Source: an uncultured Christensenellaceae bacterium
Lineage (GTDB): Bacteria; Bacillota; Clostridia; Christensenellales; UBA3700
Assembly (NCBI GenBank): GCA_944381315.1
Contig: CALWKR010000031.1
Coordinates: forward strand, 410-64,409
Direction of reading: 5' to 3'
Length of the DNA stretch: 64,000 nucleotides
Part shown: positions 1 through 64,000 of the stretch, one piece after another
How the letters are laid out: the number at the start of each line of letters is the position of its first letter
Position numbering within the stretch: position 1 is the first letter of the stretch
Position numbers and translations under genes: made by a program
The notes under the pieces: generated by a model
The model's database searches: none
What the model was told of the DNA's origin: nothing
The model's input: the letters and a program-made list of their open reading frames with translations, nothing else

Positions 1-637
1 TTGGATATTAGACATAATTCATAGTTAACATTAAGTAATGCTCAGGTTTTTATTGCATTGCAGGCAAAAATTTGTTATAATTAGTTAACAAATAAAATAC
101 ATAAATTAGGCTAATTTGTGTATTTTTCTTTAACTGGTTTTTTGGTGCCTGTGTTTGTTAACTTGACTTTTGTATTCTTGAAGGAAATCGTGCAAAACCG
201 AATTATAGGCATTTGCAGACGGAGCGGAAAAGGGTATGCAAAAAAGGCTGATCGAAAAGCTCAGCAAATTTGCGCTTTACAAGTTGAGAGTTAAATATCG
301 GGCGAGAAGTGTAGTACACATATGCCAATCATAAAAACAGCGGCATAGATGTTTGCCGCCGATTTACAAAGGATGCCCTCGGTGCGTTGCGTCGCTCACG
401 AATGCTATTGAGGTGTTGTGTTACTTGTGATTACCGCTCGAAGCATTGCATCGCTCTCGGTTGCCTCTCAAGGAGTTATGTTACTCGTGATTGTCGCTTG
501 GATGTGTCCCGGCGCGCTTTTGGCCATATGCCGCCGATTTGCGAGAGTCGGATATTGCGGTTGTCTATTCGCAGTGCCAAGCTCGACGGCGACTTTGTCT
601 CAAAAACTCGCTCTATTCTCTTTCTCGCAACGCAAGA

Positions 638-1246
638 TCAATCCTTGAACTTGCCTTCTATCTTGCGGCCCTTGAAGTAGTACTCCTCATCGCGGGCGTC
701 GATCTTGCGGAGCACGCGGCAGGGGGTGCCGACGGCGACGACGCCGGGCGGAATATCGCGCGTGACTACGCTGCCTGCGCCGATCACGGTGTCGTTGCCT
801 ATCGTGACTCCGGGGAGGATGACGGCGCCTGCGCCTATCCAGCAATTTTCGCCGATACGGACGGGCGCGTTGTATTGGGCATGCCATTGGCGGCGCAAGC
901 GCGGCGAGACGGGATGACCTGCGGTGGCGATCGTGACATTGGGCATCGTATGGCTGCCGACATAGATGTGGGTGTCGTCAACGAGCGTGAGCGCGAAGTT
1001 GGCGTAGACGTGATCGCCGAAGTGGACGTGTTTGCAGCCCCAATTGGAGTAGAGCGGCGGCTCTATGTAGCAGCCCTCGCCTATGTCGCCGAACATTTCG
1101 CGGAGCAGGCGCTGTCTTTGCTCGTATTGCGTGGGGCGGGTGGCGTTGAAGTCATAGAGCTTTTCGAGCAAGCGGTCCTGAGTCGAGGTCAAGTCGCCTT
1201 CGGACGGGTCGAACAGCGCGCCGGAGTGCAAAAAATCGAAGTCCAT
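638..1246 (-). CDS. maa: Maltose/galactoside O-acetyltransferase (hexapeptide-repeat acyltransferase)
   Basis: 202-aa ORF. ATG at 1246 is preceded by GGAGG. Maa/LacA-like N-terminus, then hexapeptide repeats (IGENCWIGAGAVILPGVTIGNDTVIGAGSVV). Confidence 0.85.
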   Translation of the reverse strand: MDFDFLHSGALFDPSEGDLTSTQDRLLEKLYDFNATRPTQYEQRQRLLREMFGDIGEGCYIEPPLYSNWGCKHVHFGDHVYANFALTLVDDTHIYVGSHTMPNVTIATAGHPVSPRLRRQWHAQYNAPVRIGENCWIGAGAVILPGVTIGNDTVIGAGSVVTRDIPPGVVAVGTPCRVLRKIDARDEEYYFKGRKIEGKFKD

Positions 1247-1255
1247 TTTTCCTCC

Positions 1256-1284
1256 AAAAAAAGGAGCCGCCTCGCGACGGCTCC
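1256..1284 (-). terminator. Rho-independent terminator after the GH3 gene
   Basis: Stem GGAGCCG (1263-1269) pairs with CGGCTCC (1278-1284). On the minus strand it is followed by a T7 run (A-run 1256-1262 on plus). Confidence 0.6.
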
Positions 1285-1291
1285 GATATGT

Positions 1292-3766
1292 TTAGATAGA
1301 TTTGAGCAACGGCCCCAGCTTGGGGATCGCGCCCGGGATGCCGGCGAGGATGCGGCAGAAGCCCTTGAATGTCGAGCCGTCGTCGTTGAGGATCTCGAGG
1401 AAGCCCTTTGCCATCTTCTCGCTGAACACGCCCATCGACATTGCGATGAAGTTGCGGATCGGGATCTGCAAAGCCATTGCCTTCATCATGTTGGCTTGGC
1501 CGGCGTTCTCGCCCTCGGCAGGCGCTTCGTCGCCGCCCATCATCTTCATTATGAGATTGCACAATCTGCCGCCCCACTTGGTGTGGCGCGCGTCTTCGAG
1601 GCAATTGTAGATGCCGATCGGCTTGGTCGTGTCCATCTCGCGGACGGGAAGCTCGCCGTAGAGCGCGCTCCACTCGTCATCAGAGACGCCCTGCACCGCC
1701 GCCTTGTAATAGGACGGCGCGCTCGCGCGGTAGTCGCGGATGGGCGCGTTGCACTTGCTGTCAACGGTGAGCTTGGCGCTGAGCTTGATGTCGCGCGACG
1801 ACGCTCCGACGAGTATGTCGAACTCGCCGCTCTCCACTTGCCAATCGCCGAGGTCGACGTTGTAGAACGCGAACGCGCGCTTGCCGAGCTCTATCTCGAC
1901 GCGCTTGCTCTCGCCTGCTTTGAGGAACACTTTGGCGAAGCCTTTGAGCTCCTTCTCGGGGCGGAATATCGTGGACTCGACGTCCTTGACATAGACTTGG
2001 GCGACTTCGGCCCCGTCGCGGTCGCCGACATTGGTGACGGTGAACGAAACGGTGACTTTGCCGTCGTCGTCGATCTTGGACGCGGACAGCGCGATGTCGG
2101 AATAGGCGAACGACGTGTAGGAAAGTCCGTAACCGAACGGGAATGCGACTGCCTTGCCTGCGGTGTCGTAATAGCGATAGCCTATGTAGACGCTCTCCTT
2201 GTGCTCGGACGCGACGCGCTGAGGATAGTTGCCCCAAGTCGGATTGTCCTCGACGGAGAACGGCCATGTCTCGGCGGTCTTGCCGCTCGGGTTGACTTCG
2301 CCGGCGATGAGCCTTGCGACTGCGGAGCCGCCTGCCTCGCCGCCGAGCAGCGAGTTGAGAACGCCCTTGACTTTGGGCAGCCAAGGCAACGCGATCACGG
2401 AGCCGCCTGCAAGCACCACGACGGTGTTGGGATTGGCGGCGGCGACTGCCTCTATCAATGCGTTGTGGCAGCCGGGCATGTCGATCGACGTGCGGTCATA
2501 GCCCTCCGCCTCGAATTCTTCGGTCAAGCCTGCGAATACGATCGCGACGTCGGCCGCCTTTGCCTTGGCGACGGCGTCCGCGACGAGCGCGTCATCGACT
2601 TTGTCGACGCCCTTGACGTAGCCCTGCGCGTACTCTGCCTTGTAGCCGAGCGCGGTGAGCGCGTCCCATGCGTTGTCGAGCTTGATCGCGTTGATGATGC
2701 TGGATCCTGCGCCTTGATAGCGCGGCTCCTTTGCCATCTGTCCGATCACGGCGATCGTCTTGTCCTTGGCGATCGGGAGGATGCGATCCTCGTTCTTCAT
2801 CAACACCATGGAGTTTTCCGCCGCCTCGCGCGCAACGACGTGATTGCGGTCATAGTCGCATTCATCCTTTGCCGTTTCGAGCGTATGCTTGGCTTTGAGC
2901 ACAAGATCGACTATCCTGTCGACGACTGCGTCGAGCTCCTCTTGTTTGAGCGAACCGTCCTCGATCGCCTTCTTGATCTTGGGCTGATTGTACTTGCCGG
3001 AAGACGGCATTTCGAGATCTGTGCCGGCTTTGATGCCGAGCGGTCTGTCCACGCTCGCGCCCCAATCGGTCACGACGAGGCCCTTGAAGCCCCATTCGTC
3101 GCGGAGCACCTGCTTTTGGAGCCACATGTTTTGCGAACAATATTCGCCGTTGAGGCGGTTGTACGCATTCATGATCGTCCACGGCTGAGCCTCCTTGACG
3201 GCGATCTCGTATTGGGTGAGATAGATCTCGCGCAGCGCGCGCTCGTCCACGCACTCGTTGACGAGCATGCGGAACGCCTCTTGCGAGTTGACCGCAAAGT
3301 GCTTGAGCGACGTGCCTATCCCCTTGGACTGAACGCCGTTGATGAATGCGGCGGCGCACTTGCCGGCAAGATAGGGGTCCTCGGAATAGTACTCAAAATT
3401 GCGTCCGCAAAGCGGCGAACGCTTGATGTTGGCGCCGGGGCCGAGCAGCACGGAGACCTTCTCGCGTATGCACTCGTCCGCTATCGCCGCGCCCATCTTG
3501 TAGGCGACGTCGGGATCCCACGAACAAGCCACAGTCGCGGCAGGCGGCATGCACGTCGCGGGGACGGAGTTGCCGAGAGGGGCGCCGCCCTTCTTCTTTT
3601 TGTCTTTTTTGTCGTTCTTCTTGCGCAGACCGTGCGGCCCGTCGGTGACCATGATGGACGGCAACCCGTATTGGGGGAACGCCTTGGTCGTCCAATAGTC
3701 CTTGCCGCAGACGATGTCTGCCTTTTCGTCGAGAGTCATCTTCCCGACAATTTCCGGATGCTTCAT
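1292..3766 (-). CDS. Glycoside hydrolase family 3 beta-glucosidase
   Basis: 824-aa ORF with an SD (GGGAGAAG) before the ATG. GH3 N-terminal domain with nucleophile context GLVVTDWGA. GH3 C-terminal and Fn3-like domains by length and sequence character. No signal peptide. Confidence 0.9.
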   Translation of the reverse strand: MKHPEIVGKMTLDEKADIVCGKDYWTTKAFPQYGLPSIMVTDGPHGLRKKNDKKDKKKKGGAPLGNSVPATCMPPAATVACSWDPDVAYKMGAAIADECIREKVSVLLGPGANIKRSPLCGRNFEYYSEDPYLAGKCAAAFINGVQSKGIGTSLKHFAVNSQEAFRMLVNECVDERALREIYLTQYEIAVKEAQPWTIMNAYNRLNGEYCSQNMWLQKQVLRDEWGFKGLVVTDWGASVDRPLGIKAGTDLEMPSSGKYNQPKIKKAIEDGSLKQEELDAVVDRIVDLVLKAKHTLETAKDECDYDRNHVVAREAAENSMVLMKNEDRILPIAKDKTIAVIGQMAKEPRYQGAGSSIINAIKLDNAWDALTALGYKAEYAQGYVKGVDKVDDALVADAVAKAKAADVAIVFAGLTEEFEAEGYDRTSIDMPGCHNALIEAVAAANPNTVVVLAGGSVIALPWLPKVKGVLNSLLGGEAGGSAVARLIAGEVNPSGKTAETWPFSVEDNPTWGNYPQRVASEHKESVYIGYRYYDTAGKAVAFPFGYGLSYTSFAYSDIALSASKIDDDGKVTVSFTVTNVGDRDGAEVAQVYVKDVESTIFRPEKELKGFAKVFLKAGESKRVEIELGKRAFAFYNVDLGDWQVESGEFDILVGASSRDIKLSAKLTVDSKCNAPIRDYRASAPSYYKAAVQGVSDDEWSALYGELPVREMDTTKPIGIYNCLEDARHTKWGGRLCNLIMKMMGGDEAPAEGENAGQANMMKAMALQIPIRNFIAMSMGVFSEKMAKGFLEILNDDGSTFKGFCRILAGIPGAIPKLGPLLKSI

Positions 3767-3811
3767 TTTCTTCTCCCTTACCCCTTCGGGGTCTTGATTA
3801 GGCTATAATAC

Positions 3812-3841
3812 ATTATAGCACAGGCGCGCACATATTGTCCA
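3812..3841 (-). promoter_or_regulatory. Sigma-A-type promoter for the GH3 gene (TGGACA-18-TGcTATAAT)
   Basis: Minus strand reads TGGACA (3836-3841), an 18-nt spacer, and an extended -10 TGCTATAAT (3812-3820), about 45 nt upstream of the ATG. Confidence 0.55.
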
Positions 3842-3873
3842 TAAAATGAATACACTCCGAGCCGCGTCTTTAC

Positions 3874-4914
3874 TCATTTTTGCAAGGTGCGCTTTTTGCG
3901 CCTCAAAACGACGATCAGCGTTGCGATCGCGCATATCACGGCGGCAACCGCTATCGCTCCGCATACCGCCGCCGCGGTGTAGGCGCCCTTTTTGTCGTCA
4001 AAATCTTGAACAGAATTGACATATGGCGCGAAGTCGTCGCAGGCAAAGACTTTTACGTCTTTGATCACAAAGTCGTTGGCGCCGTCGTCGGCGTTCTCGA
4101 ATGCGCCGATCTTCTGGCCGTAGGGGCCGTAGACTGCGTATTCGGGATCGCGTATCTCCACCGTCAGGCGCAAGAACTCGGGCACCGTCGACACGCCGCG
4201 ATAGTCGGTGCGCCAAGTCTCTTCGCCGTCGACGTAGAAGATGTAAGCGTCGGGCGTCCAAAGCACCGCATAGGTGTGAAAGCGCCCGTCATAGAGATCT
4301 TTGCCCGTGTCGGCGACGTGGTCGCCGTAGCTGTACCAAGGCGCGCTGTATGCGTCGACGTGGATCGCGCTGCCCGTCTTGGTCGGATCGGACAAGAAGC
4401 TGGACTCGTAGACGTCGATCTCGGCGCCGTCCTTGCCGCCGTTGCCGATGTTGCCGACATTGTTGCTCTGCAACCAAAACGCGGACCACATGCCCGTGCC
4501 GAGAGGTACCTTGACCGTCGCTTCAAAGTAGCCGTATGCCTGCTCGAACAAGACCTCGTCGCCGTCGCGAGTCTCTATCCCCGACGTGAACACGCCGCTT
4601 TGGGGACAGATGCCTGCCGAACACTTGTGATCGTCCTCGCGGACGGACTTGACGATCAAGCCCTCGTCACCGAATTCGATCATGTCCGCGCACCAATATT
4701 CGTACTTGCGCAGTCCGTGCGGAGACGGAGCCCATACGGTGCCGTCAAGGCTGTCCAATGCAGTGAAGTCGGTGTGGAGAGTGAGACGCCAAGAATCGGG
4801 ATCCGTGTACGGGGTGCCGTCATAGACGTCCGATAAGTCTGAACAGGCGCAAAGCCCGAGCGCGACAGTCGCGATGAGCGCGACTGCCGTGATGATGAAG
4901 AATGTCTTTTTCAT
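3874..4914 (-). CDS. Glycoside hydrolase family 16 (laminarinase/beta-glucanase-like), membrane or lipid anchored
   Basis: 346 aa. Lipobox LGLCAC at the N-terminus. GH16 catalytic motif EIDVYE. C-terminal hydrophobic helix followed by RRKKR. Confidence 0.8.
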   Translation of the reverse strand: MKKTFFIITAVALIATVALGLCACSDLSDVYDGTPYTDPDSWRLTLHTDFTALDSLDGTVWAPSPHGLRKYEYWCADMIEFGDEGLIVKSVREDDHKCSAGICPQSGVFTSGIETRDGDEVLFEQAYGYFEATVKVPLGTGMWSAFWLQSNNVGNIGNGGKDGAEIDVYESSFLSDPTKTGSAIHVDAYSAPWYSYGDHVADTGKDLYDGRFHTYAVLWTPDAYIFYVDGEETWRTDYRGVSTVPEFLRLTVEIRDPEYAVYGPYGQKIGAFENADDGANDFVIKDVKVFACDDFAPYVNSVQDFDDKKGAYTAAAVCGAIAVAAVICAIATLIVVLRRKKRTLQK

Positions 4915-4930
4915 TCCGTTTCTCCTGTTG

Positions 4931-5803
4931 TCAGTGCTTGTTGTTTACGGATTTTTCGTACTTTTGTTTGAGGCTGAGCCTCACGAGCTTGTCCTTGCTC
5001 GCCATTTGGGTGATCACATCCTTGACGCACGCGTCGAGATCGCCGCCCTCGGCGTAGTCCGCCTTGAAGACGAAGTCCACTCTGCCCTCGCCGATCAGCT
5101 TCTCGCATACTTGCGGCTTGCGGCCGGAATAGACGCCGATCGAACAGCCGCCGTTGACTTTGACCAACTTCATGCACGGCACGTCGGTGACGCCGTCGCC
5201 GAAATAAATCATGTTGCGGAAGGGGACGGGGCGCTCGTTCTCGGGCACATATTGGTTGATCGTGCGATCGTCCCAAAGCTCGAGAGCCTGCTTGTTGATT
5301 CGATAGAGGAATTGAGTCTTGCCCGTGAAGTTGACCGCGACGGCGGGCCAATCGGCGACGCCGTTCTCGTCATAATGAAATTCGCACGCGTATATGCGCT
5401 TGAATTCGTGCGCGATCGACGTGCCCTCGATGATCTCTTTGAGCCCCGACGAAATGATGTAGTGCTCTATCTGCACGCCGAGAGACTTGCCGAATTCGTT
5501 GATGCGCCCGAACCACTCCGTCACGCCGTTGAAGAATCGCACGCTGCTGCCGAATTGCACAAAGTTCTCGCGGCGCACGGGCTTGCTCGCCGCCTTGCTC
5601 GAACGCAAGATCTGATACATGTACGCGAGCACGCGATCCATAGGCGCGTCGGAGTCCTCTGCAAGCGCGGTCGCCTTGTCCCAAAATGCGTCGTTCTTCA
5701 CTCCGAGCGCCGGGATCAATTCATAATTCTGCATATCGGTCGTGCACAACGTCTTGTCAAAGTCGTACATCAACGCGATGATGGGCTTTTTGGTCTTCTT
5801 CAT
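4931..5803 (-). CDS. HAD-superfamily hydrolase-like protein
   Basis: 290 aa. N-terminal DxD motif (YDFDKT) and distal GDGVTD motif, both typical of the HAD fold. SD GAGGGA. Confidence 0.6.
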   Translation of the reverse strand: MKKTKKPIIALMYDFDKTLCTTDMQNYELIPALGVKNDAFWDKATALAEDSDAPMDRVLAYMYQILRSSKAASKPVRRENFVQFGSSVRFFNGVTEWFGRINEFGKSLGVQIEHYIISSGLKEIIEGTSIAHEFKRIYACEFHYDENGVADWPAVAVNFTGKTQFLYRINKQALELWDDRTINQYVPENERPVPFRNMIYFGDGVTDVPCMKLVKVNGGCSIGVYSGRKPQVCEKLIGEGRVDFVFKADYAEGGDLDACVKDVITQMASKDKLVRLSLKQKYEKSVNNKH

Positions 5804-5810
5804 ATCCCTC

Positions 5811-5836
5811 GAAAAAGCGCACCCTGCGGATGCGCT
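5811..5836 (-). terminator. Candidate terminator after the GPH transporter gene
   Basis: Stem AGCGCA (5816-5821) pairs with TGCGCT (5831-5836). A T5 run follows on the minus strand. Confidence 0.5.
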
Positions 5837-5844
5837 TTTGATCG

Positions 5845-7587
5845 TTATTTTTCGTCGCTTTCGGCGGACTGCCCTTCGGAGCCTTGGCTTGCGCCGTCCT
5901 CGTCGGTCTTGGCGTCGTCTGTGTCTTTCTGCGCGACCTCGACGACCGATCCGTCCTCGTTCGCTCTCTCGAGCGCTTCCGCCTCTCTGAAAGCTGCCGT
6001 ATCGCTGAGCCAGGACACTTCTTCGCTATGATCTATCGATTCTTCCACCTTTTCGGCAATGCCGACCGCCTCAGCCTCTGCCTGCTCGTTGCCCTGAGCC
6101 AAGCCGAGTTCGCGCAATTGACGTACGATCTCGGCATGCTCCTTCTTGCCGAGCTTGTAGAAGATCATGGTCAAGCCCATCAGCGCCGCCGACACCGCGG
6201 ATACGATGAACGCGAGATCGAAATAGTCGAGCGCGTTGTTGATCTGCTCCTGAGTCGGAGGAACGTCGCCGCCGTAGAAGTAGGACGGCTGATAGTCCAT
6301 CGCCGACTTGACATAGGACATGACGACGAGTCCGATGTTGGTGAACACGAGCACGAGCGCGTACATGAAGGTCTGGATGAAGCCTTCGAGCCTCTTGCCC
6401 GTCTTGAGCTGCTGATAGTCGGACAGCTCTGCCATCATCAGCGGCTGCAACGACGCTATCGCGTTGAACAGTGACACGAATCTCAATGCGGTGATGACCA
6501 CGATGCTGACGGTGCCTTGCGGTATGTTGGCAAGTCCGACGATGCCGAGGATGAGGTAGCCTATCGTGTTGCATCCCATCCATATCATCATTATGTCCCT
6601 ATTGTTGAGCTTGCGCGTCATAAGCGGCAGCAAGACCATGTTGGGCGTGACCGCAAAACCTGTGATCAGCGTCAAAGAACCGAAGATCGCAAGGCCTTGG
6701 TCGATCGTGTCGGCATATCTCAATCTGCCGATGACGTCCGCGTCGACTTCGACGACCGAACGGCACGAACCGAGGATCAGCGCGATCGTGAAGATGATGA
6801 GCGGCTTGTTTTTCATGACAAGGCGCAAGCCTTCGATGATGCCCACCTTCTCCTTGTTCTCATTGGTGACGATGAGTCTCTCTTTGACCTTGAACAGGCA
6901 CAGCACGAGCACGAGTCCGACAGCCGCATAGATGAAGCCGAGATAGCGATACGCCATGTACTCGATGCCCTGCTTGTTGAAGTAGGACTTGATCAAGTTG
7001 CCGACAAGGTTCATGATCGTCGGAGAGAAGCCGATAACAAGCCCGATCGGCGCCCATATGTCGGTGCGTTCCTGCTGGTTGGGAGTGACGACTCCGGGCA
7101 ACATATAATATGTATTCTGGAACAGGTTCCAAAGAATGAGCGTGGGGATGCAGGTGCAATACGCGTAGATGATGCGCTGCTGCTCCGCCTCGTATTGCGG
7201 CTGCCATGTCGACAAGATCGCAAACACGGCGAGGATGGGCGCCAAGATCAATATGAAAGGCTTGTAACGCCCGAATTTGGTGTTGGTGTTTTGCAGCAGC
7301 TTGCTGAAAAACGGCTGGATGATCAAGCCGAGCACGCTGGCGATAAGACATATCCACGCGCCGTGGATGACGTCGAAATTGTAGATCGCGGGGATCTGCG
7401 TCGCCGTGATGAGTCCCGACACGACCGTGACGATCGTGCTCATACCGAACGCACTGCCGCCGAAACACAAAATCTCTTTCAGATTGAGATATCTGCCCTT
7501 GGGAGGCGTCTTCCAAAATACTTTGAGAGTTTTGGGAAGCTCTTTGATCTTTTCTTTGATGCTTGCTTTGCCGTTGTTGTCGCTCAT
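5845..7587 (-). CDS. GPH/MFS-family glycoside:cation symporter with 100-aa acidic C-terminal tail
   Basis: 580 aa and polytopic. GPH signature QNTNTKFGRYKPF. The last 100 residues are soluble and rich in Glu/Asp/Ala. SD GAGGGAGAA. Confidence 0.8.
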   Translation of the reverse strand: MSDNNGKASIKEKIKELPKTLKVFWKTPPKGRYLNLKEILCFGGSAFGMSTIVTVVSGLITATQIPAIYNFDVIHGAWICLIASVLGLIIQPFFSKLLQNTNTKFGRYKPFILILAPILAVFAILSTWQPQYEAEQQRIIYAYCTCIPTLILWNLFQNTYYMLPGVVTPNQQERTDIWAPIGLVIGFSPTIMNLVGNLIKSYFNKQGIEYMAYRYLGFIYAAVGLVLVLCLFKVKERLIVTNENKEKVGIIEGLRLVMKNKPLIIFTIALILGSCRSVVEVDADVIGRLRYADTIDQGLAIFGSLTLITGFAVTPNMVLLPLMTRKLNNRDIMMIWMGCNTIGYLILGIVGLANIPQGTVSIVVITALRFVSLFNAIASLQPLMMAELSDYQQLKTGKRLEGFIQTFMYALVLVFTNIGLVVMSYVKSAMDYQPSYFYGGDVPPTQEQINNALDYFDLAFIVSAVSAALMGLTMIFYKLGKKEHAEIVRQLRELGLAQGNEQAEAEAVGIAEKVEESIDHSEEVSWLSDTAAFREAEALERANEDGSVVEVAQKDTDDAKTDEDGASQGSEGQSAESDEK

Positions 7588-7618
7588 AGTTCTCCCTCAC
7601 GAACATAGATTTAATAAA

Positions 7619-7647
7619 ATTTTAACACGCATATCCTCATTAGTCAA
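7619..7647 (-). promoter_or_regulatory. Sigma-A-type promoter for transporter 5845-7587 (TTGACT-17-TAAAAT)
   Basis: Minus strand reads TTGACT (7642-7647), a 17-nt spacer, and TGtTAAAAT (7619-7627). Confidence 0.6.
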
Positions 7648-7985
7648 TCTTATTGCGCATTTTTTGTACAGATGAGGAGCATCTTTTTGCCGCTGCCGCC
7701 GCCGTTCGATCAAAAAAGACGTCCCTTCTTCTATGGTATTTGCTCTGCCGCCGCGTCCGTATAGACAGACCGACAAAGCGCGCCCGTCGTCGCAAACTCG
7801 GCTGCCGAGGACCGGATCGCCGTTGACATGTCTCGTCAAAATTTTGGTGCCCGTGTTTGTTATCATAGATAATATTGATCTCGGAGCCTGCCAAATAATC
7901 GCATCCTTCCCTCTCTTGCGGACGGCGCTCTCCCTATATAATTTTTATCCTAATTAAAATAAAATTAAGAAAACGGCAAATTGCC

Positions 7986-8014
7986 TTGCACAAACATTTA
8001 TCTTGTGTTAAAAT
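7986..8014 (+). promoter_or_regulatory. Sigma-A-type promoter for transporter 8043-10754 (TTGCAC-17-TAAAAT)
   Basis: TTGCAC (7986-7991), a 17-nt spacer, and TGtTAAAAT ending at 8014. It shares the 11-mer GTGTTAAAATT with the divergent promoter. Confidence 0.6.
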
Positions 8015-8042
8015 TATTTCAGTACCACATGAGGGAGATTTT

Positions 8043-10754
8043 ATGGCCAGTACATTCAAACGTAAGATCAACGAAGGCTTGACCCAGGTCAAAAATGCCG
8101 CCTCTTTCATCATCACGGACGTCACCTCGCACTGGAACAAACCGGGCAAGGGCAACTACGTCCCCTACAAAGAGGTGCTCAACTACTCCATCGGAGGCAT
8201 GGGACAGAACATGCTCATATATCTGCTCGGATATATGGCACTCGGCGTCACCAACACGCTGTTCGCGTCCACTATCGGCATCCGCCCGATGCACTTGCAG
8301 AATATGCTCACCGTGCAGACGATCCTCAACATCGTCTTCCAGATCATAAGAGGCAAGATCGTCGACAACACCAACACCCGATGGGGCAGATTCAGACCAT
8401 ATCTGGCGATCATGGGCGCTCCGCTCGCGATCATCAGCGTCATCTTCGTCTTCTTGCCGTTTGAGTCGATGTCTTACAGCGACAAGTACACGGCAGTCTT
8501 CGTGTTCGCGATCGCGATCTCGATCGGACAACCTCTCTATCAAACGGCTTATACCAACCTCGGCAGCGTCATCTCGCCGAGCACGGCGGAGCGCTCAAAG
8601 ATCCTCGCGATCAGCTCGCTGATCTATTCTTTCGCGCCGACGGTCTATCAGCTGTTCGTCCCGATCTTCTCCAACCTCACCGGCGGCTTCACCGATATCC
8701 GTACATACAAATATATCGTCGTGCCGATCGGCATCTTGGGCGTCTTCCTCAGTTTCTTCGCATTCTTCGGATGCAAAGAGCGCATCGTCTCGTCCAAACA
8801 CTTCGTCAAAAAAGTCAGCATAGTCGGCGGCTGCGTCGCTGTCTGGAGCAACAAATATTGGTGGTTGCGCACCATTTCCACTTGGTTCAGCTTCCTCGAA
8901 GGCGCCTATCTCGTGCTCTTTGGTTGGATCTATATCTACGGCACGCAAGATATGAACGCATACGGCATCTTGCAGACCATCCTCTCTATCGCGTCGGGAC
9001 TGTCGATGTTCGCAACGCCGTTCTTCTTGAAATGGCTGGGCAACAAAGGCATATTGCTGTTCCACAACATATTGAATATAGTCTTTATCGCGTGCATGCT
9101 CGCGTGCTATGAGATACCGCTGCTCTACTTCCTGTTCTTGTGGATCAACACGTTCATAAACCAATTGCAGCTTGTCTACAACCCCGTGCTCAACGCCGAA
9201 GTCAAAGACTCCATCCAGTGGCAGTCGGGCAAGCGCGTCGACTATATGCTCGAAGTCGCGGCTCTGATCGGCACGCCGGTCACCATTTTGTCCGGCTACT
9301 TCCTGCCGTTCATCTATGAGTCCTACGGCCTCACCGTCAACTACGACGTGCTCTATGATCCCAGCGTCCGCAACAGTTTGTTCTATATGCTGTGCGCGCT
9401 GTCCATCCTCGGCGCCGCGCTCAATCTCGCGCCTTACTTCCTCTACAATCTCTCGCGCGAGAAACACGCAATGATCGTGCTTGCGCTCAAATTCCGCGCA
9501 GCCAACACCGACTATCGCACCGGAGACCTCACTCCGCACCAAGTCAAGGACCTCGTCGAGAGCTACAACTATATGGTCAGCCGCAGAGACGCCGAAGTCC
9601 CCGACATAAAGGAAAAGAAGGAAGAGATGAAGGCAGCCAAGGCTGTCTACAAGACCGCAAGCAAAGAATACGAGCAATACTATGAGCTCCTCGAAAAGAA
9701 AACTCCCAAGGGGCAAGAGGTGGTCAAAACCGCAGAGCTCCTCGAGCTCGAAGAGATCTTCCATCAGCAAAAACAGGCCTACAAGGACGCTCGCGCCGCC
9801 TACAAAGACGCGTGCAAGCTCGTTCGTGACAAGGATGCGATCGAAGAATTCATCGCGCCCGAATTCGGCAAGTGGGACACTCCCAAGATGCAAGTCAAAC
9901 TCGCGCTCTCGCGTGCGATCACCGCTGTCGACAAGAACGACGTCGTCTCTACTCCGCTCGATCTGTCGCAGATCGTCGCGGTGCCCGATCTGACCCAATG
10001 GGCTGCCGAGCTCGCCGATCAAAAGCGCGCGAAAAAGCAAGCCGCGCTCGACAAGCGTCATCCCGGCAAAGAAGCTCCCGACATGACGGCGTGGGCGCAA
10101 AGAAAGGCGGCAAGAACAGAAAAGTCTTTGAGAGCTTTGATCAAACGCACGACGCTGCGTTACAAGATCATGCAGAGACTGTCCAAGCTCTTCTTCCCCA
10201 AGGGGCTGGAATACGACTATGAGGAGGCATACAAAAAGACCCTCGACGTCCAGTGCACTACCAAAGAAGAGAAAAAGGCGCAAAACAAGATCATCAAGGC
10301 GGCTCAGCGCAAGTACAACCGCTTCTCGACCGCCTACAAACTCTATATCGAGAGCGAGCAGGTCATCCTCGACTACAACGACCGCAACAACTTCTTCGAC
10401 TTCATCCTTCCGATGTATGACGAGTGCGCCGCCGAGGCGGATCGCATAGACCGCGAAGAAGAAGAAAAGGCTCGCGCCGAAAAGGCGGCGAAGGACGCGG
10501 AGATCGCCGAGATCAAGCTCGAGCGCCGCATCCGCAAAGACGCCAAGCAGTATGCAAAATCTCAAGGAGTCAAGTTCGACGACGAATTCCTCGCACGCTA
10601 CAAGAGCGAGAACGCTGAACTCTACACCGAGCCGACGACCGCAGCGGATGAAAATCCCGACGCGTTAAACGGCGCTGCAGTCGCGGACGACGTCAAGGAC
10701 GCCGAGACCGACAACCAAAACACCGACAAGGAGGGCTCCGACAATGAAAACTAA
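8043..10754 (+). CDS. GPH/MFS-family transporter fused to a ~430-aa Lys/Glu-rich cytoplasmic tail
   Basis: Start taken at ATG 8043 (SD GAGGGAG 8031-8037) inside the 922-aa ORF. GPH signature DNTNTRWGRFRPY. Hydrophobic core runs to about nt 9450. The rest is charged and coiled-coil-like (AYKDARAAYKDACK, EEEEKARAEKAAKDAEIAEIKLERR). Confidence 0.8.
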   Translation: MASTFKRKINEGLTQVKNAASFIITDVTSHWNKPGKGNYVPYKEVLNYSIGGMGQNMLIYLLGYMALGVTNTLFASTIGIRPMHLQNMLTVQTILNIVFQIIRGKIVDNTNTRWGRFRPYLAIMGAPLAIISVIFVFLPFESMSYSDKYTAVFVFAIAISIGQPLYQTAYTNLGSVISPSTAERSKILAISSLIYSFAPTVYQLFVPIFSNLTGGFTDIRTYKYIVVPIGILGVFLSFFAFFGCKERIVSSKHFVKKVSIVGGCVAVWSNKYWWLRTISTWFSFLEGAYLVLFGWIYIYGTQDMNAYGILQTILSIASGLSMFATPFFLKWLGNKGILLFHNILNIVFIACMLACYEIPLLYFLFLWINTFINQLQLVYNPVLNAEVKDSIQWQSGKRVDYMLEVAALIGTPVTILSGYFLPFIYESYGLTVNYDVLYDPSVRNSLFYMLCALSILGAALNLAPYFLYNLSREKHAMIVLALKFRAANTDYRTGDLTPHQVKDLVESYNYMVSRRDAEVPDIKEKKEEMKAAKAVYKTASKEYEQYYELLEKKTPKGQEVVKTAELLELEEIFHQQKQAYKDARAAYKDACKLVRDKDAIEEFIAPEFGKWDTPKMQVKLALSRAITAVDKNDVVSTPLDLSQIVAVPDLTQWAAELADQKRAKKQAALDKRHPGKEAPDMTAWAQRKAARTEKSLRALIKRTTLRYKIMQRLSKLFFPKGLEYDYEEAYKKTLDVQCTTKEEKKAQNKIIKAAQRKYNRFSTAYKLYIESEQVILDYNDRNNFFDFILPMYDECAAEADRIDREEEEKARAEKAAKDAEIAEIKLERRIRKDAKQYAKSQGVKFDDEFLARYKSENAELYTEPTTAADENPDALNGAAVADDVKDAETDNQNTDKEGSDNEN

Positions 10755-11712
10755 AAAGATCGTCTGCTTGATCTGCGCGATCGCCGTTATCTGCACGATC
10801 GCGACGGCGGCTTTTGCGGGATGCAATACTCCTATGGACGCTCAGACCGCTTATGACGAATTGATGGCGGCGCTCGACCTCTCGCTGTCGGGAGATATGT
10901 ACGGCCCCGCTTACGACCCCGAAAAGAGCGTGACCAACGGATATATCTTCGCCTACAAGGAGTCAGTCCGCGGCACCGATATGATCACCAACACCAACGT
11001 CAACGTGCATTGCGATCAGGACGCGTCGTACAATCTGCATGTGGATGAAGACTTGATGGTCGACCTCTATCAAGAGACCTACGGAGTCAACTCCGTCACC
11101 GGCGGCGCAGGCTCAAAGATCGGCGACTTCGGCTTCATCGTCGGTCCCTATCCCGACGCCGATTCCACCGCCGAGCGCATGTACTACACCGAGCGCGCAA
11201 GCGACAAGAGCGGCGCTTATGTCAACACCTCTCTGTGGGGAGATATGTCTGCCGAGGACTTCGTCGCAACCGACTTCTTCCGCAAATACAGCCTCTCCTC
11301 TCGTCTTGAAGAATTGCGCAATATGCCGTTCGACGCATTCGTCTTTGACAAGGACGTCAATTCCGACTTCGGCGCATACCGCCAGATCAATCTCGTCAAG
11401 ATCACCTTCGGCGTAACACAGGAGTATATCGACAACTACAAGGCGACAACGGGCAAGACATCCATATTCGACGGCTGCACCTATGCCGAGATCGAGCTCA
11501 CGTTCGGCAGATTCAGCAACATCTATGTCTACCAAACCGAAAGCCTCGACGGCGGCAGCTTCTTCGATCTGCCCCAAGAAAAGTACAGCCTGCAAGTCAC
11601 CTACCTCGGCAAGAACGTCGCCTTCCCCGGCGGCCATGACAGCGACACCTATAAGAAAGACGAAAATCTGCTTGAGAGAACCGATTTGGCGTTCGCGAGA
11701 GCAACGCTTTGA
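10744..11712 (+). CDS. Lipoprotein of unknown function
   Basis: 322 aa. Signal peptide with lipobox AFAGC. The start overlaps the transporter stop by 11 nt. I recognise no family. Confidence 0.7.
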   Translation: MKTKKIVCLICAIAVICTIATAAFAGCNTPMDAQTAYDELMAALDLSLSGDMYGPAYDPEKSVTNGYIFAYKESVRGTDMITNTNVNVHCDQDASYNLHVDEDLMVDLYQETYGVNSVTGGAGSKIGDFGFIVGPYPDADSTAERMYYTERASDKSGAYVNTSLWGDMSAEDFVATDFFRKYSLSSRLEELRNMPFDAFVFDKDVNSDFGAYRQINLVKITFGVTQEYIDNYKATTGKTSIFDGCTYAEIELTFGRFSNIYVYQTESLDGGSFFDLPQEKYSLQVTYLGKNVAFPGGHDSDTYKKDENLLERTDLAFARATL

Positions 11713-11740
11713 GGGGACATCCCGACATCACTTGGATCAA

Positions 11741-11776
11741 AGAGCTGTCACCGCTTGGTGACAGCTCTCTTTGTTT
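11741..11776 (+). terminator. Rho-independent terminator after the lipoprotein gene
   Basis: 12-bp perfect stem AGAGCTGTCACC / GGTGACAGCTCT, loop GCTT, followed by CTTTGTTT. Confidence 0.8.
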
Positions 11777-11779
11777 ACA

Positions 11780-12258
11780 CGTTAAATTTTCGAGCGTCCA
11801 AGGAGCCTCGCGGAAAAGGCTTATGAAAATAATTGAGCAAAACGAACAACGTAGCGCATATATGTCGCGCGAAACCGCGCTTCTCGCGCGACTCGATAAT
11901 GCGCTCGGCGGAAATGACACTTTTCGCCGAGCGCCCCTTGCGGAGCCGTGAGCGGTGAGCGAACGTGCTCCGTGGAAGGGGGTATTTGAGGGGGAAACCA
12001 AAATTAGCAAGTATGAGCAAAGGCGCGATCTGCGGATCACGCCTTTGCGATTCGCAGCGTTAAAATTTCGGTTGCCCAAGGATCCGCACAAAAGGGGCTT
12101 TGCATATGGTTGAGCTTATCGAATAAAGTTACGCATCGCGTCGCAGTCAACTGCGTTTGACCGCGACTGAATAATGCGCCGAGCCAAAATGCCTCCGTAT
12201 ATGAGCGGAGCGATTTAGGAGATAACATTTCGGTGTCCCTCAACTCGTAGCCTATTTG
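11780..12258. repeat. Two degenerate tandem copies of a ~278-bp non-coding unit
   Basis: Units start at 11780 and 12058 (CGTTAAATTTTCGAGCGTCCAAGGAG vs CGTTAAAATTTCGGTTGCCCAAGGAT). Further shared blocks include GCGACTCGATAATGCGC vs GCGACTGAATAATGCGC. Identity is only moderate by eye. Confidence 0.5.
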
Positions 12259-12603
12259 CACCGCCATTGCGGGAAGGGAGTGAGCAGAAAAAATTCCGAC
12301 AGCATTTTGCTGTCGGAAGCTTTCTGTGCACAGCAGTTTTGAGCTGCGTATTTTGCATGTTTCGCTATTCTTTTCCACTCCGTGGAGAGTGGTGCAGATT
12401 TGCGCCGTACAAAAGCGAGGACGCGGCCAAACGTATATGAAATACGTGACCGCATCTAAGACTTGCAGTAAGGCGCAAAGATGCGCCGCTATACGCGGCG
12501 TGGCGAAGGTCAATACCCGTAGAAGGTCTTAGCGAGGGGCAAGACGAAGTATTCGCGCAAAAGCCGCGCTCAAAACCTCACTCCCTCCCCGTCAATGGCG
12601 GTG
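12259..12603. repeat. Inverted-repeat-bounded ~345-bp element, copy 1 (MITE-like or structured RNA)
   Basis: Left arm CACCGCCATTGCGGGAAGGGAGTGAG (12259-12284) is complementary to right arm 12577-12603. The core of ~250 bp is about 95 percent identical to 17384-17636. Confidence 0.8.
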
Positions 12604-14785
12604 TCTTCAAAAAGGATTCCAGCATACTGTACCTCTTGGCAGTATAGTTGTTTTTGACCATCTTCTCGAGGTTCTCCTGCGAGCCGACGAGCACTGCCAT
12701 TTCGCGCGCGCGAGTGACTGCGGTGTAGAGCAAGTTGCGCGTGAGGATCATATAGTTGCCGCTCATCAGCGCGATGATGACGACGGGAAACTCCGAGCCT
12801 TGCGACTTGTGCACGCTGATCGCGTATGCGAGCGTGAGGTCCTCAAAGTCGCCTTGCATATATTTGACGCGCTTGCCGTCGTCGAACAGCACTTGCAGCG
12901 ACGGCTCGGACGGAGAGATCTTCTCTATCTTGCCGATGTCGCCGTTGAACACGCCCGTGCCCGTGCCGCCCTCGTCGTCGGTCCATTGCAGTTCATAGTT
13001 GTTGACCGTGTGCATCACCTTGTCGCCCTCGCGGAATGTGCGCAAGCCGACTTTGAGTTCCGTCTTTTGTTTTTGCGGCGGATTGAGCGCGTTCTGCAAG
13101 GTCAGGTTCATGTTTTCGACGCCGATCACTCCCTTCTTCATCGGACAGAGCACTTGGATCTCCATGGGATCGACGGCGGCATATGCCGGGATGCGGCGCG
13201 TGACCATGTCCGTCACCGTCGCCAAGATGTCGTCGGGATCGGTCTTGTTGTCAAAGAAGAAGTCTCGACTGCGATTGTTGATGACCGGCATCTTGCCGGC
13301 GTTTATGCGATGCGCGTTCTCGACGATCAAGCTGTCCTCGCTCTGGCGGTAGATCTGCGTCAAATAGCTGACGGGCACGATGCCGCTCGCGATCATGTCC
13401 GCAAGCACGTTGCCTGCGCCGACGGACGGGAGCTGGTCCTTGTCTCCGACCATGATCAGTCTGCCGCCGAATTTGATCGCCTTGATCAGAGCGTTGAACA
13501 CATAGTCGTCGCACATGCTGACTTCGTCGACGATGACGACGTCCTCTTCGAGCTTGGTCGACTCGTTGAACATAAACTTGCCCTTGCCGTCCGAAAAGTC
13601 GAGATCGAGCAATCTGTGGATCGTCTTTGCCTCGACGCCTGTCGTCTCGGTCAGCCTTTTCGCCGCCCTGCCCGTCGGCGCGCAAAGACAGACAGAATAG
13701 TTGCGGCTGCGCAGCAGATGTATGATGCACTTGACGATCGTCGTCTTGCCCGTGCCGGGGCCGCCCGTGATGATGTTCACGCCTTTGATCAGACAGCTGC
13801 GCACCGCCTGTGCCTGCGACTCGTGCAATGTGATGTGGTTGAGCTTTTCGTACAGCTCGATCTCCTCGTCCGCGTCGAGCGGAAGACTCGCCGCATTGTT
13901 GAGCATAGCCTTGACATAGGTGGCGATCGACTTCTCGCAGACGTAGTTGCGCGCGAGCATGTCGACATCCTCTTCGTCCTTGCGCAGTCTTACGATCTTG
14001 CCCGTGACTTCGCAATCCTCTATCATCTCGGAGATCAGCTCGACGGCGTCCTCTCTCTCCAATCTCAGCAATTTGTAGACTTCGTCGATCAGCTTGTTCT
14101 CGGGCAGATAGGTATCGCCGTTCTTGTTGGCGGCCTCTTTGAGCACATGGACGATCGCCGCGCCTATGCGGAATCGACTGTCGGGCTCTATACCTATCTT
14201 GGCGGCGATCTTGTCCGCGGTCAAAAAGCCCACGCCCTCGATGTCGTCGACAAGTTGGTACGGATTGTCGTGTACTATCTTGGCGGTGCTCTTTTCGTAC
14301 GCCTTAAAGATCTTGATCGCCAAGCCGAGAGACACGCCGTAGCTCTGCAAAAACACGATCGTGTCCTGCATCTCTTTGAGATTGAGCATGGACTCTTGGA
14401 TCGAGATCGCCTTTTTGAGCGACACGCCCTTGACTTGGGCGAGCTTGGCGGGATAGTGCTCGATCACGTCGAGAGCCTGCTCGCCGAACTTCTCGACGAT
14501 GGCGTAGGCGGTCACTTCGCCCACTCCCTTGAACAAGCCGCTCGACAGATATTTGAAGATAGCCTCTTTGGACGTAGGCGGAAGCACCTTGACGGACGTC
14601 ACCGCGAACTGCTCTCCGAATCGGCTGTTGCGCACCCAATTGCCTTCCATCTCCAACGTCTCGCCCTCTGTCAGCGGAGGGAATGTCCCCACGGCGGTAT
14701 AGGGCATCGAGTCCCCTTGCATATAGAGGACGCAATAGCCGTTTTCGGCGTTTCGGAAGATGACTTCAAGTACGGTGCCCTTCAC
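12578..14785 (-). CDS. recD2: RecD2-type SF1B ATP-dependent DNA helicase
   Basis: 735 aa with a GTG start. N-terminal OB/HhH region typical of RecD2 (VIFRNAENGYCVL). Walker A GGPGTGKTT and Walker B VIVDEVSM. Confidence 0.9.
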   Translation of the reverse strand: MKGTVLEVIFRNAENGYCVLYMQGDSMPYTAVGTFPPLTEGETLEMEGNWVRNSRFGEQFAVTSVKVLPPTSKEAIFKYLSSGLFKGVGEVTAYAIVEKFGEQALDVIEHYPAKLAQVKGVSLKKAISIQESMLNLKEMQDTIVFLQSYGVSLGLAIKIFKAYEKSTAKIVHDNPYQLVDDIEGVGFLTADKIAAKIGIEPDSRFRIGAAIVHVLKEAANKNGDTYLPENKLIDEVYKLLRLEREDAVELISEMIEDCEVTGKIVRLRKDEEDVDMLARNYVCEKSIATYVKAMLNNAASLPLDADEEIELYEKLNHITLHESQAQAVRSCLIKGVNIITGGPGTGKTTIVKCIIHLLRSRNYSVCLCAPTGRAAKRLTETTGVEAKTIHRLLDLDFSDGKGKFMFNESTKLEEDVVIVDEVSMCDDYVFNALIKAIKFGGRLIMVGDKDQLPSVGAGNVLADMIASGIVPVSYLTQIYRQSEDSLIVENAHRINAGKMPVINNRSRDFFFDNKTDPDDILATVTDMVTRRIPAYAAVDPMEIQVLCPMKKGVIGVENMNLTLQNALNPPQKQKTELKVGLRTFREGDKVMHTVNNYELQWTDDEGGTGTGVFNGDIGKIEKISPSEPSLQVLFDDGKRVKYMQGDFEDLTLAYAISVHKSQGSEFPVVIIALMSGNYMILTRNLLYTAVTRAREMAVLVGSQENLEKMVKNNYTAKRYSMLESFLKTPPLTGRE

Positions 14786-14830
14786 TTGTCAATTGTCTCC
14801 AAATAGCTTTTTATCGACACAGGCACCAAA

Positions 14831-15301
14831 TTATGCCTGAGGATATGTCTGTCTGCACGCACTTGTGAGCTCGGCGAGATAGTTGCGAACATAGTGCTTC
14901 GCCATCCCGAGATCTTGCGACTGCCAATTGCCGCATTCGGACGGTGCGGCGCCCGGGATCGCTCCTTCATAGTCGATGATGTCGCGGCACATGCGCTTGA
15001 CGAGAGGCAAAACGTCCTCGGACGTCTTGTCTCCGAACATGAGCAGATAGAAACCCGTGCGGCAGCCCATGGGACCGAAGTAGACGATGTCGTCCTTGGA
15101 CTCGCCGTTGCGCAAAAACGTCGCACCCAGGTGCTCGATCGTGTGCATGGCGGGCACGTCCATGACAGGCTCGCGGTTGGGCGCCGTGAACCTGAGGTCA
15201 AAAGTGGTGACGGTCACCCCGTCCCTGCTGTCCTTGCGCGAGACATACAGCCCCGGCATGAGCTTGGTGTGGTCGACGGTGAAACTTGCGATCTTTTCCA
15301 T
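14831..15301 (-). CDS. luxS: S-ribosylhomocysteine lyase
   Basis: HTIEH metal motif and GCRTGFY. Start set at ATG 15301 because GGAGGG lies 5 nt upstream. The ORF-track start at 15313 would add 4 residues. Confidence 0.95.
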   Translation of the reverse strand: MEKIASFTVDHTKLMPGLYVSRKDSRDGVTVTTFDLRFTAPNREPVMDVPAMHTIEHLGATFLRNGESKDDIVYFGPMGCRTGFYLLMFGDKTSEDVLPLVKRMCRDIIDYEGAIPGAAPSECGNWQSQDLGMAKHYVRNYLAELTSACRQTYPQA

Positions 15302-15330
15302 TGTTCCCTCCATGCATCCGTTGCCTATCT

Positions 15331-15359
15331 ATTATAGCACAGTCGCTCGCTTTGCGCAA
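15331..15359 (-). promoter_or_regulatory. Sigma-A-type promoter for luxS (TTGCGC-17-TGcTATAAT)
   Basis: Minus strand reads TTGCGC (15354-15359), a 17-nt spacer, and TGCTATAAT (15331-15339). Confidence 0.55.
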
Positions 15360-15402
15360 CGCGCTCGCCGTGATGTGCGCGCATGCCCGCATTAAAAAAT
15401 TG

Positions 15403-15432
15403 TTGACATATGCGCGCGCGATACCTTATACT
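15403..15432 (+). promoter_or_regulatory. Sigma-A-type promoter for the oadB-like operon (TTGACA-18-TATACT)
   Basis: TTGACA (15403-15408) and TATACT (15427-15432). Confidence 0.65.
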
Positions 15433-15454
15433 AAATGCGTACACGATGTGTGCC

Positions 15455-15571
15455 TCCTGCGGGGAGTAGTCGGCGCCTCGGGCGCAATTAGCCGTTAGCA
15501 CGAAAGGTCAGCCTTTCCGGTTTAATTTGAAATGACGAGACCGCGGATCGGTCCCCCGGTCCTCGGTCTCA
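15455..15571 (+). promoter_or_regulatory. Candidate yybP-ykoY (Mn2+) riboswitch with alternative hairpin
   Basis: GGGGAGTAG (15461-15469) sits next to a closing helix CTGCGG (15457-15462) / CCGCGG (15541-15546) that is entered from GACGAGA (15534-15540). Internal hairpins lie at 15473-15485 and 15502-15517. A competing stem GAGACCG (15537-15543) / CGGTCTC (15564-15570) is possible. The call rests on my recollection of the RF00080 consensus. Confidence 0.5.
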
Positions 15572-15591
15572 ATAATTGAAGAGGAGTATAT

Positions 15592-16710
15592 ATGGATTTC
15601 TTGATCGAAAGCATCAGCAATGTCTCGTGGCAGAACGTCGTCATGTGGGCTGTCGGCGCATTGCTGATTTTCCTTGCCATCAAGTTTGACATGGAGCCTA
15701 CGCTGCTGCTGCCCATGGGCTTCGGCGCGATCCTTGTCAACATACCGCTTTCCAACGTCGTCACTTCCGAAGAAGGCGCCGGCATCATCGACTGGCTGTT
15801 CGACATCGGCATCGGCGCGTCCGAAGCAATGCCCATCTTGCTGTTCATCGGCATAGGCGCAATGATAGACTTCGGGCCATTGCTATCCAATCCAAAGCTG
15901 TTTTTGCTGGGCGGCGCGGCGCAATTCGGCATCTTCTTGACGCTGCTGCTCGCGACGCTGTTCGGATTCGATCTCATCGACGCGGCGTCCATTGCGATCA
16001 TCGGCGCAGCCGACGGTCCGACCGCGATCGTCGTCGCTCAGGCGCTGGGCAGCAAATATCTGGGCGCAATCACGATCGTCGCATATTCGTATATGGCGCT
16101 CGTCCCGATCATTCAGCCTGCCGTCGTCAAGCTGATGACCACCAAGAAAGAACGCCTCATCCGTATGGACTACACTCCTACGCAGGTGTCGCGCACGACC
16201 AAGATCCTCTTCCCGATCGTCGTCACGCTGGTCGCCGGTCTGATCGCTCCCAAGTCGCTCGCGCTTGTCGGATTCTTGATGTTCGGCAACTTGCTGCGTG
16301 AGTGCGGCGTGCTCAGGCTGCTGTCCGAAACGGCGCAAAACGTCCTCGCCAACCTCATCACTCTGCTGCTCGGCATCACGATCGCTTCGCAGATGAGAGG
16401 CGAAGCGTTCCTTACCGTAGAGACCCTGCTCATCTTGGCTCTCGGCTTGCTCGCGTTCATCTTCGACACCGCCGCAGGCGTCGGCTTCGCCAAGGTGATG
16501 AACCTCTTCTCCAAAAAGAAGATCAACCCGATGATCGGCGCGGCAGGTATCTCCGCCTTCCCGATGTCGGCAAGAGTCATCCAAAAAATGGGACTCAAAG
16601 AGGATCCTTCCAACCACTTGCTGATGCACGCGATCGGCGCTAATGTATCCGGTCAGATCGCTTCGGCGATCGTAGGCGGACTGATCATCAGTCTCGTCAT
16701 GTCCGTCTGA
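15592..16710 (+). CDS. Sodium ion-translocating decarboxylase beta subunit family protein (OadB/GcdB/MmdB-like)
   Basis: 372 aa, collinear with OadB-family blocks: EPTLLLPMGFG, IGAMIDFGPLLSNPK, IIGAADGPTAI, AYSYMALVPIIQP, KKINPMIGAAGISAFPMSARV, LLMHAIGANVSG. Confidence 0.9.
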   Translation: MDFLIESISNVSWQNVVMWAVGALLIFLAIKFDMEPTLLLPMGFGAILVNIPLSNVVTSEEGAGIIDWLFDIGIGASEAMPILLFIGIGAMIDFGPLLSNPKLFLLGGAAQFGIFLTLLLATLFGFDLIDAASIAIIGAADGPTAIVVAQALGSKYLGAITIVAYSYMALVPIIQPAVVKLMTTKKERLIRMDYTPTQVSRTTKILFPIVVTLVAGLIAPKSLALVGFLMFGNLLRECGVLRLLSETAQNVLANLITLLLGITIASQMRGEAFLTVETLLILALGLLAFIFDTAAGVGFAKVMNLFSKKKINPMIGAAGISAFPMSARVIQKMGLKEDPSNHLLMHAIGANVSGQIASAIVGGLIISLVMSV

Positions 16711-16721
16711 GGAGGTGTAGT

Positions 16722-17102
16722 ATGAAATCAGCTGTTTTGAAAAAATTGTGCGTCGGCACCCTGCTGTGCCTGATCGTGTTGCTGACAATGTTCGCTTGGA
16801 CAACGGTCTGCGTTGCGGAAGAAGCTCCGACAGAAGACGGCTCCGCCGCGACCGACCAAACCACCCCCTCGGATGAACCCGCCGACGAAGGCCTCGGCTT
16901 GCACTTCGACAAAGACAATGTCATCGCCTCCCTCAATATCATGTGGAAAGGCGTGCTCGCTATCTTCATCACGATCGCGATCATCATCGTCGTCTCTGTC
17001 GTCATGAACAAGGCGTGCAACGCCGCATCCGAATCTATCAAAAAGCGTCAAAAGAAGATAGAGGACGATCTGAGGAACAACAATACGGACGGTCAGTCCT
17101 GA
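16722..17102 (+). CDS. Small membrane protein, possibly OadG-like
   Basis: 126 aa. Signal/TM segment, an acidic Thr/Pro/Asp/Glu linker, then one TM (GVLAIFITIAIIIVVSVVMNKA) that resembles OadG-family helices. Starts 12 nt after oadB. Confidence 0.5.
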   Translation: MKSAVLKKLCVGTLLCLIVLLTMFAWTTVCVAEEAPTEDGSAATDQTTPSDEPADEGLGLHFDKDNVIASLNIMWKGVLAIFITIAIIIVVSVVMNKACNAASESIKKRQKKIEDDLRNNNTDGQS

Positions 17103-17136
17103 CGACTGCCGCAATTGCGGCGAGAAGACAAACAAT

Positions 17137-17167
17137 TTCCGACAGCGTCTTGCTGTCGGAATTTTTA
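17137..17167 (+). terminator. Rho-independent terminator after the oadB-like operon
   Basis: Stem TTCCGACAGC / GCTGTCGGAA, loop GTCTT, then T5. The same hairpin recurs at 12294, 17264 and 17392. Confidence 0.7.
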
Positions 17168-17391
17168 TGTGCAAAGCAGTTTTGAATCGATTTATAAATT
17201 GCATTAGACGGAGCAATGCTCACACTCTGCACCGCCATTGCGGGGAGGGAGTGAGCATAAAAATTCCGACGGCGTTTTGCTGTCGGAAGCTTTCTGTGCA
17301 AAGCAGTTTTGAATTGGTTAACTAATTTGCATTAGACGGAGCAATGCTCACACTCTGCACCGCCATTGCGGCGAGAGGGCAAGCAGAAAAA
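17137..17391. repeat. Two tandem 127-bp units
   Basis: Units start at 17137 and 17264, and a third starts at 17392 and continues into element copy 2. Each unit carries the TTCCGAC...GTCGGAA hairpin, GCATTAGACGGAGCAATGCTCACACTCTG, and a CACCGCCATTGCGG arm. Confidence 0.85.
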
Positions 17392-17701
17392 TTCCGACAG
17401 CTTTTTGCTGCCGGAAGCTTTCTGTGCAAAGCAGTTTTGAGCTGCGTATTTTGCATGTTTCGCTAGTCTTTACCACGCCGCGGAGAGTGGTGCAGATTTG
17501 CGCCGTACAAAAGCGAGGACGCGGCCAAGCGTATATGAAATACGTGACCGCGTCTAAGACTTGCAGTAAGGCGCTAAGATGCGCCGCTATACGCGGCGTG
17601 GCGAAGGTCAATACCCGTAGAAGGTCTTAGCGAGAGGTGCGACACAGTGTGAGGGCGAAAGACATAGCCAAAACCTTGCCCTCTCCCCGTCAATGGCGGT
17701 G
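17358..17701. repeat. Inverted-repeat-bounded ~345-bp element, copy 2
   Basis: Left arm CACCGCCATTGCGGCGAGAGGGCAAG (17358-17383) is complementary to right arm 17675-17701. The core matches copy 1. Confidence 0.8.
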
Positions 17702-17702
17702 C

Positions 17703-17747
17703 AAAAAAAAAGAAAGGGAGGTACAAGACCTTTGTCTAGCACCTCCC
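17703..17747 (-). terminator. Rho-independent terminator downstream of the aminotransferase gene
   Basis: Stem GGGAGGT (17716-17722) / ACCTCCC (17741-17747). On the minus strand it is followed by TTTCTTTTTTTTT. Confidence 0.6.
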
Positions 17748-17892
17748 TTCCTTTATATGATAAGGGGGAAAATTATGAGCTCGTTTGATTTACAGTCGCA
17801 TTATATCATCCCATCGAAGATCTGTCAACTGTTTTTTCAAAATTTTTCAAAAAATTTTTTGTTCCTCACTTCTTGCAAAAATGAGGAGCTGC

Positions 17893-19083
17893 TCACTCTT
17901 TGCCTTTTAGCTCGTTGACGAACTGCTCTATCCTGTCCATAGCCTTTTTGAGATCGGACAGCGAATAGGCATAGCTGATGCGAACGAAATCCTTGCCGCT
18001 CTCGCCGAACGCGCCTCCCGGGACGACGGCGACCTTCTTGCTCTCGATGAGCTTTTCGGCAAACTGCTCGCCGTCCATGCCCGTCGACGCGACGCACGGG
18101 AACACATAGAACGCCCCCTTGGGCTCAAAGCAAGTCAAGCCCATCTTGTTGAGTCTGTCCACCAAGAAACGGCGGCGCACATCGTACTCGTCGCGCATTT
18201 CTTCGACGGCGGCGAAGTTGTCCTCAAACGCAGATTTGAGCATTTGCAAGCCTGCGTATTGAGCGCTCGTCGGCGCGCACATGATTATGTATTGATGGAT
18301 CTTGAGCATTTGCTTTTCCACTTCGCGCGGAGCGCAGACAAAGCCAAGTCTCCAGCCCGTCATCGCGAACGCCTTGCTGAAACCATTGATGACGACGGTG
18401 CGCTCGCGCATCCCGTCGATCGAGGCTATGCTGACGTGGCGCTTGCCGCCGTAGGTGAGCTCGGCATAGATCTCGTCGGAGAGCACGAACAGATCGTGCT
18501 TTTTTACGATCTCGGCGATCGCGCGCAGCCTCTCTTCGGGCATGATCGCGCCGGTCGGGTTGTTGGGATAGGGCAAGATCAGCACCCTGGTCTTGGGCGT
18601 GATCGCGCTCTCCAACGCTTCGGGCGTGAGCTCGAACGAATTTTGCGCGCTGCAACGCGCGGCAACGGGGACGCCGCCGCACAGCTCTACGCTTGGGGCA
18701 TAGGACACATAGGACGGATCGGGAATGACGACTTCGTCTCCGTCCGAGACGAACGTGCGCAGCATCAGATAGATCGGCTCGCTGGCTCCGACGGTGACGA
18801 ACACTTCATCGTCGGGATCATATTGCAGCCCGAAGCGCACGGACATATAGCGTGAGATCTCCTCGCGGAGTTTGAGCAAGCCGCTGTTGGCGGTATAGTG
18901 CGTAAAGCCGCTTCGGATGCTGCGGATCGCCGCCTCGCGCGCCGTCCACGGCGTGTCAAAGTCGGGCTCGCCCACGCCGAGAGACACGACGTCCTTGTAG
19001 ATGGACGCGGCGTCGAAAAACTTCCTTATCCCCGACGGCTTGATGTGCTTGACCGTGTCGGTGAAATATTTTTCGTAATTCAT
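17893..19083 (-). CDS. Class I/II PLP-dependent aminotransferase (AlaT/AspC-like)
   Basis: 396 aa. PLP-lysine context NGFSKAFAMTGWRLG. ATGA overlap with the upstream Lrp-family gene. Confidence 0.9.
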   Translation of the reverse strand: MNYEKYFTDTVKHIKPSGIRKFFDAASIYKDVVSLGVGEPDFDTPWTAREAAIRSIRSGFTHYTANSGLLKLREEISRYMSVRFGLQYDPDDEVFVTVGASEPIYLMLRTFVSDGDEVVIPDPSYVSYAPSVELCGGVPVAARCSAQNSFELTPEALESAITPKTRVLILPYPNNPTGAIMPEERLRAIAEIVKKHDLFVLSDEIYAELTYGGKRHVSIASIDGMRERTVVINGFSKAFAMTGWRLGFVCAPREVEKQMLKIHQYIIMCAPTSAQYAGLQMLKSAFEDNFAAVEEMRDEYDVRRRFLVDRLNKMGLTCFEPKGAFYVFPCVASTGMDGEQFAEKLIESKKVAVVPGGAFGESGKDFVRISYAYSLSDLKKAMDRIEQFVNELKGKE

Positions 19084-19565
19084 ATGAGTTCTTCTCTCTT
19101 TTCTTCCGCTCTGTCCAAGATCACTCCCTCGTTCTTGTACTTCTTCAAGATGAAGTGCGTGGACGTGGAAGTGACGTCTTTGAGCACGGACAATTTTTCG
19201 GACACAAAGCGCGCGACTTCGCGCAGATTGCGTCCCTCGACGATCAGCGCAAGATCGTAGCTGCCGCTCATAAGATAGAGGTCTTTGACTTCTTCGTTCT
19301 TACAAATGCTGCGCGCGATCGAGTCAAAGCCGGCGCTCATCATCGGCGTGACTTTGACCTCTATCAGCGCGACGACTGCGTCCTCATCCGCCTTCTCGAT
19401 GTCGGTCAACACGGTGTAGCCGGAGATCACGCCGTCGTTCTCCATATCGGCGACGCGCTGCTCCACTTCCTTCTCGGTCATGCCTGCCGCCGCCGCGATC
19501 TGCGCCGCCGTGAAGCGGCTGTCCTGCTTCAAAATTTTGAGTATGGTCTCGTTTTTCTTGTCCAT
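19080..19565 (-). CDS. Lrp/AsnC-family transcriptional regulator
   Basis: 161 aa. N-terminal HTH (ILKILKQDSRFTAAQIAAAAGMTEKEV) and C-terminal RAM-like domain. SD GAGGAGGAA. Confidence 0.9.
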   Translation of the reverse strand: MDKKNETILKILKQDSRFTAAQIAAAAGMTEKEVEQRVADMENDGVISGYTVLTDIEKADEDAVVALIEVKVTPMMSAGFDSIARSICKNEEVKDLYLMSGSYDLALIVEGRNLREVARFVSEKLSVLKDVTSTSTHFILKKYKNEGVILDRAEEKREELI

Positions 19566-19574
19566 ATTTCCTCC

Positions 19575-21149
19575 TCAATCTGCCATCTCGAGGTATTCCT
19601 CATAAGTGGTCAGCTTGTCGAATGTCTTGGTGCCGTCGATCTCGATGATCCTGTTGGCGGTGGTCTGCATCAGCTCTTGGTCGTGCGACGAGAAGAGCAA
19701 GCAGCCCTTGTAGTTGATGAGCCCCTTGTTGAGCGCGGTGATCGCTTCGAGGTCGAGGTGGTTGGTCGGTTCGTCCATGATGAGAACGTTGCCTGCCGTC
19801 AGCATCGCGCGCGCGAGCATACAGCGCACCTTTTCGCCGCCGCTGAGCACTCCTGCGCTCTTCTTGACTTCGTCGCCCGAGAAGAGCATCCTGCCCAGCC
19901 AACTGCGAAGATACGTCTCGTCGTGGTCCTTGGACCAGCGATCTATCCACTGCACGAGGTTGAGTTTGCAGCCGTCGAAGAAAGAATCGAAGTTTTGGGG
20001 CAGATAGCCCGTCTTGACAGTCTTGCCCCAGACCACCTTGCCCGAATCGGGCTTTTCGACGCCTGCGAGAATGTCGAAGAGCATGGACACCTCGACGGAT
20101 CTCTCGCCGATGAACGCGATCTTTTCGCCCTTTTGGACGGTGAACGTCACGTCGTGGAAGAAGCCCTTCTTGGTCAAGCCCTCGACGGTCAGCACCTCTT
20201 TGCCGAGCTCTTGGTCAAACTCGAAATTGATGTACGGATACTTGCGCATAGACGGCTTGATGTCTTCGAGAGTGAGCTTTTCGAGCTCCTTCTTGCGCGA
20301 CGTCGCCTGGCGCGACTTGGAAGCGTTGGCGGCAAATCGCGCGATGAATTCTTGCAGCTCCTTGGCGCGCGCCTCAGCCTTCTTGTTGGCCTCTCTCGCC
20401 TGCTTTTGCAACAACTGGTTGGTCTCATACCAAAAGTCGTAGTTGCCGACATACATATTGATCTTGCCGTAATCGACGTCGCAGATGTGCGTGCACACCT
20501 TGTTGAGGAAGTGCCTGTTGTGCGACACGATGATCAGCGTATTCTTGAAATCGAGCAAGAACTTCTCGAGCCACATTACGCTCTTGGCGTCCAAATTGTT
20601 GGTCGGCTCGTCCAAGATCAGGATGTCGGGGTTGCCGAACAGCGCCTGAGCAAGCAAGATCTTGACCTTTTGCTTGGCGTCGAGCTCTCCCATCAGCTTG
20701 TCGTTATACTCCTCGCCGAATTTCAGCTCGTTGAGCAGTGACGCCGCCTCACTCTCCGCTTCCCAGCCGCCCAGCTCGGCGAATTCGTTCTCGAGTTCGC
20801 CTGCTCGCACGCCGTCCTCGTCCGAAAAATCGGGCTTGGCGTAGAGTGCGTCTTTCTCGTCCCATATCTGCATCAGACGCTTGTGCCCGAGCAAGACCGT
20901 GCGCATGACAGTGCAGTCGTCAAAGTCGTTTTGGTTTTGGTGCAAAACGCTGATGCGTTGTCCCTTGGTCACAGAGACGTGCCCTCTCGTCGGCTCGATC
21001 TCGCCCGAAAGGACTTTGAGGAATGTGGACTTGCCTGCGCCGTTGGCACCGATGATGCCGTAGCAGTTGCCCTCTGTGAATTTGAGGTTTACGTCCTCAA
21101 ACAGCTTTCTCCCGCCGAATTGAAGCGTAAGATCATTGACTTGGATCAT
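19575..21149 (-). CDS. ABC-F family ATPase (YbiT-like) with one degenerate ATP site
   Basis: 524 aa with two NBDs and no TMs. Walker A1 is GANGAGKST. The Walker A2 position reads GERSVEVSM. Signature 2 is LSGGEKVR. Both Walker B motifs are DEPTN. Confidence 0.9.
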   Translation of the reverse strand: MIQVNDLTLQFGGRKLFEDVNLKFTEGNCYGIIGANGAGKSTFLKVLSGEIEPTRGHVSVTKGQRISVLHQNQNDFDDCTVMRTVLLGHKRLMQIWDEKDALYAKPDFSDEDGVRAGELENEFAELGGWEAESEAASLLNELKFGEEYNDKLMGELDAKQKVKILLAQALFGNPDILILDEPTNNLDAKSVMWLEKFLLDFKNTLIIVSHNRHFLNKVCTHICDVDYGKINMYVGNYDFWYETNQLLQKQAREANKKAEARAKELQEFIARFAANASKSRQATSRKKELEKLTLEDIKPSMRKYPYINFEFDQELGKEVLTVEGLTKKGFFHDVTFTVQKGEKIAFIGERSVEVSMLFDILAGVEKPDSGKVVWGKTVKTGYLPQNFDSFFDGCKLNLVQWIDRWSKDHDETYLRSWLGRMLFSGDEVKKSAGVLSGGEKVRCMLARAMLTAGNVLIMDEPTNHLDLEAITALNKGLINYKGCLLFSSHDQELMQTTANRIIEIDGTKTFDKLTTYEEYLEMAD

Positions 21150-21182
21150 TATCTCTCCCGATGCGTTGCCGCATTCTTAGTG

Positions 21183-21632
21183 TCATTGTTCCGCCCTCAG
21201 CATCCCGACGCGGAACACCGCGTTGCGGAAAGTGAGAGAGCGCTCGCTGTTGTCCTTCTCGACAACAAAGCCTATCCATGCCGTGCCGTCTATCACGTCG
21301 CCGTCGTACAGCTCTATCCCGAGTCGATCGGCGGCTTGGGCGACGGACGCGTCTGCCTCGGCGCCGTCCAACTCAAACTCGTCGACGGGCGCGCCGCTCG
21401 CCGTGATCTTGAAAAACACGAATATATTGTCGCCGTCGCCGCTCGTCTTCATATCTTCGAGCGTCACCTTGACGTCTCCGTCGACGTACTCGTCGCCGAA
21501 GTCGAGATATACCTCGGCTTCGCACCTGTCGACCAAAAACATCACGCCTATCACGACGCCGATGACGACGACTGTCAGCAATATCAAAAGCCCGAATCTG
21601 AGCCGCTTTTTCTTTTTAGCGTCTTGAAGCAT
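21183..21632 (-). CDS. Hypothetical membrane-anchored protein
   Basis: 149 aa. Basic N-terminus plus one TM (LLILLTVVVIGVVIGVMFLV), then a beta-rich soluble domain. No family assigned. Confidence 0.5.
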   Translation of the reverse strand: MLQDAKKKKRLRFGLLILLTVVVIGVVIGVMFLVDRCEAEVYLDFGDEYVDGDVKVTLEDMKTSGDGDNIFVFFKITASGAPVDEFELDGAEADASVAQAADRLGIELYDGDVIDGTAWIGFVVEKDNSERSLTFRNAVFRVGMLRAEQ

Positions 21633-22899
21633 CGGCGATCCTCCGCGCTATCGCGGCGCATTCGTCGCGCAGCTGCTCGTAGTCCTCTCCCACGTCGATC
21701 GCGCCGTGGTCGAACACTATCTTGCCGCCCGACACCGTCATAAGCACGTTGTGCTTGCCTGCGGCGTAAACGACGTCGTTGAGCACGTCGTTGCCCGGCG
21801 ACATGTTGGGCGCGTGCAGATCGAGCATGACGAAGTCCGCATACGCACCGCGCGCGAGCCTGTCCGCCCCTTCAAAGCCGTAGACGCTCGCCGAAGTCGC
21901 CGCCGACAGCACATATTGCGCGCCCATTGCAGCCGCGTCGTTCGTCGCGTACTTTTGGAGCACTGCCGCGAGATAGGTCTCGCGGAACATATCGAGCGCG
22001 TTGTTGCTCGCCGCGCCGTCCGTGCCTATGCCGAGCGCGACTCCGCGCTCCTTCATCTTCGCAAGCGGAGCGATTCCGCTGGCGAGTTTCAGATTGCTGC
22101 ACGGGCAAGTCACCGCCGCGACGTGCGACGACGCCATGATGTCTATCTCTTCGTCGGTAGCGTGTACGCAATGGAAGCCGGCGCCGCCGTACTCGAACAG
22201 TCCCTTGGAATGCAGATAGGCGATCGGGGTCATCCCCGTCTGCTTGACGCAGGATCCTACCTCTCTGCGAGTCTCGCTCATGTGCGCGAACAGCGGCAAC
22301 CAGTGCCTGCGCTGCGCGTTGCGCACTGCGCCGAGAGTGTCGTCCGAGCAAGTGTATTGCGCATGGACAGACAGTCCATAACGAACACGGGCAGGAAAAT
22401 TCGAATAATATTCCACGCTCTCGTCGACGCGCTTTTCTATCTGCGAAGGCGTGCCGTCAAAGTTGAGGATGCCTTCCGTCACCGTCGCCGCAATGCCGCT
22501 GTCTACAAACGCGTCGGCGACTGCGCGCGTATGCCCGTACATCTCGCAGCAATAGGTCGTGCCGCCGCTGTAATATTCTGCGACGGCGAGCTTGGTCAGC
22601 TTGTAACAATCGTCGTCGGTCAGCTTTGCCTCCGCAGGGAAGACCTTGTCGGTCAGCCATTCTTGGAGCGGCAGATCTTCGGCATACGAACGCAAAAACA
22701 CCATCGGCGAATGCGTGTGCCCGTTCTTGAACGAAGGCATGATCAAATTGCCGCCGCAGTCTATCTCCCTGTCCCAATCGCGATAGTCCATCGTGGACAC
22801 GGGAGAGATATAGCTTATGCGGTCGCCCTCTGTGCGGAGCTCGCCGCGGAACAGCTTTTCGCCGTCCCAGATCAATGCGTTGAAGAATCTCAATTCCAT
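21616..22899 (-). CDS. mtaD: Amidohydrolase, 5-methylthioadenosine/S-adenosylhomocysteine deaminase-like
   Basis: Start placed at ATG 22899 (MELRFFNALIWDG), inside a 577-aa read-through ORF. HxH metal motif (NGHTHSPM). Length is about 427 aa. One-nt overlap with the punA stop. Confidence 0.8.
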   Translation of the reverse strand: MELRFFNALIWDGEKLFRGELRTEGDRISYISPVSTMDYRDWDREIDCGGNLIMPSFKNGHTHSPMVFLRSYAEDLPLQEWLTDKVFPAEAKLTDDDCYKLTKLAVAEYYSGGTTYCCEMYGHTRAVADAFVDSGIAATVTEGILNFDGTPSQIEKRVDESVEYYSNFPARVRYGLSVHAQYTCSDDTLGAVRNAQRRHWLPLFAHMSETRREVGSCVKQTGMTPIAYLHSKGLFEYGGAGFHCVHATDEEIDIMASSHVAAVTCPCSNLKLASGIAPLAKMKERGVALGIGTDGAASNNALDMFRETYLAAVLQKYATNDAAAMGAQYVLSAATSASVYGFEGADRLARGAYADFVMLDLHAPNMSPGNDVLNDVVYAAGKHNVLMTVSGGKIVFDHGAIDVGEDYEQLRDECAAIARRIADASRR

Positions 22900-23708
22900 C
22901 ACATATCTCCGACGACAGCCCTGAGCAATGCGCTCATCTTGCCGACGACGCGCTCGCTCTCGCGGTTGACGTCCTCGTGCGAAAGTGGCTTGCCCGCAAG
23001 TCCGCACGCCTTGTTGCTTATGAACGACAGCCCAAGCACTTTGGCGCCGATATGGCGCAGCGCGATCGTCTCGATCGCCGTGCTCATGCCGACGGCGTCC
23101 GCGCCCATGACGCGCGCCATACGCACTTCCGCCGCCGTCTCGAAAGACGGCCCCGTGAACTGTATGTAGACGCCCTTTTTCAGCTCGATCCCGCACCGCT
23201 TCGCCGAGGCGAACGCCTTGTCGATCAAACTCGGATCGTACGGCTCGGTCATGTCGGGGAAACGCGGGCCGAACTTGTCGTCGTTGGGTCCTATCAGCGG
23301 ATTGGGCGCAAGACAGATGTGGTCCGTGATCGCCATGATGTCTCCGCAATCAAGACTCTCCGCTATCCCTCCGGCGGCGTTGGTCAAGACAAACGTCTTG
23401 GCTCCGCTCAAAGCCGCTACCCTAACGGGAAGCACCGCCTCGGACGACGGATGTCCCTCATAGCAGTGTATCCTGCCCTGCAAGACCACGACGTCCTTGC
23501 CGCACATCCTGCCGAAGCTCATTGCGCCGCGATGCCCGTGCACGGTCGCCGACGGAAGTCCCAGCTCGCCGTAACCGATCGTGCAGACGGTCTCGTCCAA
23601 CGCGACGGCGCCGCCGAGTCCGCTGCCGAGCACGATCGCGATCTCGGGAACAAAATCCGTCCTCTCCCTCAGCGATCCGAGCGCGCGAAGCGCCTCGTCG
23701 AACATCAT
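22899..23708 (-). CDS. punA: Purine nucleoside phosphorylase (PunA type)
   Basis: IAIVLGSGLGG N-terminal motif and PNP/MTAP fold blocks (GHRGAMSFG, VLTNAAGG, GPSFET). Start ATG 23708 forms an ATGA overlap with the pyrE stop. Confidence 0.85.
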   Translation of the reverse strand: MMFDEALRALGSLRERTDFVPEIAIVLGSGLGGAVALDETVCTIGYGELGLPSATVHGHRGAMSFGRMCGKDVVVLQGRIHCYEGHPSSEAVLPVRVAALSGAKTFVLTNAAGGIAESLDCGDIMAITDHICLAPNPLIGPNDDKFGPRFPDMTEPYDPSLIDKAFASAKRCGIELKKGVYIQFTGPSFETAAEVRMARVMGADAVGMSTAIETIALRHIGAKVLGLSFISNKACGLAGKPLSHEDVNRESERVVGKMSALLRAVVGDM

Positions 23709-24292
23709 TTGGCAAACACTCTCGAGCCGGGCTTGACCAGCTCTATCTTGCCCTCTTTGCACAGCGGGCAATCTTCGGGCTCGTAGGACGTGATGTCCAT
23801 ACTGATGAGGTTGACGAACTTGACGCCGAAGTCGACCTTGCCGTTGCTGCGATCGACGAGAGAGGCGACAGCCGCGACTTCGCCGCCGAGCTTGCGGACG
23901 AGAGCGATGACTTCTTTGACGGAACCGCCCGTCGTCACTACGTCTTCGGTGACAATGAAACGCGTGCCTGCCGCGAAGGAAAAGCCGCGGCGCAAAGTCA
24001 TCTCGCCGTTCTCTCTCTCGGCGAAGATGTTGGGCTTGCGCATCTGGCGCGCCACCTCATAGCCCATCAGGATGCCGCCGATCGCGGGCGAGATCACCAT
24101 GTCCGCCTCTACGCCTGCGGCGTTGAGTTTTTGGACGAGAGCGGCACACAGCTGCTCGCTGCACTCGGTGTCGACGAACACCTTTGCGCTCTGCATATAG
24201 GTGTCGGCGTGTCTGCCCGACGTGAGTTTGAAGTGTCCGTGCAGCACGGCGCCGCACTTGCGATAGATTTCCAAAGCCTGTTCTGTTGTCAT
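23705..24292 (-). CDS. pyrE: Orotate phosphoribosyltransferase
   Basis: 195 aa. PRPP-binding motif FIVTEDVVTTGGS. HFKLTSGRH N-terminal motif. Confidence 0.95.
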   Translation of the reverse strand: MTTEQALEIYRKCGAVLHGHFKLTSGRHADTYMQSAKVFVDTECSEQLCAALVQKLNAAGVEADMVISPAIGGILMGYEVARQMRKPNIFAERENGEMTLRRGFSFAAGTRFIVTEDVVTTGGSVKEVIALVRKLGGEVAAVASLVDRSNGKVDFGVKFVNLISMDITSYEPEDCPLCKEGKIELVKPGSRVFAK

Positions 24293-24310
24293 ATATTTCT
24301 CCTTTTGACC

Positions 24311-25219
24311 TCAGCCGTTGAGGATCAACGTTCCTACAAGGTCGTTTATGTCCATGTCTTGACGCGCGACATAGTCCGTGAGATCGCGCGCGATGTCGTA
24401 TGCCGCCGTGGGGACGGTGAAATTGGCTGTCCCGACCTGCACCGCTCTCGCGCCGCAGATCATAAATTCCAACACGTCGGTATAGCTCGTTATGCCGCCC
24501 AAGCCGATGATCGGGATCTTGACCGCATTGTAGCAATCCCATACCATTTTGAGCGCGACGGGCTTGACGCACGGGCCGCTGAGTCCGCCGTTGTTGTTGG
24601 CGAGAACGGGTCTGCGCGTCTTGTAGTTGACCGCCATGCCCGACAGCGTGTTGATCAGCGAAACGGCGGCGGCTCCGCCGGCTTCTGCCGCGCGCGCATT
24701 GTCGGCGATGTTGGCGACATTGGGCGACAGCTTGGTGATGACGGGCTTTTTGCACACGTTGACGACTGCGGCGGTGACTTTTTCTACGCTCGACGGCAGC
24801 ACGCCGAACGCCATGCCTCCCTCCTTGACGTTGGGACACGAGATGTTGAGCTCCACCATCTGCGCGTGCGCGTCGTTTATCCTCTCCCCGATCGCAATGT
24901 AGTCGTCAAGGGTGGAACCTGCGACATTGGCGATGACGACGACGTCCTCGTCGGCAAGCCTCTTGTCGTCTGTCGCAAGGAAGTGCTCTACGCCGGGATT
25001 TTGCAATCCCACCGCATTGAGCATGCCGCCGTAAGTCTCGGTCGCACGCGGCGGAGGGTTGCCCTGCTTGGGGCGTATCGTCAGTCCCTTCGTGCATATG
25101 CCGCCGAGTGCGGACAGCGGATAGAAGTGCGAATATTCTTCGCCGAATCCGAACGTGCCGCTGGCAGTGACGATCGGGTTCTTGAACTTGATCCCTGCTA
25201 TCTCTACGCAAGTGTTCAC
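24311..25219 (-). CDS. pyrD: Dihydroorotate dehydrogenase B, catalytic subunit
   Basis: GTG start at 25219 (VNTCVEIAGIKFKNPIVTASGTFGFG) forms a GTGA overlap with the pyrK stop. Class 1B DHOD blocks are present. The ORF-track 502-aa form is read-through. Confidence 0.9.
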   Translation of the reverse strand: MNTCVEIAGIKFKNPIVTASGTFGFGEEYSHFYPLSALGGICTKGLTIRPKQGNPPPRATETYGGMLNAVGLQNPGVEHFLATDDKRLADEDVVVIANVAGSTLDDYIAIGERINDAHAQMVELNISCPNVKEGGMAFGVLPSSVEKVTAAVVNVCKKPVITKLSPNVANIADNARAAEAGGAAAVSLINTLSGMAVNYKTRRPVLANNNGGLSGPCVKPVALKMVWDCYNAVKIPIIGLGGITSYTDVLEFMICGARAVQVGTANFTVPTAAYDIARDLTDYVARQDMDINDLVGTLILNG

Positions 25220-25983
25220 AGCACCACCTCCCCGAGCGCAAAGACGGGGCCGTCCTTGCAGACTCGCGCATAGCTCTCTCCGTCGCCGCGGCGAACGCGG
25301 CAGTTGCAGACAAGGCATGCGCCTATGCCGCAGCCCATGCGCTGTTCCAGCGAAATATAGACGGGAATGCCGCTGCCCTCGAATTTGTGGGCGAGAATCT
25401 TGTAGACTATCTCGGGACCGCAGCAAAAGATCTCGTCGGGAGCGTCCTTTGCCGCGAGCTCGGCGGCAATGTCGGTGACATAGCCCTTTTCGCCTGCGGT
25501 GCCGTTGTCGGTAGCGAGCACGACTTTCACGCCCTTGGCGGCGAGCTCGTCGGTCAAAACGACTTTGGACGCGTCCGAAAAGCCAAGACATATCGTGTAT
25601 TCTCTGTCCGGAAAAGCGGTGACTATCGCAGGGAGCACGGCGCTGCCCATGCCGCCGCCGATCAGCATTATCTTCTTGCCTGTCGGGCGGTAGCCGTTGC
25701 CGAGCGGAAAGAGGACGTCGAGCCTGTCTCCTGCGCGGACTGCCGCGATCTGCGCCGTTCCTTCGCCGACTACGGCGTAGCACAGAGTGATCGTCTTGGC
25801 GACAACGTCGAAGTCGCATATGCAGAACGGTCTGCGCAGCACATGCGCGCCGTCCGGTACGCGGACGTGCGCGAACTGTCCGCCGATCAGGTCGTCGGGC
25901 ATGTCGTCTGTCTGCAAGATCATCTTCATCACTCCGTCCGCGACGCGTTCGTTGGAGAGCACGACGGCGGAGCGGTCTTTCAT
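25216..25983 (-). CDS. pyrK: Dihydroorotate dehydrogenase B, electron-transfer subunit
   Basis: FAD/NAD-binding fold plus C-terminal 2Fe-2S cysteines (CGIGACLVCNC). ATG 25983 forms an ATGA overlap with the pyrF stop. Confidence 0.9.
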   Translation of the reverse strand: MKDRSAVVLSNERVADGVMKMILQTDDMPDDLIGGQFAHVRVPDGAHVLRRPFCICDFDVVAKTITLCYAVVGEGTAQIAAVRAGDRLDVLFPLGNGYRPTGKKIMLIGGGMGSAVLPAIVTAFPDREYTICLGFSDASKVVLTDELAAKGVKVVLATDNGTAGEKGYVTDIAAELAAKDAPDEIFCCGPEIVYKILAHKFEGSGIPVYISLEQRMGCGIGACLVCNCRVRRGDGESYARVCKDGPVFALGEVVL

Positions 25984-26882
25984 TTTATGCACTTGTTGAT
26001 GTCCTCACGCATCGCTATCGCCGCAAGCCTTGCCGCCTCGTCGGGGGCCTTGCCTGCGTATTGCGGTTTTTGATAAGCGGTCAGGATCGCCCTCGACGAG
26101 TTGACGATGCCGCCGATCCCGTCGCGGAAACAGACCGCGAGGTCTTGCGCCTTGCCGCCCTGTGCGCCGTAACCCGGGATCAGGAAGAACAAGCCGGGGT
26201 GAGCGTTGCGAATAGCTTCCGCCTGCGCCTTGTGCGTCGCTCCGACGACGGCGCCGACAGCGGAATAGCCGTACTTGCCGCGCAAGTCCGCGCCCCACTC
26301 GTCGACGAGGCAAGCCATGTTCTCGTAGAGAGTCTTGCCGTTGTCCATCAATCTGTCTTGCAGCTCTCCGCTGCTGGGGTTGGATGTCTTGACAAGGACG
26401 AAGATGCCGCGATCGTTCTTGGCACAGTCGGCGACAAAGGGCTTTACTCCGTCTGTGCCGAGGTAGCCGTTGACGGTCACGAAGTCGCTCTCGAACGGCG
26501 TGACCGCGCTGTCGGTCAGCACCGTCTCGCCGAGATAGGCGTTGCTGTATGCGGACGCGGTGCTGCCGATGTCGTTGCGCTTGACGTCGGCGATCGTGAA
26601 CAAGCCGTGCTGGCGCGCATAGGCGAGCGTGTCCGAGAAGGCTCTCATGCCTTCGACGCCGTACATCTCGTAGTAGGCGACCTGCACCTTGACCGCAGGG
26701 ACGACGTCCTTGATCGCGTCGATCAGCGCGAAGTTGAAGTCGGTGATGTACTTCGCCGCATCATAGAGCGTATCGCACTTGGCGCGGATTTCCTCGGGCA
26801 GATAGGCCACACAGGTATCCAAGCCCACGACCGAGGGGTTGTCAGTCTGTTTGATCTTGTCGATCAGTCTGTCGATGATCAT
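25980..26882 (-). CDS. pyrF: Orotidine 5'-phosphate decarboxylase (long type 2)
   Basis: 300 aa. VVGLD and DVKRNDIGST motifs characteristic of type 2 OMP decarboxylase. Confidence 0.9.
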   Translation of the reverse strand: MIIDRLIDKIKQTDNPSVVGLDTCVAYLPEEIRAKCDTLYDAAKYITDFNFALIDAIKDVVPAVKVQVAYYEMYGVEGMRAFSDTLAYARQHGLFTIADVKRNDIGSTASAYSNAYLGETVLTDSAVTPFESDFVTVNGYLGTDGVKPFVADCAKNDRGIFVLVKTSNPSSGELQDRLMDNGKTLYENMACLVDEWGADLRGKYGYSAVGAVVGATHKAQAEAIRNAHPGLFFLIPGYGAQGGKAQDLAVCFRDGIGGIVNSSRAILTAYQKPQYAGKAPDEAARLAAIAMREDINKCIK

Positions 26883-26897
26883 ATTATTTACCGTCCT

Positions 26898-28166
26898 TTA
26901 TGCTTTGCAAATGTTTCCGTCTTTGAATTTGATGTCGCCGTCCACCATGGTCATGCGCACCTTGCCCCAAACTTCTCTGCCCTTGAAAGGCGTATTCTTG
27001 CCCTTGGAGAAGAATTCGGACGGATCGATCTCGTACTTCGCGTTTAGGTCGACGAGCACGATGTCCGCAAGTCCGCCCTCCTTGATCTCTCCGCACGGGA
27101 TCCCGACGAGCGCGGCGGGCGACGACGTCATCAATTGCGACAGCTTTTCGAGCGTGATCGCGCCGCTCTTGACCAATGTCGTGTATGCGAGCGCGAACGA
27201 TGTTTCAAGTCCGCTGATGCCGTTGGCGGCGTCGGAAAGCGACAGCTTTTCGTGCGCGGCGTGCGGCGCGTGATCGGTGACGATCGCGTCGACGGTGCCG
27301 TCTTGGATGGCGCGGATGATCGCCTGTCTGTCACGCTCTTCGCGCAAAGGCGGATTGACCTTGCCCATCGGATCGCCGTCCGCAAGCAACTCGTCCGTCG
27401 CGGCGAAGTAGTGGGGGCAGGTCTCGCAGCTGACTTTGATGCCGGCGCGCTTGGCGTCCGCGATCATCCTCGCGCTGCCCTCTGTGCTTATGTGCGCGAT
27501 GTGCACCTTGGTATCGAGAGCGTCGGCAAGCACGATCTCGCGCGCGACCATGACTTCTTCACTCGCTCTCGTGATGCCGCGATAGCCTGCTTCGGACGCG
27601 ACGAAGCCCTCGTTCATCACCCCTCCGGCGACGAGCGAAAGGTCTTCGCAATGACTGATCAGCAATGCGTCGAACTGCTTGGCATATTCGAGCGCGACGC
27701 GCATGGTCTGCGCGTTCTCGACAGGTCTGCCATCGTCCGAAAACGCAACGGCTCCCGCCTCTTTGAGCTTGCCGAATTCCGCGATCTGCGCCCCCGCCTC
27801 GCCGACTGTGACCGCGGCGATCGGATATACCTTGGCAAGCCCTACTTCCGCAGCCCTGGTCTTGACATATTTGACTATGTACTTGTTGTCGATGACGGGC
27901 TTGGTGTTGGGCATGCAGCAGACAGACGCGAAGCCTCCTGCCACGGCGGCGCGCGAGCCGCTCTCGATGTCCTCTTTGTATTCCTGCCCCGGCTCGCGGA
28001 GATGGACGTGCATATCCACAAACGCAGGCAAAACCGCGAGTCCGTGCGCGTCTATGACGGTCGCGTCGGAGGACGGGGCGATCTTGCCCACCTTGGTTAT
28101 GCGGTCACCCTCGACCGCTATGTCTACCGTCTTGCCGAACAGATCGGCGCCTTTGATCAAGATCAT
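26898..28166 (-). CDS. pyrC: Dihydroorotase
   Basis: Start ATG 28166 (MILIKGADLF) forms an ATGA overlap with the pyrB stop. DMHVHLREPG metal motif. About 422 aa. Confidence 0.9.
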   Translation of the reverse strand: MILIKGADLFGKTVDIAVEGDRITKVGKIAPSSDATVIDAHGLAVLPAFVDMHVHLREPGQEYKEDIESGSRAAVAGGFASVCCMPNTKPVIDNKYIVKYVKTRAAEVGLAKVYPIAAVTVGEAGAQIAEFGKLKEAGAVAFSDDGRPVENAQTMRVALEYAKQFDALLISHCEDLSLVAGGVMNEGFVASEAGYRGITRASEEVMVAREIVLADALDTKVHIAHISTEGSARMIADAKRAGIKVSCETCPHYFAATDELLADGDPMGKVNPPLREERDRQAIIRAIQDGTVDAIVTDHAPHAAHEKLSLSDAANGISGLETSFALAYTTLVKSGAITLEKLSQLMTSSPAALVGIPCGEIKEGGLADIVLVDLNAKYEIDPSEFFSKGKNTPFKGREVWGKVRMTMVDGDIKFKDGNICKA

Positions 28167-29077
28167 TGTTTGCCTCCCAAGATCGCTTTGAGCAGCGCCA
28201 TACGCGTCGCGACTCCGTTGGCGACTTGTACGTCCTTGACGCAATAGTCCTTGTCGAGCACGTCGTAGGCAAGCTCCACGCCCCTGTTTACGGGACCCGG
28301 ATGCATGACGATCGCGCCCTTGTTGGCGAGTTTCATACGGCTGTCGTTTATGCCGAAGAACGCGCTGTATTCGCCGTAACTCGGGAACAGCCCCGTCTGC
28401 TGACGCTCGAGCTGTATGCGCAAGCCCAGCACGGCGTCCGTGCCGATGAAAGCCTCCTCGATCGTGCGGCATACGGTGCACTTCATCCTCTCGGCGCCGA
28501 TAGGCAGCATCGTCGGCGGCGCAAAGATCTTCACCTTGGCGCCCATCGTCGTGAGACTTTCCATATTGCTGCGCGCGACGCGGCTGTGCTTTATGTCGCC
28601 GATGATCGCGACCGTGAGCCCCTCGACTTTGCCGAAATGCTCCGCGATCGTGAACAGATCGAGCAGCGCCTGCGTGGGATGAGCGTGCAGACCGTCGCCT
28701 GCGTTTATGACGGGAATATCGACGCTGTCCGCAACGAGCTTGGGCGCGCCGGACACGGAATGACGGATCACTATCGCGTCCGTCCCCATCGCCTCGATCG
28801 TCTTGGCGGTGTCGACGAGCGACTCGCCTTTTTGCACGCTCGACGTCGCGACGTCAAGACTCGCCACCGTCGCGCCGAGATATTTGCAAGCGTCCTCAAA
28901 CGAAGTGCGCGTGCGCGTGCTGTTTTCGTAAAACATCGTGGCGATCATCTTGCCTTTGAGCTCGTCCGAGAACTTGTCGGCCGACAAGATGCGCCTCTTC
29001 ATCTCGAAGGCGGAATCGAGCAGCGCTTGGAGCTGCTGCTTGGTCACTCCCTTCATCTGTAAAAAATCGTTCAGCAT
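28163..29077 (-). CDS. pyrB: Aspartate carbamoyltransferase catalytic subunit
   Basis: 304 aa. STRTR carbamoyl-phosphate motif and HPTQ and HPGP motifs. Confidence 0.95.
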   Translation of the reverse strand: MLNDFLQMKGVTKQQLQALLDSAFEMKRRILSADKFSDELKGKMIATMFYENSTRTRTSFEDACKYLGATVASLDVATSSVQKGESLVDTAKTIEAMGTDAIVIRHSVSGAPKLVADSVDIPVINAGDGLHAHPTQALLDLFTIAEHFGKVEGLTVAIIGDIKHSRVARSNMESLTTMGAKVKIFAPPTMLPIGAERMKCTVCRTIEEAFIGTDAVLGLRIQLERQQTGLFPSYGEYSAFFGINDSRMKLANKGAIVMHPGPVNRGVELAYDVLDKDYCVKDVQVANGVATRMALLKAILGGKQ

Positions 29078-29286
29078 AGGCCTCTCCGAATGTCGTTTGT
29101 ATTATAATACCATATATGCGCGCAAAAATAAAGCGAAAGACGCCCGCGCCTCTCAATTGACAAAACTCGCGCACAAGCGCGCCGCATGTGCGATCTCCGA
29201 CGAAAAACTCAATACAGGTCGCGAAAAATCAAAAAATGCCGAACATAATATCCACGTTGCATTTTTCGCCTGCGAAAAAAATTTGC

Positions 29287-29314
29287 AAAAAAAGGGAGAG
29301 CCGAAGCTCTCCCC
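29287..29314 (-). terminator. Rho-independent terminator after gene 29332-29850
   Basis: Minus strand reads GGGGAGAGC-TTCG-GCTCTCCC followed by T7. Confidence 0.8.
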
Positions 29315-29331
29315 GATCGGCAACCCGAAGA

Positions 29332-29850
29332 TCACTTCCTGCTCCCGACGACCGCCGCCGCGCCGGCGACTATGCTGCCCGCCGTCGTGAGCCATGCGCC
29401 CACGGCAGGCTGACAAGTCGACTTGACGATATCGCCGACTTGCACGTCAAGATAACTCTGCGCGGCGACAAATGTGACTATGATCGCGACAATGCCGCAG
29501 ATCACCGCGAGCGCGCCGACGATCAACGAGATCGTGCCCAAGAGCTTGCTCTTCAACAGCGCTTTGAGTGCAAGCACGACAAGCCCGACGATCGCGACTA
29601 TCCCTGCGCACCAAGCAAACGCCTGCATGAGCACCGAGTTCTCGGGAGTGAGCTCGCCGAGGTCGTTGAGCTCCGCCCAATCTTGCAGCGTCATCCCCGA
29701 AGATTCTCCTCCCCCGATGATGGTGTCGGTCTTGACGACCGTCCAATCGAGGAACCAGCCCGTGACGGACAGCGCCACGCCGACGACGGCGACGACAAGC
29801 ATCGCGAGCGTCAGGACGGACAGCTTTTTCTTTGCCTTTTTCTTTGCCAT
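29332..29850 (-). CDS. Hypothetical polytopic membrane protein
   Basis: 172 aa. Lys-rich N-terminus and about 4 hydrophobic helices. Strong promoter and SD (AAGGAGG). Confidence 0.6.
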   Translation of the reverse strand: MAKKKAKKKLSVLTLAMLVVAVVGVALSVTGWFLDWTVVKTDTIIGGGESSGMTLQDWAELNDLGELTPENSVLMQAFAWCAGIVAIVGLVVLALKALLKSKLLGTISLIVGALAVICGIVAIIVTFVAAQSYLDVQVGDIVKSTCQPAVGAWLTTAGSIVAGAAAVVGSRK

Positions 29851-29917
29851 AAAATACCTCCTTGCAAATAGTGAGGCGGCAAAACCATACGGTCTTGCCG
29901 CCCAAATCTACTTTTTT

Positions 29918-29946
29918 ATTATAGCATTTTTTCCGCGAAGTGTCAA
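29918..29946 (-). promoter_or_regulatory. Sigma-A-type promoter (TTGACA-17-TGcTATAAT)
   Basis: Minus strand reads TTGACA (29941-29946), a 17-nt spacer, and TGCTATAAT (29918-29926). Confidence 0.7.
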
Positions 29947-30125
29947 TGCCGATATCGGTTCAAAGCTGTTCTTCGTTATTGCTTTGACGATCTCCCCCTC
30001 CCTCGCCGCATTATGCAAAATGCCCGAGCATCCGACATAGCTTTGATGATTTTGTCAAAGTTCTACGTCCGCTCGTCCTTTCGAGACGCCGATCTCGAGA
30101 GACGCGCCGTCCGAGACAGCGCGGA

Positions 30126-31208
30126 TCAGCGGCGCTTGCGCTTTTTGCGTTTGACTTCTCTTGCGTATTCGGGCGCGTCGAATCTGTCCCAATTCGTATC
30201 GCAGTCGGGCGCGAGCGGATAGTCCTTCTCGAAGTCGGCGACGTCGATCATCTTCAATCGTCCCTGCGCCTGCAAGTTGCGCGCGCGGTTGTATTTTGTG
30301 CACTTGCGCTTTTCGCCGTTGTCGTCGACGCGGTCGCATACGACATAGACGGCGGCGTCGGCAGGTCTGCGCGCATAGCCCATCCCTGCGGCGTCCAGCC
30401 TGCTCAGCGCGAGCATAGCCCTGTTGTAGTCAAAGCTCTCGATGTTGTCCGACAGGCATACCTTGGGCGCGTCTTCGCGGCGCTTGTTGATCTGCTCTGC
30501 GTATCTTGCGAACATCTCCGCGTTGCGGCTGCCACGCAGGCAGAAGTTCTCCTGCCCCGGCTTGAGCTTGCGATAGTGCGGACGCGGTGTCTTGTCGCGC
30601 GCGTCGCGCATCTCCTCGCCCTCATAGGCATAAAAGAAGTCCTTTGTCTTGCCCGAAAAGTCGGGATTGGCTGCGACGACGCCGTCCATATCCGTCTGCA
30701 AGTGCGCGCACAGCGCCTTGGCGACTTCCATCGTCATCTCGGCGTCTACGTCGCTGCGGTGCGCGTCGTGAGCGGGCTTTTGGCACCATTTTTCATAGGC
30801 GAGAGAGAGCTTGGTGACGTGCTTTTCGTTGCTCTCCTTTTGCTCCAAACGCTGGACGTCGAAAAACTTCAGCTCGAACGGCGGCAGATGATATCTCTCG
30901 CACTCGTCCAGCAGATATACGACGTCGGTCGCGACGTTGTAGCCTACGGCGACGGCGCCGTCAAGCAGCTCGAGCAGCCGAGGATAGATCTTGTCGAACT
31001 TGGGCTTGGCCTTGAAGATCTTCTTGTCGTATGCCATGATCTTCTTGACGACATACCAATCGAATTGGGCGTCGGGATCCATCAACAGATCCTCGCGCGG
31101 AGCGATGACGTTGAAGTTCTCGTCGGTGAGAACGTAGCCGAAGCTGAAGATCTTGCCCTTGCGATCAAAGCAATTGGCGCATTCTATGTCGAAAAACAGA
31201 TATTTCAT
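30126..31208 (-). CDS. DEDDh 3'-5' exonuclease domain protein with C-terminal extension
   Basis: 360 aa. ExoI motif FFDIE, ExoII-like VGYNVATDVVYL, and ExoIII motif HRSDVDA. A C-terminal region of about 170 aa ends in KRKKRKRR. Confidence 0.75.
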   Translation of the reverse strand: MKYLFFDIECANCFDRKGKIFSFGYVLTDENFNVIAPREDLLMDPDAQFDWYVVKKIMAYDKKIFKAKPKFDKIYPRLLELLDGAVAVGYNVATDVVYLLDECERYHLPPFELKFFDVQRLEQKESNEKHVTKLSLAYEKWCQKPAHDAHRSDVDAEMTMEVAKALCAHLQTDMDGVVAANPDFSGKTKDFFYAYEGEEMRDARDKTPRPHYRKLKPGQENFCLRGSRNAEMFARYAEQINKRREDAPKVCLSDNIESFDYNRAMLALSRLDAAGMGYARRPADAAVYVVCDRVDDNGEKRKCTKYNRARNLQAQGRLKMIDVADFEKDYPLAPDCDTNWDRFDAPEYAREVKRKKRKRR

Positions 31209-31238
31209 TGTCCTCCAAAATTGCGCCGCGCGCAGACG

Positions 31239-31267
31239 TTGCGCGCGCCGCCTCGATATGATATACT
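31239..31267 (+). promoter_or_regulatory. Sigma-A-type promoter placed 6 nt from the ATG (TTGCGC-17-TGaTATACT)
   Basis: TTGCGC (31239-31244), a 17-nt spacer, and TATACT (31262-31267) preceded by TG. ATG at 31274 with no SD. Confidence 0.55.
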
Positions 31268-31273
31268 CTTTTT

Positions 31274-32197
31274 ATGGCATCGTATTACACTCATTCCCGC
31301 TGCGCCGTGCGCGCGGCAAACGCCCTTCCACGCGACCTCGCCGCGATCACGGAAAGCCGCCGCGAAGTCTATCTCGCCGGCTGCCACGGCCCCGATCTGC
31401 TCTTTTATGTGTTCGGATCTTTTCGCGGTTACGCCAAAGAAGTCCACGAATGCGCCGTCTTTGAACAATTCCGCGCGCTGGTCGAGCTGTGCCGTTCTTC
31501 GGGCAGCGACGATCTCGTCGCCTATACTCTCGGCTATCTGTCGCACTATGCCGTGGACAGCAACTTTCACCCGTTCCAGATACACGACGCCGCGACGTAT
31601 ATGCCCAAGTTCTTCCCGAGCGAGCTGCGCTCCTCTTTCCATATGATGCAGGAAGCGGCGATCGACCGCATACTCTTCATGCGAGACAACGGCTCGGACG
31701 CAAAGTTCCGCGCCAAGGATTGGCTGCCCTACAACGACGCGTCGCGCACCGCATTCGCGACGGCGATGACCGAGATCGCAAAGCTGTTCGGCACGACGAT
31801 CCCGTTCGGCAAGCTCTTCGGCACACAAAAACGCATGGCGCTCTATCAAAGCATGTATGACACGCAGGCGTCGTCGGCGGTGATGAAAGGCGTGGGCGCG
31901 CTGATCGGCAAGCCCAACTATATCTACGGATTCGCGGTACCGCCGCTCGATCGCGGGATAGACTATCTGAACACGGAACGCAGACCGTATCCGAGCATAG
32001 GCGACGAAGAAAATTCGCCGCCGCTCGATCTGTCCGTGGACGCGATCTTGGAGAACGCGCACGTCTGCTTTTTGTGCCTTGCCGAAAAATTCAAAGCCGA
32101 ATTGGACGGCAATACGACATTTTCGCCGACCGACTTTGCCGTCAGCTTCGGCGGACGGCGCACGCGACAGGCGCGAACTTGGTCGGGCGGCAAATAA
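31274..32197 (+). CDS. Zinc-dependent phospholipase C-family protein (putative)
   Basis: 307 aa. N-terminus SYYTHSRCA and His-rich blocks (GCHGPD, LSHYAVDSNFHPF) resemble the family usually annotated as zinc-dependent phospholipase C in Firmicutes. Recalled from memory. Confidence 0.55.
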   Translation: MASYYTHSRCAVRAANALPRDLAAITESRREVYLAGCHGPDLLFYVFGSFRGYAKEVHECAVFEQFRALVELCRSSGSDDLVAYTLGYLSHYAVDSNFHPFQIHDAATYMPKFFPSELRSSFHMMQEAAIDRILFMRDNGSDAKFRAKDWLPYNDASRTAFATAMTEIAKLFGTTIPFGKLFGTQKRMALYQSMYDTQASSAVMKGVGALIGKPNYIYGFAVPPLDRGIDYLNTERRPYPSIGDEENSPPLDLSVDAILENAHVCFLCLAEKFKAELDGNTTFSPTDFAVSFGGRRTRQARTWSGGK

Positions 32198-32212
32198 CGA
32201 AATGACGCAAAT

Positions 32213-32245
32213 GGGGCAAGCGATCTGCTTGCCCCTTCTTTTTTA
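32213..32245 (+). terminator. Rho-independent terminator between convergent genes
   Basis: 9-bp stem GGGGCAAGC (32213-32221) / GCTTGCCCC (32227-32235), followed by TTCTTTTTT. Confidence 0.8.
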
Positions 32246-33133
32246 GGCCTGACGGAATTGCTTCGCGATCTCGCCGAGCTCCTTTTTGCCCTCTTCCGAA
32301 AGAGGCAGGAAGGGCTTGCGGCAGGGTCCCATCTCGATGCCGAGGCAGTCGAGGATGTACTTCTCTGACGCGAACACTCCGTACTTGATCAATACGGCGA
32401 TGATCTCGTTGACCTCGGTCTGGATCTCGCAAGCGCGCGCAACGTCGTTGGCGTGGAACGCCTTGTAGATCTCGATGTACTTCTCCGCCATGAAGTTGTA
32501 GGTGCTGCCGATGCCGCCGTCTGCGCCCATCGACAGTCCGCCGACGAACATCTCGTCAAAGCCGTTGTAGACGATCGGATTTGCCTTCATGGTCTTGAAC
32601 TGCTGCAAAGCGAACAAGTCCGCGGTCGTGTGCTTGATGCCGATGAATTTGTCGTTGTGCGCGAACATCTCCTCCGCGGTGCCCTTGTCGAGGTTGAAGC
32701 CGTTGGCTGCCGGGAAATTGTAGATGATCATCGGCAGACTCGTCGCCTCGGCGATGTCGTAGTAGTACTGCTTGCGCTGCTCGGGAGTGAAACCGTAGTA
32801 GTAGGGAGCGACCGCGCTGATCGCGTCGTAACCGAGCTTCTCGGCGGTCTTTGCCATCTCGATCGCGTGCGACGTGCAGATGGTGCCGACGTGCGCGATC
32901 ATCGTCGACTTGCCGTTGTTGGCGTCGGCGGCGTACTCGAACAGATCCTCTCTCTCCTCCTTGGTCAAGAGCAAGCCCTCGCCGGTGGAACCGCCCACAT
33001 AAAAGCCGTTGACTCCCTTGTCGAGGTTGTAACGGATGAGTTTTTGCACAGAATTTTTGTTGACCTTGTCGTCCTTGTCGAACGGGGTCAGAAGCGCGGG
33101 CAGAACGCCCTTGAACTTCTCCTTGTCGTACAT
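32243..33133 (-). CDS. nanA: N-acetylneuraminate lyase
   Basis: Start ATG 33133 (MYDKEKFKGVLPALLTPF). DapA/NanA fold with GGSTGE motif. Sits in an operon with nanE and nanK. Confidence 0.9.
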   Translation of the reverse strand: MYDKEKFKGVLPALLTPFDKDDKVNKNSVQKLIRYNLDKGVNGFYVGGSTGEGLLLTKEEREDLFEYAADANNGKSTMIAHVGTICTSHAIEMAKTAEKLGYDAISAVAPYYYGFTPEQRKQYYYDIAEATSLPMIIYNFPAANGFNLDKGTAEEMFAHNDKFIGIKHTTADLFALQQFKTMKANPIVYNGFDEMFVGGLSMGADGGIGSTYNFMAEKYIEIYKAFHANDVARACEIQTEVNEIIAVLIKYGVFASEKYILDCLGIEMGPCRKPFLPLSEEGKKELGEIAKQFRQA

Positions 33134-33161
33134 GATATGTTGCCTCCGAATAGAGTTTTGT

Positions 33162-34034
33162 TTATTGTCTTTCAAAGCTGCCGTTGAGCGCGGCATATGC
33201 CGCTCCGAGCGCTCCCGCTCTGTTGCCGAGCGACGCTTTCTTTATGCGATCGGCGAACACGGGTCCCAATTTTTTGGTGAAATCGTCCCACCATCTCGCT
33301 ATCTCTGTCACGCCGCCGCCTATGACGATGTAGGGAGCATATTCGCTCGCCTTGCGCACCGCGAAGCACAGCGCCTCTTCAAACGCGTCGATCTGTGCGC
33401 CGTAGGTCGCCTTGTCGGCAAAGACGGCGTCGAGATCGCTGTTGGCGCAGTCGCGGCGCATCGCGGTCGCGGACACATATTGCTCCAAACAGCCGAGCTT
33501 GCCGCACTTGCATCTGTGCCCTCCCGGCACATAGGTGACGTGTCCCAGTTTGATGTCCGTCACTCCGGTCGCGTCGAGCCTGTCGGCGGCGACTACCGCC
33601 GCTCCAAGCCCCGTGCCTATCGTAAGCACTGCCTCGTCGCTGTCGATGTGATCGCCGTTGTAATGCTCGGCGACCGCGGCGGCAGTGGCGTCGTTTATCA
33701 CACGCACGGGCATATCGAACTCCGCTTTGAGGAATCCTCGCAGATCAAAACCGCTGAAACCCGGCAGCGCCTCCGTCGCAAAGACGACTTTGCCGCTGTC
33801 CCAATCTACGGTGCCGGCGGTCGCGACGGCTATCGCGTCGCAGGAGCAACGCGCGAGCACGCTCTCGATCGACAAGAGGACGCTGCGCTTGATCGCCTCA
33901 AATCCCTGCGCCGCGCAAGTCGGAGCAAAGCCGTAGCCCTCCCACTTGTAGGACGAGAGCGGCGCGCCCTTTTGCGCCTCGACGAACAAGCTCTTGACGG
34001 TGGTGCCGCCTATGTCGATGCAGGCGAGTTTCAC
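33162..34034 (-). CDS. nanK: ROK-family sugar kinase (N-acetylmannosamine kinase-like)
   Basis: GTG start 34034 forms a GTGA overlap with the nanE stop. ATP motif CIDIGGTTVK. ROK zinc motif HRCKCGKLGCLE. Confidence 0.8.
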   Translation of the reverse strand: MKLACIDIGGTTVKSLFVEAQKGAPLSSYKWEGYGFAPTCAAQGFEAIKRSVLLSIESVLARCSCDAIAVATAGTVDWDSGKVVFATEALPGFSGFDLRGFLKAEFDMPVRVINDATAAAVAEHYNGDHIDSDEAVLTIGTGLGAAVVAADRLDATGVTDIKLGHVTYVPGGHRCKCGKLGCLEQYVSATAMRRDCANSDLDAVFADKATYGAQIDAFEEALCFAVRKASEYAPYIVIGGGVTEIARWWDDFTKKLGPVFADRIKKASLGNRAGALGAAYAALNGSFERQ

Positions 34035-34705
34035 AGCTTGATGACCTCCGCGAAGCGCTTGGTGATGTCCTTGGGTCTTGTGATCGCGCTGCCGATCACG
34101 ACGGCATAGACGCCCTGCGCCCATACCTTCTCGAGCTGCCCTCTCTCCCAAATTCCGCCCTCGGCGATGATCTTGGTGTCGGGGAAACTCTTGACGAGTT
34201 TGCCTATGAATTCGACGTCGGGCAGAGCTATGCCCTTGGTGTAGGACGTATAGCCGCGCAGCGTGGTGCCGACGTAGTCGAAGCCGAGTTTGACGGCGTT
34301 GGCAGCCTCGTCAAAGTCGCTGCAATCCGCCATGATCTCGACGTCGGGAGCCTTGTCGCGGATGTAGCGCACGAGCTCGGCAAGCTCCACTCCTCCCGGA
34401 CGGCGCCTGAGCGTGGCGTCGAGCGCGATCACCTTTGCACCGCAATCGATGAGGTCGTCCACCTCTTTGCGCGTCGGAGTGATGTAGACTTCGCTGTCTG
34501 GATATTCCGCTTTTATGATCGCGATGATCGGCACGTCGACTTCGCTCCTGATGTCTAGGATGTCGCTGACATAGTTTGCCCTTATGCCGACGGCGCCTCC
34601 TTGAACAGCCGCGCGCGCCATATATTTCATGATCCCGAGCCCGTACAACGGCTCGCCTTTGACTGCCTGGCAGGACACTATCAGTCCCCTGTTGAGATGC
34701 GCCAT
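34031..34705 (-). CDS. nanE: N-acetylmannosamine-6-phosphate 2-epimerase
   Basis: 224 aa. LIVSCQA and characteristic NanE TIM-barrel blocks. Confidence 0.9.
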   Translation of the reverse strand: MAHLNRGLIVSCQAVKGEPLYGLGIMKYMARAAVQGGAVGIRANYVSDILDIRSEVDVPIIAIIKAEYPDSEVYITPTRKEVDDLIDCGAKVIALDATLRRRPGGVELAELVRYIRDKAPDVEIMADCSDFDEAANAVKLGFDYVGTTLRGYTSYTKGIALPDVEFIGKLVKSFPDTKIIAEGGIWERGQLEKVWAQGVYAVVIGSAITRPKDITKRFAEVIKL

Positions 34706-34706
34706 T

Positions 34707-36020
34707 TTATGCCTCCGTACTTGATTTTATGTCGTCCAATGTCAGCTTGACGAAGTCGACGGTCTCGTGCATCGTACTGCCCTCGTAGAGCACGCCGATC
34801 GAGCCGTCCGCCATCTGCGTCATGCAGCTGTATACGAATTCGCCCTCTTTGATCGTCAGCGAATGCGCGAACGTCTCGCCGTAGTCGTAGGACAGACGGA
34901 TGACTCCGTGCTCGCGCTTGTTTTCGCTCGCGGCGTTGAGGACGAGAGTCGCCTCGCGGTCGCCGTCCATGACGTTGAGCGCGCTGATCTGACAGATGGG
35001 CTGAGGGATGTCGAGATAGTGATAGTCATGCCAAGTCTCGCCGCCGTCGGTGCTGGTCGCTACCGCGACTCTGCGACGCGAGGAATGGTTGCGGATAAAC
35101 GCTTTGAGCCCTCCGCCCGGCAGCGTCACGATCTGGGCTTCGCTGGTCCTCTCTCCGTCCGCGATCAGCTTGTGCCCGACTTTGAACACGCCCAAACGCT
35201 TGCGGTTTTCGCCCATAGCTCCGCCGCGGCGCCATGTGTTGCCGCCGTCGTCGCTGAAAATGCAGGCGGCGCACTCCATCAACGGCCAAAAGCGCGGAGT
35301 GAAGTAGATGGGCACGACGATGCGTCCCTTGTGCTTGCCCTCCGTCAGCTGCACTCCCACTCCGGGTCCGGCGCCGATGAAACACATATAGTCTTCTTTT
35401 ACGGACGGCGAGATGCACTCGGGAGTCGTCCATGTGACGCCGTTGTCAAAGCTCTTCGCGATGTACATGTATGAGGTGCGATATTCGCTGAAACCGCCCT
35501 CTCCCGTGCGGATGTTGCCGACTTTTTCGCCGTTCGCGAGCACGTCGAAATGCCCGTCCACGCAAAACTCGGTCGCCTTGGCTCCGTCATAGAGTTTGCC
35601 GTCGCCGCCGAGAGCGAGTCGGCGCTTGCCGTAGACGACGATCTGTCTGCCCTCGGAGTCAAAGCCCGTGCCTCTGCGGCTGTTGAGGATGCCGACGCCG
35701 GCAGGGGTGTGACTGTACAGCATCAGCAAAGTGCCCTTGGTCCTGTCAAAGACAAGGCAGGGATCTATCGCCGCGGACGAATGCTCGCGATCCGCGCCGC
35801 ACTCGGTGACGGCGAAACGCATATCGCTCCAGCTCTCGCCGTTGTCGAAAGAACGGCAAATGACTTTTTCTATACGATTGGGGTTGTCGGAACCGCCATA
35901 GAGTCTGGCGTCCGCGCACGCGATGACAGTGCCGTCGTCTGCGGTGATGATCGACGGGATACGGTAGTTGTTTACGGGACCGCGCTCCTTGGAGAACAGT
36001 CGGAATGGAGTAGAACGCAT
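34707..36020 (-). CDS. Exo-alpha-sialidase (GH33), no signal peptide
   Basis: YRIPS (RIP) motif and four Asp-boxes (SFDNGESW, SFDNGVTW, SDDGGNTW, STDGGETW). ATG 36020 is preceded by GAGGAG. Confidence 0.9.
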   Translation of the reverse strand: MRSTPFRLFSKERGPVNNYRIPSIITADDGTVIACADARLYGGSDNPNRIEKVICRSFDNGESWSDMRFAVTECGADREHSSAAIDPCLVFDRTKGTLLMLYSHTPAGVGILNSRRGTGFDSEGRQIVVYGKRRLALGGDGKLYDGAKATEFCVDGHFDVLANGEKVGNIRTGEGGFSEYRTSYMYIAKSFDNGVTWTTPECISPSVKEDYMCFIGAGPGVGVQLTEGKHKGRIVVPIYFTPRFWPLMECAACIFSDDGGNTWRRGGAMGENRKRLGVFKVGHKLIADGERTSEAQIVTLPGGGLKAFIRNHSSRRRVAVATSTDGGETWHDYHYLDIPQPICQISALNVMDGDREATLVLNAASENKREHGVIRLSYDYGETFAHSLTIKEGEFVYSCMTQMADGSIGVLYEGSTMHETVDFVKLTLDDIKSSTEA

Positions 36021-36052
36021 GATTGCTCCTCGCCTCACGGCTTTGTTTTCAA

Positions 36053-36081
36053 ATTATAGCACCTGCGCACGCGTTAGTCAA
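36053..36081 (-). promoter_or_regulatory. Sigma-A-type promoter of the sialidase-nan operon (TTGACT-17-TGcTATAAT)
   Basis: Minus strand reads TTGACT (36076-36081), a 17-nt spacer, and TGCTATAAT (36053-36061). Confidence 0.75.
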
Positions 36082-36103
36082 TCTACGGCGCAAAACTGCA
36101 CTG

Positions 36104-36616
36104 TCAAATCGGCAGATCGGTGAGCTCGTCTCCGCACTCGTCGGCGATCAACGCGTTGCCGCCATAGAGCACGATGTAGATCTCGGCGTCATAGCCGCGC
36201 AAAAACGCGTCCGCCTCTTGAGTCGCTATGCGGTAGGCTTCCTTCTTGGGATAGCCGTAAACGCCTGCCGACACGAGCGGCGTCGCGACGCTCTTCAAGC
36301 CGTACCGCTTGACCAGCTCGAAACAACTGCGATAGCACGAACGCAGCAATTCCTCTTCGCCAAAACCGCCGCCGTGCCATATCGGGCCGACGGTGTGGAT
36401 GACGTACTTTGCTTTCAGGTCATAGCCTCGCGTGATCTTCGCCTTGCCCGTCTCGCAGCCGCCGAGAGCGCGGCACTCGGCAAGCAGACCGTCGCCTGCC
36501 GCCCTGTGTATCGCGCCGTCCACGCCGCCTCCGCCCAACAGCGAATTCTTGGCGGCGTTGATGATCGCGTCGACGCGGCATTGCGTGATGTCGCCAGTGC
36601 AGACGTGGCGCGCCAT
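36104..36616 (-). CDS. Macro-domain protein (O-acetyl-ADP-ribose deacetylase-like)
   Basis: 170 aa. GDITQ...DAIINAAN-type start, GGGGVDGAIH, and GVYGYP motifs. Confidence 0.85.
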   Translation of the reverse strand: MARHVCTGDITQCRVDAIINAAKNSLLGGGGVDGAIHRAAGDGLLAECRALGGCETGKAKITRGYDLKAKYVIHTVGPIWHGGGFGEEELLRSCYRSCFELVKRYGLKSVATPLVSAGVYGYPKKEAYRIATQEADAFLRGYDAEIYIVLYGGNALIADECGDELTDLPI

Positions 36617-36996
36617 CAGTGCATCAAAGGCGACGTCATCACAAAATCGGCGGTCGCCTTGTTGGTCGCTATCGGTACGTCATAGAGCGCGGCTATGCGC
36701 AGCAACGCCTTGACGTCGGGATCGTGCGGCTGCATGGACAGCGGATCCCAAAAGAAGATGACAACGTCGATCTGCCCTTCGGCGATCTTTGCGCCTATCT
36801 GCTGATCTCCGCCGAGCGGCCCCGACAGATAGCGATAGACTTCCAGCCCCGTGGACTCGGCGACCAACTTGGCGGTGGTGCCTGTGCCGCAGAGCTGATA
36901 TTTGGCGAGCAAGTCGCGGTTCTTCATCGACCATGCGACCATCTCGGCTTTTTTGTTGTCGTGCGCGATGAGCGCTACTGTCTTGATCTCTTTCAT
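36616..36996 (-). CDS. mgsA: Methylglyoxal synthase
   Basis: 126 aa. ALIAHD, GTGTT, PLGGDQQ and DPL..QPHDPD motifs. Confidence 0.95.
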   Translation of the reverse strand: MKEIKTVALIAHDNKKAEMVAWSMKNRDLLAKYQLCGTGTTAKLVAESTGLEVYRYLSGPLGGDQQIGAKIAEGQIDVVIFFWDPLSMQPHDPDVKALLRIAALYDVPIATNKATADFVMTSPLMH

Positions 36997-37121
36997 ATTC
37001 TCCTCTTTCTGTTTCTAAAAACAGTTTATCACATCGGCGCAACGACTGCAAGCGAAAGCTCTCGACAGCGGACGGCGGCGCAAACTTTTCTTGAAGTCGA
37101 CGCGGCGAAAACGGAAAAGGA

Positions 37122-37218
37122 AAACTTCGCACGACGCGTCCGCGCATAAACATTGTGTATTTATTTGTTCCGCTCCCGATATTGAGGGAAACTTCGCACG
37201 ACGCGTCCGCGCATAAAC
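37122..37218. repeat. 30-nt exact direct repeat, two copies 67 bp apart
   Basis: AAACTTCGCACGACGCGTCCGCGCATAAAC occurs at 37122-37151 and 37189-37218. It contains the 8-bp palindrome GACGCGTC. Confidence 0.9.
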
Positions 37219-37369
37219 CCTTTGCGACAAAGCTCCGCCCTTCGACTAACTCTCGCGAGCAAACGAGAAGACGCGGATCGGAGCGGCGCAAATATCGGTT
37301 AGCAAGCACTAACTTGATGCCTGTCTCGAATTTTTGTGTTATCATCGAAAAAAACAACGGAGGTACACC

Positions 37370-37639
37370 ATGAACGAAACGCGCTCAATGCCGCTCATCG
37401 GCGACGCTGCGCCTGCTTTCGAAGCGGTGACGACGCAGGGGAAGATCAAGTTCTCCGAAGACTACAAGAGCAAGTGGGTGATCCTCTTCTCCCATCCTGC
37501 CGATTGGCGCGAAGGCGACGACGTCATCGTCCCGACCGCAGGCTCGTGCGGCGTGGCGAAAGAGAGAATGGGATCGTCCGACAAGGATATGTATTGCCCG
37601 GATTGGTTCCTCTGCTTCCGCAAGGAAAGCAAAAACTAA
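37370..37639 (+). pseudogene. Peroxiredoxin remnant with in-frame internal deletion
   Basis: The 89-aa product joins a Prx N-terminus (PLIGDAAPAFEAVTTQGKIKFSEDYKSKWVILFSHPAD) directly to a Prx6-like C-terminus (W-REGDDVIVP...CPDWFLCFRKE). The FTPVCTTE peroxidatic-Cys region and core are absent. The SD GGAGG is intact. Confidence 0.6.
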
Positions 37640-37823
37640 CATCGCCCCCAGACGGCTCTGCCGTCCGTATATTGCTCTGCACCGTCTCTTTCTCAAAGGG
37701 GCGGTGCTTTTTTTTGCGCGGCAAAACGTGCCGCTGCGCAAGGCAGACGGTCCTTGCACAAAAACGCATTGCCGCGCCTTGGCCTGTTCGCAAGGCGCAA
37801 AGATGTGCCGCTAGTTTTTTCGC

Positions 37824-37854
37824 ACAAAAAAGCTGCCACCGTGAAGTGACAGCT
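37824..37854 (-). terminator. Rho-independent terminator after the DUF1858 gene
   Basis: Minus strand reads AGCTGTCAC-TTCACG-GTGGCAGCT (one G-U pair), followed by TTTTTTG. Confidence 0.65.
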
Positions 37855-37887
37855 CTTTCGATCCATGCGATAAAGTCGCCTATCGGC

Positions 37888-38094
37888 TTAGAGCGCGGCG
37901 GCCTTGTTCAAATTGTCCACCAACTCGTCTACGTCGATGCCGTGGACTGCCGCTGCGTCGGCAACGGTCTCGTTGTGCGCGAGAGCGCAGCCCAAACAAT
38001 GCATGCCCGCGCTGAAAAGCACATTGGCGATCTGCTCGGCATTGCCGCACTTGAGAGCGTCGGCGATGAGTGTATCCTTGGTGATCTTTTCCAT
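37888..38094 (-). CDS. DUF1858 / hybrid-cluster-protein-associated redox disulfide domain protein
   Basis: 68 aa. GMHCLGCALAHNETV motif typical of this small family. Confidence 0.8.
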   Translation of the reverse strand: MEKITKDTLIADALKCGNAEQIANVLFSAGMHCLGCALAHNETVADAAAVHGIDVDELVDNLNKAAAL

Positions 38095-38145
38095 ATTTAC
38101 CTCCGTACCCCGTCAATTCATACTATTTTGGTGGGGATTATCGTA

Positions 38146-38174
38146 ATTATAGCATCGTTTGCCGATCAGGGCAA
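38146..38174 (-). promoter_or_regulatory. Sigma-A-type promoter for the DUF1858 gene (TTGCCC-17-TGcTATAAT)
   Basis: Minus strand reads TTGCCC (38169-38174), a 17-nt spacer, and TGCTATAAT (38146-38154). Confidence 0.55.
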
Positions 38175-38184
38175 GCGTTTTGCC

Positions 38185-39297
38185 TCAAAAAAGGAACATA
38201 TATGCGAGATAGCCGACGAGAGCGACCGCGCCTGCGATCACGATGCCGAGCAACGTCGCTCTGATCGGCGAGATCGGCGCCTTGCCGAACGCCTTGCCCG
38301 TACGCCCGTTGACGACGCAGCCATAGTCCTTTTTGCGGTAGCGGTAGCTGCTGATCCACAGCGGAGCGCAGACATACTTGTAGGTCGTGCCCGAATAGAC
38401 GGGATAGACGTTGATGTATGCGACTCTGTCCGCACGCGGATAACGCGCCTTCACCTTTTCTTTGAGATCGGCGACTATGCTCTCCTTGGCGTATTCCCAG
38501 CTGTCGTCGAGCCCTGTAGAATAGCGTTCCGCCGAAAAGCCGCTCATAAAATCGTCGTCATAGGCGACGGCGTTGACGGTGTCGAAGCCGCCTATCTTGT
38601 TCATCGCCTTGGCGTCGACGTATTGGCTCGCCTCGACTTGGATGTCGTTGTATCTCTCGCCCAACGATCCGCTGACGTGGAACCAGCGCACGCGCGTCTC
38701 CGTCCTCCTGTTCTTGCCCGAGCCGACGACGACGGTGTAGGTCTCGCCCAGCTTGGCTTCGTAAGTGGCGTTGACGTTGCTGTCAAATGTCCACACGGGG
38801 ATATAGACGCCGCGCATCTCCTTGACTTTCGCCTCTTTTTTGAGCTTGTGCGGCGAGAGCCATTTCTTTTTGAGCCACTTGCGCCAATAGCCCTGCGCCT
38901 CTTGCCGAGGTATGGAAAAAGGCAGGATCGCGTTGGGTTTGAGCCCGGGCAAGTCGTCGCGCTCGATGATGTTGGGCGCGCCGCAGAACGGGCATACCGA
39001 CGACGTCTGATATTCTTCAAGCATCGTCTCCGCGCCGCATACGGGACACTTGTATGCCTTGACTCCGCCCCAACTCTGATAGTCCTGCTCGGACAGCGCC
39101 GTGTAGTACAGCTCTTGCGCCGGCTTGGCGACGATCTCGCGCTCGGTGCCGCAATAATCGCAATGCAGCTTTTGCGTGGCGGGATCGAACTTCAAAAAGT
39201 TGCCGCACGAAGGACACTTGTATGTCTCGGACGTGACGCCTTCCGCCTTTTGGGTCAACGGCTCGTCTGCGCCCAAAGTCTGCTCCTGCTCGCTCAT
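38185..39297 (-). CDS. Zinc-ribbon membrane protein (YdjG-like)
   Basis: 370 aa. Three CxxC...CxxC pairs at the N-terminus (CPSCG...CDYCG, CPVCG...CPFCG). C-terminal TM. ATGA overlap with the SPFH gene stop. Confidence 0.6.
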   Translation of the reverse strand: MSEQEQTLGADEPLTQKAEGVTSETYKCPSCGNFLKFDPATQKLHCDYCGTEREIVAKPAQELYYTALSEQDYQSWGGVKAYKCPVCGAETMLEEYQTSSVCPFCGAPNIIERDDLPGLKPNAILPFSIPRQEAQGYWRKWLKKKWLSPHKLKKEAKVKEMRGVYIPVWTFDSNVNATYEAKLGETYTVVVGSGKNRRTETRVRWFHVSGSLGERYNDIQVEASQYVDAKAMNKIGGFDTVNAVAYDDDFMSGFSAERYSTGLDDSWEYAKESIVADLKEKVKARYPRADRVAYINVYPVYSGTTYKYVCAPLWISSYRYRKKDYGCVVNGRTGKAFGKAPISPIRATLLGIVIAGAVALVGYLAYMFLF

Positions 39298-40412
39298 TTA
39301 AGCTTTTCTCCGCACTCGGGGCAGAACTTGGCGCCCGGCTTGACTTGCTTGCCGCACTTGGGGCAAGTGCTGACGAGAGCCTGACCGCATTCGGGGCAGA
39401 ACTTGGCGCCTTTGCGTACCGCCGCATGGCACTTGGGGCACTCGACGGTCTCGACCATGGTCTTGCCGCACTCGGGGCAGAATTTGGCGCCTTTGCGCAC
39501 CTTGGCTCCGCAATGCGGACACGTCTCCTTGTTGTCGTCCGCGCCGATGTTGCTCATGCCGTCGGCGAACATCTTGCCTATCCCGAGCCCTGCGCCCAAG
39601 CCTACGCCTGCGCCGGCAATGCCGCCCGGATTCTTCGCCGCGTCGCGCATCGCCTCGACGGACTGCATTTGGGCATAGCCCTGCATGGCGCCGTTCATCA
39701 CTCCGACGGACGTGCGCTTGTCCATCATCTTCTCCACTTCTTCGGGCAGAGACAGATTCTCGATGTACAGACCCTTGATCTCGATGCCGAGACGAGCAAA
39801 GTCGTCCGCCATCTTTTGGCGCGTGAGCTCGGACAGCTCGTCATAGTGCCCTGCAAGATCGATCGCCGCGATGCCCGACTCCGCGATCGCGGTGCTGAGC
39901 TCGGACACGATGATCTTCTTGAAGTAGTTGTCGACGTCCTTGACGGACAGCTGTCCCATGGAGCCGAACAATTCGCTCATCGCCGCGGTCGGCGTGCCCA
40001 CCGCGAACGAATAGACGCCGAATCCTCTGATGCGCACCATGCCGAACTCCTTGTCGCGCATCATCACGGGGTTGGACGTCCCCCACTTGTTGTCGATGAA
40101 TTGCTTGGTCGAGATGAAATAGATGTCGCCCGTGTACGGCGTTTCCCAAGCGTATTTCCAGTTGTAGAGCGCGGTCAAGAGAGGTATGTTCTTGATGTCC
40201 TCGAGCTTGTAGGTGCCCGGCCCGAACACGTCGGCAAGCTTGCCCTCTTGGATGAACATCGCCTTCTGCCCCTCGCGAACGACGAGCACGGAGTTGCGCA
40301 TGATCTCCTCTTTGCGCTCCAAAGGATATTTCCAGACAATGCTGTTCTGGTCGTCATTCTCCCATTGAATGACCTTGCGGAATTGTCTTTTCAGAAAATC
40401 GAAAAGTCCCAT
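39294..40412 (-). CDS. SPFH/band-7 domain protein (YdjI-like) with three C-terminal zinc ribbons
   Basis: Start ATG 40412 (MGLFDFLKRQF) with SD GAGGAGGA. SPFH-like core. C-terminal triple repeat CPxC-x7-GAKFCPECG. Confidence 0.85.
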   Translation of the reverse strand: MGLFDFLKRQFRKVIQWENDDQNSIVWKYPLERKEEIMRNSVLVVREGQKAMFIQEGKLADVFGPGTYKLEDIKNIPLLTALYNWKYAWETPYTGDIYFISTKQFIDNKWGTSNPVMMRDKEFGMVRIRGFGVYSFAVGTPTAAMSELFGSMGQLSVKDVDNYFKKIIVSELSTAIAESGIAAIDLAGHYDELSELTRQKMADDFARLGIEIKGLYIENLSLPEEVEKMMDKRTSVGVMNGAMQGYAQMQSVEAMRDAAKNPGGIAGAGVGLGAGLGIGKMFADGMSNIGADDNKETCPHCGAKVRKGAKFCPECGKTMVETVECPKCHAAVRKGAKFCPECGQALVSTCPKCGKQVKPGAKFCPECGEKLK

Positions 40413-40481
40413 ATGTCCTCCTCTTCGGCGGTTCGGGCTCTGCCCGAATATCATCTGTCATACCGCCATGATATCATTTCA

Positions 40482-40510
40482 ATTATATATCATATTCGCG
40501 AAATCGTCAA
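40482..40510 (-). promoter_or_regulatory. Sigma-A-type promoter for the SPFH operon (TTGACG-17-TATAAT)
   Basis: Minus strand reads TTGACG (40505-40510), a 17-nt spacer, and TATAAT (40482-40487). Confidence 0.75.
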
Positions 40511-40516
40511 CGATTC

Positions 40517-41626
40517 TCAAAGTCTGCGCTCGAACTCGTCATAGCCGAACTCGCGCACGAGCTCCAAACTCCCGTCCCTTTTCCGCACACAGATCGACGG
40601 CAGACGCATGCCGTTGAACGTGTTGGTCTTGACCATCGTATAGAGCGCCATGTCCTCAAATCGCAGCTTGTCTCCGACTTGGAGCGGCGCGTCAAAAGAA
40701 TAGTCGCCTATCACGTCGCCGGCAAGACACGTCGGTCCGCCGAGACGATAGGTGTATCTCTTCTCCCCTGCAAGTCCGCTGCCCGTGAGCGGCGGCCGAT
40801 AGGGCATCTCCAACACGTCGGGCATATGGCACGCCGCCGACGCGTCTACGATCGCGATCTTCATCCCGTTGGTCACGATGTCCTCGACGCGGCAGATCAA
40901 ATAGCCTGCGTTGAGGACGACGGCCTCGCCCGGCTCCAAATAGATCGTCGCGCCGTACTTGTCCTGCAAGCGCTTGACTATCGCGACGAGCCGCTCGCGG
41001 TCATAGTCGGCGCGAGTGATGTGGTGCCCGCCGCCCAAGTTGATCCACTTGCAGCGTTTGAGCACCGCTCCGAAAGACGCTTCGAGGGCGCCGACGGTCG
41101 CGTCGAGGTCGTCCGAGTTTTGCTCGCAAAGCGTGTGCATATGCACTCCGTCGAGCATGGACGCAAGCTCTCCGTCAAGCTCGGACGCTATCGTCCCGAG
41201 CCGCGAGAACTCGCCGCACGGATCGTATATCCCGTGTCCTCTCTGAGTGGAGAAGCAGGGATTGAGCCTCAGCCCGACTTGCTTGCCGGCGGCTTTCGCG
41301 CGAGGCAAAAATTTTCGTGCCTGTGTCGGTGAATTGAATATTATGTGATCGACGTAGCCGAGCAGCTCCTCCCACTCTTCTTCGTTGTAGGCAGGCGAAA
41401 AGACATGTGTCTCCTTGCCGAAGCGAGTCTTGCCCAAGCGCGCTTCGTACAGTCCGCTCGCCGTCGTGCCGTCGAGATATTCGCCAATGAGCGGATAGGT
41501 GCAAAAGGCGGAGTACGCCTTCTGGGCAAGCAAGATCTTGCAGCCTGCCCTCTCGCGTACTTCGCCGAGGATCTCCAAGTTGCGGACAAGCGCCGCTTCG
41601 TCTATCTCAAAATACGGGGTGCGCAT
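40517..41626 (-). CDS. nspC: Carboxynorspermidine/carboxyspermidine decarboxylase
   Basis: Start ATG 41626 (MRTPYFEIDEAAL) with a 1-nt overlap on the upstream stop. Alanine-racemase-fold PLP decarboxylase blocks typical of NspC. Confidence 0.9.
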   Translation of the reverse strand: MRTPYFEIDEAALVRNLEILGEVRERAGCKILLAQKAYSAFCTYPLIGEYLDGTTASGLYEARLGKTRFGKETHVFSPAYNEEEWEELLGYVDHIIFNSPTQARKFLPRAKAAGKQVGLRLNPCFSTQRGHGIYDPCGEFSRLGTIASELDGELASMLDGVHMHTLCEQNSDDLDATVGALEASFGAVLKRCKWINLGGGHHITRADYDRERLVAIVKRLQDKYGATIYLEPGEAVVLNAGYLICRVEDIVTNGMKIAIVDASAACHMPDVLEMPYRPPLTGSGLAGEKRYTYRLGGPTCLAGDVIGDYSFDAPLQVGDKLRFEDMALYTMVKTNTFNGMRLPSICVRKRDGSLELVREFGYDEFERRL

Positions 41627-42885
41627 CAGTCTACGAGCACGGGGTCGTCGACGATCTTCCACGGCAAGCCGTTTTTGTTGAGCTCGTCCATGAACGGATC
41701 GGGGTCAAATTCCTCGGGAGTGAACACGCCCTTCTTGTCCCACTTGCCCGTCAAGATCATCTTTGCGCCTATCATCGCAGGCACTCCCGTCGTGTAGGAG
41801 ATCGCCTGAGATTCGACCTCTTTGTAGCACTCCTGATGGTCGCACACATTGTAGATGTAGGCGGTCTTGCGCTTGCCGTCCTTGACGCCCGTAAAGATGC
41901 AGCCGATGTTGGTCTTGCCCTTGGTGCGCGGTCCGAGCGACGCGGGATCGGGCAGCAGCGCTTTGAGGAATTGGATGGGCACGATCTCTCTGCCCTCGTA
42001 TTCGATCGGCGTCGTCGAGAGCATCCCGACGTTTTCGAGACACTTCATATGCGTGAGATAGCTTTGCCCGAACGTCATGAAGAATCTTATCCTCTTGACT
42101 CCCTTGATGTTTTTGGCAAGAGACTCTATCTCTTCGTGATGCAGCAGATACATATCCTTGACTCCGACTCCGTCAAAGTCGTATTGGCGCTTGATGCTCA
42201 TCGGCGCGACCTCTATCCACTTGCCGTCCTGCCAATAGGAGCCGGGCGCGGAGACTTCGCGCAGATTTATCTCGGGATTGAAGTTGGTCGCGAAAGGATA
42301 GCCGTGATCGCCGCCGTTGCAGTCAAGGATGTCTATCGTCTCTATCTCGTCGAACAAGTGCTTTTGGGCATAGGCGCAGAACACTTGCGTGACGCCCGGA
42401 TCAAAGCCCGAGCCGAGCAGCGCCGTCAAGCCTGCGTCCTTGAACTTGTCCTTGTAGTCCCACTGCCATGAGTAGTCGAACAGCGCGCTGAATCCCTCCT
42501 CCTTGCATCTCTTCTCGTATCTCGCCTTCCAGACGGGATCATCGAGGTTTTCGGGTTCATAGTTGGCGGTGTCCATATAGTCCACGCCGCATTGCAGGCA
42601 CGCGTCCATGATCGTCAGATCTTGATAGGGCAACGCGATGTTCATCACGAGATCGGGCTTGTAGCTGCGGATGAGCTCGCAGAGCGCGTCTTGGTCGTCC
42701 GCGTCCACCTGCGCCGTCTTGATGACGGTGTCGGTCGTGCCTTTGAGCTTGGCGGCGAGCGCGTCGCACTTGGAGAGCGTGCGGCTCGCTATCATTATCT
42801 CGCGGAACACATCGCTGTTTTTGCAGCACTTTCTGATTGCGACCGAGGCGACTCCGCCGCAGCCGATGATCAATACTCTTGCCAT
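41626..42885 (-). CDS. Carboxynorspermidine/carboxyspermidine dehydrogenase (saccharopine dehydrogenase family)
   Basis: 419 aa. Rossmann N-terminus VLIIGCGGVA. The length and blocks fit CANSDH, and it sits adjacent to nspC. Confidence 0.9.
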   Translation of the reverse strand: MARVLIIGCGGVASVAIRKCCKNSDVFREIMIASRTLSKCDALAAKLKGTTDTVIKTAQVDADDQDALCELIRSYKPDLVMNIALPYQDLTIMDACLQCGVDYMDTANYEPENLDDPVWKARYEKRCKEEGFSALFDYSWQWDYKDKFKDAGLTALLGSGFDPGVTQVFCAYAQKHLFDEIETIDILDCNGGDHGYPFATNFNPEINLREVSAPGSYWQDGKWIEVAPMSIKRQYDFDGVGVKDMYLLHHEEIESLAKNIKGVKRIRFFMTFGQSYLTHMKCLENVGMLSTTPIEYEGREIVPIQFLKALLPDPASLGPRTKGKTNIGCIFTGVKDGKRKTAYIYNVCDHQECYKEVESQAISYTTGVPAMIGAKMILTGKWDKKGVFTPEEFDPDPFMDELNKNGLPWKIVDDPVLVD

Positions 42886-42895
42886 GATATTCTCC

Positions 42896-43750
42896 TTATT
42901 TGCCGAGCGCGATCAGCATTTCGCGCACGATTTTGCAAGCAACGGCGGTCGAGGCGCCGCTTGGGTCATAATGGGGACTCAGCTCGTTGACGTCGAGTCC
43001 CTTGACGTCGCAACCTTTGACTACCGCGGTCGCGGCGCGACGCAGCGCGTCAAAGCTCACGCCTCCCGGCTCGGGCGTACCGGTGCCGGGGAACACGGAC
43101 GGATCGAGCACGTCGAGGTCGAGAGTGAAGTAGACGGGCTTGCCTTGAAGCGCGCGGACGGCGTCGTCCAAGCCGTCGAAACCGAACTTGACCGTGTCCA
43201 CTCTGCCCTTGCCGAAAACGAACTCGGACTTGTCGCCGGAACGTATCCCGAATTGATGGATCCTGCCGTCTCCGACAAGCTCATAACAACGTCTTAACAC
43301 ACACGCGTGCGAAAATTTTACTCCGAGATAGTCGTCCCTGAGATCGGCGTGAGCGTCAAAGTGCACGATGTGCAGATCGGGATATTTTTTGACTGCTGCG
43401 CGCACCGCCCCGAGCGTCACGAGATGTTCGCCGCCCAGCATGAACGGCGCCTTGCCGTCGCTCAAAATGCGAGCAGCCATATCCTCTATAGCGTCGGTGA
43501 CGAGGACGGAATCGCCTATCGCGAGCTCGAGATCGCCTGCGTCAAAGACGTCGACGTCGGACAGCTCGCGGTCTTGGTAGGGGCTGTATTCTTCAAGCCC
43601 GTAGGACTCGCGTCTGATCGCCGACGGGCCGAAGCGCGTGCCCGGTCTGAACGACGTCGTGCCGTCGTAGGGCGCGCCGAACAGCACCACCGAAGCGCGG
43701 TCATAGTCACAGTCGCAGCCCATGAATGCGTCAATCTGCCTGTTCAACAT
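42896..43750 (-). CDS. speB: Agmatinase
   Basis: 284 aa. Ureohydrolase Mn motifs (GGEH, HFDAHADL, DLDVLDP). Confidence 0.9.
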   Translation of the reverse strand: MLNRQIDAFMGCDCDYDRASVVLFGAPYDGTTSFRPGTRFGPSAIRRESYGLEEYSPYQDRELSDVDVFDAGDLELAIGDSVLVTDAIEDMAARILSDGKAPFMLGGEHLVTLGAVRAAVKKYPDLHIVHFDAHADLRDDYLGVKFSHACVLRRCYELVGDGRIHQFGIRSGDKSEFVFGKGRVDTVKFGFDGLDDAVRALQGKPVYFTLDLDVLDPSVFPGTGTPEPGGVSFDALRRAATAVVKGCDVKGLDVNELSPHYDPSGASTAVACKIVREMLIALGK

Positions 43751-44591
43751 TTTTCAAAAGCTCCTCCACATATGCGGGAATGTAGAACGCTCCTTTGTGA
43801 AGCATCGTCGTATAGTATTTGCATTGCAGTCCGCGCGCGTTCCATCTCTTCTCGTCGAGGTCGCGCAGCGGATGATATTTTTTGGACGCAAAGCCGAACA
43901 GCCAATGCCCCGACGGATAGGTCGGGATGTGCGCCTGATAGACCTTGCTGATCGGGAAGGACTCCACTATCCGCTTGTGCGCGCGCTGGCACGCGAGCGC
44001 GTCCTCGCGGTAGAACGGACTCTCGTGCTGGTTGATCATTATGCCGTCCTCTTTGAGCGCCTTGTAGCAATTGCCGTAGAATTCGCGCGTGAACAGCCCT
44101 TCGCCGGGGCCGAACGGATCTGTGCTGTCCACGATGATGAGGTCGTATTCGTCCTTGCATCCGCGCACATATCTCAATCCGTCGCGGTAGTGGATCTTCA
44201 CGCGCGGATCGTCGAGCGAACAGGTGATCTCCGGGAAGAATTCGCGGCTGACTTCGACGACCTGCTTGTCTATCTCGACAAGGTCGATGTGCTCGATGTC
44301 GTCATAGCGGCACAGCTCGCGCACCGCTCCGCCGTCGCCGCCGCCTATCACGAGCGCGTTGCGCACACGGGGATGCACCGCCATCGCCGGGTGTACGATC
44401 ATCTCGTGGTAGATGAACTCGTCCTTTTGGGTCAGCATCATATAGCCGTCCAGCACGAGGAATCTGCCGAATTCGGGGCTGTCGAACACGTCTATGCGCT
44501 GAAAGTCGCTGTGCGCGCTGTAAAGCTGCTTGTCCACGCGGATGGACAGCTTGACGTCGTTGGTATGTTGTTCCGAAAACCAAAAATCCAT
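43731..44591 (-). CDS. speE: Spermidine synthase (polyamine aminopropyltransferase)
   Basis: Start ATG 44591 (MDFWFSEQH) with SD GGAGGA. IGGGDGG SAM-fold motif and the LVLDG block. Confidence 0.9.
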   Translation of the reverse strand: MDFWFSEQHTNDVKLSIRVDKQLYSAHSDFQRIDVFDSPEFGRFLVLDGYMMLTQKDEFIYHEMIVHPAMAVHPRVRNALVIGGGDGGAVRELCRYDDIEHIDLVEIDKQVVEVSREFFPEITCSLDDPRVKIHYRDGLRYVRGCKDEYDLIIVDSTDPFGPGEGLFTREFYGNCYKALKEDGIMINQHESPFYREDALACQRAHKRIVESFPISKVYQAHIPTYPSGHWLFGFASKKYHPLRDLDEKRWNARGLQCKYYTTMLHKGAFYIPAYVEELLKNVEQAD

Positions 44592-44592
44592 G

Positions 44593-46047
44593 TCATTCCT
44601 CCACAACATTGAGCTTCTCGATGTACGGATCTTCGGGGCCCGTCATCTGGCAGCCCTTCTCTTTGGCATAGGCGATATAATCGAGGATGCGACGCGTGAT
44701 GCGCTCGCCGGGCGCGAGAATGGGGATGCCGGGAGGATAGCACATCACGAATTCGCTGCATATCCTGCCCTCTGTCTTTTGGATAGGGAGCATCTCCTCT
44801 TTGTCGGCATAGAACGCGTCCTGAGGGCTCATCGCGACGATGGGCTCGATGTATTCATACTTCATCAATCCCGCCTTGGACTTCTTGTAGAGGCGGCGTA
44901 TCTCGGCGAGCGCGCTGACGAGCCTCTCGATGTCGCGTTCGCGATCGCCGATGGAGAGATAGGCGAGGATGTTGCCGAGATCGCCGAATTCTATCTGAAT
45001 GTCGTACTCGTCGCGCAGCAAGTCATAGACTTCGATGCCGGCAAGACCTATGTCGAGAGTGTTGACGGACAGCTTGGTCTCGTCAAAGTCGAACACGCTG
45101 TCGCCGTTGATCAGCTCTTTGCCAAAAGCGTAGTAGTCGCCGATGTCGTTGATCTCGTCTCTCGCATAGCGCGCCATCCTCACGACTTCGCCGAAAGCCG
45201 CTTCGCCGCGAAGGGCGAGATTGCGGCGCGAGATGTCGAGGCTGGACAGCAGCAGATAGGACGCGCTGGTCGTCTGCGTGAGGTTGATGACTTGGCGCAC
45301 ATAGCCGTCCTGCATGGACGGACCTGTGAGCAACAGCGAACTCTGCGTCAGCGATCCGCCCGACTTGTGCATGGAGACCGCCGCCATATCCGCGCCTGCC
45401 GCCATTGCCGAGACGGGCATGTCCTTGCCGAAATAAAAATGCGTGCCGTGCGCCTCATCGACGATGCAAAGCATCCCGGCGGCGTGCGCAAGTGACACGA
45501 TCGTGCGAAGATCGCTGCATATGCCGTAATATGTAGGATTGTTGACGAGAACAGCCTTGGCGTCGGGGTGCTCGGCGATCGCCTTGCGCACCGCCGCCAC
45601 GCTCATGCCGAGCGAAATGCCGAGTCTGTCGTCCGTCTCGGGATCGACATAGACGGGAACGGCGCCGTTGAGGACCATGGCGGTCATGACGCTGCGATGC
45701 ACGTTGCGAGGCAAGATGATCTTTTCTCCGCGCTTGGTGACGGTCAAGATCATCGTCTGTACCGCCGACGTCGTGCCGCCCACCATCAAGAACGCGCCGT
45801 GCGAGCCGAACGCCTCGGCGGCGAGCAGCTCCGCGTCGCGGATCACCGATACGGGATGGCACAAGTTGTCGAGGCACTTCATCGAATTGACGTCGAGGCT
45901 GACGCACTTCTGTCCGAGCAGCTCTGTCAATTCGGGATTGCCTCTGCCGCGCTTGTGCCCCGGCACGTCGAACGGCACGAGCCTCATGCTCTTCATCTCT
46001 TGCAGCGCCTCATAGATGGGCGCGCTCGTCTGAGACAGCTTCTTCAT
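44593..46047 (-). CDS. speA: Orn/Lys/Arg decarboxylase family enzyme (Firmicute-type arginine decarboxylase)
   Basis: 484 aa. PLP-lysine context [15 protein letters not shown] overlap with the speD stop. Confidence 0.85.
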
Positions 46048-46814
46048 TTACGTGCAGAAAAGACGTTGCGGCCGCTGAATATCTCTATCATCTCGCGGCG
46101 CAGGTTGTCCATGATCTCGAGGCGCGTGCGCGGCGGCAGTTCATAGACGTCTGTCTTGAACAGATAGTTTTGGAGATCGATGTCCTTGACCATCATTTTG
46201 GTGTGGAAAATGTTGGCCTCATAGACGTTGATGTCCACCGCGTCGTAGCGGCGCAGCGTCTCGGGGGCGATGTAATCTTGGATGGAAGTGACGTTGTGGT
46301 CCATGAAGAGCTTCTGCCCGTCCACGTCGCGCGTGAAACCGCGCACGCGATAATCGAGCGATATGATGTCCGAATCAAAGGACCCGATCAAATAATCCAG
46401 CGTGGACAGAGGCGTGATCTCGCCGCACGTCGCGACGTCGATGTCCACACGGAAAGTCGCGAGCGACGTCTCGGGATGGAACTCGGGATAGGTATGCACG
46501 GTGACGTGGCTCTTGTCGAGGTGCGCAAGCTGCGTTTCGCCGGCAGGGACCATGCTGTTCTCGGCGATGAGTACGGCGACGGACGCGCCCTGGGGATCAT
46601 AATCTTGACTTGCGATGTTGAGCACCTTCGCGCCGATCATGTCGGTCAGCGTGGTCAAGATGTTGGTCAGTCGCTCGGAATTGTACTGCCCGTCGATGTA
46701 GGCGATGTAATCGCGCTGCTCGCGCGCCGTCTTGGCGTAGCAGACGTCGTAGATGTTGAAACTGAGCGATTTGGTCAGGTTGTTGAACCCGTACAGTTTG
46801 AGTTTGTCTCCCAT
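46044..46814 (-). CDS. speD: S-adenosylmethionine decarboxylase proenzyme (long, E. coli-type)
   Basis: Start ATG 46814 ([29 protein letters not shown]), collinear with E. coli SpeD as I recall it. Confidence 0.9.
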
Positions 46815-47117
46815 ATTCGTCTCCGAGAAAAAGGGCGATATGCTGTCTGCATATCGCCCGTAAAACAATCTCGTTATCCGACACGGATACCTCACAGAGT
46901 CTATATAGCAAATACACTTTTACTACTCTTATTGATTGTTTTACAAGCGGTCGTGCTCTCGCACCGGTTATTAAGTAACCAACTCATAAGATCGAGCGAA
47001 CTCGATCACAATAAGGCAACTTGCGTTGCGTTCGGCAGTGGACCCGGCTGTCCGTATGGCCTTACCCCTTTCGGGAGGTCCGAATATTTGCATGGATACT
47101 CTGATGATATCGCATGT
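46815..47117 (-). promoter_or_regulatory. ~300-nt structured 5' leader of the polyamine operon (unclassified cis-regulatory RNA candidate)
   Basis: Lies between promoter 47124-47152 and the ATG at 46814. Contains several tetraloop-capped hairpins (46953-46965 GAGA, 46990-47007 UUCG, 47016-47029 GCAA, 47065-47078 GAAA) and ends in an intrinsic terminator. Confidence 0.6.
46826..46859 (-). terminator. Intrinsic terminator (attenuator) inside the speD leader
   Basis: Minus strand reads GGGCGATATGC-AGACA-GCATATCGCCC followed by TTTTT. The T-run ends 12 nt before the speD ATG. Confidence 0.75.
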
Positions 47118-47123
47118 AACCTT

Positions 47124-47152
47124 ATTGTAGCCGAACACAGACGATAAGTCAA
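47124..47152 (-). promoter_or_regulatory. Sigma-A-type promoter of the polyamine operon (TTGACT-17-TACAAT)
   Basis: Minus strand reads TTGACT (47147-47152), a 17-nt spacer, and TACAAT (47124-47129). Confidence 0.75.
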
Positions 47153-47405
47153 CCATATGCGACCAAAAAGATATGGCGCTCATATGTTCGCGCTCTTTTT
47201 CGCACGCATGCGCTTTTTGAGTTCTTCCTTGATCGTGTTGGATCGATCGCGCCCCAGCTCTGTGCGAAAATATGATCGAGACCGAGAAGATCGCTCCCGG
47301 CAACACTTCTTTTCCCTCTATTTGGTGCGCGCGTGCGCTCACAAGCATATGCATGCTCGCGCGCGGAATTTTCGCGCAAATTTTACAGTCGAGGCGTATT
47401 TTTCT

Positions 47406-47433
47406 TTGAATTCCGCCGCAGTTGTGTTATTAT
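47406..47433 (+). promoter_or_regulatory. Sigma-A-type promoter for gltX (TTGAAT-16-TGtTATTAT)
   Basis: TTGAAT (47406-47411) and TATTAT (47428-47433) preceded by TGT. SD AGGAGA before the ATG at 47454. Confidence 0.6.
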
Positions 47434-47453
47434 AGAGGAAATCAGGAGAAACA

Positions 47454-48902
47454 ATGGAAAAAGTTAGAACGAGATTCGCCCCCTCTCCCACGGGCTTTAT
47501 GCATATCGGCAACCTTCGCACCTGCCTCTATGCCTACCTCTTTGCGAAAAAACACAACGGGACTTTTGTCCTCCGCATCGAGGATACGGACCGCGAACGC
47601 TATGTGGACGGAGCCGTCGACGTCATCTACCGCACGCTCCAAACCGCAGGGATCACCCACGACGAAGGCCCCGACAAGGACGGCGGCTACGGGCCGTATA
47701 TCCAAAGCGAACGCAAGGACATCTATATGCGCTATGCCCGAGAGCTCGTCGAAAGAGGCGGCGCGTACTACTGCTTTTGCACCAAAGAACGCCTCGCGTC
47801 TTTGGGCGACGGCAGCGGCGTGCACAAGTACGACAAGCACTGCCTCTCGCTCTCGCCGCAAGAAGTCAAGGCAAAACTCGACGCAGGCGAGCCTTTCGTC
47901 ATCCGCCAAAACGTCCCCACCGAAGGCGTCAGCGAATATGACGACATGGTCTTCGGTCACATCGCCGTTCCCAACGCCGACATGGAAGACAACATCTTGA
48001 TCAAGTCGGACGGCATGCCGACTTACAACTTCGCCAACGTCGTCGACGACCATCTGATGGCGATCAATTACGTCATCCGCGGCATGGAATATCTGTCGTC
48101 GACGCCCAAGTACAACTTGCTCTATGACGCGTTCGGCTGGGAAAGACCGCACTATATGCACCTGCCGCCGATAATGAAGGACGCACAGCGCAAGCTGTCC
48201 AAGCGTTACGGCGACACCAACTTCGAGGACTTCCTCGCCAAGGGCTATCTGCCCGAAGCGATCGTCAACTACATCGCCCTGCTCGGCTGGAGCCCCAAGG
48301 ACAACCGCGAAAAGATGAGCATGCACGAGCTCGTCGAGCTGTTCGACGTGGACGGCATCTCCAAGTCTCCGTCCATCTTCGACGAGGCAAAGATGAAGTG
48401 GCTCAACGGCGAATACATCAAGTGCATGACGCCCCGAGAGTTCGCCGATCGCGCCAAGCCATTCTTGGACGCGAGCGCGGTCGCCGGCAAGTTCGACTAT
48501 CTCAAAGTCGCGAAACTGCTCATCCCGCGCGTCGAGATCTTCTCGGAGATCGCCGACAAGGTGGAGTTCCTGCGCGGCTTCGGCAAGTACGATCCCGCGA
48601 TGTTTGAACACAAAAAGATGAAGATCACTCTGCCCCTCGCCCTCGAGGTGCTGACGCAATGCGCGGAAGTTCTGCCGAGCGTGGACGAGTGGACGGACGA
48701 AAACCTCAAAGCCGTCCTCGGCGAGATCGCCCAAAAGGACGGGCGCAAGAGCGGACAGATCTTCTTGCCTCTCCGACTTGCGCTGACGGGCGCCGCGACC
48801 ACCCCCGGCGGTGCGACCGAAATGGCGGAGCTGCTTGGGAAGGAAGAATCGCTGCGCCGCCTCGACTTCTCGATCGGACTGCTCAAAGAGGCGCTTGCAT
48901 GA
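47454..48902 (+). CDS. gltX: Glutamate--tRNA ligase
   Basis: 482 aa. HIGH-type motif PSPTGFMHIGN and KMSKS-type motif KLSKR. Confidence 0.95.
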   Translation: MEKVRTRFAPSPTGFMHIGNLRTCLYAYLFAKKHNGTFVLRIEDTDRERYVDGAVDVIYRTLQTAGITHDEGPDKDGGYGPYIQSERKDIYMRYARELVERGGAYYCFCTKERLASLGDGSGVHKYDKHCLSLSPQEVKAKLDAGEPFVIRQNVPTEGVSEYDDMVFGHIAVPNADMEDNILIKSDGMPTYNFANVVDDHLMAINYVIRGMEYLSSTPKYNLLYDAFGWERPHYMHLPPIMKDAQRKLSKRYGDTNFEDFLAKGYLPEAIVNYIALLGWSPKDNREKMSMHELVELFDVDGISKSPSIFDEAKMKWLNGEYIKCMTPREFADRAKPFLDASAVAGKFDYLKVAKLLIPRVEIFSEIADKVEFLRGFGKYDPAMFEHKKMKITLPLALEVLTQCAEVLPSVDEWTDENLKAVLGEIAQKDGRKSGQIFLPLRLALTGAATTPGGATEMAELLGKEESLRRLDFSIGLLKEALA

Positions 48903-49453
48903 TCAACGTCGTCTTGGTCAATCCCGAGATCCCCAACAACACCGGCAACATCGTCCGCACATGCGCCGCAACGGGCGCTGTGCTGCACGTCATCGAGCCG
49001 TGCGGATTCAGCTGGGAAGACAAATATCTCAAACGCAGCGGGCTCGATTATTGGGAGATCTCCGACGTGCGGCGCTATCCGAACATGGACGCCTTCCTTG
49101 TCTCCAATTTCGGCGAAAAAGCCGCGGCGAGCGGCAATGTCCCCTGCGATCTCAAACAGACTTCTATCAACACGGGCGCCAAATTTTGGTATGCGTCGAC
49201 CAAGGCCGCGCACGTCTTTTCGGACGTCGACTTTGCCGGCGACTGCTATGTCTTTTTCGGCAGAGAGACCACGGGCTTGCCCGAGGATATCCTGCACGAA
49301 AACTACGCCTCGTGCATACGCATCCCGATGCGCGCCAACGCGCGCTCGCTCAATCTCGCAAACAGCGTCGCGATCGTCGTCTACGAATATCTCAGACAGC
49401 ATGATTACGACGGACTCAAAGAACAAGGCAAGCTGACTCAATACGACGATTGA
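48899..49453 (+). CDS. trmL: tRNA (cytidine/uridine-2'-O)-methyltransferase TrmL (SPOUT)
   Basis: Start ATG 48899 forms an ATGA overlap with the gltX stop. NPEIPNNTGNIVRTC and SLNLANSVAIVVYE SPOUT blocks. About 25 residues are inserted mid-protein relative to typical TrmL. Confidence 0.9.
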   Translation: MINVVLVNPEIPNNTGNIVRTCAATGAVLHVIEPCGFSWEDKYLKRSGLDYWEISDVRRYPNMDAFLVSNFGEKAAASGNVPCDLKQTSINTGAKFWYASTKAAHVFSDVDFAGDCYVFFGRETTGLPEDILHENYASCIRIPMRANARSLNLANSVAIVVYEYLRQHDYDGLKEQGKLTQYDD

Positions 49454-49465
49454 CCTTTGAAAAAG

Positions 49466-49500
49466 AAAGGCGGTCCCGATCGGGACCGCCTTTTTGCTTT
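49466..49500. terminator. Bidirectional rho-independent terminator between trmL and hydA
   Basis: 12-bp stem AAAGGCGGTCCC / GGGACCGCCTTT, loop GATC, flanked by A-rich sequence on one side and T-rich on the other. Confidence 0.85.
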
Positions 49501-49511
49501 TCGAGATCGCG

Positions 49512-51245
49512 TCAGATCTTTTTGTCCGCCTTATATGCGGTGTGAAGGAGCTTGTGCGCCTTGCTGCTGTTGGGGAATCCGAAGTAGTCGTCATAGATGA
49601 CGCCCATGACGGGAGAATCGGACGAGCGACGCAGCGTGTTGGTCGCGTCGGCGGTGTAGAGCGCCTTTGCCCTCGCCTCTTTGAGCTCGGTGGAATTGCG
49701 CACGCTGTCGGAGAGCGTAGGCTGTCCGCCGCCGTTCACACAGCCGCCGGGGCAAGCCATGATCTCGATGAAGTCGTATTGCTTCTCGCCCGACTTGACT
49801 TGCTCGACGATCTTGCGAGCATTGGCAAGCCCGGACGCGACGGCGACCTTGATCGCGTGCCCGGCGACGAGATAGCTCGCCTCTTTGAGGGGGTTGGTGC
49901 CGCGCGCGCTGAAAAAGTCGAGGACGTCGAAGCTGCCGTCGAGCATATGCGCCGCGGCTCTGAGCGCTGCTTCCATGACGCCGCCCGTCGCGCCGAATAT
50001 CGCGCCGCCGCCCGTCGCAACGGCGAACGGATTGTCGAATTCTTCGTCGGGCAGCTCGGTGAACTTGATGCCTGCGGTCTTGATCATGCGCGCCAGCTCG
50101 CGCGTCGTGAGCGCCGCGTCTACGTCGCCCTTCATCTCCTCGCGCTTGCACTCGTACTTCTTCGCGGTGCAAGGGATGATGCTGACGACATAGAGGTTGG
50201 CGGGATCGATGCCGTTCTTCTCGCACCAATAGCTCTTGAGCAATGCGCCGAACATCTGTTGGGGCGACTTGCAGGTGGACAGGTGCGGTATCATCTCGGG
50301 ATAGGTCTGCTCGACAAACTTGACCCAGCCGGGACAGCACGACGTGAACATCGGCAAAGGCTTGCCGGTCTTGATGCGGTTGATCAGCTCGCTCGCCTCT
50401 TCCATGATCGTGAGGTCGGCGGTGACGTCCATGTTGAACACGGCGTCCGAGCCGAGTCTGCGGATCGCGGAGACCATCTTGCCCTCGACGTTGGTGCCGA
50501 CGGGCATATCGAACGCCTCGCCGAGCGTCGCTCTGATCGACGGCGCGGTGAAGAACACCACCATCTTGGTCGGATCGGAGAGCGCTTCCCACACCTCGTC
50601 GACGGTCGATCTCTCGGACAGCGCGCCCACGGGGCAAGCGACTATGCACTGTCCGCAGCCCACGCACGGCGACTCGGACAGAGGTCTGTCAAAGGCGCTG
50701 CCTATATGGACGTGGAATCCTCTGCCTATCGAACCGATGGCGTTGACGCTCTGCTTGTTGCACGCCGCGACGCAACGCATACAGTTGATGCACTTGTCGT
50801 TGTCGCGGACAACATACGGAGTGGAGTTGTCGATCGGCAGCACGAAGTCTTCGCCCTTGAACCTGTCCTCGTCCACGCTGTATCCGAGCGACAGCTTTTG
50901 GAGCTCGCAATTGTGGTTGCGCTCGCAGGAAAGGCACTTCTTTTTGTGCTTGCTCAAAATGAGCTCGAGCGTGAGCTTGCGCGATCTGCGGCACTTGTCG
51001 GTGTTGGTGCGCACCTCCATGCCCTCTGCGACAGGATAGACGCACGCGGCGACAAGTCCCCTCGCGCCGGTCGCCTCGACGACGCACATGCGGCACGAGC
51101 CTACGCAGCTGACGTCTTTGAGAAAACACAGCGTCGGGATCTCGATGTGCGCCTTGCGCGCCGCCTGCAATATCGTCGTCCCTTCGGGAACGGTGACCGA
51201 TATGCCGTTGATCTTCAAATTGACCATTTTCTGTTGTTGCTGCAT
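49512..51245 (-). CDS. hydA: [FeFe] hydrogenase catalytic subunit (HydA, multimeric group A3-like)
   Basis: 577 aa. N-terminal 2Fe-2S and 4Fe-4S cysteine clusters. H-cluster motifs FTSCCPGW, IIPCTAKKYE and MACPGGCVNGGGQP. Confidence 0.9.
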   Translation of the reverse strand: MQQQQKMVNLKINGISVTVPEGTTILQAARKAHIEIPTLCFLKDVSCVGSCRMCVVEATGARGLVAACVYPVAEGMEVRTNTDKCRRSRKLTLELILSKHKKKCLSCERNHNCELQKLSLGYSVDEDRFKGEDFVLPIDNSTPYVVRDNDKCINCMRCVAACNKQSVNAIGSIGRGFHVHIGSAFDRPLSESPCVGCGQCIVACPVGALSERSTVDEVWEALSDPTKMVVFFTAPSIRATLGEAFDMPVGTNVEGKMVSAIRRLGSDAVFNMDVTADLTIMEEASELINRIKTGKPLPMFTSCCPGWVKFVEQTYPEMIPHLSTCKSPQQMFGALLKSYWCEKNGIDPANLYVVSIIPCTAKKYECKREEMKGDVDAALTTRELARMIKTAGIKFTELPDEEFDNPFAVATGGGAIFGATGGVMEAALRAAAHMLDGSFDVLDFFSARGTNPLKEASYLVAGHAIKVAVASGLANARKIVEQVKSGEKQYDFIEIMACPGGCVNGGGQPTLSDSVRNSTELKEARAKALYTADATNTLRRSSDSPVMGVIYDDYFGFPNSSKAHKLLHTAYKADKKI

Positions 51246-51249
51246 ACGA

Positions 51250-53142
51250 TCACCTCCTCTCTATCGCGCCGAACTTGCAGTTGCTCTCGCACAGTCCGCA
51301 CTTGACGCACTTGGTGCGATCGATGACGTGCGGCTGCTTTACGCTGCCGCTGATCGCCTTGACCGGGCAGTTGCGCGCGCAAAGCGTACAGCCGCGGCAC
51401 TTGTCCGGATCTATGTAGTAGCTGAGCAGCGCCTTGCACACCTTCGCCTCACACTCCTTGCGGACGATGTGCGCCTCGTACTCGTCGCGGAAATAGCGCA
51501 TCGTGGACAGCACCGGATTGGGAGCCGACTGCCCCAGCGCGCACAGCGACGACTGTTTCATATGGTTGGCGAGCTCTTCGATCTTGTCCAGGTCTTCGGG
51601 TTCGCCCTTGCCGTCGGTGATCTTGGTCAGCAATTGCAGCAGCCTCTTGGTGCCGATACGGCAGGGCGTACACTTGCCGCACGACTCGTCGGCAGTGAAT
51701 TCCAGATAGAACTTGGCGATGTCGACCATGCACGAATCTTCGTCCAATATGATCATGCCTCCGCTGCCCATCATAGATCCTATCGCGATCAGGCTGTAAT
51801 AGTCGATCGGCGTGTCTATGCACGACGCGGGGATGCAGCCGCCGGACGGACCGCCCGTCTGCGCCGCCTTGAACTTCTTGCCTCCCGGGATGCCGCCGCC
51901 TATCTCCTCGACGATCTCGCGCAGCGTCGTGCCCATTGGGACTTCGACGAGTCCGACGTTGGTGATCTTGCCTCCGAGAGCGAACACCTTGGTGCCCGAC
52001 GACGACTCGGTGCCTATCGACGAGAACCACGCCGCGCCGTTGAGGATGATGGGGTTGACGTTCGCCCACGTCTCGACATTGTTGAGGATGGTCGGCTTGC
52101 CGAACAAGCCCTTGACCGCCGGGAAAGGCGGCCTCGGACGCGGCTCGCCGCGATGGCCCTCGATGCTGGTCATCAATGCGGTCTCTTCTCCGCACACGAA
52201 CGCGCCTGCGCCCAATCTGATCTCTATGTCAAAGTCAAAGCCCGTGCCGAGGATGTCCTTGCCGAGCAAGCCGTATTCGCGCGCCTGAGAGATCGCTATC
52301 TCCAAGCGCTTGACGGCGACGGGATATTCTGCCCTCACATAGATGTAGCCGTAGTTGGAGCCGATCGCATAGCCGGCGATCGCCATCGCTTCGAGCACGC
52401 AGTGCGGATCGCCTTCGAGCACGGATCTGTCCATGAACGCGCCCGGGTCGCCCTCGTCGGCATTGCAGCAGACATACTTGACGTCGCCCTTGGACGCCTT
52501 GGCGAACGACCATTTGCGCCCCGTCGGCAAACCAGCGCCGCCTCTGCCGCGCAGTCCCGACGCGAGCATCTCGCTGATGACGTCGTCGGGAGTCATCTGC
52601 GTGAGCACTTTTTCGAGAGCGGCATAGTCGCCTGCGGCGATCGCCTCCTCTATGTCCTCGGGAGCGATCACGCCGCAGTTGCGGAGCGCGATGCGCATTT
52701 GCTTTTTGTAAAAAGGAGTCTCGGCGAACGGGATGATGTCGCCGCTGTCCGTTACGGTGCCCGAATAGAGCAGCTCTTTGACTATTTCGCCGCCCTTGAC
52801 AAGATGCTTGCGCACGACTGTCTCGGCATGATCGGGAGTCATCTGCGCATAGAACGCGCCCTCGGGATAGACGATCATGATCGGCCCCAGAGAACACAGC
52901 CCGAAACAGCCTGTCTTGACGACGAGCACGTCGTCAAGCCCCAGCTCGGCGAGCACGCTCTCCAATCTCTCGATGACTTTCATCGAATGCGAGGACGTGC
53001 AGCCCGTGCCGCCGCATACCAAGACTTGCTTGCGGTAGCCCGTCTTTTGGGCGAGCTTTTCGCCCTCCTCTTTGACCAGTCGGCGCACGGCGATCAGGTC
53101 CTTCTTTGCGGCGCGTATCGCGTCAAGCTCTTTGATCGTCAT
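51250..53142 (-). CDS. hydB: NuoF-like NAD(P)H/FMN-binding hydrogenase subunit (HydB)
   Basis: Start ATG 53142 with SD GGAGG. Thioredoxin-like 2Fe-2S N-domain, RGRGGAGLPTGRKW motif, and a C-terminal 2x[4Fe-4S] domain (CRGCTLCARNCP, CVKCGLCESNC). Confidence 0.9.
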   Translation of the reverse strand: MTIKELDAIRAAKKDLIAVRRLVKEEGEKLAQKTGYRKQVLVCGGTGCTSSHSMKVIERLESVLAELGLDDVLVVKTGCFGLCSLGPIMIVYPEGAFYAQMTPDHAETVVRKHLVKGGEIVKELLYSGTVTDSGDIIPFAETPFYKKQMRIALRNCGVIAPEDIEEAIAAGDYAALEKVLTQMTPDDVISEMLASGLRGRGGAGLPTGRKWSFAKASKGDVKYVCCNADEGDPGAFMDRSVLEGDPHCVLEAMAIAGYAIGSNYGYIYVRAEYPVAVKRLEIAISQAREYGLLGKDILGTGFDFDIEIRLGAGAFVCGEETALMTSIEGHRGEPRPRPPFPAVKGLFGKPTILNNVETWANVNPIILNGAAWFSSIGTESSSGTKVFALGGKITNVGLVEVPMGTTLREIVEEIGGGIPGGKKFKAAQTGGPSGGCIPASCIDTPIDYYSLIAIGSMMGSGGMIILDEDSCMVDIAKFYLEFTADESCGKCTPCRIGTKRLLQLLTKITDGKGEPEDLDKIEELANHMKQSSLCALGQSAPNPVLSTMRYFRDEYEAHIVRKECEAKVCKALLSYYIDPDKCRGCTLCARNCPVKAISGSVKQPHVIDRTKCVKCGLCESNCKFGAIERR

Positions 53143-53638
53143 CTTTCGCCTCCCTGTATTGGTCAATGATCGCCTTGACCTTCTCCGGACGGAGCTTGCC
53201 GTACACCTCGTCGTCGATCATCATGACGGGCGCAAGGCCGCATGCGCCTACGCAACGACAACTGTCGATCGAGAACATGCCGTCTTCGGTGCATTCGCCG
53301 CACTTGATGCCGAGCTCTTTTTCGACAGCGTCGAGGATCTTGTCCGAGCCCTTGACATAGCAGGCGGTGCCGAGGCAAACGCTGATGCGGTGTTTGCCCT
53401 TGGGCGTAAGCGAAAATTGGGAATAAAAAGTGGCGACCCCGTAGACCTCGGATAGCGACACTCCCAGCCCTTCGGCTATCAGCGTCTGCACCTCGATCGG
53501 GAGGTAGCCGTAGATCGCTTGCGCGCGTTGCAGCACATGGACCAAGCAGCCGGGGATGTGCTTCGACTCTTCGATAACAGCCGAAAGCTCCGCCTCCTGC
53601 GCGGCAGTGCCGTGGAAACAGCTCTTTTTTTCAGTCAT
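53123..53638 (-). CDS. hydC: NuoE-like 2Fe-2S hydrogenase subunit (HydC)
   Basis: Start ATG 53638 (MTEKKSCFHG). NuoE cysteines CLGTACYVKG...CRCVGACGLAPV. Confidence 0.9.
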   Translation of the reverse strand: MTEKKSCFHGTAAQEAELSAVIEESKHIPGCLVHVLQRAQAIYGYLPIEVQTLIAEGLGVSLSEVYGVATFYSQFSLTPKGKHRISVCLGTACYVKGSDKILDAVEKELGIKCGECTEDGMFSIDSCRCVGACGLAPVMMIDDEVYGKLRPEKVKAIIDQYREAKDDDQRA

Positions 53639-53693
53639 AATCTTCACCCGATAATTGCCGCGGCTTGCGGCTTGTTTATAATTTAACATATCC

Positions 53694-53722
53694 ATTATAT
53701 CAAATATGCAGGCAATATTCAA
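53694..53722 (-). promoter_or_regulatory. Sigma-A-type promoter of hydCBA (TTGAAT-17-TATAAT)
   Basis: Minus strand reads TTGAAT (53717-53722), a 17-nt spacer, and TATAAT (53694-53699). Confidence 0.7.
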
Positions 53723-53778
53723 CATCTTTGGAAAAATTTGTCAAACTTTTGACGATCGTCCGAAAAGATTAGAACGGC

Positions 53779-53808
53779 AAAAAAATATCCGCGGCGAAAA
53801 ACCGCGGA
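53779..53808 (-). terminator. Candidate terminator after the DUF1624 gene
   Basis: Minus strand reads TCCGCGG-TTTTTCG-CCGCGGA followed by TATTTTTTT. Confidence 0.6.
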
Positions 53809-53831
53809 AAACTCGATACAGGTCGCGAAAA

Positions 53832-54707
53832 TCAAATGATCACGAAGTCCCCCGGCGTGACGAACAAAAAGCTGATGATCGCAAAGATGACCGCCAAGAC
53901 GACTTGATGGAGCACATATACCCACAGCGCGATCCTGCCCCAAAAGTCAAAGGGCTTGTGCCAATCGTACTTGCCAAGCCACGGCAACAGCGAGCGACGC
54001 TTGGGATAGAGAAGCGGAGCCATTGCCGCGCCGATCAGCATATATCCTGCCGTGGGGAAGACGGGATAGTAGTCGGAAGAATGGACGGCGTCGGTCGGTT
54101 TGAGCCATCGCGCGAGCCAAAAGAACGTGTCGTCGTCGGCAAAGGCGAAGCGATCCGCCTCAAAGCGCTGCGAACAATAGTAATCTATCAATATTATCGC
54201 GAGCCCGACGACGAGGCAGACGATCGCGGTCTTTTGCCTGTCCTTGTTGCAGCAGACGTTGATGATGACCCAGATGAAGATAGCCACCGCGAACATATGC
54301 AAAATGCCGAAAGTGATCGGCGAACCTATCCATGTCGTGACCACCGTGATGATGCCGGCAAAGAGCGCGACTTCGACCGCGCGGCGAAAGTTGTTTTTGG
54401 AAAAAGAACAGGAGATGCCGCACAGCAGCGCGAATGTGCAGACAACTATGCTCTGCACCGTGAGGCGCAGATCGGACGCCCAATATTGCTGCGAACGCAG
54501 GATGAGCTCTTTGAGGAATTCGCTGTCCGTCACCGCGAGCCACTCCCTGCCGAATTGATAGGCGAGATCGTACATCGCGTGGTCGAAGACCATGAGCAGC
54601 ACGCATACGCCGCGCAAAAAGTCGAGCTCCCAAATGCGGGAGCGCTTGCGGACGTTCTTCTGCGCCATTTCTTCTTGATTCGCGATCGTGTCTCGGAGTT
54701 GTTGCAT
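53832..54707 (-). CDS. DUF1624 / HGSNAT-like acyltransferase-family membrane protein
   Basis: RIWELDFLRGVCVLLMVFDH motif and about 8-9 TMs. The start is uncertain. ATG 54707 (leaderless-like) was chosen, and ATG 54668 is the alternative. Confidence 0.65.
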   Translation of the reverse strand: MQQLRDTIANQEEMAQKNVRKRSRIWELDFLRGVCVLLMVFDHAMYDLAYQFGREWLAVTDSEFLKELILRSQQYWASDLRLTVQSIVVCTFALLCGISCSFSKNNFRRAVEVALFAGIITVVTTWIGSPITFGILHMFAVAIFIWVIINVCCNKDRQKTAIVCLVVGLAIILIDYYCSQRFEADRFAFADDDTFFWLARWLKPTDAVHSSDYYPVFPTAGYMLIGAAMAPLLYPKRRSLLPWLGKYDWHKPFDFWGRIALWVYVLHQVVLAVIFAIISFLFVTPGDFVII

Positions 54708-54713
54708 AAGTTG

Positions 54714-54742
54714 ATTATAACATATGCGCGCTACCAAGGCAA
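54714..54742 (-). promoter_or_regulatory. Sigma-A-type promoter 6 nt upstream of ATG 54707 (TTGCCT-17-TGtTATAAT)
   Basis: Minus strand reads TTGCCT (54737-54742), a 17-nt spacer, TATAAT (54714-19) preceded by TGT, then CAACTT and the ATG. Confidence 0.55.
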
Positions 54743-54757
54743 GTTCAATCGCTCCGC

Positions 54758-55882
54758 TTATTTCGTAAACACGCTCACTCGGACGTCCAGTTTGAGTCTC
54801 GACAGATAGTCGTTGCGCACGAAGTCGGCGCCGTATTTGCGATAGAGCACCTCTCCAAGCCCCAAGACGTCGCACTGCTCGTCGCGGCAGACATTGAAAC
54901 ATTGCTCGACCGCCGACTGCACCGCGCCCGCTATCTGAGCCTTCGCGTCCTCGCCCGGAACGCCGACTTGCCTGCCTCCCTGCGAATGCGACTTTTCGGC
55001 AGGACGGCAGATCAGCGTCAGATCGAGCTGCACTTCGTCCTCTGCGACGGCGCGGTAGTCAAAGCGCGTGTCCAGAATGACGGCCTCTTTGCGCTCCCCG
55101 TCCTCTTCATAGGGAAGCGCGCCGCTGTTGAGCCGCTTGGTCGCATACGAAAGCCCCTTGCTCTCTTCGCGGTCAAGCCTCATCAGATAGCCCTCGCGCG
55201 TCATCACGACCGTCTTGGACAGATCGAGCCGATAGGCGTCCTCCGCCTTGCCCGAGTCGGGAGTCAGGCTGCCCTCTGTCTCTTTGACGACGTTGACGAG
55301 CGGCATATATCCTGCTCCGCCTACGGTGAAATAGTTGAAGAAATAGCGCTGGAGCGTCATCGGGTTCTGCCCTGCCTCGTCGCGGTTGGATTGCAGCATC
55401 TCGATGAGGTGATAGCTGACGACTTCGTTGACCGGCAGCTTGATCTTGAGCAGACGCTTTGCCTCTCCGGGCGCCGCCACGAGCAGCGCGGTGTCGCGGA
55501 CCAGCTCGGACTTGAAAATGTATTCCAGCACGTCGCCGGAACCGCTGCGCAAAAAATCGGTGCCGAACATGATCACGTCGGTATGTGCGAACGACGCTCG
55601 CAGTCCCGTCGTCGTCGACAGCGCCTCTATCGCCTCGCGCAGCGTCGCGCCCTTGCTTTCATAGACGGCGAATCTCCCTCCGCCCGAGCTGACGCCGCCA
55701 TTCTGCGGCAGTACGATCTGGGCGGACAGCTCTATCTCATCGGCACTGCCGTCGATCGCAAGTCCGACGACGATCGCGCGGTCAAGCAGATTTATCCCCG
55801 ACGACAAATTGCCGAACGCGACAAAGAGCACGAACAGCAACGGAATGATTATCCACTTGCGCGACGCGGGTCTCTTGCTCAT
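54758..55882 (-). CDS. Ger(x)C-family spore germination protein
   Basis: Start ATG 55882 forms an ATGA overlap with the gerxB stop. The N-terminus has a TM segment. GerAC-like blocks are present (AIVVGLAIDG, IVLPQNGG). There is no Cys in the signal region. Confidence 0.8.
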   Translation of the reverse strand: MSKRPASRKWIIIPLLFVLFVAFGNLSSGINLLDRAIVVGLAIDGSADEIELSAQIVLPQNGGVSSGGGRFAVYESKGATLREAIEALSTTTGLRASFAHTDVIMFGTDFLRSGSGDVLEYIFKSELVRDTALLVAAPGEAKRLLKIKLPVNEVVSYHLIEMLQSNRDEAGQNPMTLQRYFFNYFTVGGAGYMPLVNVVKETEGSLTPDSGKAEDAYRLDLSKTVVMTREGYLMRLDREESKGLSYATKRLNSGALPYEEDGERKEAVILDTRFDYRAVAEDEVQLDLTLICRPAEKSHSQGGRQVGVPGEDAKAQIAGAVQSAVEQCFNVCRDEQCDVLGLGEVLYRKYGADFVRNDYLSRLKLDVRVSVFTK

Positions 55883-56955
55883 GCCTCTGCTCTCCTGCGG
55901 CGGCGCAGCTCCCACGCCGCCCACACCGTCATCGGCACGACGTATTCGGACAGCGCGGCAAAGTAGCGTATCCAACCGCTGAAAAAAGCGTGCGCCGCCG
56001 CGATGTTGACGACGGCAAACTTGCAGATCACGCCCACAACGACTGCAAGCACAGCCGCGATCAGTCCCCTGTGCCCGACAAAGTGAGCGAGCCCTTCGCA
56101 AGCCGCGCCGAGCAATAGGGACAGCTTGACGGTCGCCATGAGCAGCCACACGCAGACGACCGGGAAGTCGAGCGCGCCGAGCAGACGCGACAGCTTGTTG
56201 AAGATCGCGAGCTTGCCGAACGCATAGGAGATCAATGTCGATCCGCCGCCGTAGACGCTGTTGAACGCGAGCACGAATCCGACGGTGAACACAAAGATGA
56301 AAGCAAGCGAGATCAACACGGGCACGTGTTTTTTGCGAAAGTCGGCAGTGACCGAACAGAACATCAGCGGCGTGAAATCTCCGAACCAAAACAGATATCT
56401 GTCGCACGACGTCGCCACTCTCGCCGACGGCATAAACGGCAGCACGGCGTCCGCTTCGCCCTGAAAATCGGCGAGCAGTATGCTGAGCACTATCACGGCG
56501 GCGACAAGCCAAATGGCGATCTGCGCGACGCGCGCCATCACATTGAAGCCCTTGTAGGCGACATAGGCGATCGCAGGGATAAAGCCTGCGAGCACGAGCC
56601 GCCAAAGCCCCTCGTCGAACAGCGTGGTCGCCGTGTAGCCGATGCACTCCGAACAGAACAGCACCGCTTTGAGCAAACTGCCTGCGACTATGACGACGAG
56701 CGCGCCGTTCTTGACCGCAAGCGATATGTCGAGCGATCGTATCCCGCCTGCGCACGCGATCTTGTAGACAAACGCAAAGACGGCGATGTCGAGCGCGATC
56801 ATGATCGCCATCGCAAACCAAGCCTGTCTGCCGCACTCCCCTGCGAAGTAACGCGGCAGCATAAGCACCTTGAATGTCACCGACGCCATGAACGCGAGCA
56901 CCGCGACTTGGGACGGATAGACGTCGGTCGACGTCATGCTTTTGTGCGCTCTCAT
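55879..56955 (-). CDS. Ger(x)B-family spore germination permease
   Basis: Start ATG 56955 forms an ATGA overlap with the gerxA stop. 358 aa with about 10 TMs, APC-like. Position matches the canonical gerA operon order. Confidence 0.8.
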   Translation of the reverse strand: MRAHKSMTSTDVYPSQVAVLAFMASVTFKVLMLPRYFAGECGRQAWFAMAIMIALDIAVFAFVYKIACAGGIRSLDISLAVKNGALVVIVAGSLLKAVLFCSECIGYTATTLFDEGLWRLVLAGFIPAIAYVAYKGFNVMARVAQIAIWLVAAVIVLSILLADFQGEADAVLPFMPSARVATSCDRYLFWFGDFTPLMFCSVTADFRKKHVPVLISLAFIFVFTVGFVLAFNSVYGGGSTLISYAFGKLAIFNKLSRLLGALDFPVVCVWLLMATVKLSLLLGAACEGLAHFVGHRGLIAAVLAVVVGVICKFAVVNIAAAHAFFSGWIRYFAALSEYVVPMTVWAAWELRRRRRAEA

Positions 56956-58406
56956 CTCTTTATCCTCCTGCGGTTGGCCGTCGGGATGCTGTACGGACGA
57001 GTAGTCTGCTCCATGGCGTTGCCCTTGATCACCGTGTCCTTCCAGTCTTGCGTCAGCGCAGGCGCGAACGGCGCGAGATAGGACGTGCCAAAGTTGCGCA
57101 AGTCGGCAAGATATGCGATCAGTGCGACGCACGCCAAAATAACGCCCAGCAAGCCGAGCACTCCGGCGACGGCGACGAACACGAGCCTGAGCACGGACGC
57201 GGAATTTGCCTCGTCGGGCACGCAATACAGCCCGATCGTGGAGATGGAAATGATAAGCACCGTGGGCATCGACAGCAGCCCGGCGCTGACCGCGGTCTCG
57301 CCGAGAATGAGCGCGCCGACGATGGACAAAGCCATGCCGATGTAACGCGGCATCCTCACGCTCGCTTCGCTCAATATCTCGAAGATCGTGAGCACGACGA
57401 GCATTTCGAGAGTGGGCGTCAGCGGTATCCCGTAGACGGAATTCATGATCGTCACAAGGAATTTGAGCGGAAACATTTGATATTGGAATTCCTGCAACGC
57501 GACATATGCCGCAGGCAGGAGCACCGCGATCGCAAGCGCCATCACGCGCACGCACCTCAACAGCGTCGCGCGGTAGCTCTTGACGTAGTAGTCCTCGGAC
57601 GACTGCAAATGCTCGAACATCACGAACGGCACCGTCAGCACTATCGGCGAGCCGTCGACGACGATAGCGACTCTGCCTTCGAGCATCTTTGCGACGGCGA
57701 TGTCGGGCTTCTCTGTCGAGCCGACTTGGTCGAACAGCGAAAAGTTGTCCTCTTCGAGCCGACGCGCTATATATGCAGCCTCGACGATCCCGTCGATGTC
57801 TATCGAATCTATCCTCTCGTTGACTTGAGCGACGACTTTGCCGTCGGCGACTCCGTCGATGTAGGCGACGCACACCGCCGTCCGCGTCAGTCTGCCGACG
57901 GTCTTCATCTCAAAGCGCAGCTTGGGCGTGCGCAGTCTGCGGCGGATCAGCGTCATGTTGGTCTTCATGTCCTCGACAAATCCCTCGCGCGGTCCGCGCA
58001 ATACGTTGCTGACCGGAGGCTCGGCGACGGCTCTCACCGTGTACTTGCGCTCCGAATAGACATAGACGCACGGCGCGCCGTCGACAAGCAGCGCGATGTC
58101 GCCGTCGGAGACGGCGCAGACGGCTTCCTCTTGGGCGACTGTCTTGATCGGCGTCGTCGGACGCGTGCGCTGCTCCAAGATTTTTTGGATCTCGTCGCCT
58201 CTCGCCGTGTCTCGCGACGCGCGGAGCGGCTCTGCGATGTTGAGCTCGAACACTTCTTTGTCGATCAGTCCGTCCAGCCATACGAACGCGCACTCGCTCC
58301 CCATCGCCGCAAAACGCGTGACGATCAGGTCGCTCGTGTCGCCGAATTCGCCTTTTATGCACTCCAACGCGCGCTCCAAATCGATCATATCTTTGGTGTA
58401 CGCCAT
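56952..58406 (-). CDS. GerA-family spore germination protein (A subunit)
   Basis: LRGPREGFVEDMKTNMTLIRRRL and a C-terminal membrane domain typical of GerAA. ATG 58406 was chosen, and GTG 58472 is possible. Confidence 0.85.
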   Translation of the reverse strand: MAYTKDMIDLERALECIKGEFGDTSDLIVTRFAAMGSECAFVWLDGLIDKEVFELNIAEPLRASRDTARGDEIQKILEQRTRPTTPIKTVAQEEAVCAVSDGDIALLVDGAPCVYVYSERKYTVRAVAEPPVSNVLRGPREGFVEDMKTNMTLIRRRLRTPKLRFEMKTVGRLTRTAVCVAYIDGVADGKVVAQVNERIDSIDIDGIVEAAYIARRLEEDNFSLFDQVGSTEKPDIAVAKMLEGRVAIVVDGSPIVLTVPFVMFEHLQSSEDYYVKSYRATLLRCVRVMALAIAVLLPAAYVALQEFQYQMFPLKFLVTIMNSVYGIPLTPTLEMLVVLTIFEILSEASVRMPRYIGMALSIVGALILGETAVSAGLLSMPTVLIISISTIGLYCVPDEANSASVLRLVFVAVAGVLGLLGVILACVALIAYLADLRNFGTSYLAPFAPALTQDWKDTVIKGNAMEQTTRPYSIPTANRRRIKR

Positions 58407-58496
58407 CGAGCGCGTTATATGCGTTTCGCGGCTTTTCGCGCCTTTTTGCGCCTTTGCGCGCGGATGCGCCACACGCGCGGCTCTATAATGTTAGTC

Positions 58497-60767
58497 ATGA
58501 AAAAGATATTCGATCTGCGCAAGGGCGACCTCGCGCTCTATCTGCTCTCGATCGTCCCCTTCTTCCTCGCCGCCAACGCGAGACTTTGGGACGGGATGTA
58601 CGGGCTCTCGCTCGGGTTGTACGTCGCCCTCGTGTTCTGCCGCTGCAACTATTTTTTGATCTCGCCGATGTTCCTCGCCGGCAGCGCCCTCGTCGATTCG
58701 AGCCTGCAAGGCATACTCTATTGCGCCGCGCCTATCGCGATCTTGGGGATCGCCAAGCTCATCCACTACGCCGCCGCGCGCCCGATGGGGCTCCTCGGCG
58801 CGAACATCTATGCGATGATAGGTCAGCTCCCGTGCTTCTTCTTCGTCCCCGGCGGCTATGAGCTCCGCCTCGCAATCGCCTCCGTCGCCGCCAATCAGCT
58901 GCTCTGCTATTGCGCGATCCTGATCTGCTATGCGCTGATCGTCCGCGGCGTGCGCAACCGCCTGACTTCGGACGAATTGATAGGCGGCGCAGTCGTCGGG
59001 ATCGTCCTATCCCTCGGACTGTACCGCCTCGATCTGTTCGGCTTTTCGCCCTTCTTCGCGGTGCTCGGCTGGACGATAGGCGCGTCCCTTCGCTCCTTCT
59101 CGCCCGTCGGAGGACTGTTGATCGCGTTCTGCATGGGCATGGGCGGCGCCGTCGCCGATCTCGACTTCGCCGTCTGCGGAGCCGTCGTCGCCGCATTCGT
59201 GGCGGCAAGCTCTTTTCGCAAACTGCCCGCATTCTTTCCGTTTGCCGCAACGATGATCGTCGACTTCCTCGCCGGCGCCTTCCTCAACGCCTATCCGTAC
59301 ACTCTCGAACATATCGTCTCTTTCGCATTCGGCGGCGCATGTTATTTGCTGCTTCCGCGCAAAGTCAGATCGAAGCTCGCCGTCTATACGCCCGAAGACA
59401 GGCTCGCGAGCGCAAAGCGCATGCTCGCCCACGGCAGAAGCGAAGTATTCGCGCGGCTCAACGATATTGCAGGCGTGTTTTTCGAAATGGGCAAAAGCTT
59501 TGCCGTCGCGTCGGACCGCCCCGAAAACAGACAGCCTGCCGCCCGGGAGATCGCCAAGGACGTAATGCTGGGCGTCTGCGCCCAATGTCCGTCGCGCGAC
59601 GCGTGTCAGCACGCGCTGGGCGGAGACACCGCGCCTCTGTTTGTCTCCGCGGCGTCGTCCGCGCTCACCCAAGACGGCGCGTCGCCTGCCGATATGCCGC
59701 CGTTCGTGCTGTCGCGCTGCGATCGGATAGACGCGCTCGTCGCCCGTTGCAACGACGCCGCCGCGAGATATCGCCGACGAGAGGAAAACGCGAAACGCCT
59801 CGATCTGTCGCGGCGAGTGATTGGCGAGCAGATGTACGGCGTCGGCAACATCCTCAGCGACATCGCCGACGATGTGAACGGCGGCATCTCGGTCGACGAC
59901 TCCGAAGAAGATAAATTGATCGAAAAATTGAGTTACAAAAACATCGTCTGCACCGAAGCGGTGCTCTACAACAAATCGGGGAAGATACGCGCGTCCGTCA
60001 CGGTGCGCCGCGACGACGCTTCAAAAGACCAATTGGACAAGACGATCGACGAAGTCCTCGGCTGCGCGATGCAGCGCCAAGGCGATCCTCAGCCGTGCGG
60101 CAAAGATCGCGTGTCGTTGTCATACGTCGCGCGCCCGAGATACGGCGCGATCTACGGCGAGGCGACTGTGCGCAAAGACGATTCGGACGGCAACGGCGAC
60201 AGCCGCGCCGTGCGCAAACTCAGCAGAGACAAGCTCTTTGTCGCCGTCTGCGACGGTATGGGCAGCGGCGCGCCTGCGGCAGCCAACAGCGCGTCCACTC
60301 TCGCGATGGTCGAAAAATTCTATCGCGCAGGTTTCGGCAACGACGCCGCGCTCAATATGATCAACCGCATCCTCATGCTCAAAGGCGCGGACGAGTTTTC
60401 CGCGCTCGACATCTGCGTGCTCGACTTGCAGACTGCTCTCGCGCACTTCGTCAAACTGGGCGGAGTGCAGAGCTTCATCAAACGCGATCAAAACGTCGAC
60501 GTCATAGACTCGTGCGCGCTCCCTATCGGGATCGTAGAAGAGGCGACGCCATACGCAGACTCGCGCATGCTTTCGCCCACGGACAGCGTCGTGCTGGTCT
60601 CGGACGGGATAGTCGACGCCCTCGGTACGGACGGCATAAAGCTCATCTTGTCGCGCACCGATTCGCTCTCTCCGCAAGAGCTGTGCGACACGCTGCTCGC
60701 GCACGCGACCAAGCACGGAGCCAACGACGACTCCACGGTCGTCGCGGTCAGACTGTTCGCCGCATAA
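58497..60767 (+). CDS. spoIIE: Stage II sporulation protein E (membrane PP2C phosphatase)
   Basis: 756 aa from ATG 58497. About 10 N-terminal TMs, a central region, and a C-terminal PP2C domain (VAVCDGMGSG, LVSDGIVD). The upstream part of the 1239-aa ORF is antisense to gerxA. Confidence 0.85.
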   Translation: MKKIFDLRKGDLALYLLSIVPFFLAANARLWDGMYGLSLGLYVALVFCRCNYFLISPMFLAGSALVDSSLQGILYCAAPIAILGIAKLIHYAAARPMGLLGANIYAMIGQLPCFFFVPGGYELRLAIASVAANQLLCYCAILICYALIVRGVRNRLTSDELIGGAVVGIVLSLGLYRLDLFGFSPFFAVLGWTIGASLRSFSPVGGLLIAFCMGMGGAVADLDFAVCGAVVAAFVAASSFRKLPAFFPFAATMIVDFLAGAFLNAYPYTLEHIVSFAFGGACYLLLPRKVRSKLAVYTPEDRLASAKRMLAHGRSEVFARLNDIAGVFFEMGKSFAVASDRPENRQPAAREIAKDVMLGVCAQCPSRDACQHALGGDTAPLFVSAASSALTQDGASPADMPPFVLSRCDRIDALVARCNDAAARYRRREENAKRLDLSRRVIGEQMYGVGNILSDIADDVNGGISVDDSEEDKLIEKLSYKNIVCTEAVLYNKSGKIRASVTVRRDDASKDQLDKTIDEVLGCAMQRQGDPQPCGKDRVSLSYVARPRYGAIYGEATVRKDDSDGNGDSRAVRKLSRDKLFVAVCDGMGSGAPAAANSASTLAMVEKFYRAGFGNDAALNMINRILMLKGADEFSALDICVLDLQTALAHFVKLGGVQSFIKRDQNVDVIDSCALPIGIVEEATPYADSRMLSPTDSVVLVSDGIVDALGTDGIKLILSRTDSLSPQELCDTLLAHATKHGANDDSTVVAVRLFAA

Positions 60768-60803
60768 AACAAAAAAAGCGCCCTCGGGACATGCTCGGGG
60801 CGC
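60766..60803 (-). terminator. Terminator after the DUF1893 gene (may also serve spoIIE)
   Basis: Stem GCGCCCT (60778-60784) / GGGGCGC (60797-60803). On the minus strand it is followed by TTTTTTTGTTTT. Confidence 0.6.
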
Positions 60804-60815
60804 ATCCGTGCGGCG

Positions 60816-61247
60816 TCATTTCGCCGATCGCAATTCTGCTGCTCTCTTTCGCAACGCCGCGATCGCGGCGACGGGATCTTCGATCTCGGCAACCGCCTCT
60901 TCCATAGGGCATTGCCCCGTTCCTTTGCGGTTGATTATGATGTCTGCGAGCTCGTCGCACTCGGCTTCTATCCCATGCTCCGCAAGCGTCATTGCGCCTT
61001 TCTTTGACATCACTTGCGCGTGTACGGCATCGGGCTTGAGGACGGCATAGATCATAGCCGCCGCCTTGCCGACGATCTTGTCCGCGACATAGTATCCGCC
61101 AAGGTCGACGCCCTCGCTCTGCCACTCCAAAAGCGGCGCGATCCCTCTCATGTCGGACGTGCGCAACACTTCGCCGTCGCTTGCCGCGACGGTGCGCTCT
61201 CCCGAACTCACGAGGGCTTTCAGATATTGTCTGTCATAGCGTTTCAT
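60816..61247 (-). CDS. DUF1893 domain protein
   Basis: ADKIVGKAAAMIY and IINRKGTGQCPMEEAVAEIEDP blocks match my recollection of DUF1893. ATG 61247 was chosen, and GTG 61259 is possible. Confidence 0.7.
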   Translation of the reverse strand: MKRYDRQYLKALVSSGERTVAASDGEVLRTSDMRGIAPLLEWQSEGVDLGGYYVADKIVGKAAAMIYAVLKPDAVHAQVMSKKGAMTLAEHGIEAECDELADIIINRKGTGQCPMEEAVAEIEDPVAAIAALRKRAAELRSAK

Positions 61248-61287
61248 AGACACAGGCACCTAAATTTATCGGTTTTATGACGAGTGA

Positions 61288-62640
61288 TCACATCAGCAAT
61301 TCGCCGTCGTCGCTGTCTATCACCTGCATCACTTGCAGCTCGTAGCCTTTTTCGGCGTCGACATAGATGAAGTAGCGATAGCCTTCATAGGAGCCGTAGA
61401 CTTCGTAACAGAGCTTTTCCGCGCCGGCGCCGACGGGGATGACGACAAGGCGCACGTTTTGGATCTCGAAGCCCGACTTGTAACCCGAGATGACCTCTTC
61501 TTCGGTCAAATCGACTTGGTAGTCGACCTCGTCCTCGCGGTTGTGGTTGAAGATATATTCGAGCGCCTCGAATCCTATCACTCTGCCCGTCTGCAACGAC
61601 ACCTTGATCTTGATCATGTCGGGATACATTATGATCCCGTCGTATTCGTAGCACAGATTGACGAACAGCTCGCTCTCGGAAACGGTGCTCCACACTGCGA
61701 CCATGTCCTCGTAGCCGTGCGTGCGGCAATATTGTTCGGCGATCTCCACGCCCTCGGCGACGTCGTATGTCGGCATTACCATCTCTTCGTAGACGTCGAA
61801 CATGACGAGGTGTCCGCCCTGCTTGCTGATCTGGACGCTGCCCGACTTGCCGTCCGCCGTCTCGAACGAGAACAGATAGCAGTCAAAGTAGCCGGTGCAC
61901 AGCGATTGATACTCGACGTCGGTGACGTCGTAATCGTTGAGATATTCCTTCACCTTGCCTGCCGCCTCTTCTTCGGAGATGTCCTCTCCGTCCAGAGCGT
62001 GCGGCACGGGATCGTCCAAGCCGTCGCTGAACGGGCCGTCATAGATCAAAGTAGGATAGTGGACGGTGTTTTCGTCTACGCCCGAAACGATCTCCTCGAA
62101 CGGATCCTCGTCGCCCAGCGAATCTACGAAGTAGTAGCCGTCGGTCTGCATATTGTCGCGCATCGCGGCAAGGCGCTTGCCCAGCTCCAGCGACGCGTCA
62201 TAGAGCTGATCGAGGATCTCGTAGTCCTCGTCGGTGATCGGCTCGTCATAGTCTATCTTCTTGATGATATATCTCGCAAAGTCTTGGATCTGATTGCAGA
62301 ACTTGATCGTCGGCTCGAGCTGATATTCGCCTTGCGCGAGCGCGTTGAGACTTTGCCCCGCCAGCTCCGCATTGATCGCCGTGCCGAGCATGAGCTCCGT
62401 CTGCATGGCCTCGGTCGACGCGACCTTCATCTTGGACAGATTGGTCTCGATGTCCAGCATGCTGTCAAGCAGTTTGAAGTACTCCGACCGATAGCTGTTC
62501 TCGGCGTCGAGGCGCGCCGCTGCGGTCTTGTCCGCATAGACGGCAAGTCCCACCGCAAGCCCTATCACGGCAGCGGCAAGCAGTGCGCATACGATCGCAA
62601 GAATTATTATTTTTTTGGTGCCCGTGTTTGTCTTGTCCAT
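61288..62640 (-). CDS. ypeB: Germination protein YpeB
   Basis: Start ATG 62640 with SD GAGG. N-terminal TM, YpeB N-domain, and C-terminal PepSY-like repeats. Lies immediately downstream of sleB. Confidence 0.85.
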   Translation of the reverse strand: MDKTNTGTKKIIILAIVCALLAAAVIGLAVGLAVYADKTAAARLDAENSYRSEYFKLLDSMLDIETNLSKMKVASTEAMQTELMLGTAINAELAGQSLNALAQGEYQLEPTIKFCNQIQDFARYIIKKIDYDEPITDEDYEILDQLYDASLELGKRLAAMRDNMQTDGYYFVDSLGDEDPFEEIVSGVDENTVHYPTLIYDGPFSDGLDDPVPHALDGEDISEEEAAGKVKEYLNDYDVTDVEYQSLCTGYFDCYLFSFETADGKSGSVQISKQGGHLVMFDVYEEMVMPTYDVAEGVEIAEQYCRTHGYEDMVAVWSTVSESELFVNLCYEYDGIIMYPDMIKIKVSLQTGRVIGFEALEYIFNHNREDEVDYQVDLTEEEVISGYKSGFEIQNVRLVVIPVGAGAEKLCYEVYGSYEGYRYFIYVDAEKGYELQVMQVIDSDDGELLM

Positions 62641-62647
62641 TTTTACC

Positions 62648-63355
62648 TCACTTGGCAAAGTTGTGGTTCCCGATCGAAAGCATGACGGGACGCGACCATA
62701 TCCACGCGCTCGTCGCCGTCGCGGGATTGTAATAATAGAGACAGCCGTTGGTCGGGTCCCAGCCGTTCATAGCGTCGCGCGCCGCCTTGTATGCCGTATC
62801 GTCGGGCTCGAGATTGATCTGCCCGTCCGACACCGCAGTGAACGCATACGGCTGATAGATCACGCCCGCGATAGTGTTGGGGAAGCTGCTGCTCTCCACG
62901 CGATTGAGCACGACCGCGCCGATCGCGACTTGACCGATATACGGCTCGCCCCTCGCCTCGGCATAGATGCACTTGGCGAGCAGATAGATGTCGGATGACG
63001 AATAGGAACTGTTGGAGCTGCTGCTCGAGCTGAGCGTCATGCCCAAAGCCGCCGCCGTCTTGGCTCCGACTATCCCGTCCACCGTCAAGCCGTTCTTGGC
63101 CTGGAAACGCTTGACCGCCGCCAAGGTATTGGATCCGAAGATGCCGTCCACGGTGCCTGCGTTGTAACCCCAATTGTTGAGCTTGGTCTGCAATGTGCGC
63201 ACCTGACTGCCGCTCGATCCGACTTTGAGCACGACGGCGTCTTGATCCTGCGCGTCCGAAAACGGCAAAAACGCGACCGCCGCCGTCACCGCGACTGCCA
63301 ACACCGCGGCGACGCACAGCGCGCGCATCAATGCTTGTCTTTTTATTCTTTCCAT
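62648..63355 (-). CDS. sleB: Spore cortex-lytic enzyme SleB
   Basis: Start ATG 63355 with SD GGAGGG. Signal peptide, PG-binding domain (VRTLQTKLNNWGY...DGIFG), and Hydrolase_2 domain (CIYAEARGEPYIGQVAIGAVVLNRV). Confidence 0.9.
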   Translation of the reverse strand: MERIKRQALMRALCVAAVLAVAVTAAVAFLPFSDAQDQDAVVLKVGSSGSQVRTLQTKLNNWGYNAGTVDGIFGSNTLAAVKRFQAKNGLTVDGIVGAKTAAALGMTLSSSSSSNSSYSSSDIYLLAKCIYAEARGEPYIGQVAIGAVVLNRVESSSFPNTIAGVIYQPYAFTAVSDGQINLEPDDTAYKAARDAMNGWDPTNGCLYYYNPATATSAWIWSRPVMLSIGNHNFAK

Positions 63356-63714
63356 ATCCCTCCTGCAAGCCGTTCCAGCCCGAAAGCGACCGCACCCACC
63401 GCCGACTGCGCCACAGGCGTAGTCGAACCGTCGAGCCGCACGATCACCAGGCTGCCGTCCGTCTTGACTTCTACTTGCGCCGCTATGCCCTCGCGCCTCA
63501 ACGCGCTCGTACATGCGGCGGCTATGTAACTTTCCTCGCCCTCGACATCGCCGCCGAGCGGCTCGATCGCATACTTCGCCGCGTCCAGCGCCGCATACGC
63601 GCCGTCGCCGTCCGCATAAACGCAAACCGTCACCCTGCCCTCGTCCGCAAAGACGTTGACGAGCACCAAGATCGCGACAAGCGCAACTATGACAACGACG
63701 ACAGCCTTCTTCAT
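63343..63714 (-). CDS. Hypothetical small membrane-anchored protein
   Basis: 123 aa from ATG 63714 (MKKAVVVVIVALVAILVLVNVF). Overlaps the sleB start by 13 nt. No convincing SD. Confidence 0.4.
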   Translation of the reverse strand: MKKAVVVVIVALVAILVLVNVFADEGRVTVCVYADGDGAYAALDAAKYAIEPLGGDVEGEESYIAAACTSALRREGIAAQVEVKTDGSLVIVRLDGSTTPVAQSAVGAVAFGLERLAGGIWKE

Positions 63715-63794
63715 ATCGTCAACGAGTATTGACACTTTTGCGTCGTTTAACCTCGGCCGCGTTACAGCCCCGTGCAACGGCCGCATGGTTGAAA

Positions 63795-64000
63795 AATTCT
63801 AAGCACAACAAAAAGTATGTCACAGAAACTTGACAGCAGTGGTCGCGGCCGTGTGACGACAGCATATTTGGAATAATTCTAAGCGGAGCAAAAAAGTTGT
63901 CGCTGATACTTGACGACACGAAGCGGCAGAGTTGAGATAATTCTAAGAGGCACAAAAAGTGCGTCATAGATGCTTGACAGCTGTGGTCGCGGCCGTGTGA
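63795..64000. repeat. Three tandem ~40-nt modules AATTCTAAG-N25-CTTGAC, truncated by the window edge
   Basis: AATTCTAAG occurs at 63795, 63875 and 63939. CTTGAC lies exactly 34 nt downstream in each case. The 17-mer TGGTCGCGGCCGTGTGA is repeated after modules 1 and 3. Confidence 0.8.

Follow-up and report, generated by a model that had tools for sequence, protein, structure and literature searches.

A probable yybP-ykoY-type riboswitch upstream of a Na+-pumping decarboxylase beta-gamma operon

The leader of a two-gene operon was analyzed in a window of 64 kb, which was the whole stretch of DNA under study. It was probably a yybP-ykoY riboswitch in its three-way-junction form, controlling the genes for the beta subunit of a Na+-pumping decarboxylase and an OadG-like gamma subunit. 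The ligand would be Mn2+, possibly Ca2+. A riboswitch of this type before an OadB-family gene had been proposed in an initial annotation of the same DNA, and this core reading was supported by the architecture, the loops, and the matches of a covariance model (CM R1) derived exclusively from oadB leaders. The pairing was found at 29 of 81 genome loci and at 44 of 80 metagenome loci (37 intact and 7 deletion remnants). The Na+-pump beta-gamma module was a frequent target of what appears to be an Mn2+-type riboswitch in gut Clostridia. The pairing had also been taken to be undescribed. No description of it was found in the literature that was searchable, and this check was incomplete, with the key 2015 gene-association papers outside it.

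All sequence features listed in the initial annotation were recovered at the same positions, and the layout is given in Table 1. They included the promoter, the full-length OadB-type reading frame and the 126-aa frame downstream of the leader, and the flanking genes for LuxS and a class I/II aminotransferase. Promoter-like sites occurred at a mean of 1.0 per shuffle of the 2-kb region, which was the background for the promoter match. Transcription would start at about 15439.

Table 1. Features of the leader and the operon, with positions in the window.
Feature	Position	Strand	Basis
Sigma-70-type promoter, TTGACA-18-TATACT	15403..15432 (TTGACA 15403-15408; TATACT 15427-15432)	+	11/12 consensus positions
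Probable riboswitch aptamer, three-way-junction yybP-ykoY type	15457..15546	+	Covariation, RNAfold, covariance model
P1.1, closing helix CTGCGG/CCGCGG	15457-15462 / 15541-15546	+	Aptamer alignment, pair counts
L1 5' side, GGAGUA	15463-15468	+	Aptamer alignment
P1.2, 4 bp	15469-15472 / 15533-15536	+	Aptamer alignment, pair counts
P2	15473-15485	+	Aptamer alignment, pair counts
P3.1, 9 bp	15486-15494 / 15518-15527	+	Aptamer alignment, pair counts
L3, UUAGCAC, 7 nt, invariant A at 15497	15495-15501	+	Aptamer alignment
P3.2	15502-15517	+	Aptamer alignment, pair counts
J3/1, UGAAA	15528-15532	+	Aptamer alignment
L1 3' side, GAGA	15537-15540	+	Aptamer alignment
Competitor (terminator-like) hairpin, 14 bp, -26.2 kcal/mol	15537..15570	+	GAGACCG 15537-15543 / CGGTCTC 15564-15570
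Shine-Dalgarno GAGGAG, 5 nt before ATG 15592	15581..15586	+	Sequence
oadB/gcdB/mmdB-type beta subunit gene, 372 aa	15592..16710	+	Pfam OAD_beta, E = 5.8e-150; PDB 6IVA, E = 8e-92
OadG-like gamma subunit gene, 126 aa	16722..17102	+	Best Pfam match OAD_gamma, 19.3 bits (cut-off 27)
Intrinsic terminator closing the two-gene operon	17137..17161	+	11-bp stem, then TTTTTATG

The fold was supported by comparison of leaders. In 26 orthologous leaders from genomes, 94.7% of the cells were paired, vs. 80.5% in shuffles and 31-41% in slid registers. Compensatory changes were found in 20 of the 30 pairs, and none of 500 shuffles scored as high. The 84 metagenome aptamers aligned with the model (67 distinct) gave a similar result, with 93.2% of the cells paired and compensatory changes in 25 of the 30 pairs. 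By these counts, the leader structure was far beyond chance expectation, and the covariation in both sets strongly supported five helices, P1.1, P1.2, P2, P3.1, and P3.2. RNAfold of the aptamer alone (-30.2 kcal/mol) reproduced this fold, with a single additional pair in P3.2 and the bulge of P3.1 displaced. The initial annotation had proposed a closing helix, which was P1.1 and was backed by covariation, together with GGGGAGTAG at 15461-15469 and GACGAGA at 15534-15540, both of which were present. Its two small hairpins were real and corresponded to P2 and P3.2, whereas P3.1 and P1.2 had been missed. It had also suggested examining whether the leader is conserved among oadB orthologues, and the helices were kept with covariation in the genome and metagenome leaders alike.

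The loops carried the signatures of the yybP-ykoY family. The L1 5' strand, GGGGAGUA, adjoined the 5' strand of P1.1 (15461-15469), and GGGAGUAG was invariant in 26 of 26 oadB leaders. The L3 A and C, GGUU.AAU, the AA of UNAAA, and C.AGAC were also invariant in this alignment. On the L1 3' strand, AGAC was invariant, with G, A, or C in front of it (GAGACC at 15537-15542 in the window). The two family marks that the initial annotation had named, the L1 5' motif beside P1 and AGACC entering the 3' strand, were both present. In the three-way-junction subtype, an invariant UNAAA replaces P4, the L1 3' side has an invariant AGA, and the metal ligands of L3 are C-A (PMC6649816). The NAGA of the oadB leaders and the P1.1-closing CC after it agreed with this description, and UGAAA stood where P4 would sit, with its two central A's invariant. 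The 7-nt L3 held an invariant A (A15497 in the window) and an invariant C two positions on. By positional alignment, A15497 was taken as the structural equivalent of the metal-binding A41 of L. lactis, and A41 is described as the invariant selectivity determinant (PMC11672702). In the family, this A lies in an asymmetric L3 on the 5' side of P3 and comes after C40. The oadB leaders mostly had U at the position equivalent to C40, and a minority had C.

The initial annotation had proposed a search with the Rfam model RF00080, and the window leader gave no match even at E ≤ 10. The model was present in the library, and the E. coli mntP control scored 44.9 bits against a cut-off of 45. When seven exporter-linked relatives were searched, four matched at 18.8-26.3 bits, below the cut-off. 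At the gathering score, no Rfam family was found on the leader in 16 orthologous loci, 14 of which carry it, and no riboswitch family was found in the leader of the window and 33 orthologous loci. The missing RF00080 match did not refute membership because the model also misses close relatives linked to exporters. RF00080 is insensitive to the three-way-junction subtype of this leader. The initial annotation had set the lack of an RF00080 match together with a lack of helix conservation against its own reading; only the former was found. Since the three-way-junction subtype of Clostridia escapes the current Rfam model for Mn2+ riboswitches altogether, annotations would under-count such riboswitches and hide cargo of the oadB type. 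The only Rfam model that matched the window leader was RF02617, SSRC10 (21.4 bits, E = 0.05), and it scored 37-44 bits on the exporter-linked relatives.

CM R1 scored 86.3 bits on the window aptamer and 45-88 bits on aptamers preceding genes for MntP (11), P-type ATPases (12), and Na_Ca_ex proteins (6). It also found the mntP riboswitch of E. coli, weakly, at 17.1 bits. The leader resembled the canonical four-way-junction Mn2+ riboswitches (L. lactis yoaB and E. coli mntP; RF00080) in the layout of L1 and L3 with an invariant L3 adenine, and probably also in the use of P1.1 as the switching helix and in the ON logic. It differed from them in having no P4, no RF00080 match, and a different cargo.

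The L3 sequences raised the question of the ligand. The oadB-linked aptamers might share the yybP-ykoY fold with altered specificity and sense, in place of Mn2+, another ion relevant to the pump, such as Na+ or Ca2+, which we considered unlikely. The L3 consensus of the oadB leaders was NYARCAC closed by a G-C pair, unlike that of most ATPase- and MntP-linked relatives, which was ACAUMAU closed by A-U, and the weak RF00080 matches of the exporter-linked relatives (19-26 bits) had no counterpart in the oadB type. In addition, a three-way-junction member from S. pneumoniae binds Ca2+ more tightly than Mn2+ (PMC6649816), and Na+-responsive control of oxaloacetate decarboxylase genes is provided by the unrelated Na+-I riboswitch (PMC9337991). 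However, the A at the A41 equivalent, the entire L1, NAGA, and UNAAA were all unchanged. Purines and pyrimidines fell at the same positions in the oadB-type L3, YYAAYAC, and in the L3 of S. pneumoniae, UCAAUAC. Moreover, at one locus (L135) a Na_Ca_ex gene stood behind an aptamer with the oadB-type L3 CUAACAC, which scored 87.8 bits with CM R1. Because of this aptamer, the L3 flavour seemed to track lineage more than cargo.

The Na+-I (DUF1646) riboswitch was itself considered as a candidate for the leader since this ion-sensing ON switch sometimes controls genes of Na+-pumping oxaloacetate decarboxylases, e.g. pycB of Acetivibrio cellulolyticus (PMC9337991). Its model gave no match in the leader at E ≤ 10, and 33 orthologous loci had none at the gathering score. 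Its fold consists of two hairpins and is unrelated to that of the leader, and the candidate was rejected. The logic also differed: in Na+-I the control is direct, with Na+ acting on a Na+ pump, whereas here the sensed ion and the pump would not match.

Elsewhere, the aptamer subtype preceded Mntp, Cation_ATPase, and Na_Ca_ex genes. Judged by sequence, the cargo here (OAD_beta and an OadG-like protein) was not an Mn2+ or divalent-cation exporter. In three loci (L016, L026, and L073), the oadB-oadG genes adjoined mntP, P-type ATPase genes, or both, which is independent linkage to Mn-type exporters. The order in L016 was riboswitch, ATPase, mntP, oadB, and oadG; its aptamer scored 51.7 bits with CM R1, and an apparent decayed riboswitch remnant lay in front of oadB. 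In L026, a riboswitch was sought before mntP and oadB, and only promoters were found.

The beta subunit was examined at six residues of K. pneumoniae OadB, D203, Y229, N373, G377, S382, and R389, which we take from mutagenesis to be essential for Na+ binding and carboxybiotin decarboxylation. Their equivalents were conserved in the window OadB (alignment to PDB 6IVA) and invariant in 81 orthologues. In the alignment of these 81 orthologues, no column separated the riboswitch-linked from the riboswitch-free OadB. Judged by its sequence, the cargo was a canonical Na+-translocating decarboxylase beta subunit of the OadB/GcdB type. The riboswitch-linked OadB was also considered as a diverged, repurposed subgroup, and this was rejected as there was no discriminating column and the functional residues were invariant. 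The repurposed OadB paralogue suggested in the initial annotation thus gained no support.

The OadB had been described as an orphan, and this description did not hold. The cargo was a pair of beta and OadG-like gamma subunits, and the 126-aa protein had not been recognized as OadG-like. Its N-terminus resembled a signal peptide and was followed by an acidic spacer of low complexity and then by the conserved LNIMWKGVLAIF transmembrane helix. A small ORF followed oadB in 76 of 81 loci, and 21 of 30 orthologous small ORFs matched OAD_gamma (PF04277) at E ≤ 0.01 (best 9.7e-7), with no other family recurring. A search of the small-ORF profile against PDB sequences gave no significant match. Many of the gamma proteins in the orthologous loci were only 41-50 aa. 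The earlier claim that no biotin carrier lies near oadB was borne out: the biotinylation-motif scan found none in the window nor, out to about 4 kb, in any of 80 orthologous loci. The neighbours of oadB in the loci inspected were unrelated genes. The pair was similar to the Salmonella beta3-gamma3 subcomplex (PDB 6IVA/6IWW), with the beta subunit aligning over 309 residues and a small single-helix gamma-like partner encoded right after it. Unlike in Salmonella, the beta subunit was of the short form found in GcdB and MmdB (372 vs. 433 aa), the gamma subunit was below the Pfam threshold and carried an N-terminal signal-peptide-like extension, and the scan detected no alpha subunit or biotin carrier near the pair.

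These features also bear on a reading in which Mn2+ is sensed and the OadB/OadG-like pair, lacking alpha, would use the OadB elevator fold for transport of its own, either exporting Mn2+/Ca2+ or exchanging Na+ for Mn2+. All other cargo of the aptamer subtype consisted of cation exporters, the beta-gamma pair stood alone, and it adjoined exporter genes in the three loci above. The gamma proteins of 41-50 aa had no tail able to hold an alpha subunit. However, the invariance of the six OadB residues in 81 of 81 orthologues and the lack of a column splitting linked from unlinked OadB stood against this reading. It was held to be quite improbable. Unlinked alpha genes are also known in the decarboxylase family, e.g. 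gcdA of Acidaminococcus fermentans. If the pair were an exporter, it would be a new Mn2+ exporter family, and a subunit long known from bioenergetics would gain another function. Riboswitch cargo has repeatedly given clues to what uncharacterized transporters do, and the link of MntP, TerC, and UPF0016 proteins to Mn2+ was made in this way.

The downstream half of the leader suggested how a riboswitch controlling the decarboxylase operon might act. The competing stem GAGACCG/CGGTCTC noted in the initial annotation was present and mutually exclusive with the closing helix. The competitor hairpin excludes the closed aptamer because its 5' arm holds the 3' strands of L1 and P1.1. In the window, the hairpin was followed by AAUAAUUG, with no U-tract. 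An equivalent hairpin with a U-run was present in 26 of 28 relatives; the U-run was absent in the window and in its nearest relative, L002. These counts were read by eye, as the automated hairpin and U-tract scan over-extended the stems. The hairpin with its U-run would be an intrinsic terminator in the 26 relatives, and therefore the element is likely an ON switch that acts by antitermination.

The proposed mechanism was as follows. Transcription would start from the TTGACA/TATACT promoter, which matches the consensus, and the nascent RNA would fold into P1.1-L1-P1.2, P2, and P3.1-L3-P3.2, as the covariation indicates. At high Mn2+ (possibly Ca2+), the ion would bridge GGAGUA/GAGA of L1 and A15497 of L3 and lock P1.1, by homology with the riboswitches of L. 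lactis, E. coli, and S. pneumoniae. Locked P1.1 would sequester GAGACCGCGG, otherwise the 5' arm of the hairpin at 15537-15570, and this exclusion followed from the sequence. The output would be antitermination in the relatives with a U-run; the window and L002 copies are without one. The pump might then supply sodium-motive force to Na+-coupled divalent-cation antiporters, which was the preferred and also the weakest step. The CaCA/Na_Ca_ex family is cargo of the same aptamer subtype, in line with the antiporter idea. On this view, the riboswitch would belong to a fail-safe response against an excess of Mn2+ (or Ca2+). The pairing may point to an unrecognized coupling of the sodium cycle with Mn2+/Ca2+ detoxification through pump-powered antiporters, or else to a new transport role of the OadB fold.

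A Na+-pump subunit is a non-obvious gene for an Mn2+ response, and this was counted against the main reading. The RF00080 miss, the lack of any Rfam family at the gathering score, the U at the C40 equivalent, the L3 unlike that of most exporter-linked relatives, the lack of a U-tract in the window and of conserved Shine-Dalgarno sequestration, and the failure of the biotinylation-motif scan to find partner alpha and biotin-carrier genes in the window were counted in the same way.

Sequestration of the Shine-Dalgarno sequence was also considered. In the full-leader MFE structure, the Shine-Dalgarno paired with 15446-15457. Sequestration by CCUCC at 15453-15457 was rejected, as this anti-Shine-Dalgarno was absent in L002 and the pairing was topologically compatible with both aptamer states. 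No conserved Shine-Dalgarno sequestration was found.

That the leader is a protein-bound structured leader or a stand-alone sRNA like SSRC10 was extremely unlikely: its sole Rfam match was an 'sRNA' family and the window copy had no U-tract terminator, but SSRC10 itself is directly upstream of a cation ATPase gene, in every case the element directly preceded a cation-transport gene of the same strand, and P1.1 always overlapped the terminator stem. In S. pyogenes, SSRC10 (RF02617) lies before the gene for a 'calcium transporter' ATPase. With its yybP-ykoY loops and its terminator, it was read as a terminated riboswitch transcript. The S. pneumoniae mgtA riboswitch (three-way junction, PMC6649816) was treated as its equivalent. 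The window leader was similar to mgtA/SSRC10 in the three-way junction, in UNAAA in place of P4 (UGAAA here), in the L1 strands (GGGAGUAG 5' and NAGA 3'), in the 7-nt L3 of YYAAYAC pattern, and in a terminator or terminator-like stem overlapping the P1.1 3' strand. It differed in its window copy being without a U-tract and in its cargo, which was a PII-type Mn2+/Ca2+ ATPase there and a decarboxylase beta-gamma module here. L3 was UUAGCAC here (CUAACAC in relatives) vs. UCAAUAC there, and P3.1 was nearly fixed here as AAUUAAAUCG/CGGUUUAAUU.

The oadB leader in the window was analysed as a candidate yybP-ykoY (Mn2+) riboswitch. The promoter TTGACA-18-TATACT reported by the initial annotation was present at 15403-15432 and matched 11 of 12 consensus positions. 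The leader features described there, namely GGGGAGTAG, a closing helix, two hairpins and a competing stem, were all found in place. The gene assigned to the OadB family was a full-length OAD_beta ORF (15592-16710, Pfam E = 5.8e-150), and its flanks were confirmed as luxS and a class I/II aminotransferase gene.

Coordinates of leader and operon features in the window
Feature	Position	Basis or remark
GGGGAGTAG	15461-15469	window sequence
Closing helix P1.1	15457-15462 / 15541-15546	alignment-derived
P1.2	15469-15472 / 15533-15536	alignment-derived
P2	15473-15485	alignment-derived
P3.1	15486-15494 / 15518-15527	alignment-derived
L3, 7-nt asymmetric loop	15495-15501	alignment-derived
P3.2	15502-15517	alignment-derived
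Hairpins	15473-15485; 15502-15517	window sequence
Linker UGAAA	15528-15532	alignment-derived
Competing stem	15537-15543 / 15564-15570	window sequence
Small ORF, 126 aa	16722-17102	directly after oadB ORF
Terminator ending the two-gene unit	17137-17161	

The leader had a five-helix structure, which was derived by hand from an alignment of 26 cleanly aligning oadB leaders (A1). The invariant blocks were GGGAGUAG, the A and C of the internal loop, GGUU.AAU, AA and C.AGAC. On A1, 94.7% of cells were paired; shuffles gave 80.5% and slid registers 31-41%. Compensatory changes were observed in 20 of 30 pairs, and none of 500 shuffles attained any observed measure. RNAfold of the window aptamer alone (-30.2 kcal/mol) gave the hand-derived fold except for an extra P3.2 pair and a shifted P3.1 bulge. 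A further 84 aptamers, 67 of them distinct, came nearly all from the metagenome scan and were biased towards the structure by alignment to the model; here 93.2% of cells were paired and 25/30 pairs showed compensatory changes. The leader was also conserved upstream of oadB orthologues. An OadB protein scan, sampling one genome per species, gave 80 orthologous loci (68-94% identity), the closest from Christensenellales including Candidatus Ornithoclostridium, and GGAGTAG...RAGAC was found in 28 of them and in the window.

Judged by its architecture, the window RNA was a riboswitch of the Mn2+ (yybP-ykoY) family in the three-way-junction form. In the S. pneumoniae mgtA aptamer, the metal pocket is formed by L1 and L3, an invariant UNAAA replaces P4, the 3' side of L1 carries a variable base and then invariant AGA, and the L3 metal ligands are C-A, equivalent to L. 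lactis C40-A41 (PMC6649816). A41 is the invariant adenine conferring Mn2+ selectivity (PMC11672702). The window had UGAAA, GAGA and the L3 UUAGCAC with an invariant A at 15497. By analogy, its ligand is probably Mn2+.

The RF00080 model did not detect the leader: a permissive scan of 15380-15640 gave no match to it even at E <= 10, and nothing from Rfam was found in the leader at gathering thresholds. The only match in the permissive scan was RF02617 SSRC10 (21.4 bits, E = 0.05). SSRC10 comes from S. pyogenes, where its transcript immediately precedes a 'putative calcium transporter' (PMC3675131). Its consensus has GGGAGUAG, UGAAA, GAGACC and a terminator, and it probably corresponds, within the streptococci, to the mgtA Mn2+ riboswitch of S. 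pneumoniae. RF00080 (Rfam 15) was in the library but strict, since the E. coli K-12 mntP leader used as a control (L081, 668-758) scored 44.9 bits against a cut-off of 45. The E. coli mntP riboswitch scored 17.1 bits with R1, a covariance model for which oadB leaders were the sole input. When seven exporter-linked relatives were scanned with Rfam, four matched RF00080 at all (18.8-26.3 bits) and four matched SSRC10 at 37-44 bits. Within the clostridial set L082, L085, L089, L101, L112 and L016, RF00080 gave 19-26 bits to three-way-junction aptamers that precede ATPase and CaCA genes, and the MntP-linked members L082 and L101 gave no RF00080 match at E <= 1. Because exporter-linked relatives also scored low, the miss was attributed to a blind spot of the model for the clostridial three-way-junction subtype, which is therefore systematically unannotated.

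Metagenome contigs were scanned with a pattern from the oadB leaders, and 80 loci were returned. The downstream gene was an intact oadB in 37, a P-type ATPase in 12, MntP in 11 and a Na_Ca_ex family member in 6; a deletion had left the first ~20-30 oadB codons in 7, and the contig was too short to tell in the other 7. Since oadB and exporter loci came from the same scan, this aptamer subtype is used both for oadB and for classical Mn2+/Ca2+ exporters. In the locus L016, an R1 match of 51.7 bits (249-341, an intact copy) was followed on the same strand by P-type ATPase, MntP, oadB and small ORF genes. Its mntP-oadB interval (3820-3990) held, besides a promoter-like site, another leader (GGUAGUAG ... 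GAUUUAAUUUUUAACGACAAGGC) that was undetected by R1 and looks like a decayed riboswitch copy. The deletion remnants (L126, L130, L136, L142, L152, L153, L155) kept the riboswitch, terminator and Shine-Dalgarno ahead of the residual codons. Beyond these codons, oadB was deleted together with the gamma gene, at two different junctions, so the module was lost repeatedly in one lineage. The locus L020 (3656-3976) had ~320 nt of extra non-coding sequence between an intact riboswitch and terminator and oadB, which was missing from the closely related aptamers of these seven contigs.

The window beta subunit aligned with Salmonella OadB (PDB 6IVA) at E = 8e-92. No alignment column separated riboswitch-linked from riboswitch-free OadB among 81 orthologues. 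Equivalents of D203, Y229, N373, G377, S382 and R389, which we take to be the residues from K. pneumoniae mutagenesis work, were kept in the window and invariant in the 81. A small ORF with a conserved transmembrane helix, L(E/D)IMWKG.LAIF, followed oadB in 76/81 loci. OAD_gamma (Pfam) was matched at E <= 0.01 by 21 of 30 small ORFs, with no other family recurring; the window 126-aa protein reached 19.3 bits, under the cut-off of 27. A motif scan found no biotinylation motif in the window, as the annotated lack of a biotin carrier implied, or within about 4 kb in 80 loci, and no alpha subunit (carboxyltransferase) was seen among the neighbouring genes inspected. These results suggested a beta-gamma membrane module apart from its presumed partners. 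The description of oadB as an orphan thus agreed with these results for the alpha subunit and biotin carrier and failed for the small OadG-like gamma gene that follows. On this sequence evidence, a genuine Na+-pump module is the most likely cargo. In one clade (the window at 16722-16930, L002, L003, L005, L007, L012 and L022), the OadG-like protein had acquired an N-terminus resembling a signal peptide and, before the conserved helix, a low-complexity spacer that is acidic or rich in Thr/Ser/Gly. It was only 41-99 aa long in other taxa.

A hairpin at 15537-15570 (14 bp, -26.2 kcal/mol) held the 3' strands of L1 and P1.1 in its 5' arm. The hairpin and the closed aptamer were therefore mutually exclusive, which bore out the proposed incompatibility of the competing stem with the closing helix. 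A U-run followed the equivalent hairpin in 26/28 relatives (read by eye), as in a standard terminator. This pointed to ON logic through antitermination, known from other members of the family, whereby high ligand would close the aptamer and block the terminator. The U-run was absent after the hairpin in the window and its relative L002, and no conserved alternative output was found for these two. Shine-Dalgarno sequestration (anti-SD pairing, full-leader MFE) was rejected because the pairing was not conserved.

The L3 consensus was N-Y-A-R-C-A-C in oadB leaders and A-C-A-U-M-A-U in most exporter-linked relatives. Given this difference, selectivity may be tuned or altered, although an oadB-linked aptamer with a shifted ion specificity was considered improbable. 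Both types had the central A and CA one position further on, the oadB type showed the purine/pyrimidine pattern of S. pneumoniae L3, and L135, a Na_Ca_ex locus, carried an oadB-type L3. From these sequences, we read the L3 difference as probably following lineage, not ligand.

The favoured role is that the pump would be induced to energise Na+-coupled antiport of divalent cations through sodium-motive force, a view based on the CaCA exchangers that this aptamer subtype also has as cargo. The beta-gamma module adjoined Mn-type exporter genes in the loci L016, L026 and L073. That the beta-gamma pair itself exports cations directly seemed slightly more doubtful than a shifted specificity. No description of a riboswitch/yybP-ykoY pairing with a decarboxylase was found in full-text searches, the cargo lists of the 2015 yybP-ykoY papers excepted, and the riboswitch-oadB pairing is provisionally considered unreported. 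Na+ control of such decarboxylase genes was described for the Na+-I riboswitch (PMC9337991), an RNA unrelated to that of the window. We rate the frequent oadB cargo class with its own L3 flavour as apparently new, and the riboswitch class and subtype as known.

A 300-nt direct repeat, 90% identical, was observed at 12289-12588 and 17387-17686, bracketing the recD2-like/luxS/oadB/oadG block; scanning the window with Rfam at gathering thresholds gave no match to it. The repeat was adjoined by three tandem ~128-nt units (17129-17455), each with a hairpin TTCCGACAGC...GCTGTCGGAA, one of which was the operon terminator. In addition, a full-length match to RF02440 (SpF59 sRNA / ldcC RNA motif) was detected at 47032-47081 (-) (66.3 bits, E = 1e-09), upstream of a same-strand 484-aa ORF at 44593-46047 (-).

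Follow-up and report, generated by a model that had tools for sequence, protein, structure and literature searches.

Structure-conserved interspersed repeats of modular build in a Christensenellaceae genome and its relatives

The analysis of two neighbouring units of about 345 bp in the genome of an uncultured Christensenellaceae bacterium points to a family of mobile repeats rather than to a single element. The reading that we favour, with a probability of about 0.7, is that the flagged unit consists of two nested small interspersed palindromic repeats, and that the outer one, here called E, is a non-autonomous foldback-type mobile element of the MITE/REPIN/BOX kind. The inner one, B, is a second palindromic repeat. 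Best supported is the view of E as a new family of modular, structure-conserved interspersed repeats of a familiar bacterial kind. The evidence comes from the fold of E and the changes that preserve it, from its distribution over related genomes, from its gain and loss at individual sites and from its placement at the ends of genes.

The window, i.e. the whole stretch of 64,000 nt that was analysed, belongs to a draft assembly (G000) from the Ca. Ornithoclostridium group, of 1.48 Mb in 79 contigs and about 91% complete. The original prediction placed two copies of one element in it, and their coordinates (Table 1) were confirmed from the sequence. Each copy is indeed closed by inverted arms (CACCGCCATTG-CGG... 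/ ...CCGTCAATGGCGGTG), with one bulged base in the 3′ arm. The two copies are 92% identical in an alignment of their whole length, and their cores differ at ~12 of ~254 columns, counted by eye. Differences between the arms of the two copies are confined to one 10-nt block, which reads AGGGAGTGAG/CTCACTCCCT in copy 1 and AGAGGGCAAG/CTTGCCCTCT in copy 2. All four are compensated in the partner arm, as had been claimed, an outcome with estimated chance odds of roughly 1e-4 or less. The block had been described as the outer 10 nt of the arms; it is the inner part, adjoining the core, and the outermost 14 nt are the same in both copies. Arms match within every full-length copy of this genome (the two window copies and those on contigs C7, C27 and C59), and a third arm subtype is represented by a left arm (C63) and right arms (C12, C24) that match each other, which makes three arm subtypes altogether.

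Both window copies fold far beyond shuffled controls on both strands (z about -12). Copy 1 matches the covariance model of the family, R1, over model positions 1-220 with 100.7 bits and a single large insertion, while the match of copy 2 is limited to its 5′ part. Neither copy had a match in Rfam 15 at the gathering score or at E≤10, and ARAGORN found no tRNA or tmRNA. The statement that no transposase lies nearby is true of the flanking ORFs, which encode RecD2, LuxS, OadB, an aminotransferase, an ABC-F protein and products without a Pfam hit.

Table 1. Positions of E, B and associated features in the window (numbered from its first nucleotide; a dot stands where no strand is assigned).
Feature	Coordinates	Strand	Basis or remark
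Cluster of other interspersed repeat modules adjoining copy 1	11780..12258	.	Matches >20 other contigs; on average ~8-21 other copies per base
Copy 1: E element, arm subtype AGGGAGTGAG, with nested B	12259..12603	+	Sequence; model match
Copy 1, P1 5′ arm (closing stem)	12259..12284	+	
Copy 1, P2 hairpin	12294..12318	.	Terminator-like on both strands, better U-tract on minus strand
Copy 1, GCAGTTTTGAGCTGCG	12333..12348	+	Junction and start of P3; most conserved E motif; recurrent breakpoint in truncated copies
Nested B in copy 1: 134-nt imperfect palindrome	12372..12505	.	Comparison with the B-less C12 copy
Copy 1, P1 3′ arm	12577..12603	+	Minus strand gives the last 8 codons and stop of recD2
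recD2 helicase gene, 3′ end enters copy 1	12578..14785	-	Pfam AAA_30, HHH_RecD2, SH3_13, UvrD_C_2
Array unit 1: degenerate 5′ arm, P2, GCAGTTTTGA, then leader module	17103..17229	+	
Array unit 2: 5′ arm (copy-1 subtype), P2, GCAGTTTTGA, then leader module; no 3′ half	17230..17357	+	
Copy 2: chimeric E element, arm subtype AGAGGGCAAG, with nested B	17358..17701	+	
Nested B in copy 2	17470..17603	.	

The 345-bp unit had been taken for one element. It is E carrying a nested B, and copy 2 is in addition a chimera of subtypes. A BLAST search of copy 2 against its own genome returned 58 matches to pieces of it, many of them at contig ends, and three modules occur independently of one another: A (the 5′ arm and a hairpin), B (the 134-nt palindrome) and C (the 3′ part and the 3′ arm). 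Units of A and C without B measure ~215 nt (C7:1056-1272, C59, C27), arrays of A only also exist in this genome, and B is found alone on C20, C30 and C47 and as three tandem copies on C7. These tandem copies (C7:480-915; ~122-135 nt each, with a AAAAAGAAG linker) directly follow the CCA-proximal end of a tRNA gene.

Set against the B-less subtype-1 copy on C12, the window copies have B and an 18-nt linker in place of ~20 nt of the E core (GCGAAGACAAGTCGCGTCCC), which form the 5′ strand of P4/P5. In copy 1 the fold energy of B is -77 kcal/mol. What had been noted as the shared core of the two copies is largely the inserted B. Copy 2 combines a P3 5′ strand of subtype 1 (GTTTTGAGCTGCG) with a P3 3′ strand (...ATAGCCAAAAC) of the third subtype, which is also present on C37, C63 and C70. 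The window copies are old, damaged members of E. B has taken over part of the E core, and a later swap between copies would have exchanged either the B-bearing core or the arms, or homogenised the core; exchange of this kind would explain why two internally matched arm subtypes surround a near-identical core. In the complete genome of a related species (G010), two arm pairs ~467 nt apart (C1:73597-74064 and 1258951-1259417) delimit E copies of about twice the normal length, which presumably carry an inserted module, like the window copies.

E itself is ~215 nt long. Its consensus fold, derived from 18 aligned full copies, is branched around a three-way junction and comprises 66 modelled pairs in 7 helices. 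The closing stem P1 (~26 bp) has conserved termini, (G/C/T)ACC...GGT(C/G/A), a conserved bulge and an inner part that is free in sequence and co-varies. P2 is a long side hairpin flanked by A and T runs that resembles a bidirectional intrinsic terminator; a match to the terminator consensus (GC-rich hairpin and T run) flagged it on both strands in copy 1 and again at 17137-17161, 17264-17288 and 17392-17416. A conserved junction, GGTGCnnnGCAGTTTT, follows P2 and leads to a long bulged helix, P3/P4 (ATTTTGCGC.../...GCGCAAAAG), and to an apical domain, P5-P7, with the conserved unpaired stretches GCAGGTCAATACC and TCTTAGCAAGG. The interior of E holds no conserved ORF.

This fold is maintained via compensatory changes. 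The covariation proposed from the arms of the two window copies turned out to extend far beyond the arms: when 42 distinct copies are fitted to R1, 50 of the 66 pairs have changed on both sides and 95% of cells are paired. A MAFFT/RNAalifold alignment made independently of R1 has compensatory changes at 42 of the 66 pairs. None of 500 shuffles reached the observed pairing and covariation, and partners slid out of register were ~40% paired.

E is multi-copy and lineage-restricted. Matches to R1 are present in all 15 species of the genus, which are gut Christensenellales: 22 in G000, 35 in G002, 30 in G008 and 42 in G010, with weaker matches of 168-225 nt, often lacking P2, in the other 11. In three other species of the genus, related copies were found at about 70-76% identity. 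The arms of a distant clade are conserved in sequence (TACCAGNCCAGAATAATACGAAC; 83 arms in G013, 56 in G005 and 13 in G011) and bound elements of 146-296 nt, whereas the arms of the window's clade are free to vary over their inner two thirds, where they nevertheless remain complementary. Outside the genus, R1 matches were found in 4 of 200 other genomes of the order. These represent three other families, each genome holds several copies, and all four share the same core motifs, including the unpaired loops. A scan of about 185,000 species for the core pattern matched only three records, all from the Ca. Ornithoclostridium group: OZ006985.1 (uncultured Christensenellaceae, 1,815,257 bp; this is G010), Ca. 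Ornithoclostridium faecigallinarum and an uncultured Christensenellaceae MAG. No E match was found in plasmids. Carriage by phages was considered and rejected: the one viral contig with a pattern match had it inside an ORF, without a match to the model, i.e. a chance hit.

The presence or absence of E at given sites and the near-identical copies at unrelated loci indicate that it behaves as mobile DNA. Copies are gained and lost at orthologous sites: the 3′ end of recD2 carries E in G000, G008, G002 and G010, where the last codons of the gene are replaced, and lacks it in G003, a member of the same clade with the native end ...FLRAEKR*, and in 8 of 9 distant species. There have also been recent bursts of near-identical copies. 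Four such copies in G011 (~277-279 nt, as judged from arm positions) occupy unrelated unique loci, and two copies in G010 differ at 2 of 221 nt, their identity ending exactly at the ends of P1 and giving way to unlike flanks. At one G011 locus (L101, on G011:C19), the left flank ~100 nt upstream of E (GGTGCGACCCGGAGCAGCGGGTGCTAACCGCGGCGAGGC...) resembles a structured leader, possibly a riboswitch.

The MITE-like reading put forward in the original prediction is largely borne out. Multiple copies, presence and absence at sites, near-identical copies at unrelated loci and the lack of a nearby transposase all agree with it; it is weakened by the lack of both a target-site duplication and an autonomous partner. 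No direct repeat was seen at the boundaries of the four G011 copies, the two G010 copies or 36 full copies. A TA target duplication of the IS630/mariner-like type was considered for the distant clade, whose elements end in TACC...GGTA, and was discarded: the homologous positions read GA...TC or CA...TG in other clades, so the TA...TA belongs to the inverted repeat. In the complete G010 genome every true arm pair is at most ~700 bp apart, and arm searches in G000, G005, G011 and G013 likewise met no autonomous partner; these are draft assemblies that break at repeats, and absence there is not absolute. The lone arms met in these searches were at contig ends or had degenerate partners.

A mobiliser of the RAYT/IS200 type was rejected because its domain is missing from the copy-rich genomes: Y1_Tnp (Pfam PF01797) occurs only in G008 and G006 among the 15 genomes of the genus, and the Pfam screen found none in G000, G002, G010, G005, G011 or G013. 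E would spread by a structure-dependent route that leaves no target duplication, with an enzyme acting in trans. The form under selection would be the single-stranded fold, as DNA during mobilisation and/or as RNA when co-transcribed.

Copies of E adjoin the 3′ ends of genes, often supplying the stop codon, and their orientation tracks the direction of replication. In 25 of 36 distinct full copies, an opposite-strand ORF of at least 100 codons stops at or inside the 3′ arm, and in nine of these the stop codon T|GA spans the junction; the mirror test on the 5′ side gave only 3-4 of the 36. Sister species share several of these sites as orthologues, which reduces the number of independent gene-end events to roughly 15. 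For all 15 full copies in the complete G010 genome, the orientation agrees with the sign of the GC skew, the element strand being the negative-skew strand, and 13 of 16 copies in the window's own genome obey the same rule. After insertion, E would serve as, or be tolerated as, the terminator and 3′-UTR structure of the abutting gene. The U-tracts that follow P2 and P1 suit termination of that gene, which lies on the opposite strand.

Another, unlikely explanation is that the copies are multi-copy structured ncRNA genes or cis-acting RNA modules whose fold and internal loop bind a protein or have another function. Covariation is very strong in every helix, and the unpaired motifs are kept across the genus and three other families of the order. 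Selfish repeats do not usually conserve unpaired loops to this degree, and a functional RNA would fit as well. Wobble cells in the modelled pairs are asymmetric on the element strand (80 G-U/U-G against 32 A-C/C-A), contrary to the expected mutational bias, since cytosine deamination on the skew-positive strand should give the opposite. In addition, the RNA fold is more stable on the element strand, i.e. that of the model, in 31 of 35 copies. The wobble bias and the fold energies together suggest that selection acts on the element-strand fold, which is antisense to the abutting gene, and this preference fits poorly with a simple terminator role for the upstream gene. Other observations speak against RNA genes. 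Neither prediction nor inspection by eye revealed a recognisable sigma-70 promoter on the element strand of the conserved leader that precedes the 5′ arm, and that strand has no U-tract after the 3′ arm. On the gene-sense strand, inspection by eye shows a TGnTACAAT-like box and an AAGGAG in some G010-clade leaders, inconsistently across copies and with no regular start codon. Truncated, chimeric and B-interrupted copies occur freely, some orthologous sites have no copy, and copy number ranges from ~1 to ~40 between sister species.

Truncated copies always keep the 5′ end; they are arranged in tandem, with one complete copy downstream of them, next to the gene. In the window, two tandem 5′ fragments of E (17103-17357) precede copy 2. 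Breakpoints were determined by direct reading of the arrays, and the commonest, GCAGTT(TT)G(A), recurs in G000 and G010 in at least 9 of ~15 units by our own count. No motif of the family is more strongly conserved than this one, which lies ~10 nt past P2. The 5′ arms of the G010 clade follow a conserved leader (CTCCTTGCCTGCC...GAACCAAGCCCAAAAATA), which on the gene-sense strand provides a T run (TTTTT) directly after P1.

Four arrays in G010 (L105:440-1300, 8030-8850 and 18880-19760; L109:3960-4900), at about 1.13-1.15 and 1.358 Mb of OZ006985.1, are made up of 3-5 E fragments with the 5′ end preserved. Every fragment follows a ~38-nt leader and has a different arm subtype, and each array closes with one complete copy abutting a stop codon. 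Thirteen model matches in this genome are clustered in 1.11-1.26 Mb. The leaders of the window array (17185-17229 and 17313-17357; TTGCATTAGACGGAGCAATGCTC...) appear to be the reverse complement of the G010 leader and of a second form in G000 (TTATTGCTCCGCTTATGCCG...). The leader module contains a CAATG/CATTG hairpin and seems to have undergone inversion.

E could instead be a folded single-strand site for recombination or nicking by a recombinase or nuclease, comparable to integron attC sites or to the hairpin-plus-nick substrates of HUH enzymes, with the arrays arising from successive site-specific events. Several properties agree with this: stem structure is kept while sequence varies, the termini and the bulge are conserved, no target is duplicated, orientation relative to replication is strict, truncated copies keep the 5′ end with the same break recurring in two species, and the complete copy always sits at the end of a gene. 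We nevertheless regard it as quite improbable, as the array units have no cassettes or ORFs between them, the Y1 HUH transposase is missing from the richest genomes with no candidate enzyme found in its place, and the better-paired strand is the leading-strand template. In IS608-type elements the active strand is the lagging-strand template, the opposite of what is seen for E. What leaves some weight to this explanation and to that of RNA genes is that the loops are conserved, the orientation is strict and the breakpoint recurs. Finally, the case that the original prediction had itself named as fatal, in which nothing more than a local segmental duplication gave rise to the two window copies and gene conversion made their arms differ, can be dismissed as extremely improbable: the copies lie 5 kb apart and share the B insertion junction and a ~95% identical core, but dozens of copies exist on other contigs and in other species, and both arm subtypes recur elsewhere in the genome with matched partners.

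We tentatively raise a more specific scenario, which we hold to be possible rather than probable. E could be acted on by a mobilisation or recombination system of a kind not yet described, one that reads the folded single strand, not the sequence of the arms, cuts or joins at GCAGTTTTG and inserts copies at gene ends in a fixed orientation relative to replication. Such a system would recognise the conserved termini, the bulged closing stem, P2 and the invariant GCAGTTTTG ~10 nt past P2. It would leave no target duplication, and each tandem array of 5′ fragments would record a series of events at a single site.

E and B are not the only repeats in this region. The cluster of modules adjoining copy 1 (Table 1) fills the entire spacer between the terminator of a lipoprotein gene (11741-11768) and copy 1; its matches are often at contig ends and often adjoin copies of E or B, and a 60-nt module within it (12181-12240) recurs with about 90% identity at 12 or more other sites. 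Units spaced by 144 bp (AATTCTAAG...CTTGACAGC.GTGGTCGCGGCCGTGTGA) at 63770-64000, which run past the end of the window, have at least 5 other copies in the genome and form a family distinct from E and B. Short repeats with at least 3-5 other copies make up about 1.3-1.7% of the assembly. Elsewhere in the window, positions 47032-47081 on the minus strand match Rfam RF02440 (ldcC / SpF59 RNA) with 66.3 bits, which exceeds the gathering score.

Small interspersed repeats influence where transcripts end, interrupt assemblies and serve as lineage markers, and for most families no mobilising enzyme is, to our knowledge, known. E repeats account for many of the contig breaks in these Christensenellales MAGs, change the C-terminal ends of genes such as recD2, and could be taken for new RNA genes by mistake. 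The branched fold with its conserved loops, the strict orientation, the siting at stop codons and the breakpoints at its most conserved motif make this family unusually informative, and together they render a structure-dependent mechanism without target duplication testable.

How E relates to described systems can be judged feature by feature. With MITEs it shares a length below ~500 bp, the lack of coding capacity, a high copy number (22-42 model matches per genome in four species) and terminal inverted repeats of 26-27 nt; a target-site duplication and, in the genomes examined, an autonomous parent with the same ends were not found. The Correia/NEMIS repeats of Neisseria, which duplicate a TA target and are conserved in sequence, are likewise small, non-coding and abundant, have terminal inverted repeats of ~26 bp, lie beside genes and can affect transcript ends. 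Unlike them, E has in the window's clade inner arms that are variable but complementary, and neither a target duplication nor a parent insertion sequence was found for it. The likeness to integron attC sites may be one of analogy: structure would be conserved over sequence in both, with conserved termini, an extrahelical base, strand-specific folding and an orientation relative to replication. Sites of the attC type are about half the size of E, and they are associated with gene cassettes, whereas no cassettes or ORFs lie between the units of E arrays.

The pneumococcal SPRITE is an interspersed element that resembles a Rho-independent terminator (PMC3049150). E, too, is interspersed and has an oversized stem followed by a U-rich tract (P1 and then TTTTT, on the gene-sense strand in the G010 clade), but it is much larger and branched, and the terminator-like P2 is just one of its domains. 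REPINs, or REP-BIMEs, are mobilised by RAYT tyrosine transposases (Bertels & Rainey 2011, PMC3116915). In behaviour E comes nearest to REPINs: both are hairpin-forming extragenic repeats that occur in clusters, in tandem arrays and in mosaics with other short modules, that can fold as single-stranded DNA or mRNA, and that show no classical target duplication. E differs in being a branched fold of ~215 nt instead of an inverted doublet of 20-40-nt REPs, and a RAYT/IS200 gene (Y1_Tnp) is absent from 13 of the 15 genomes of the genus, including the three richest screened.

In architecture, E comes nearest to the BOX elements of Streptococcus pneumoniae, which are built as boxA-boxB(n)-boxC and for which target duplications have been reported (Croucher et al. 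2011, PMC3049150). E belongs to another host phylum, has no target duplication, and adds a three-way junction and conserved loops; B is a repeat family of its own that entered E at the cost of some E sequence, and not a regular module. The analogy, which concerns architecture only, is nonetheless a close one: both are modular, with end modules that pair and a self-folding middle module that is absent or in tandem copies, and here we find A and C without B, B alone or three in tandem, and A-B-C composites. Both are lineage-restricted, and extensive structure is predicted for both when they are co-transcribed. For a repeat of this kind, the fold of E is unusually elaborate and well conserved.

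Follow-up and report, generated by a model that had tools for sequence, protein, structure and literature searches.

The ldcC motif hairpin as a subdomain of a larger conserved leader RNA, and its possible role in a polyamine-responsive termination switch

The window that we have analysed, i.e. the whole stretch of 64,000 nucleotides, carries on its minus strand a six-gene polyamine operon, which is preceded by a promoter and by a 306-nt leader with an intrinsic terminator. The features of the locus are the following:

47124..47152, minus strand: sigma-70-type promoter, with -35 box TTGACT (47152-47147), 17-nt spacer and -10 box TACAAT (47129-47124)
46828..46859, minus strand: intrinsic terminator, an 11-bp stem GGGCGAUAUGC/GCAUAUCGCCC (46859-46833) with loop AGACA, then U5 (46832-46828)
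46824-46820, minus strand: Shine-Dalgarno sequence GGAGA, ahead of the speD AUG at 46814
40517..46824, minus strand: downstream operon, from the Shine-Dalgarno sequence to nspC, six genes
46814-46044, minus strand: speD, operon gene 1
46047-44593, minus strand: arginine/ornithine/lysine-type PLP-dependent decarboxylase, operon gene 2
44609-43731, minus strand: speE, operon gene 3
43750-42896, minus strand: speB agmatinase, operon gene 4
42885-41626, minus strand: carboxy(nor)spermidine dehydrogenase-like gene, operon gene 5
41662-40517, minus strand: nspC, operon gene 6

The promoter (TTGACT-17-TACAAT) has 10/12 consensus matches and would place the start of transcription near 47117 on the minus strand; in relatives of the speD subgroup, TTGACA/TATAAT boxes precede, as read by eye, the same first helix by 8-14 nt. 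The product of speD is an adenosylmethionine decarboxylase (TIGR03331, 392 bits), and the nearest relatives of both SpeD and the leader are from Clostridia, i.e. from Christensenellaceae, Gemmiger and Anaerofilum assemblies. The leader folds more stably than its shuffled controls (z = -5.05; 0/100 shuffles equal it), and in blastn comparisons it shares 75-80% identity with leaders of Bacillus-type and Clostridium-type genomes, with the similarity extending to leader position 266.

Within the leader, the segment 47081-47032 of the minus strand matches the Rfam family RF02440 (the ldcC motif) along the entire model (positions 1-54 of 54), with a score of 66.3 bits, where the cut-off is 37.2, and an E-value of 1e-9 in the 64 kb window. 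The elements of this domain are the following:

47032..47081, minus strand: ldcC motif domain, comprising P1, P1a, a 23-nt core and a tail
47081-47077 with 47044-47040, minus strand: P1, GGACC/GGUCC, with covariation in relatives
47076-47073 with 47068-47065, minus strand: P1a, UCCC/GGGG, with covariation in relatives
47063-47041, minus strand: invariant 23-nt core AAGGCCAUACGGACAGCCGGGUC
47040-47032, minus strand: ldcC tail CACUGCCGA, the 3' end of the domain

A paper of 2017 introduced the ldcC motif as a probable regulator in cis, found ahead of potA and of the decarboxylase genes for arginine, ornithine and SAM, and described its structure as 'a hairpin with a bulge' with a possible pseudoknot (PMC5737381). 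In the window, a bulged hairpin with invariant nucleotides is likewise followed by the conserved 3' tail UGCCGA, in the 5' UTR directly upstream of speD. The original prediction had called the leader unclassified and had named a confident Rfam match as what would speak against it; by the letter, the score of RF02440 has overturned this claim, although in its favour RF02440 is a family that has no known ligand or mechanism in the literature searched. Its failure to match the leader to a known riboswitch class is borne out, as a permissive scan of the leader (E<=10) has returned no T-box, SAM, lysine or other such model and, besides RF02440, only a chance match of 16.6 bits to a viral pseudoknot; in the leaders of ten related loci, the Rfam scan has found RF02440 alone.

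P1 is paired in 93-98% of 94 relatives, with covariation at the closing pair (UA 47, GC 32, CG 8). The nucleotides of the proposed tail-bulge pseudoknot are invariant in the set of loci selected by the core, while the U of the tail UGCCG varies (C, A or G) with no visible change of a partner. Two metagenome variants carry C-to-U at core position 6 together with A-to-G at position 15, a double change suggestive of an internal GGCC/AGCC hairpin in place of the pseudoknot. Two other pairings have been rejected: that of the ldcC tail ACUGC with GUAGU, which is predicted for the window, meets an A-G mismatch in Bacilli (by eye), and that of GGUCAA, from the segment called block E below, with a 5' UUGACC is broken by the AAUC variant of the window, with the covariation of the P1 closing pair with the core also counting against it.

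About three quarters of the structure that had been described in the original prediction lie outside the RF02440 model, and we have found that this remainder is the constant part of the ldcC family. The comparison set consists of about 230 related loci, with at least 120 ldcC-type matches in each of two collection scans. A model of the extension, built from 65 other loci with both the window and the ldcC core left out (model R1), matches the interval 46896-47040 of the minus strand over the full length of the model, with 101.9 bits (E 1.2e-21), and this is its sole match in the 64 kb. Among the matches listed, the extension of about 150 nt is conserved in 100/100 genome loci that were chosen by the ldcC core alone, and 12 metagenome loci carry the extension without the ldcC domain, still with polyamine operons downstream. 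The conserved extension takes in all hairpins of the original prediction, as well as a closing helix with covariation, to which the 5' end of the transcript contributes a strand; helix lengths vary by 1-2 nt across the family, with insertions of 20-70 nt. The elements of the larger fold are the following:

47098..47117, minus strand: outer closing helix, 5' strand (ACAUG 47117-47113, GAUAUC 47111-47106, CAGAGU 47103-47098)
46881..46900, minus strand: outer closing helix, 3' strand (ACUCUG 46900-46895, GGUAUC 46891-46886, CGUGU 46885-46881)
47116-47107 (CAUGCGAUAU) with 47099-47091 (GUAUCCAUG), minus strand: alternative local 5' hairpin, from the same bases as the 5' strand of the outer helix
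47084..47091, minus strand: P0 5' strand GCAAAUAU, pairing with 46915-46908, upstream of the Rfam model
46908..46915, minus strand: P0 3' strand GUAUUUGC, pairing with 47091-47084
46896..47040, minus strand: conserved 3' domain absent from Rfam, with P2, strand C, P3, strand D, P4, P5, E, E', AAGAGUAGUAAAAGU, the P0 3' strand and GACUCU
47016..47029, minus strand: P2 hairpin GCAAC-GCAA-GUUGC, with covariation
47009..47015, minus strand: strand C, CUUAUUG, pairing with E' CAAUAAG (46934-46928)
46990..47007, minus strand: P3 hairpin GAUCGAG-UUCG-CUCGAUC, with covariation
46982..46989, minus strand: strand D UUAUGAGU, pairing with strand E GCUUGUAA (46948-46941) and enclosing P4 and P5
46965..46981, minus strand: P4 hairpin UGGUUA-CUUAA-UAACCG, with one compensatory pair
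46953..46964, minus strand: P5 hairpin GUGC-GAGA-GCAC, of varying length and sequence across the family
46916..46930, minus strand: near-invariant single-stranded block AAGAGUAGUAAAAGU

In this fold of about 240 nt, P0 and the outer helix join the segment 47117-47084 to 46915-46881 and together close a junction, which bears P1 (the ldcC domain), P2, and the arm of C:E', P3, D:E, P4 and P5. The catalogued ldcC hairpin (47081-47032) is accordingly a subdomain of a structure that is about four times as large as the catalogued motif and that contains at least seven helices besides the ldcC hairpin, in addition to the long closing helix. The leader is a new member of a known orphan family, whose architecture is much larger than has been described.

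Over the 36 pairs that we have compared across the family, 91.8% of the cells are paired, against 83.5% in shuffled alignments, and 272 cells are changed on both sides, against 79.5; the observed values have been reached by 0/500 shuffles. When the partners are slid by 1-3 columns, at most 49% of the cells remain paired, while on the model-based alignment 98.6% are paired, with 16 compensatory pairs. An all-against-all covariation screen has been set aside, since G-U-compatible noise dominated it; MAFFT misaligned P5 as well as the outer portion of P0, and the duplex energies of a locus's own strands have there been compared with those of strands taken from different loci.

The hairpins that had been predicted, i.e. 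GGUGC-GAGA-GCAC (46965-46953), GAUCGAG-UUCG-CUCGAUC (47007-46990), GCAAC-GCAA-GUUGC (47029-47016) and CCUCCC-GAAA-GGGG (47078-47065), are present on the minus strand where they had been placed, as are the promoter, the terminator and speD, and the hairpins are all kept in related leaders, which bears out the view of a structured, conserved cis-acting leader with a terminator. That they are not chance hairpins is clear from covariation for P1a, P2 (compensatory change in 6/6 pairs, and in 5/5 on the model-based alignment) and P3 (4/6 pairs, and 5/5 on the model-based alignment); P4 shows a UA-to-CG compensation at one pair, in 4-5 sequences, and the support for P5 is its half-duplex energy (own -7.2, cross-locus -5.6 and shuffled -2.9 kcal/mol). 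An enclosing UUCGG...CCGAA stem, which had also been suggested, has to be dropped, given that four of its five pairs form in just 20-35% of 94 relatives; the helix that is conserved in its place is P1, GGACC/GGUCC. The P3 loop of one locus (L039) contains an insertion of 70 nt.

The strands of P0 and of the outer helix form more stable duplexes with each other than with strands of other loci or shuffled ones. P0 shows compensatory change in 5/7 pairs and duplex energies of -9.2 (own), -7.1 (cross) and -4.8 (shuffled) kcal/mol; family-wide, the corresponding values for the outer helix are -20.9, -16.0 (strands of other loci) and -12.5 kcal/mol, while the local 5' hairpin is weaker (-7.5, -6.3 and -5.5 kcal/mol). 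In the window, the closing duplex with 46915-46879 amounts to 25 bp and -27.2 kcal/mol, P0 included, and belongs to the minimum-energy fold computed for the aptamer-only transcript; the closed structure as a whole is the minimum-energy fold of that transcript in the window and in 79/101 relatives. C:E' is paired in at least 97% of the sequences, nearly invariant, and predicted independently by RNAalifold and by the minimum-energy fold of the window, while D:E is paired in 99% of the cells, with mostly one-sided changes and one pair that is G-C in 2 sequences. Covariation in support of these two helices has been sought in the family alignments, and none has been found, both being near invariant; their sequences are compatible with pairing. 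The 3' region of the outer helix, GAGGUAUCCGUGU, is approximately a direct repeat of GAGUAUCCAUG (47101-47091).

The link to polyamine genes that had been proposed from this one operon holds across the family: a polyamine gene comes first downstream in 96/96 genome loci and in 95/101 metagenome loci, and, with the exception of the remaining 6/101, the RNA is always located directly upstream of such a gene and in the same orientation. In total, 191/197 loci precede speD, an arginine/ornithine/lysine-type decarboxylase, a carboxyspermidine dehydrogenase or potA; among the 96 genome loci, there are 32 Orn/Lys/Arg decarboxylases, 25 speD, 24 carboxyspermidine dehydrogenases and 15 potA. The ldcC-type RNA stands ahead of practically all types of operon for the synthesis or uptake of polyamines in Bacillota. 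A recurrent neighbouring protein gene that could encode a trans partner has been sought and none has been found, any one upstream neighbour occurring in at most 5/75 loci.

Two segments would make up an antiterminator:

46934..46949, minus strand: block E CGCUUGUAAAACAAUC, candidate 5' strand of an antiterminator, overlapping strands E and E'
46855..46870, minus strand: candidate antiterminator 3' strand GAUUGUUUUACGGGCG, overlapping the first 5 nt of the 5' arm of the terminator

Block E pairs with 46870-46855 over 16 bp, and the 3' strand tracks the AAUC that is specific to block E of the window, where most relatives have GGUC (by eye). Among 52 loci with terminators identified independently of the motif, block E alone of all leader segments shows specific complementarity to the terminator's 5' side, by -4.7 kcal/mol relative to a shuffled arm and in 83% of the loci; this motif-blind scan has been used, as earlier scans were either confounded by segment length and GC content or circular, with terminators picked by the motif. 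The 5' arm of the downstream terminator starts with the complement of block E, mostly GCAAGU, in 73/101 loci, and with a motif-blind terminator finder the complement occurs in 21/48 leader terminators versus 12/226 others. The antiterminator cannot be nested with P0 and the outer helix, therefore the two states are mutually exclusive. The general features of a transcriptional riboswitch are present, i.e. an aptamer backed by covariation and a terminator that competes with an exclusive antiterminator made from aptamer nucleotides.

For the full leader of the window, the antiterminated fold is computed at -105.3 kcal/mol and the closed fold with the complete terminator at -103.2 kcal/mol. Across the family, however, the antiterminator fold of full leaders lies 12.8 kcal/mol above the closed fold, or 5.3 +/- 7.7 kcal/mol above it when the RNA is cut before the 3' arm of the terminator, and the antiterminator is part of the minimum-energy fold in 3/71 loci only. 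By these calculations, the antiterminator is metastable in most family members and, as it is usually less stable than the closed fold, a switch would need kinetic control.

The reading that we prefer, with a probability of roughly 0.6, is that the segment from about 47117 to the U-tract at 46828 is one cis-acting RNA of the ldcC family, acting as a polyamine-responsive transcription-termination switch of the speD operon. In the closed fold, block E would be held in D:E and C:E', so that the 11-bp terminator could form and the operon would be off. If closure fails, the 5' strand would fold into the local hairpin, and AGAGU of AAGAGUAGUAAAAGU, which can pair locally with ACUCU (46900-46896), would form a hairpin that buries the 3' strand of P0; block E would then be free to pair with 46870-46855 as an antiterminator, with read-through by RNA polymerase. 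An end product, i.e. a polyamine and most plausibly spermidine, would bind the RNA directly and stabilise the closed state, which would amount to feedback repression of synthesis and uptake genes. From this model we infer the direction of regulation, i.e. off with ligand. With its 25-40 bp, the closing duplex would be an exceptionally strong helix to depend on a ligand, which speaks against this reading, as do the twelve natural variants that have no ldcC domain and that cast doubt on where a ligand would bind.

The strength of the closing duplex, which is longer than a ligand-gated helix normally needs, would be explained if the leader were instead an attenuator that is read by a trans factor, i.e. 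by a polyamine-responsive RNA-binding protein or by an enzyme of the RNase III type that cleaves the long duplex of 5' and 3' strands; so would the extreme conservation of single-stranded blocks across families (the 23-nt core and AAGAGUAGUAAAAGU), the fact that the closed fold is already the ground state without ligand in most members, and the fact that, nine years after the description of the motif, no ligand has been found in the literature searched. We regard this as unlikely, since no protein family recurs beside the RNA, where the genes that follow encode polyamine enzymes and transporters only, and since the RNA spans very different lineages of Bacillota, in all of which the factor would have to be present; we know of no such polyamine-responsive trans-acting protein. 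The same predicted ground state, closed fold with terminator and a merely metastable antiterminator, could also mean that the default is termination and that a ligand or condition, i.e. a precursor or a deficiency, favours the antiterminator of block E. Such an ON switch is improbable in our judgement: the regulon mixes arginine-, SAM- and aspartate-semialdehyde-dependent routes with uptake by potA, which share only the end product, and the conserved blocks are helical in the closed fold, as an aptamer normally looks.

The type that Rfam assigns to RF02440, Gene; sRNA (SpF59 sRNA / ldcC RNA), together with the stable terminated leader of about 290 nt that is to be expected at each termination, would suit a terminated or processed leader that acts in trans as a small RNA. 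The place of the RNA, immediately ahead of a co-oriented polyamine gene, and the coupling of the terminator to a conserved alternative pairing argue for action in cis, and targets of SpF59 have not been found in the source paper or in the searchable text of its supplement, so that we hold this explanation to be very improbable. Equally scant credence goes to a metabolite-dependent self-cleaving ribozyme that destabilises the mRNA. The glmS RNA is a large, highly conserved ribozyme of this kind, which the leader resembles in size and in very high sequence conservation, but the conserved terminator/antiterminator arrangement already explains regulation and the leader matches no Rfam ribozyme family at E<=10. 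Attenuation by a leader peptide would find an AUG at 47092, which opens a frame of about 40 codons through the leader; this AUG is confined to the speD subgroup (elsewhere in the family the position reads AGCAG or AGCAA), and the shifts of 1-2 nt in helix length and the insertions of 20-70 nt would be intolerable for a reading frame. We give practically no weight to this explanation, nor to chance hairpins, which are excluded by conservation and covariation.

Beyond the polyamine-responsive termination switch of the speD operon, we put forward, tentatively and at somewhat less than even odds, that the ldcC motif is in general a terminator-coupled riboswitch of about 240 nt and the main polyamine sensor of Bacillota, in which the 150-nt part, absent from all databases, would respond to the ligand, the ldcC hairpin would be an optional accessory, and the binding of a polyamine would close the very long 5'-3' helix and thereby shut both synthesis and uptake. 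If the 150-nt part is the sensor, one would expect ligand tests of the short published motif to fail, while full-length constructs would make the ligand testable; the larger functional unit alters, in any case, what should be synthesised and probed. Beyond the papers of 2017 and 2023, no ligand or extended structure of the ldcC motif has been found in the literature searched, in which the RNA has thus been without a published ligand since 2017. In annotation pipelines that are based on Rfam, just 50 nt of such a leader receive a label, that of an sRNA, and variants without the ldcC domain go unnoticed.

Several known leaders offer points of comparison. T-box and lysine-riboswitch leaders are 200-300 nt long, with several helices and a choice between terminator and antiterminator; neither model matches the leader at E<=10, and the conserved blocks differ. 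The M-box (ykoK) Mg2+ riboswitch is a large, highly conserved multi-helix leader of Bacillota, in which the cation compacts the RNA and an antiterminator strand is thereby sequestered, which lets the terminator form; it may be a plausible analogy for a sensor of polycations, a speculative and purely functional one, as there is no similarity of sequence or model and no Rfam match. The catalogued ldcC motif RNA (RF02440) agrees with the leader in phylum, in 5' UTR position and in the classes of genes (SAM, arginine and ornithine decarboxylases and potA), but here the hairpin is one branch of the fold of about 240 nt, and a branch that is sometimes missing altogether.

The original prediction had stated that no polyamine riboswitch class is established, which is outdated: a spermidine-sensing variant of the SAM-I riboswitch, located in Bacillota upstream of polyamine genes of the ldcC, speE and speB type, was validated in 2023 (PMC10853860). 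It turns expression off by means of an intrinsic terminator, whose left shoulder is contested by an antiterminator (PMC10853860). This is the mechanism that we propose for the ldcC-type RNA, for which spermidine-triggered termination in the same phylum is a precedent, but the fold is unrelated: no SAM-family match occurs in 46700-47300 at E<=10, and the four-helix junction of SAM-I, which in the spermidine class has altered ligand-contacting positions, is accordingly not recognised there. It would be natural for RNA to sense polyamines directly, yet this sole validated class is said to be rare and its consensus alignment counts 13 representatives (PMC10853860). The ldcC-type RNA is far more widespread, with at least 120 matches in each of our two scans.

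The comparison of the whole window with Rfam 15 has returned a single match, RF02440 ("SpF59 sRNA (ldcC RNA)"), which lies in the leader of the polyamine operon at 47081-47032 of the minus strand, covers all 54 model positions and scores 66.3 bits (cut-off 37.2); the leader, described in the original prediction as unclassified, truly belongs to the ldcC-motif family, a known orphan kind. The ldcC motif is common throughout Firmicutes and is described as "a hairpin with a bulge" with a possible, invariant pseudoknot, located mostly in the 5' UTRs of arginine, ornithine and SAM decarboxylase genes and of potA, with a possible link to polyamine homeostasis (Weinberg et al. 2017, PMC5737381); no ligand is reported in that paper, nor was one found in the literature searched. 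A spermidine riboswitch, i.e. a transcription-terminating SAM-I variant, is established (PMC10853860), so the earlier statement that there is no such polyamine class is outdated; the window leader, in contrast, has no SAM-family match in the Rfam scan even at E<=10, and therefore falls outside that class. In two metagenome core variants, C-to-U at position 6 accompanies A-to-G at position 15 (AAGGCU...GACGGCC), and this joint change fits a GGCC/AGCC hairpin internal to the so-called bulge, with the C-A pair swapped for U-G; the loop positions AUA of the core vary among the metagenome variants (ACA, GAA), while CGGAC is constant.

Elements of the leader and of its conserved RNA, with the basis of each assignment
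47152-47124, minus: promoter TTGACT-17-TACAAT (sequence)
~300 nt, minus: leader (sequence)
47091-47084 with 46915-46908, minus: closing helix P0, GCAAAUAU with GUAUUUGC (covariation, duplex energy)
47029-47016, minus: hairpin P2 (alignment of relatives)
47015-47009 with 46934-46928, minus: predicted helix C:E', CUUAUUG with CAAUAAG (RNAalifold, window minimum-energy fold)
47007-46990, minus: hairpin P3 (alignment of relatives)
46989-46982 with 46948-46941, minus: predicted helix D:E, UUAUGAGU with GCUUGUAA (RNAalifold, window minimum-energy fold)
46981-46965, minus: hairpin P4 (alignment of relatives)
46964-46953, minus: hairpin P5 (alignment of relatives)
46859-46833, minus: terminator, 11-bp stem, followed by U5 at 46832-46828 (sequence)
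46824-46820, minus: Shine-Dalgarno GGAGA (sequence)
46814, minus: speD start (sequence)

The fold of the window leader is far more stable than that of its shuffles (z = -5.05). The four tetraloop hairpins of the original prediction are found exactly at their positions on the minus strand, while its enclosing stem UUCGG/CCGAA is not conserved in relatives, unlike the helix GGACC/GGUCC (47081-47077 with 47044-47040), which is both conserved and covarying.

The conserved RNA extends well beyond the Rfam model. Genomes with the exact 23-nt ldcC core comprise at least 120 species, the matches listed including Paenibacillus, Bacillus, Neobacillus, Brevibacillus, Lactococcus, Oscillospiraceae, Lachnospiraceae, Christensenellaceae, Acidaminococcus and Dehalobacter; in blastn against these loci, the similarity of the window leader passes the end of the model and reaches 46895, at 75-80% identity. 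In the alignment of relatives, invariant blocks alternate with variable hairpins, the latter including all the hairpins originally predicted. A covariance model (R1), built from 65 loci other than the window and only from the region past the ldcC core, matches the window at 47040-46896 over its full length (101.9 bits, E 1e-21), which is its sole match in the 64 kb, and gives one match adjoining the core in each of the 100 core-selected loci searched. The functional RNA is thus some 240 nt plus an expression platform, not the 54 nt alone.

Members of the RNA family can carry large insertions at fixed points: 70 nt are inserted into the P3 loop of a Faecalibacterium member (L039, 7034-7262), L053 (3972-4140) has a second P4-like hairpin, and in one Oscillospiraceae group an additional hairpin separates the UGCCGA tail from P2; besides L039 and L053, this observation covers L036, L040, L054, L064, L066, L089, L099, L101 and L110. 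A divergent, potA-associated member from Lactococcus cremoris HP (L094, 1300-1469) scores only 42.8 bits for ldcC and 53.6 bits for R1; its P3 arms are swapped (AACUC/GAGUU) and its P4-P5 region is replaced, with UCAAUAAGAGU...GACUCU retained, and it may help in defining the minimal RNA.

In the reverse test, metagenomes were scanned for the invariant 3' block TCAATAAGAGTAGTAAAAGT, which gave at least 120 loci, 110 of them with sufficient upstream DNA. Among these listed loci, 97 carry the ldcC domain, with the exact core (64), a core with at most five substitutions (32) or a divergent core seen by Rfam though not by the pattern (L226); one (L187) is a remnant within a coding region, with an R1 score of only 23 bits. 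In the remaining twelve (L129, L130, L133, L135, L156, L168, L180, L194, L197, L199, L214, L239), the P0 5' strand leads directly into P2, the entire ldcC domain being absent: Rfam gives no RF02440 match there, R1 scores 73-141 bits, and those with downstream DNA precede speD or decarboxylase-speE-speB operons, with a terminator of the same type following the RNA. It follows that what stays constant in the family is the domain absent from Rfam, with the catalogued 54 nt as an optional branch of a larger RNA; this result bears on the RNA family more than on the window locus. Locus L156 also carries a TwoAYGGAY RNA elsewhere (3327-3491).

The structure is supported by covariation. Over the 36 pairs of P0, P1, P1a, P2, P3 and P4 in a MAFFT alignment, 91.8% of cells are paired (83.5% when shuffled) and 272 cells are altered on both sides (79.5 when shuffled), values reached by 0 of 500 shuffles; with partners shifted by 1-3 columns, at most 49% of cells pair. 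A model-based alignment gives 98.6% of cells paired and compensatory changes in 16 pairs, but is biased towards the structure to which it was fitted. RNAalifold and the minimum-energy fold of the window independently predict C:E' and D:E, whose strands are paired in 97% or more of sequences; since both are near-invariant, they are still predicted helices.

Upstream of the Rfam model the RNA is conserved too. P0 covaries across the family (e.g. GCAGAUAA/UUAUUUGC, GCAAUUA/UGAUUGC, GCAAGAU/AUCUUUGC, CAGCGA/UCGCUG), with a duplex energy of -9.2 kcal/mol for a locus's own strand, -7.1 for strands of other loci and -4.8 for shuffled ones. An outer helix lies beyond P0, formed by the 5'-terminal 20 nt of the transcript and the sequence immediately 3' of GACUCU (own -20.9, cross-locus -16.0, shuffled -12.5 kcal/mol family-wide); the full 5'-3' duplex of the window has 25 bp and -27.2 kcal/mol. 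When the transcript is limited to the aptamer, minimum-energy folding yields this closed structure for the window and for 79 of 101 relatives. An alternative local 5' hairpin from the outer-helix 5' bases is possible, with weaker covariation, and a predicted AGAGU...ACUCU hairpin could bury the P0 3' strand. In Bacilli (L021, L023, L033, L002 and others), the terminator lies 130-190 nt past the conserved RNA, and the intervening region (0-190 nt past GACUCU) has a segment that resembles the 5' outer strand and is able to pair with its 3' counterpart, a possible third competing partner. An AUG at 47092 (minus strand), within the P0 5' strand and restricted to the speD subgroup, starts a frame of ~40 codons across the leader; because helix lengths vary, a conserved leader peptide is unlikely.

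The proposed antiterminator strand, block E of the window (CGCUUGUAAAACAAUC, 46949-46934), which doubles as a strand of the predicted D:E and C:E' helices, is complementary over 16 bp to GAUUGUUUUACGGGCG (46870-46855), which extends 5 nt into the 5' arm of the terminator. The downstream terminator's 5' arm opens with the block E complement, mostly GCAAGU, in 73 of 101 loci, from Paenibacillus to Oscillospiraceae; a motif-blind terminator finder places the complement in 21/48 leader terminators versus 12/226 others from the same loci. When leader segments of 52 loci were scanned against the terminator 5' shoulder, normalised to shuffled arms, block E was the only one specifically complementary (-4.7 kcal/mol, 83% of loci), the others lying within about +/-1.1 kcal/mol. 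The E-terminator pairing encloses the 3' strands of P0 and the outer helix and therefore cannot nest with these helices, from which we infer that the closed and antiterminated states are mutually exclusive by topology. In the window the two are near equal (antiterminated fold -105.3 kcal/mol, closed fold with full terminator -103.2); most relatives favour the closed fold, by 12.8 kcal/mol in full leaders and by 5.3 +/- 7.7 kcal/mol in RNAs truncated ahead of the terminator 3' arm, so any switch must be kinetic. In 33 of 71 loci the antiterminator fold either betters the closed fold or trails it by no more than 5 kcal/mol; it is part of the minimum-energy fold in only 3 of the 71.

The RNA is closely tied to polyamine genes. 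Among the loci listed, the first gene 3' of it is a polyamine gene in 96/96 from genomes (32 Orn/Lys/Arg decarboxylase, 25 SAM decarboxylase, 24 saccharopine-dehydrogenase-type, i.e. carboxyspermidine dehydrogenase, 15 PotA-type ABC ATPase) and in 95/101 from metagenomes (57 decarboxylase, 21 speD, 17 potA). In the window it is followed by speD, an arginine/ornithine/lysine-type PLP decarboxylase gene, speE, speB, a carboxy(nor)spermidine dehydrogenase-like gene and nspC. Most likely, the RNA exerts feedback control on polyamine synthesis by way of premature termination: once the large aptamer-like fold closes, the terminator would be favoured, and one kinetic route would have local hairpins form first and delay closure. 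The direction of regulation is presumed from the regulon. For the sensing step, our leading guess is direct polyamine binding and the main rival a trans-acting factor, against which stands the lack of a recurrent protein family upstream of the RNA (one is common to at most 5 of 75 loci).

The operon (40517-46814, minus) encodes both known spermidine-type routes, i.e. aminopropyl transfer (speD and speE) and carboxy(nor)spermidine dehydrogenase with nspC, as well as a putrescine-making decarboxylase and agmatinase; the same RNA with all six genes downstream occurs in at least four other loci. Consecutive genes in the mechanical ORF list overlap by 4-37 nt (46044-46047, where the speD stop lies over the decarboxylase start, 44593-44609, 43731-43750 and 41626-41662), which suggests that their translation is coupled; at nspC, where the overlap is longest, it may be an artefact of an over-extended GTG start. 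Upstream, a 430-aa ORF (47442-48734, minus), with no NCBIfam match, terminates near a terminator-like hairpin (47482-47466), and two ORFs downstream of the operon (38185-40454, minus) have only weak zinc-ribbon-type matches. In Blautia glucerasea (L006, 4024-4133), a glycine riboswitch lies ~300 nt from an ldcC-type leader, on the opposite strand.
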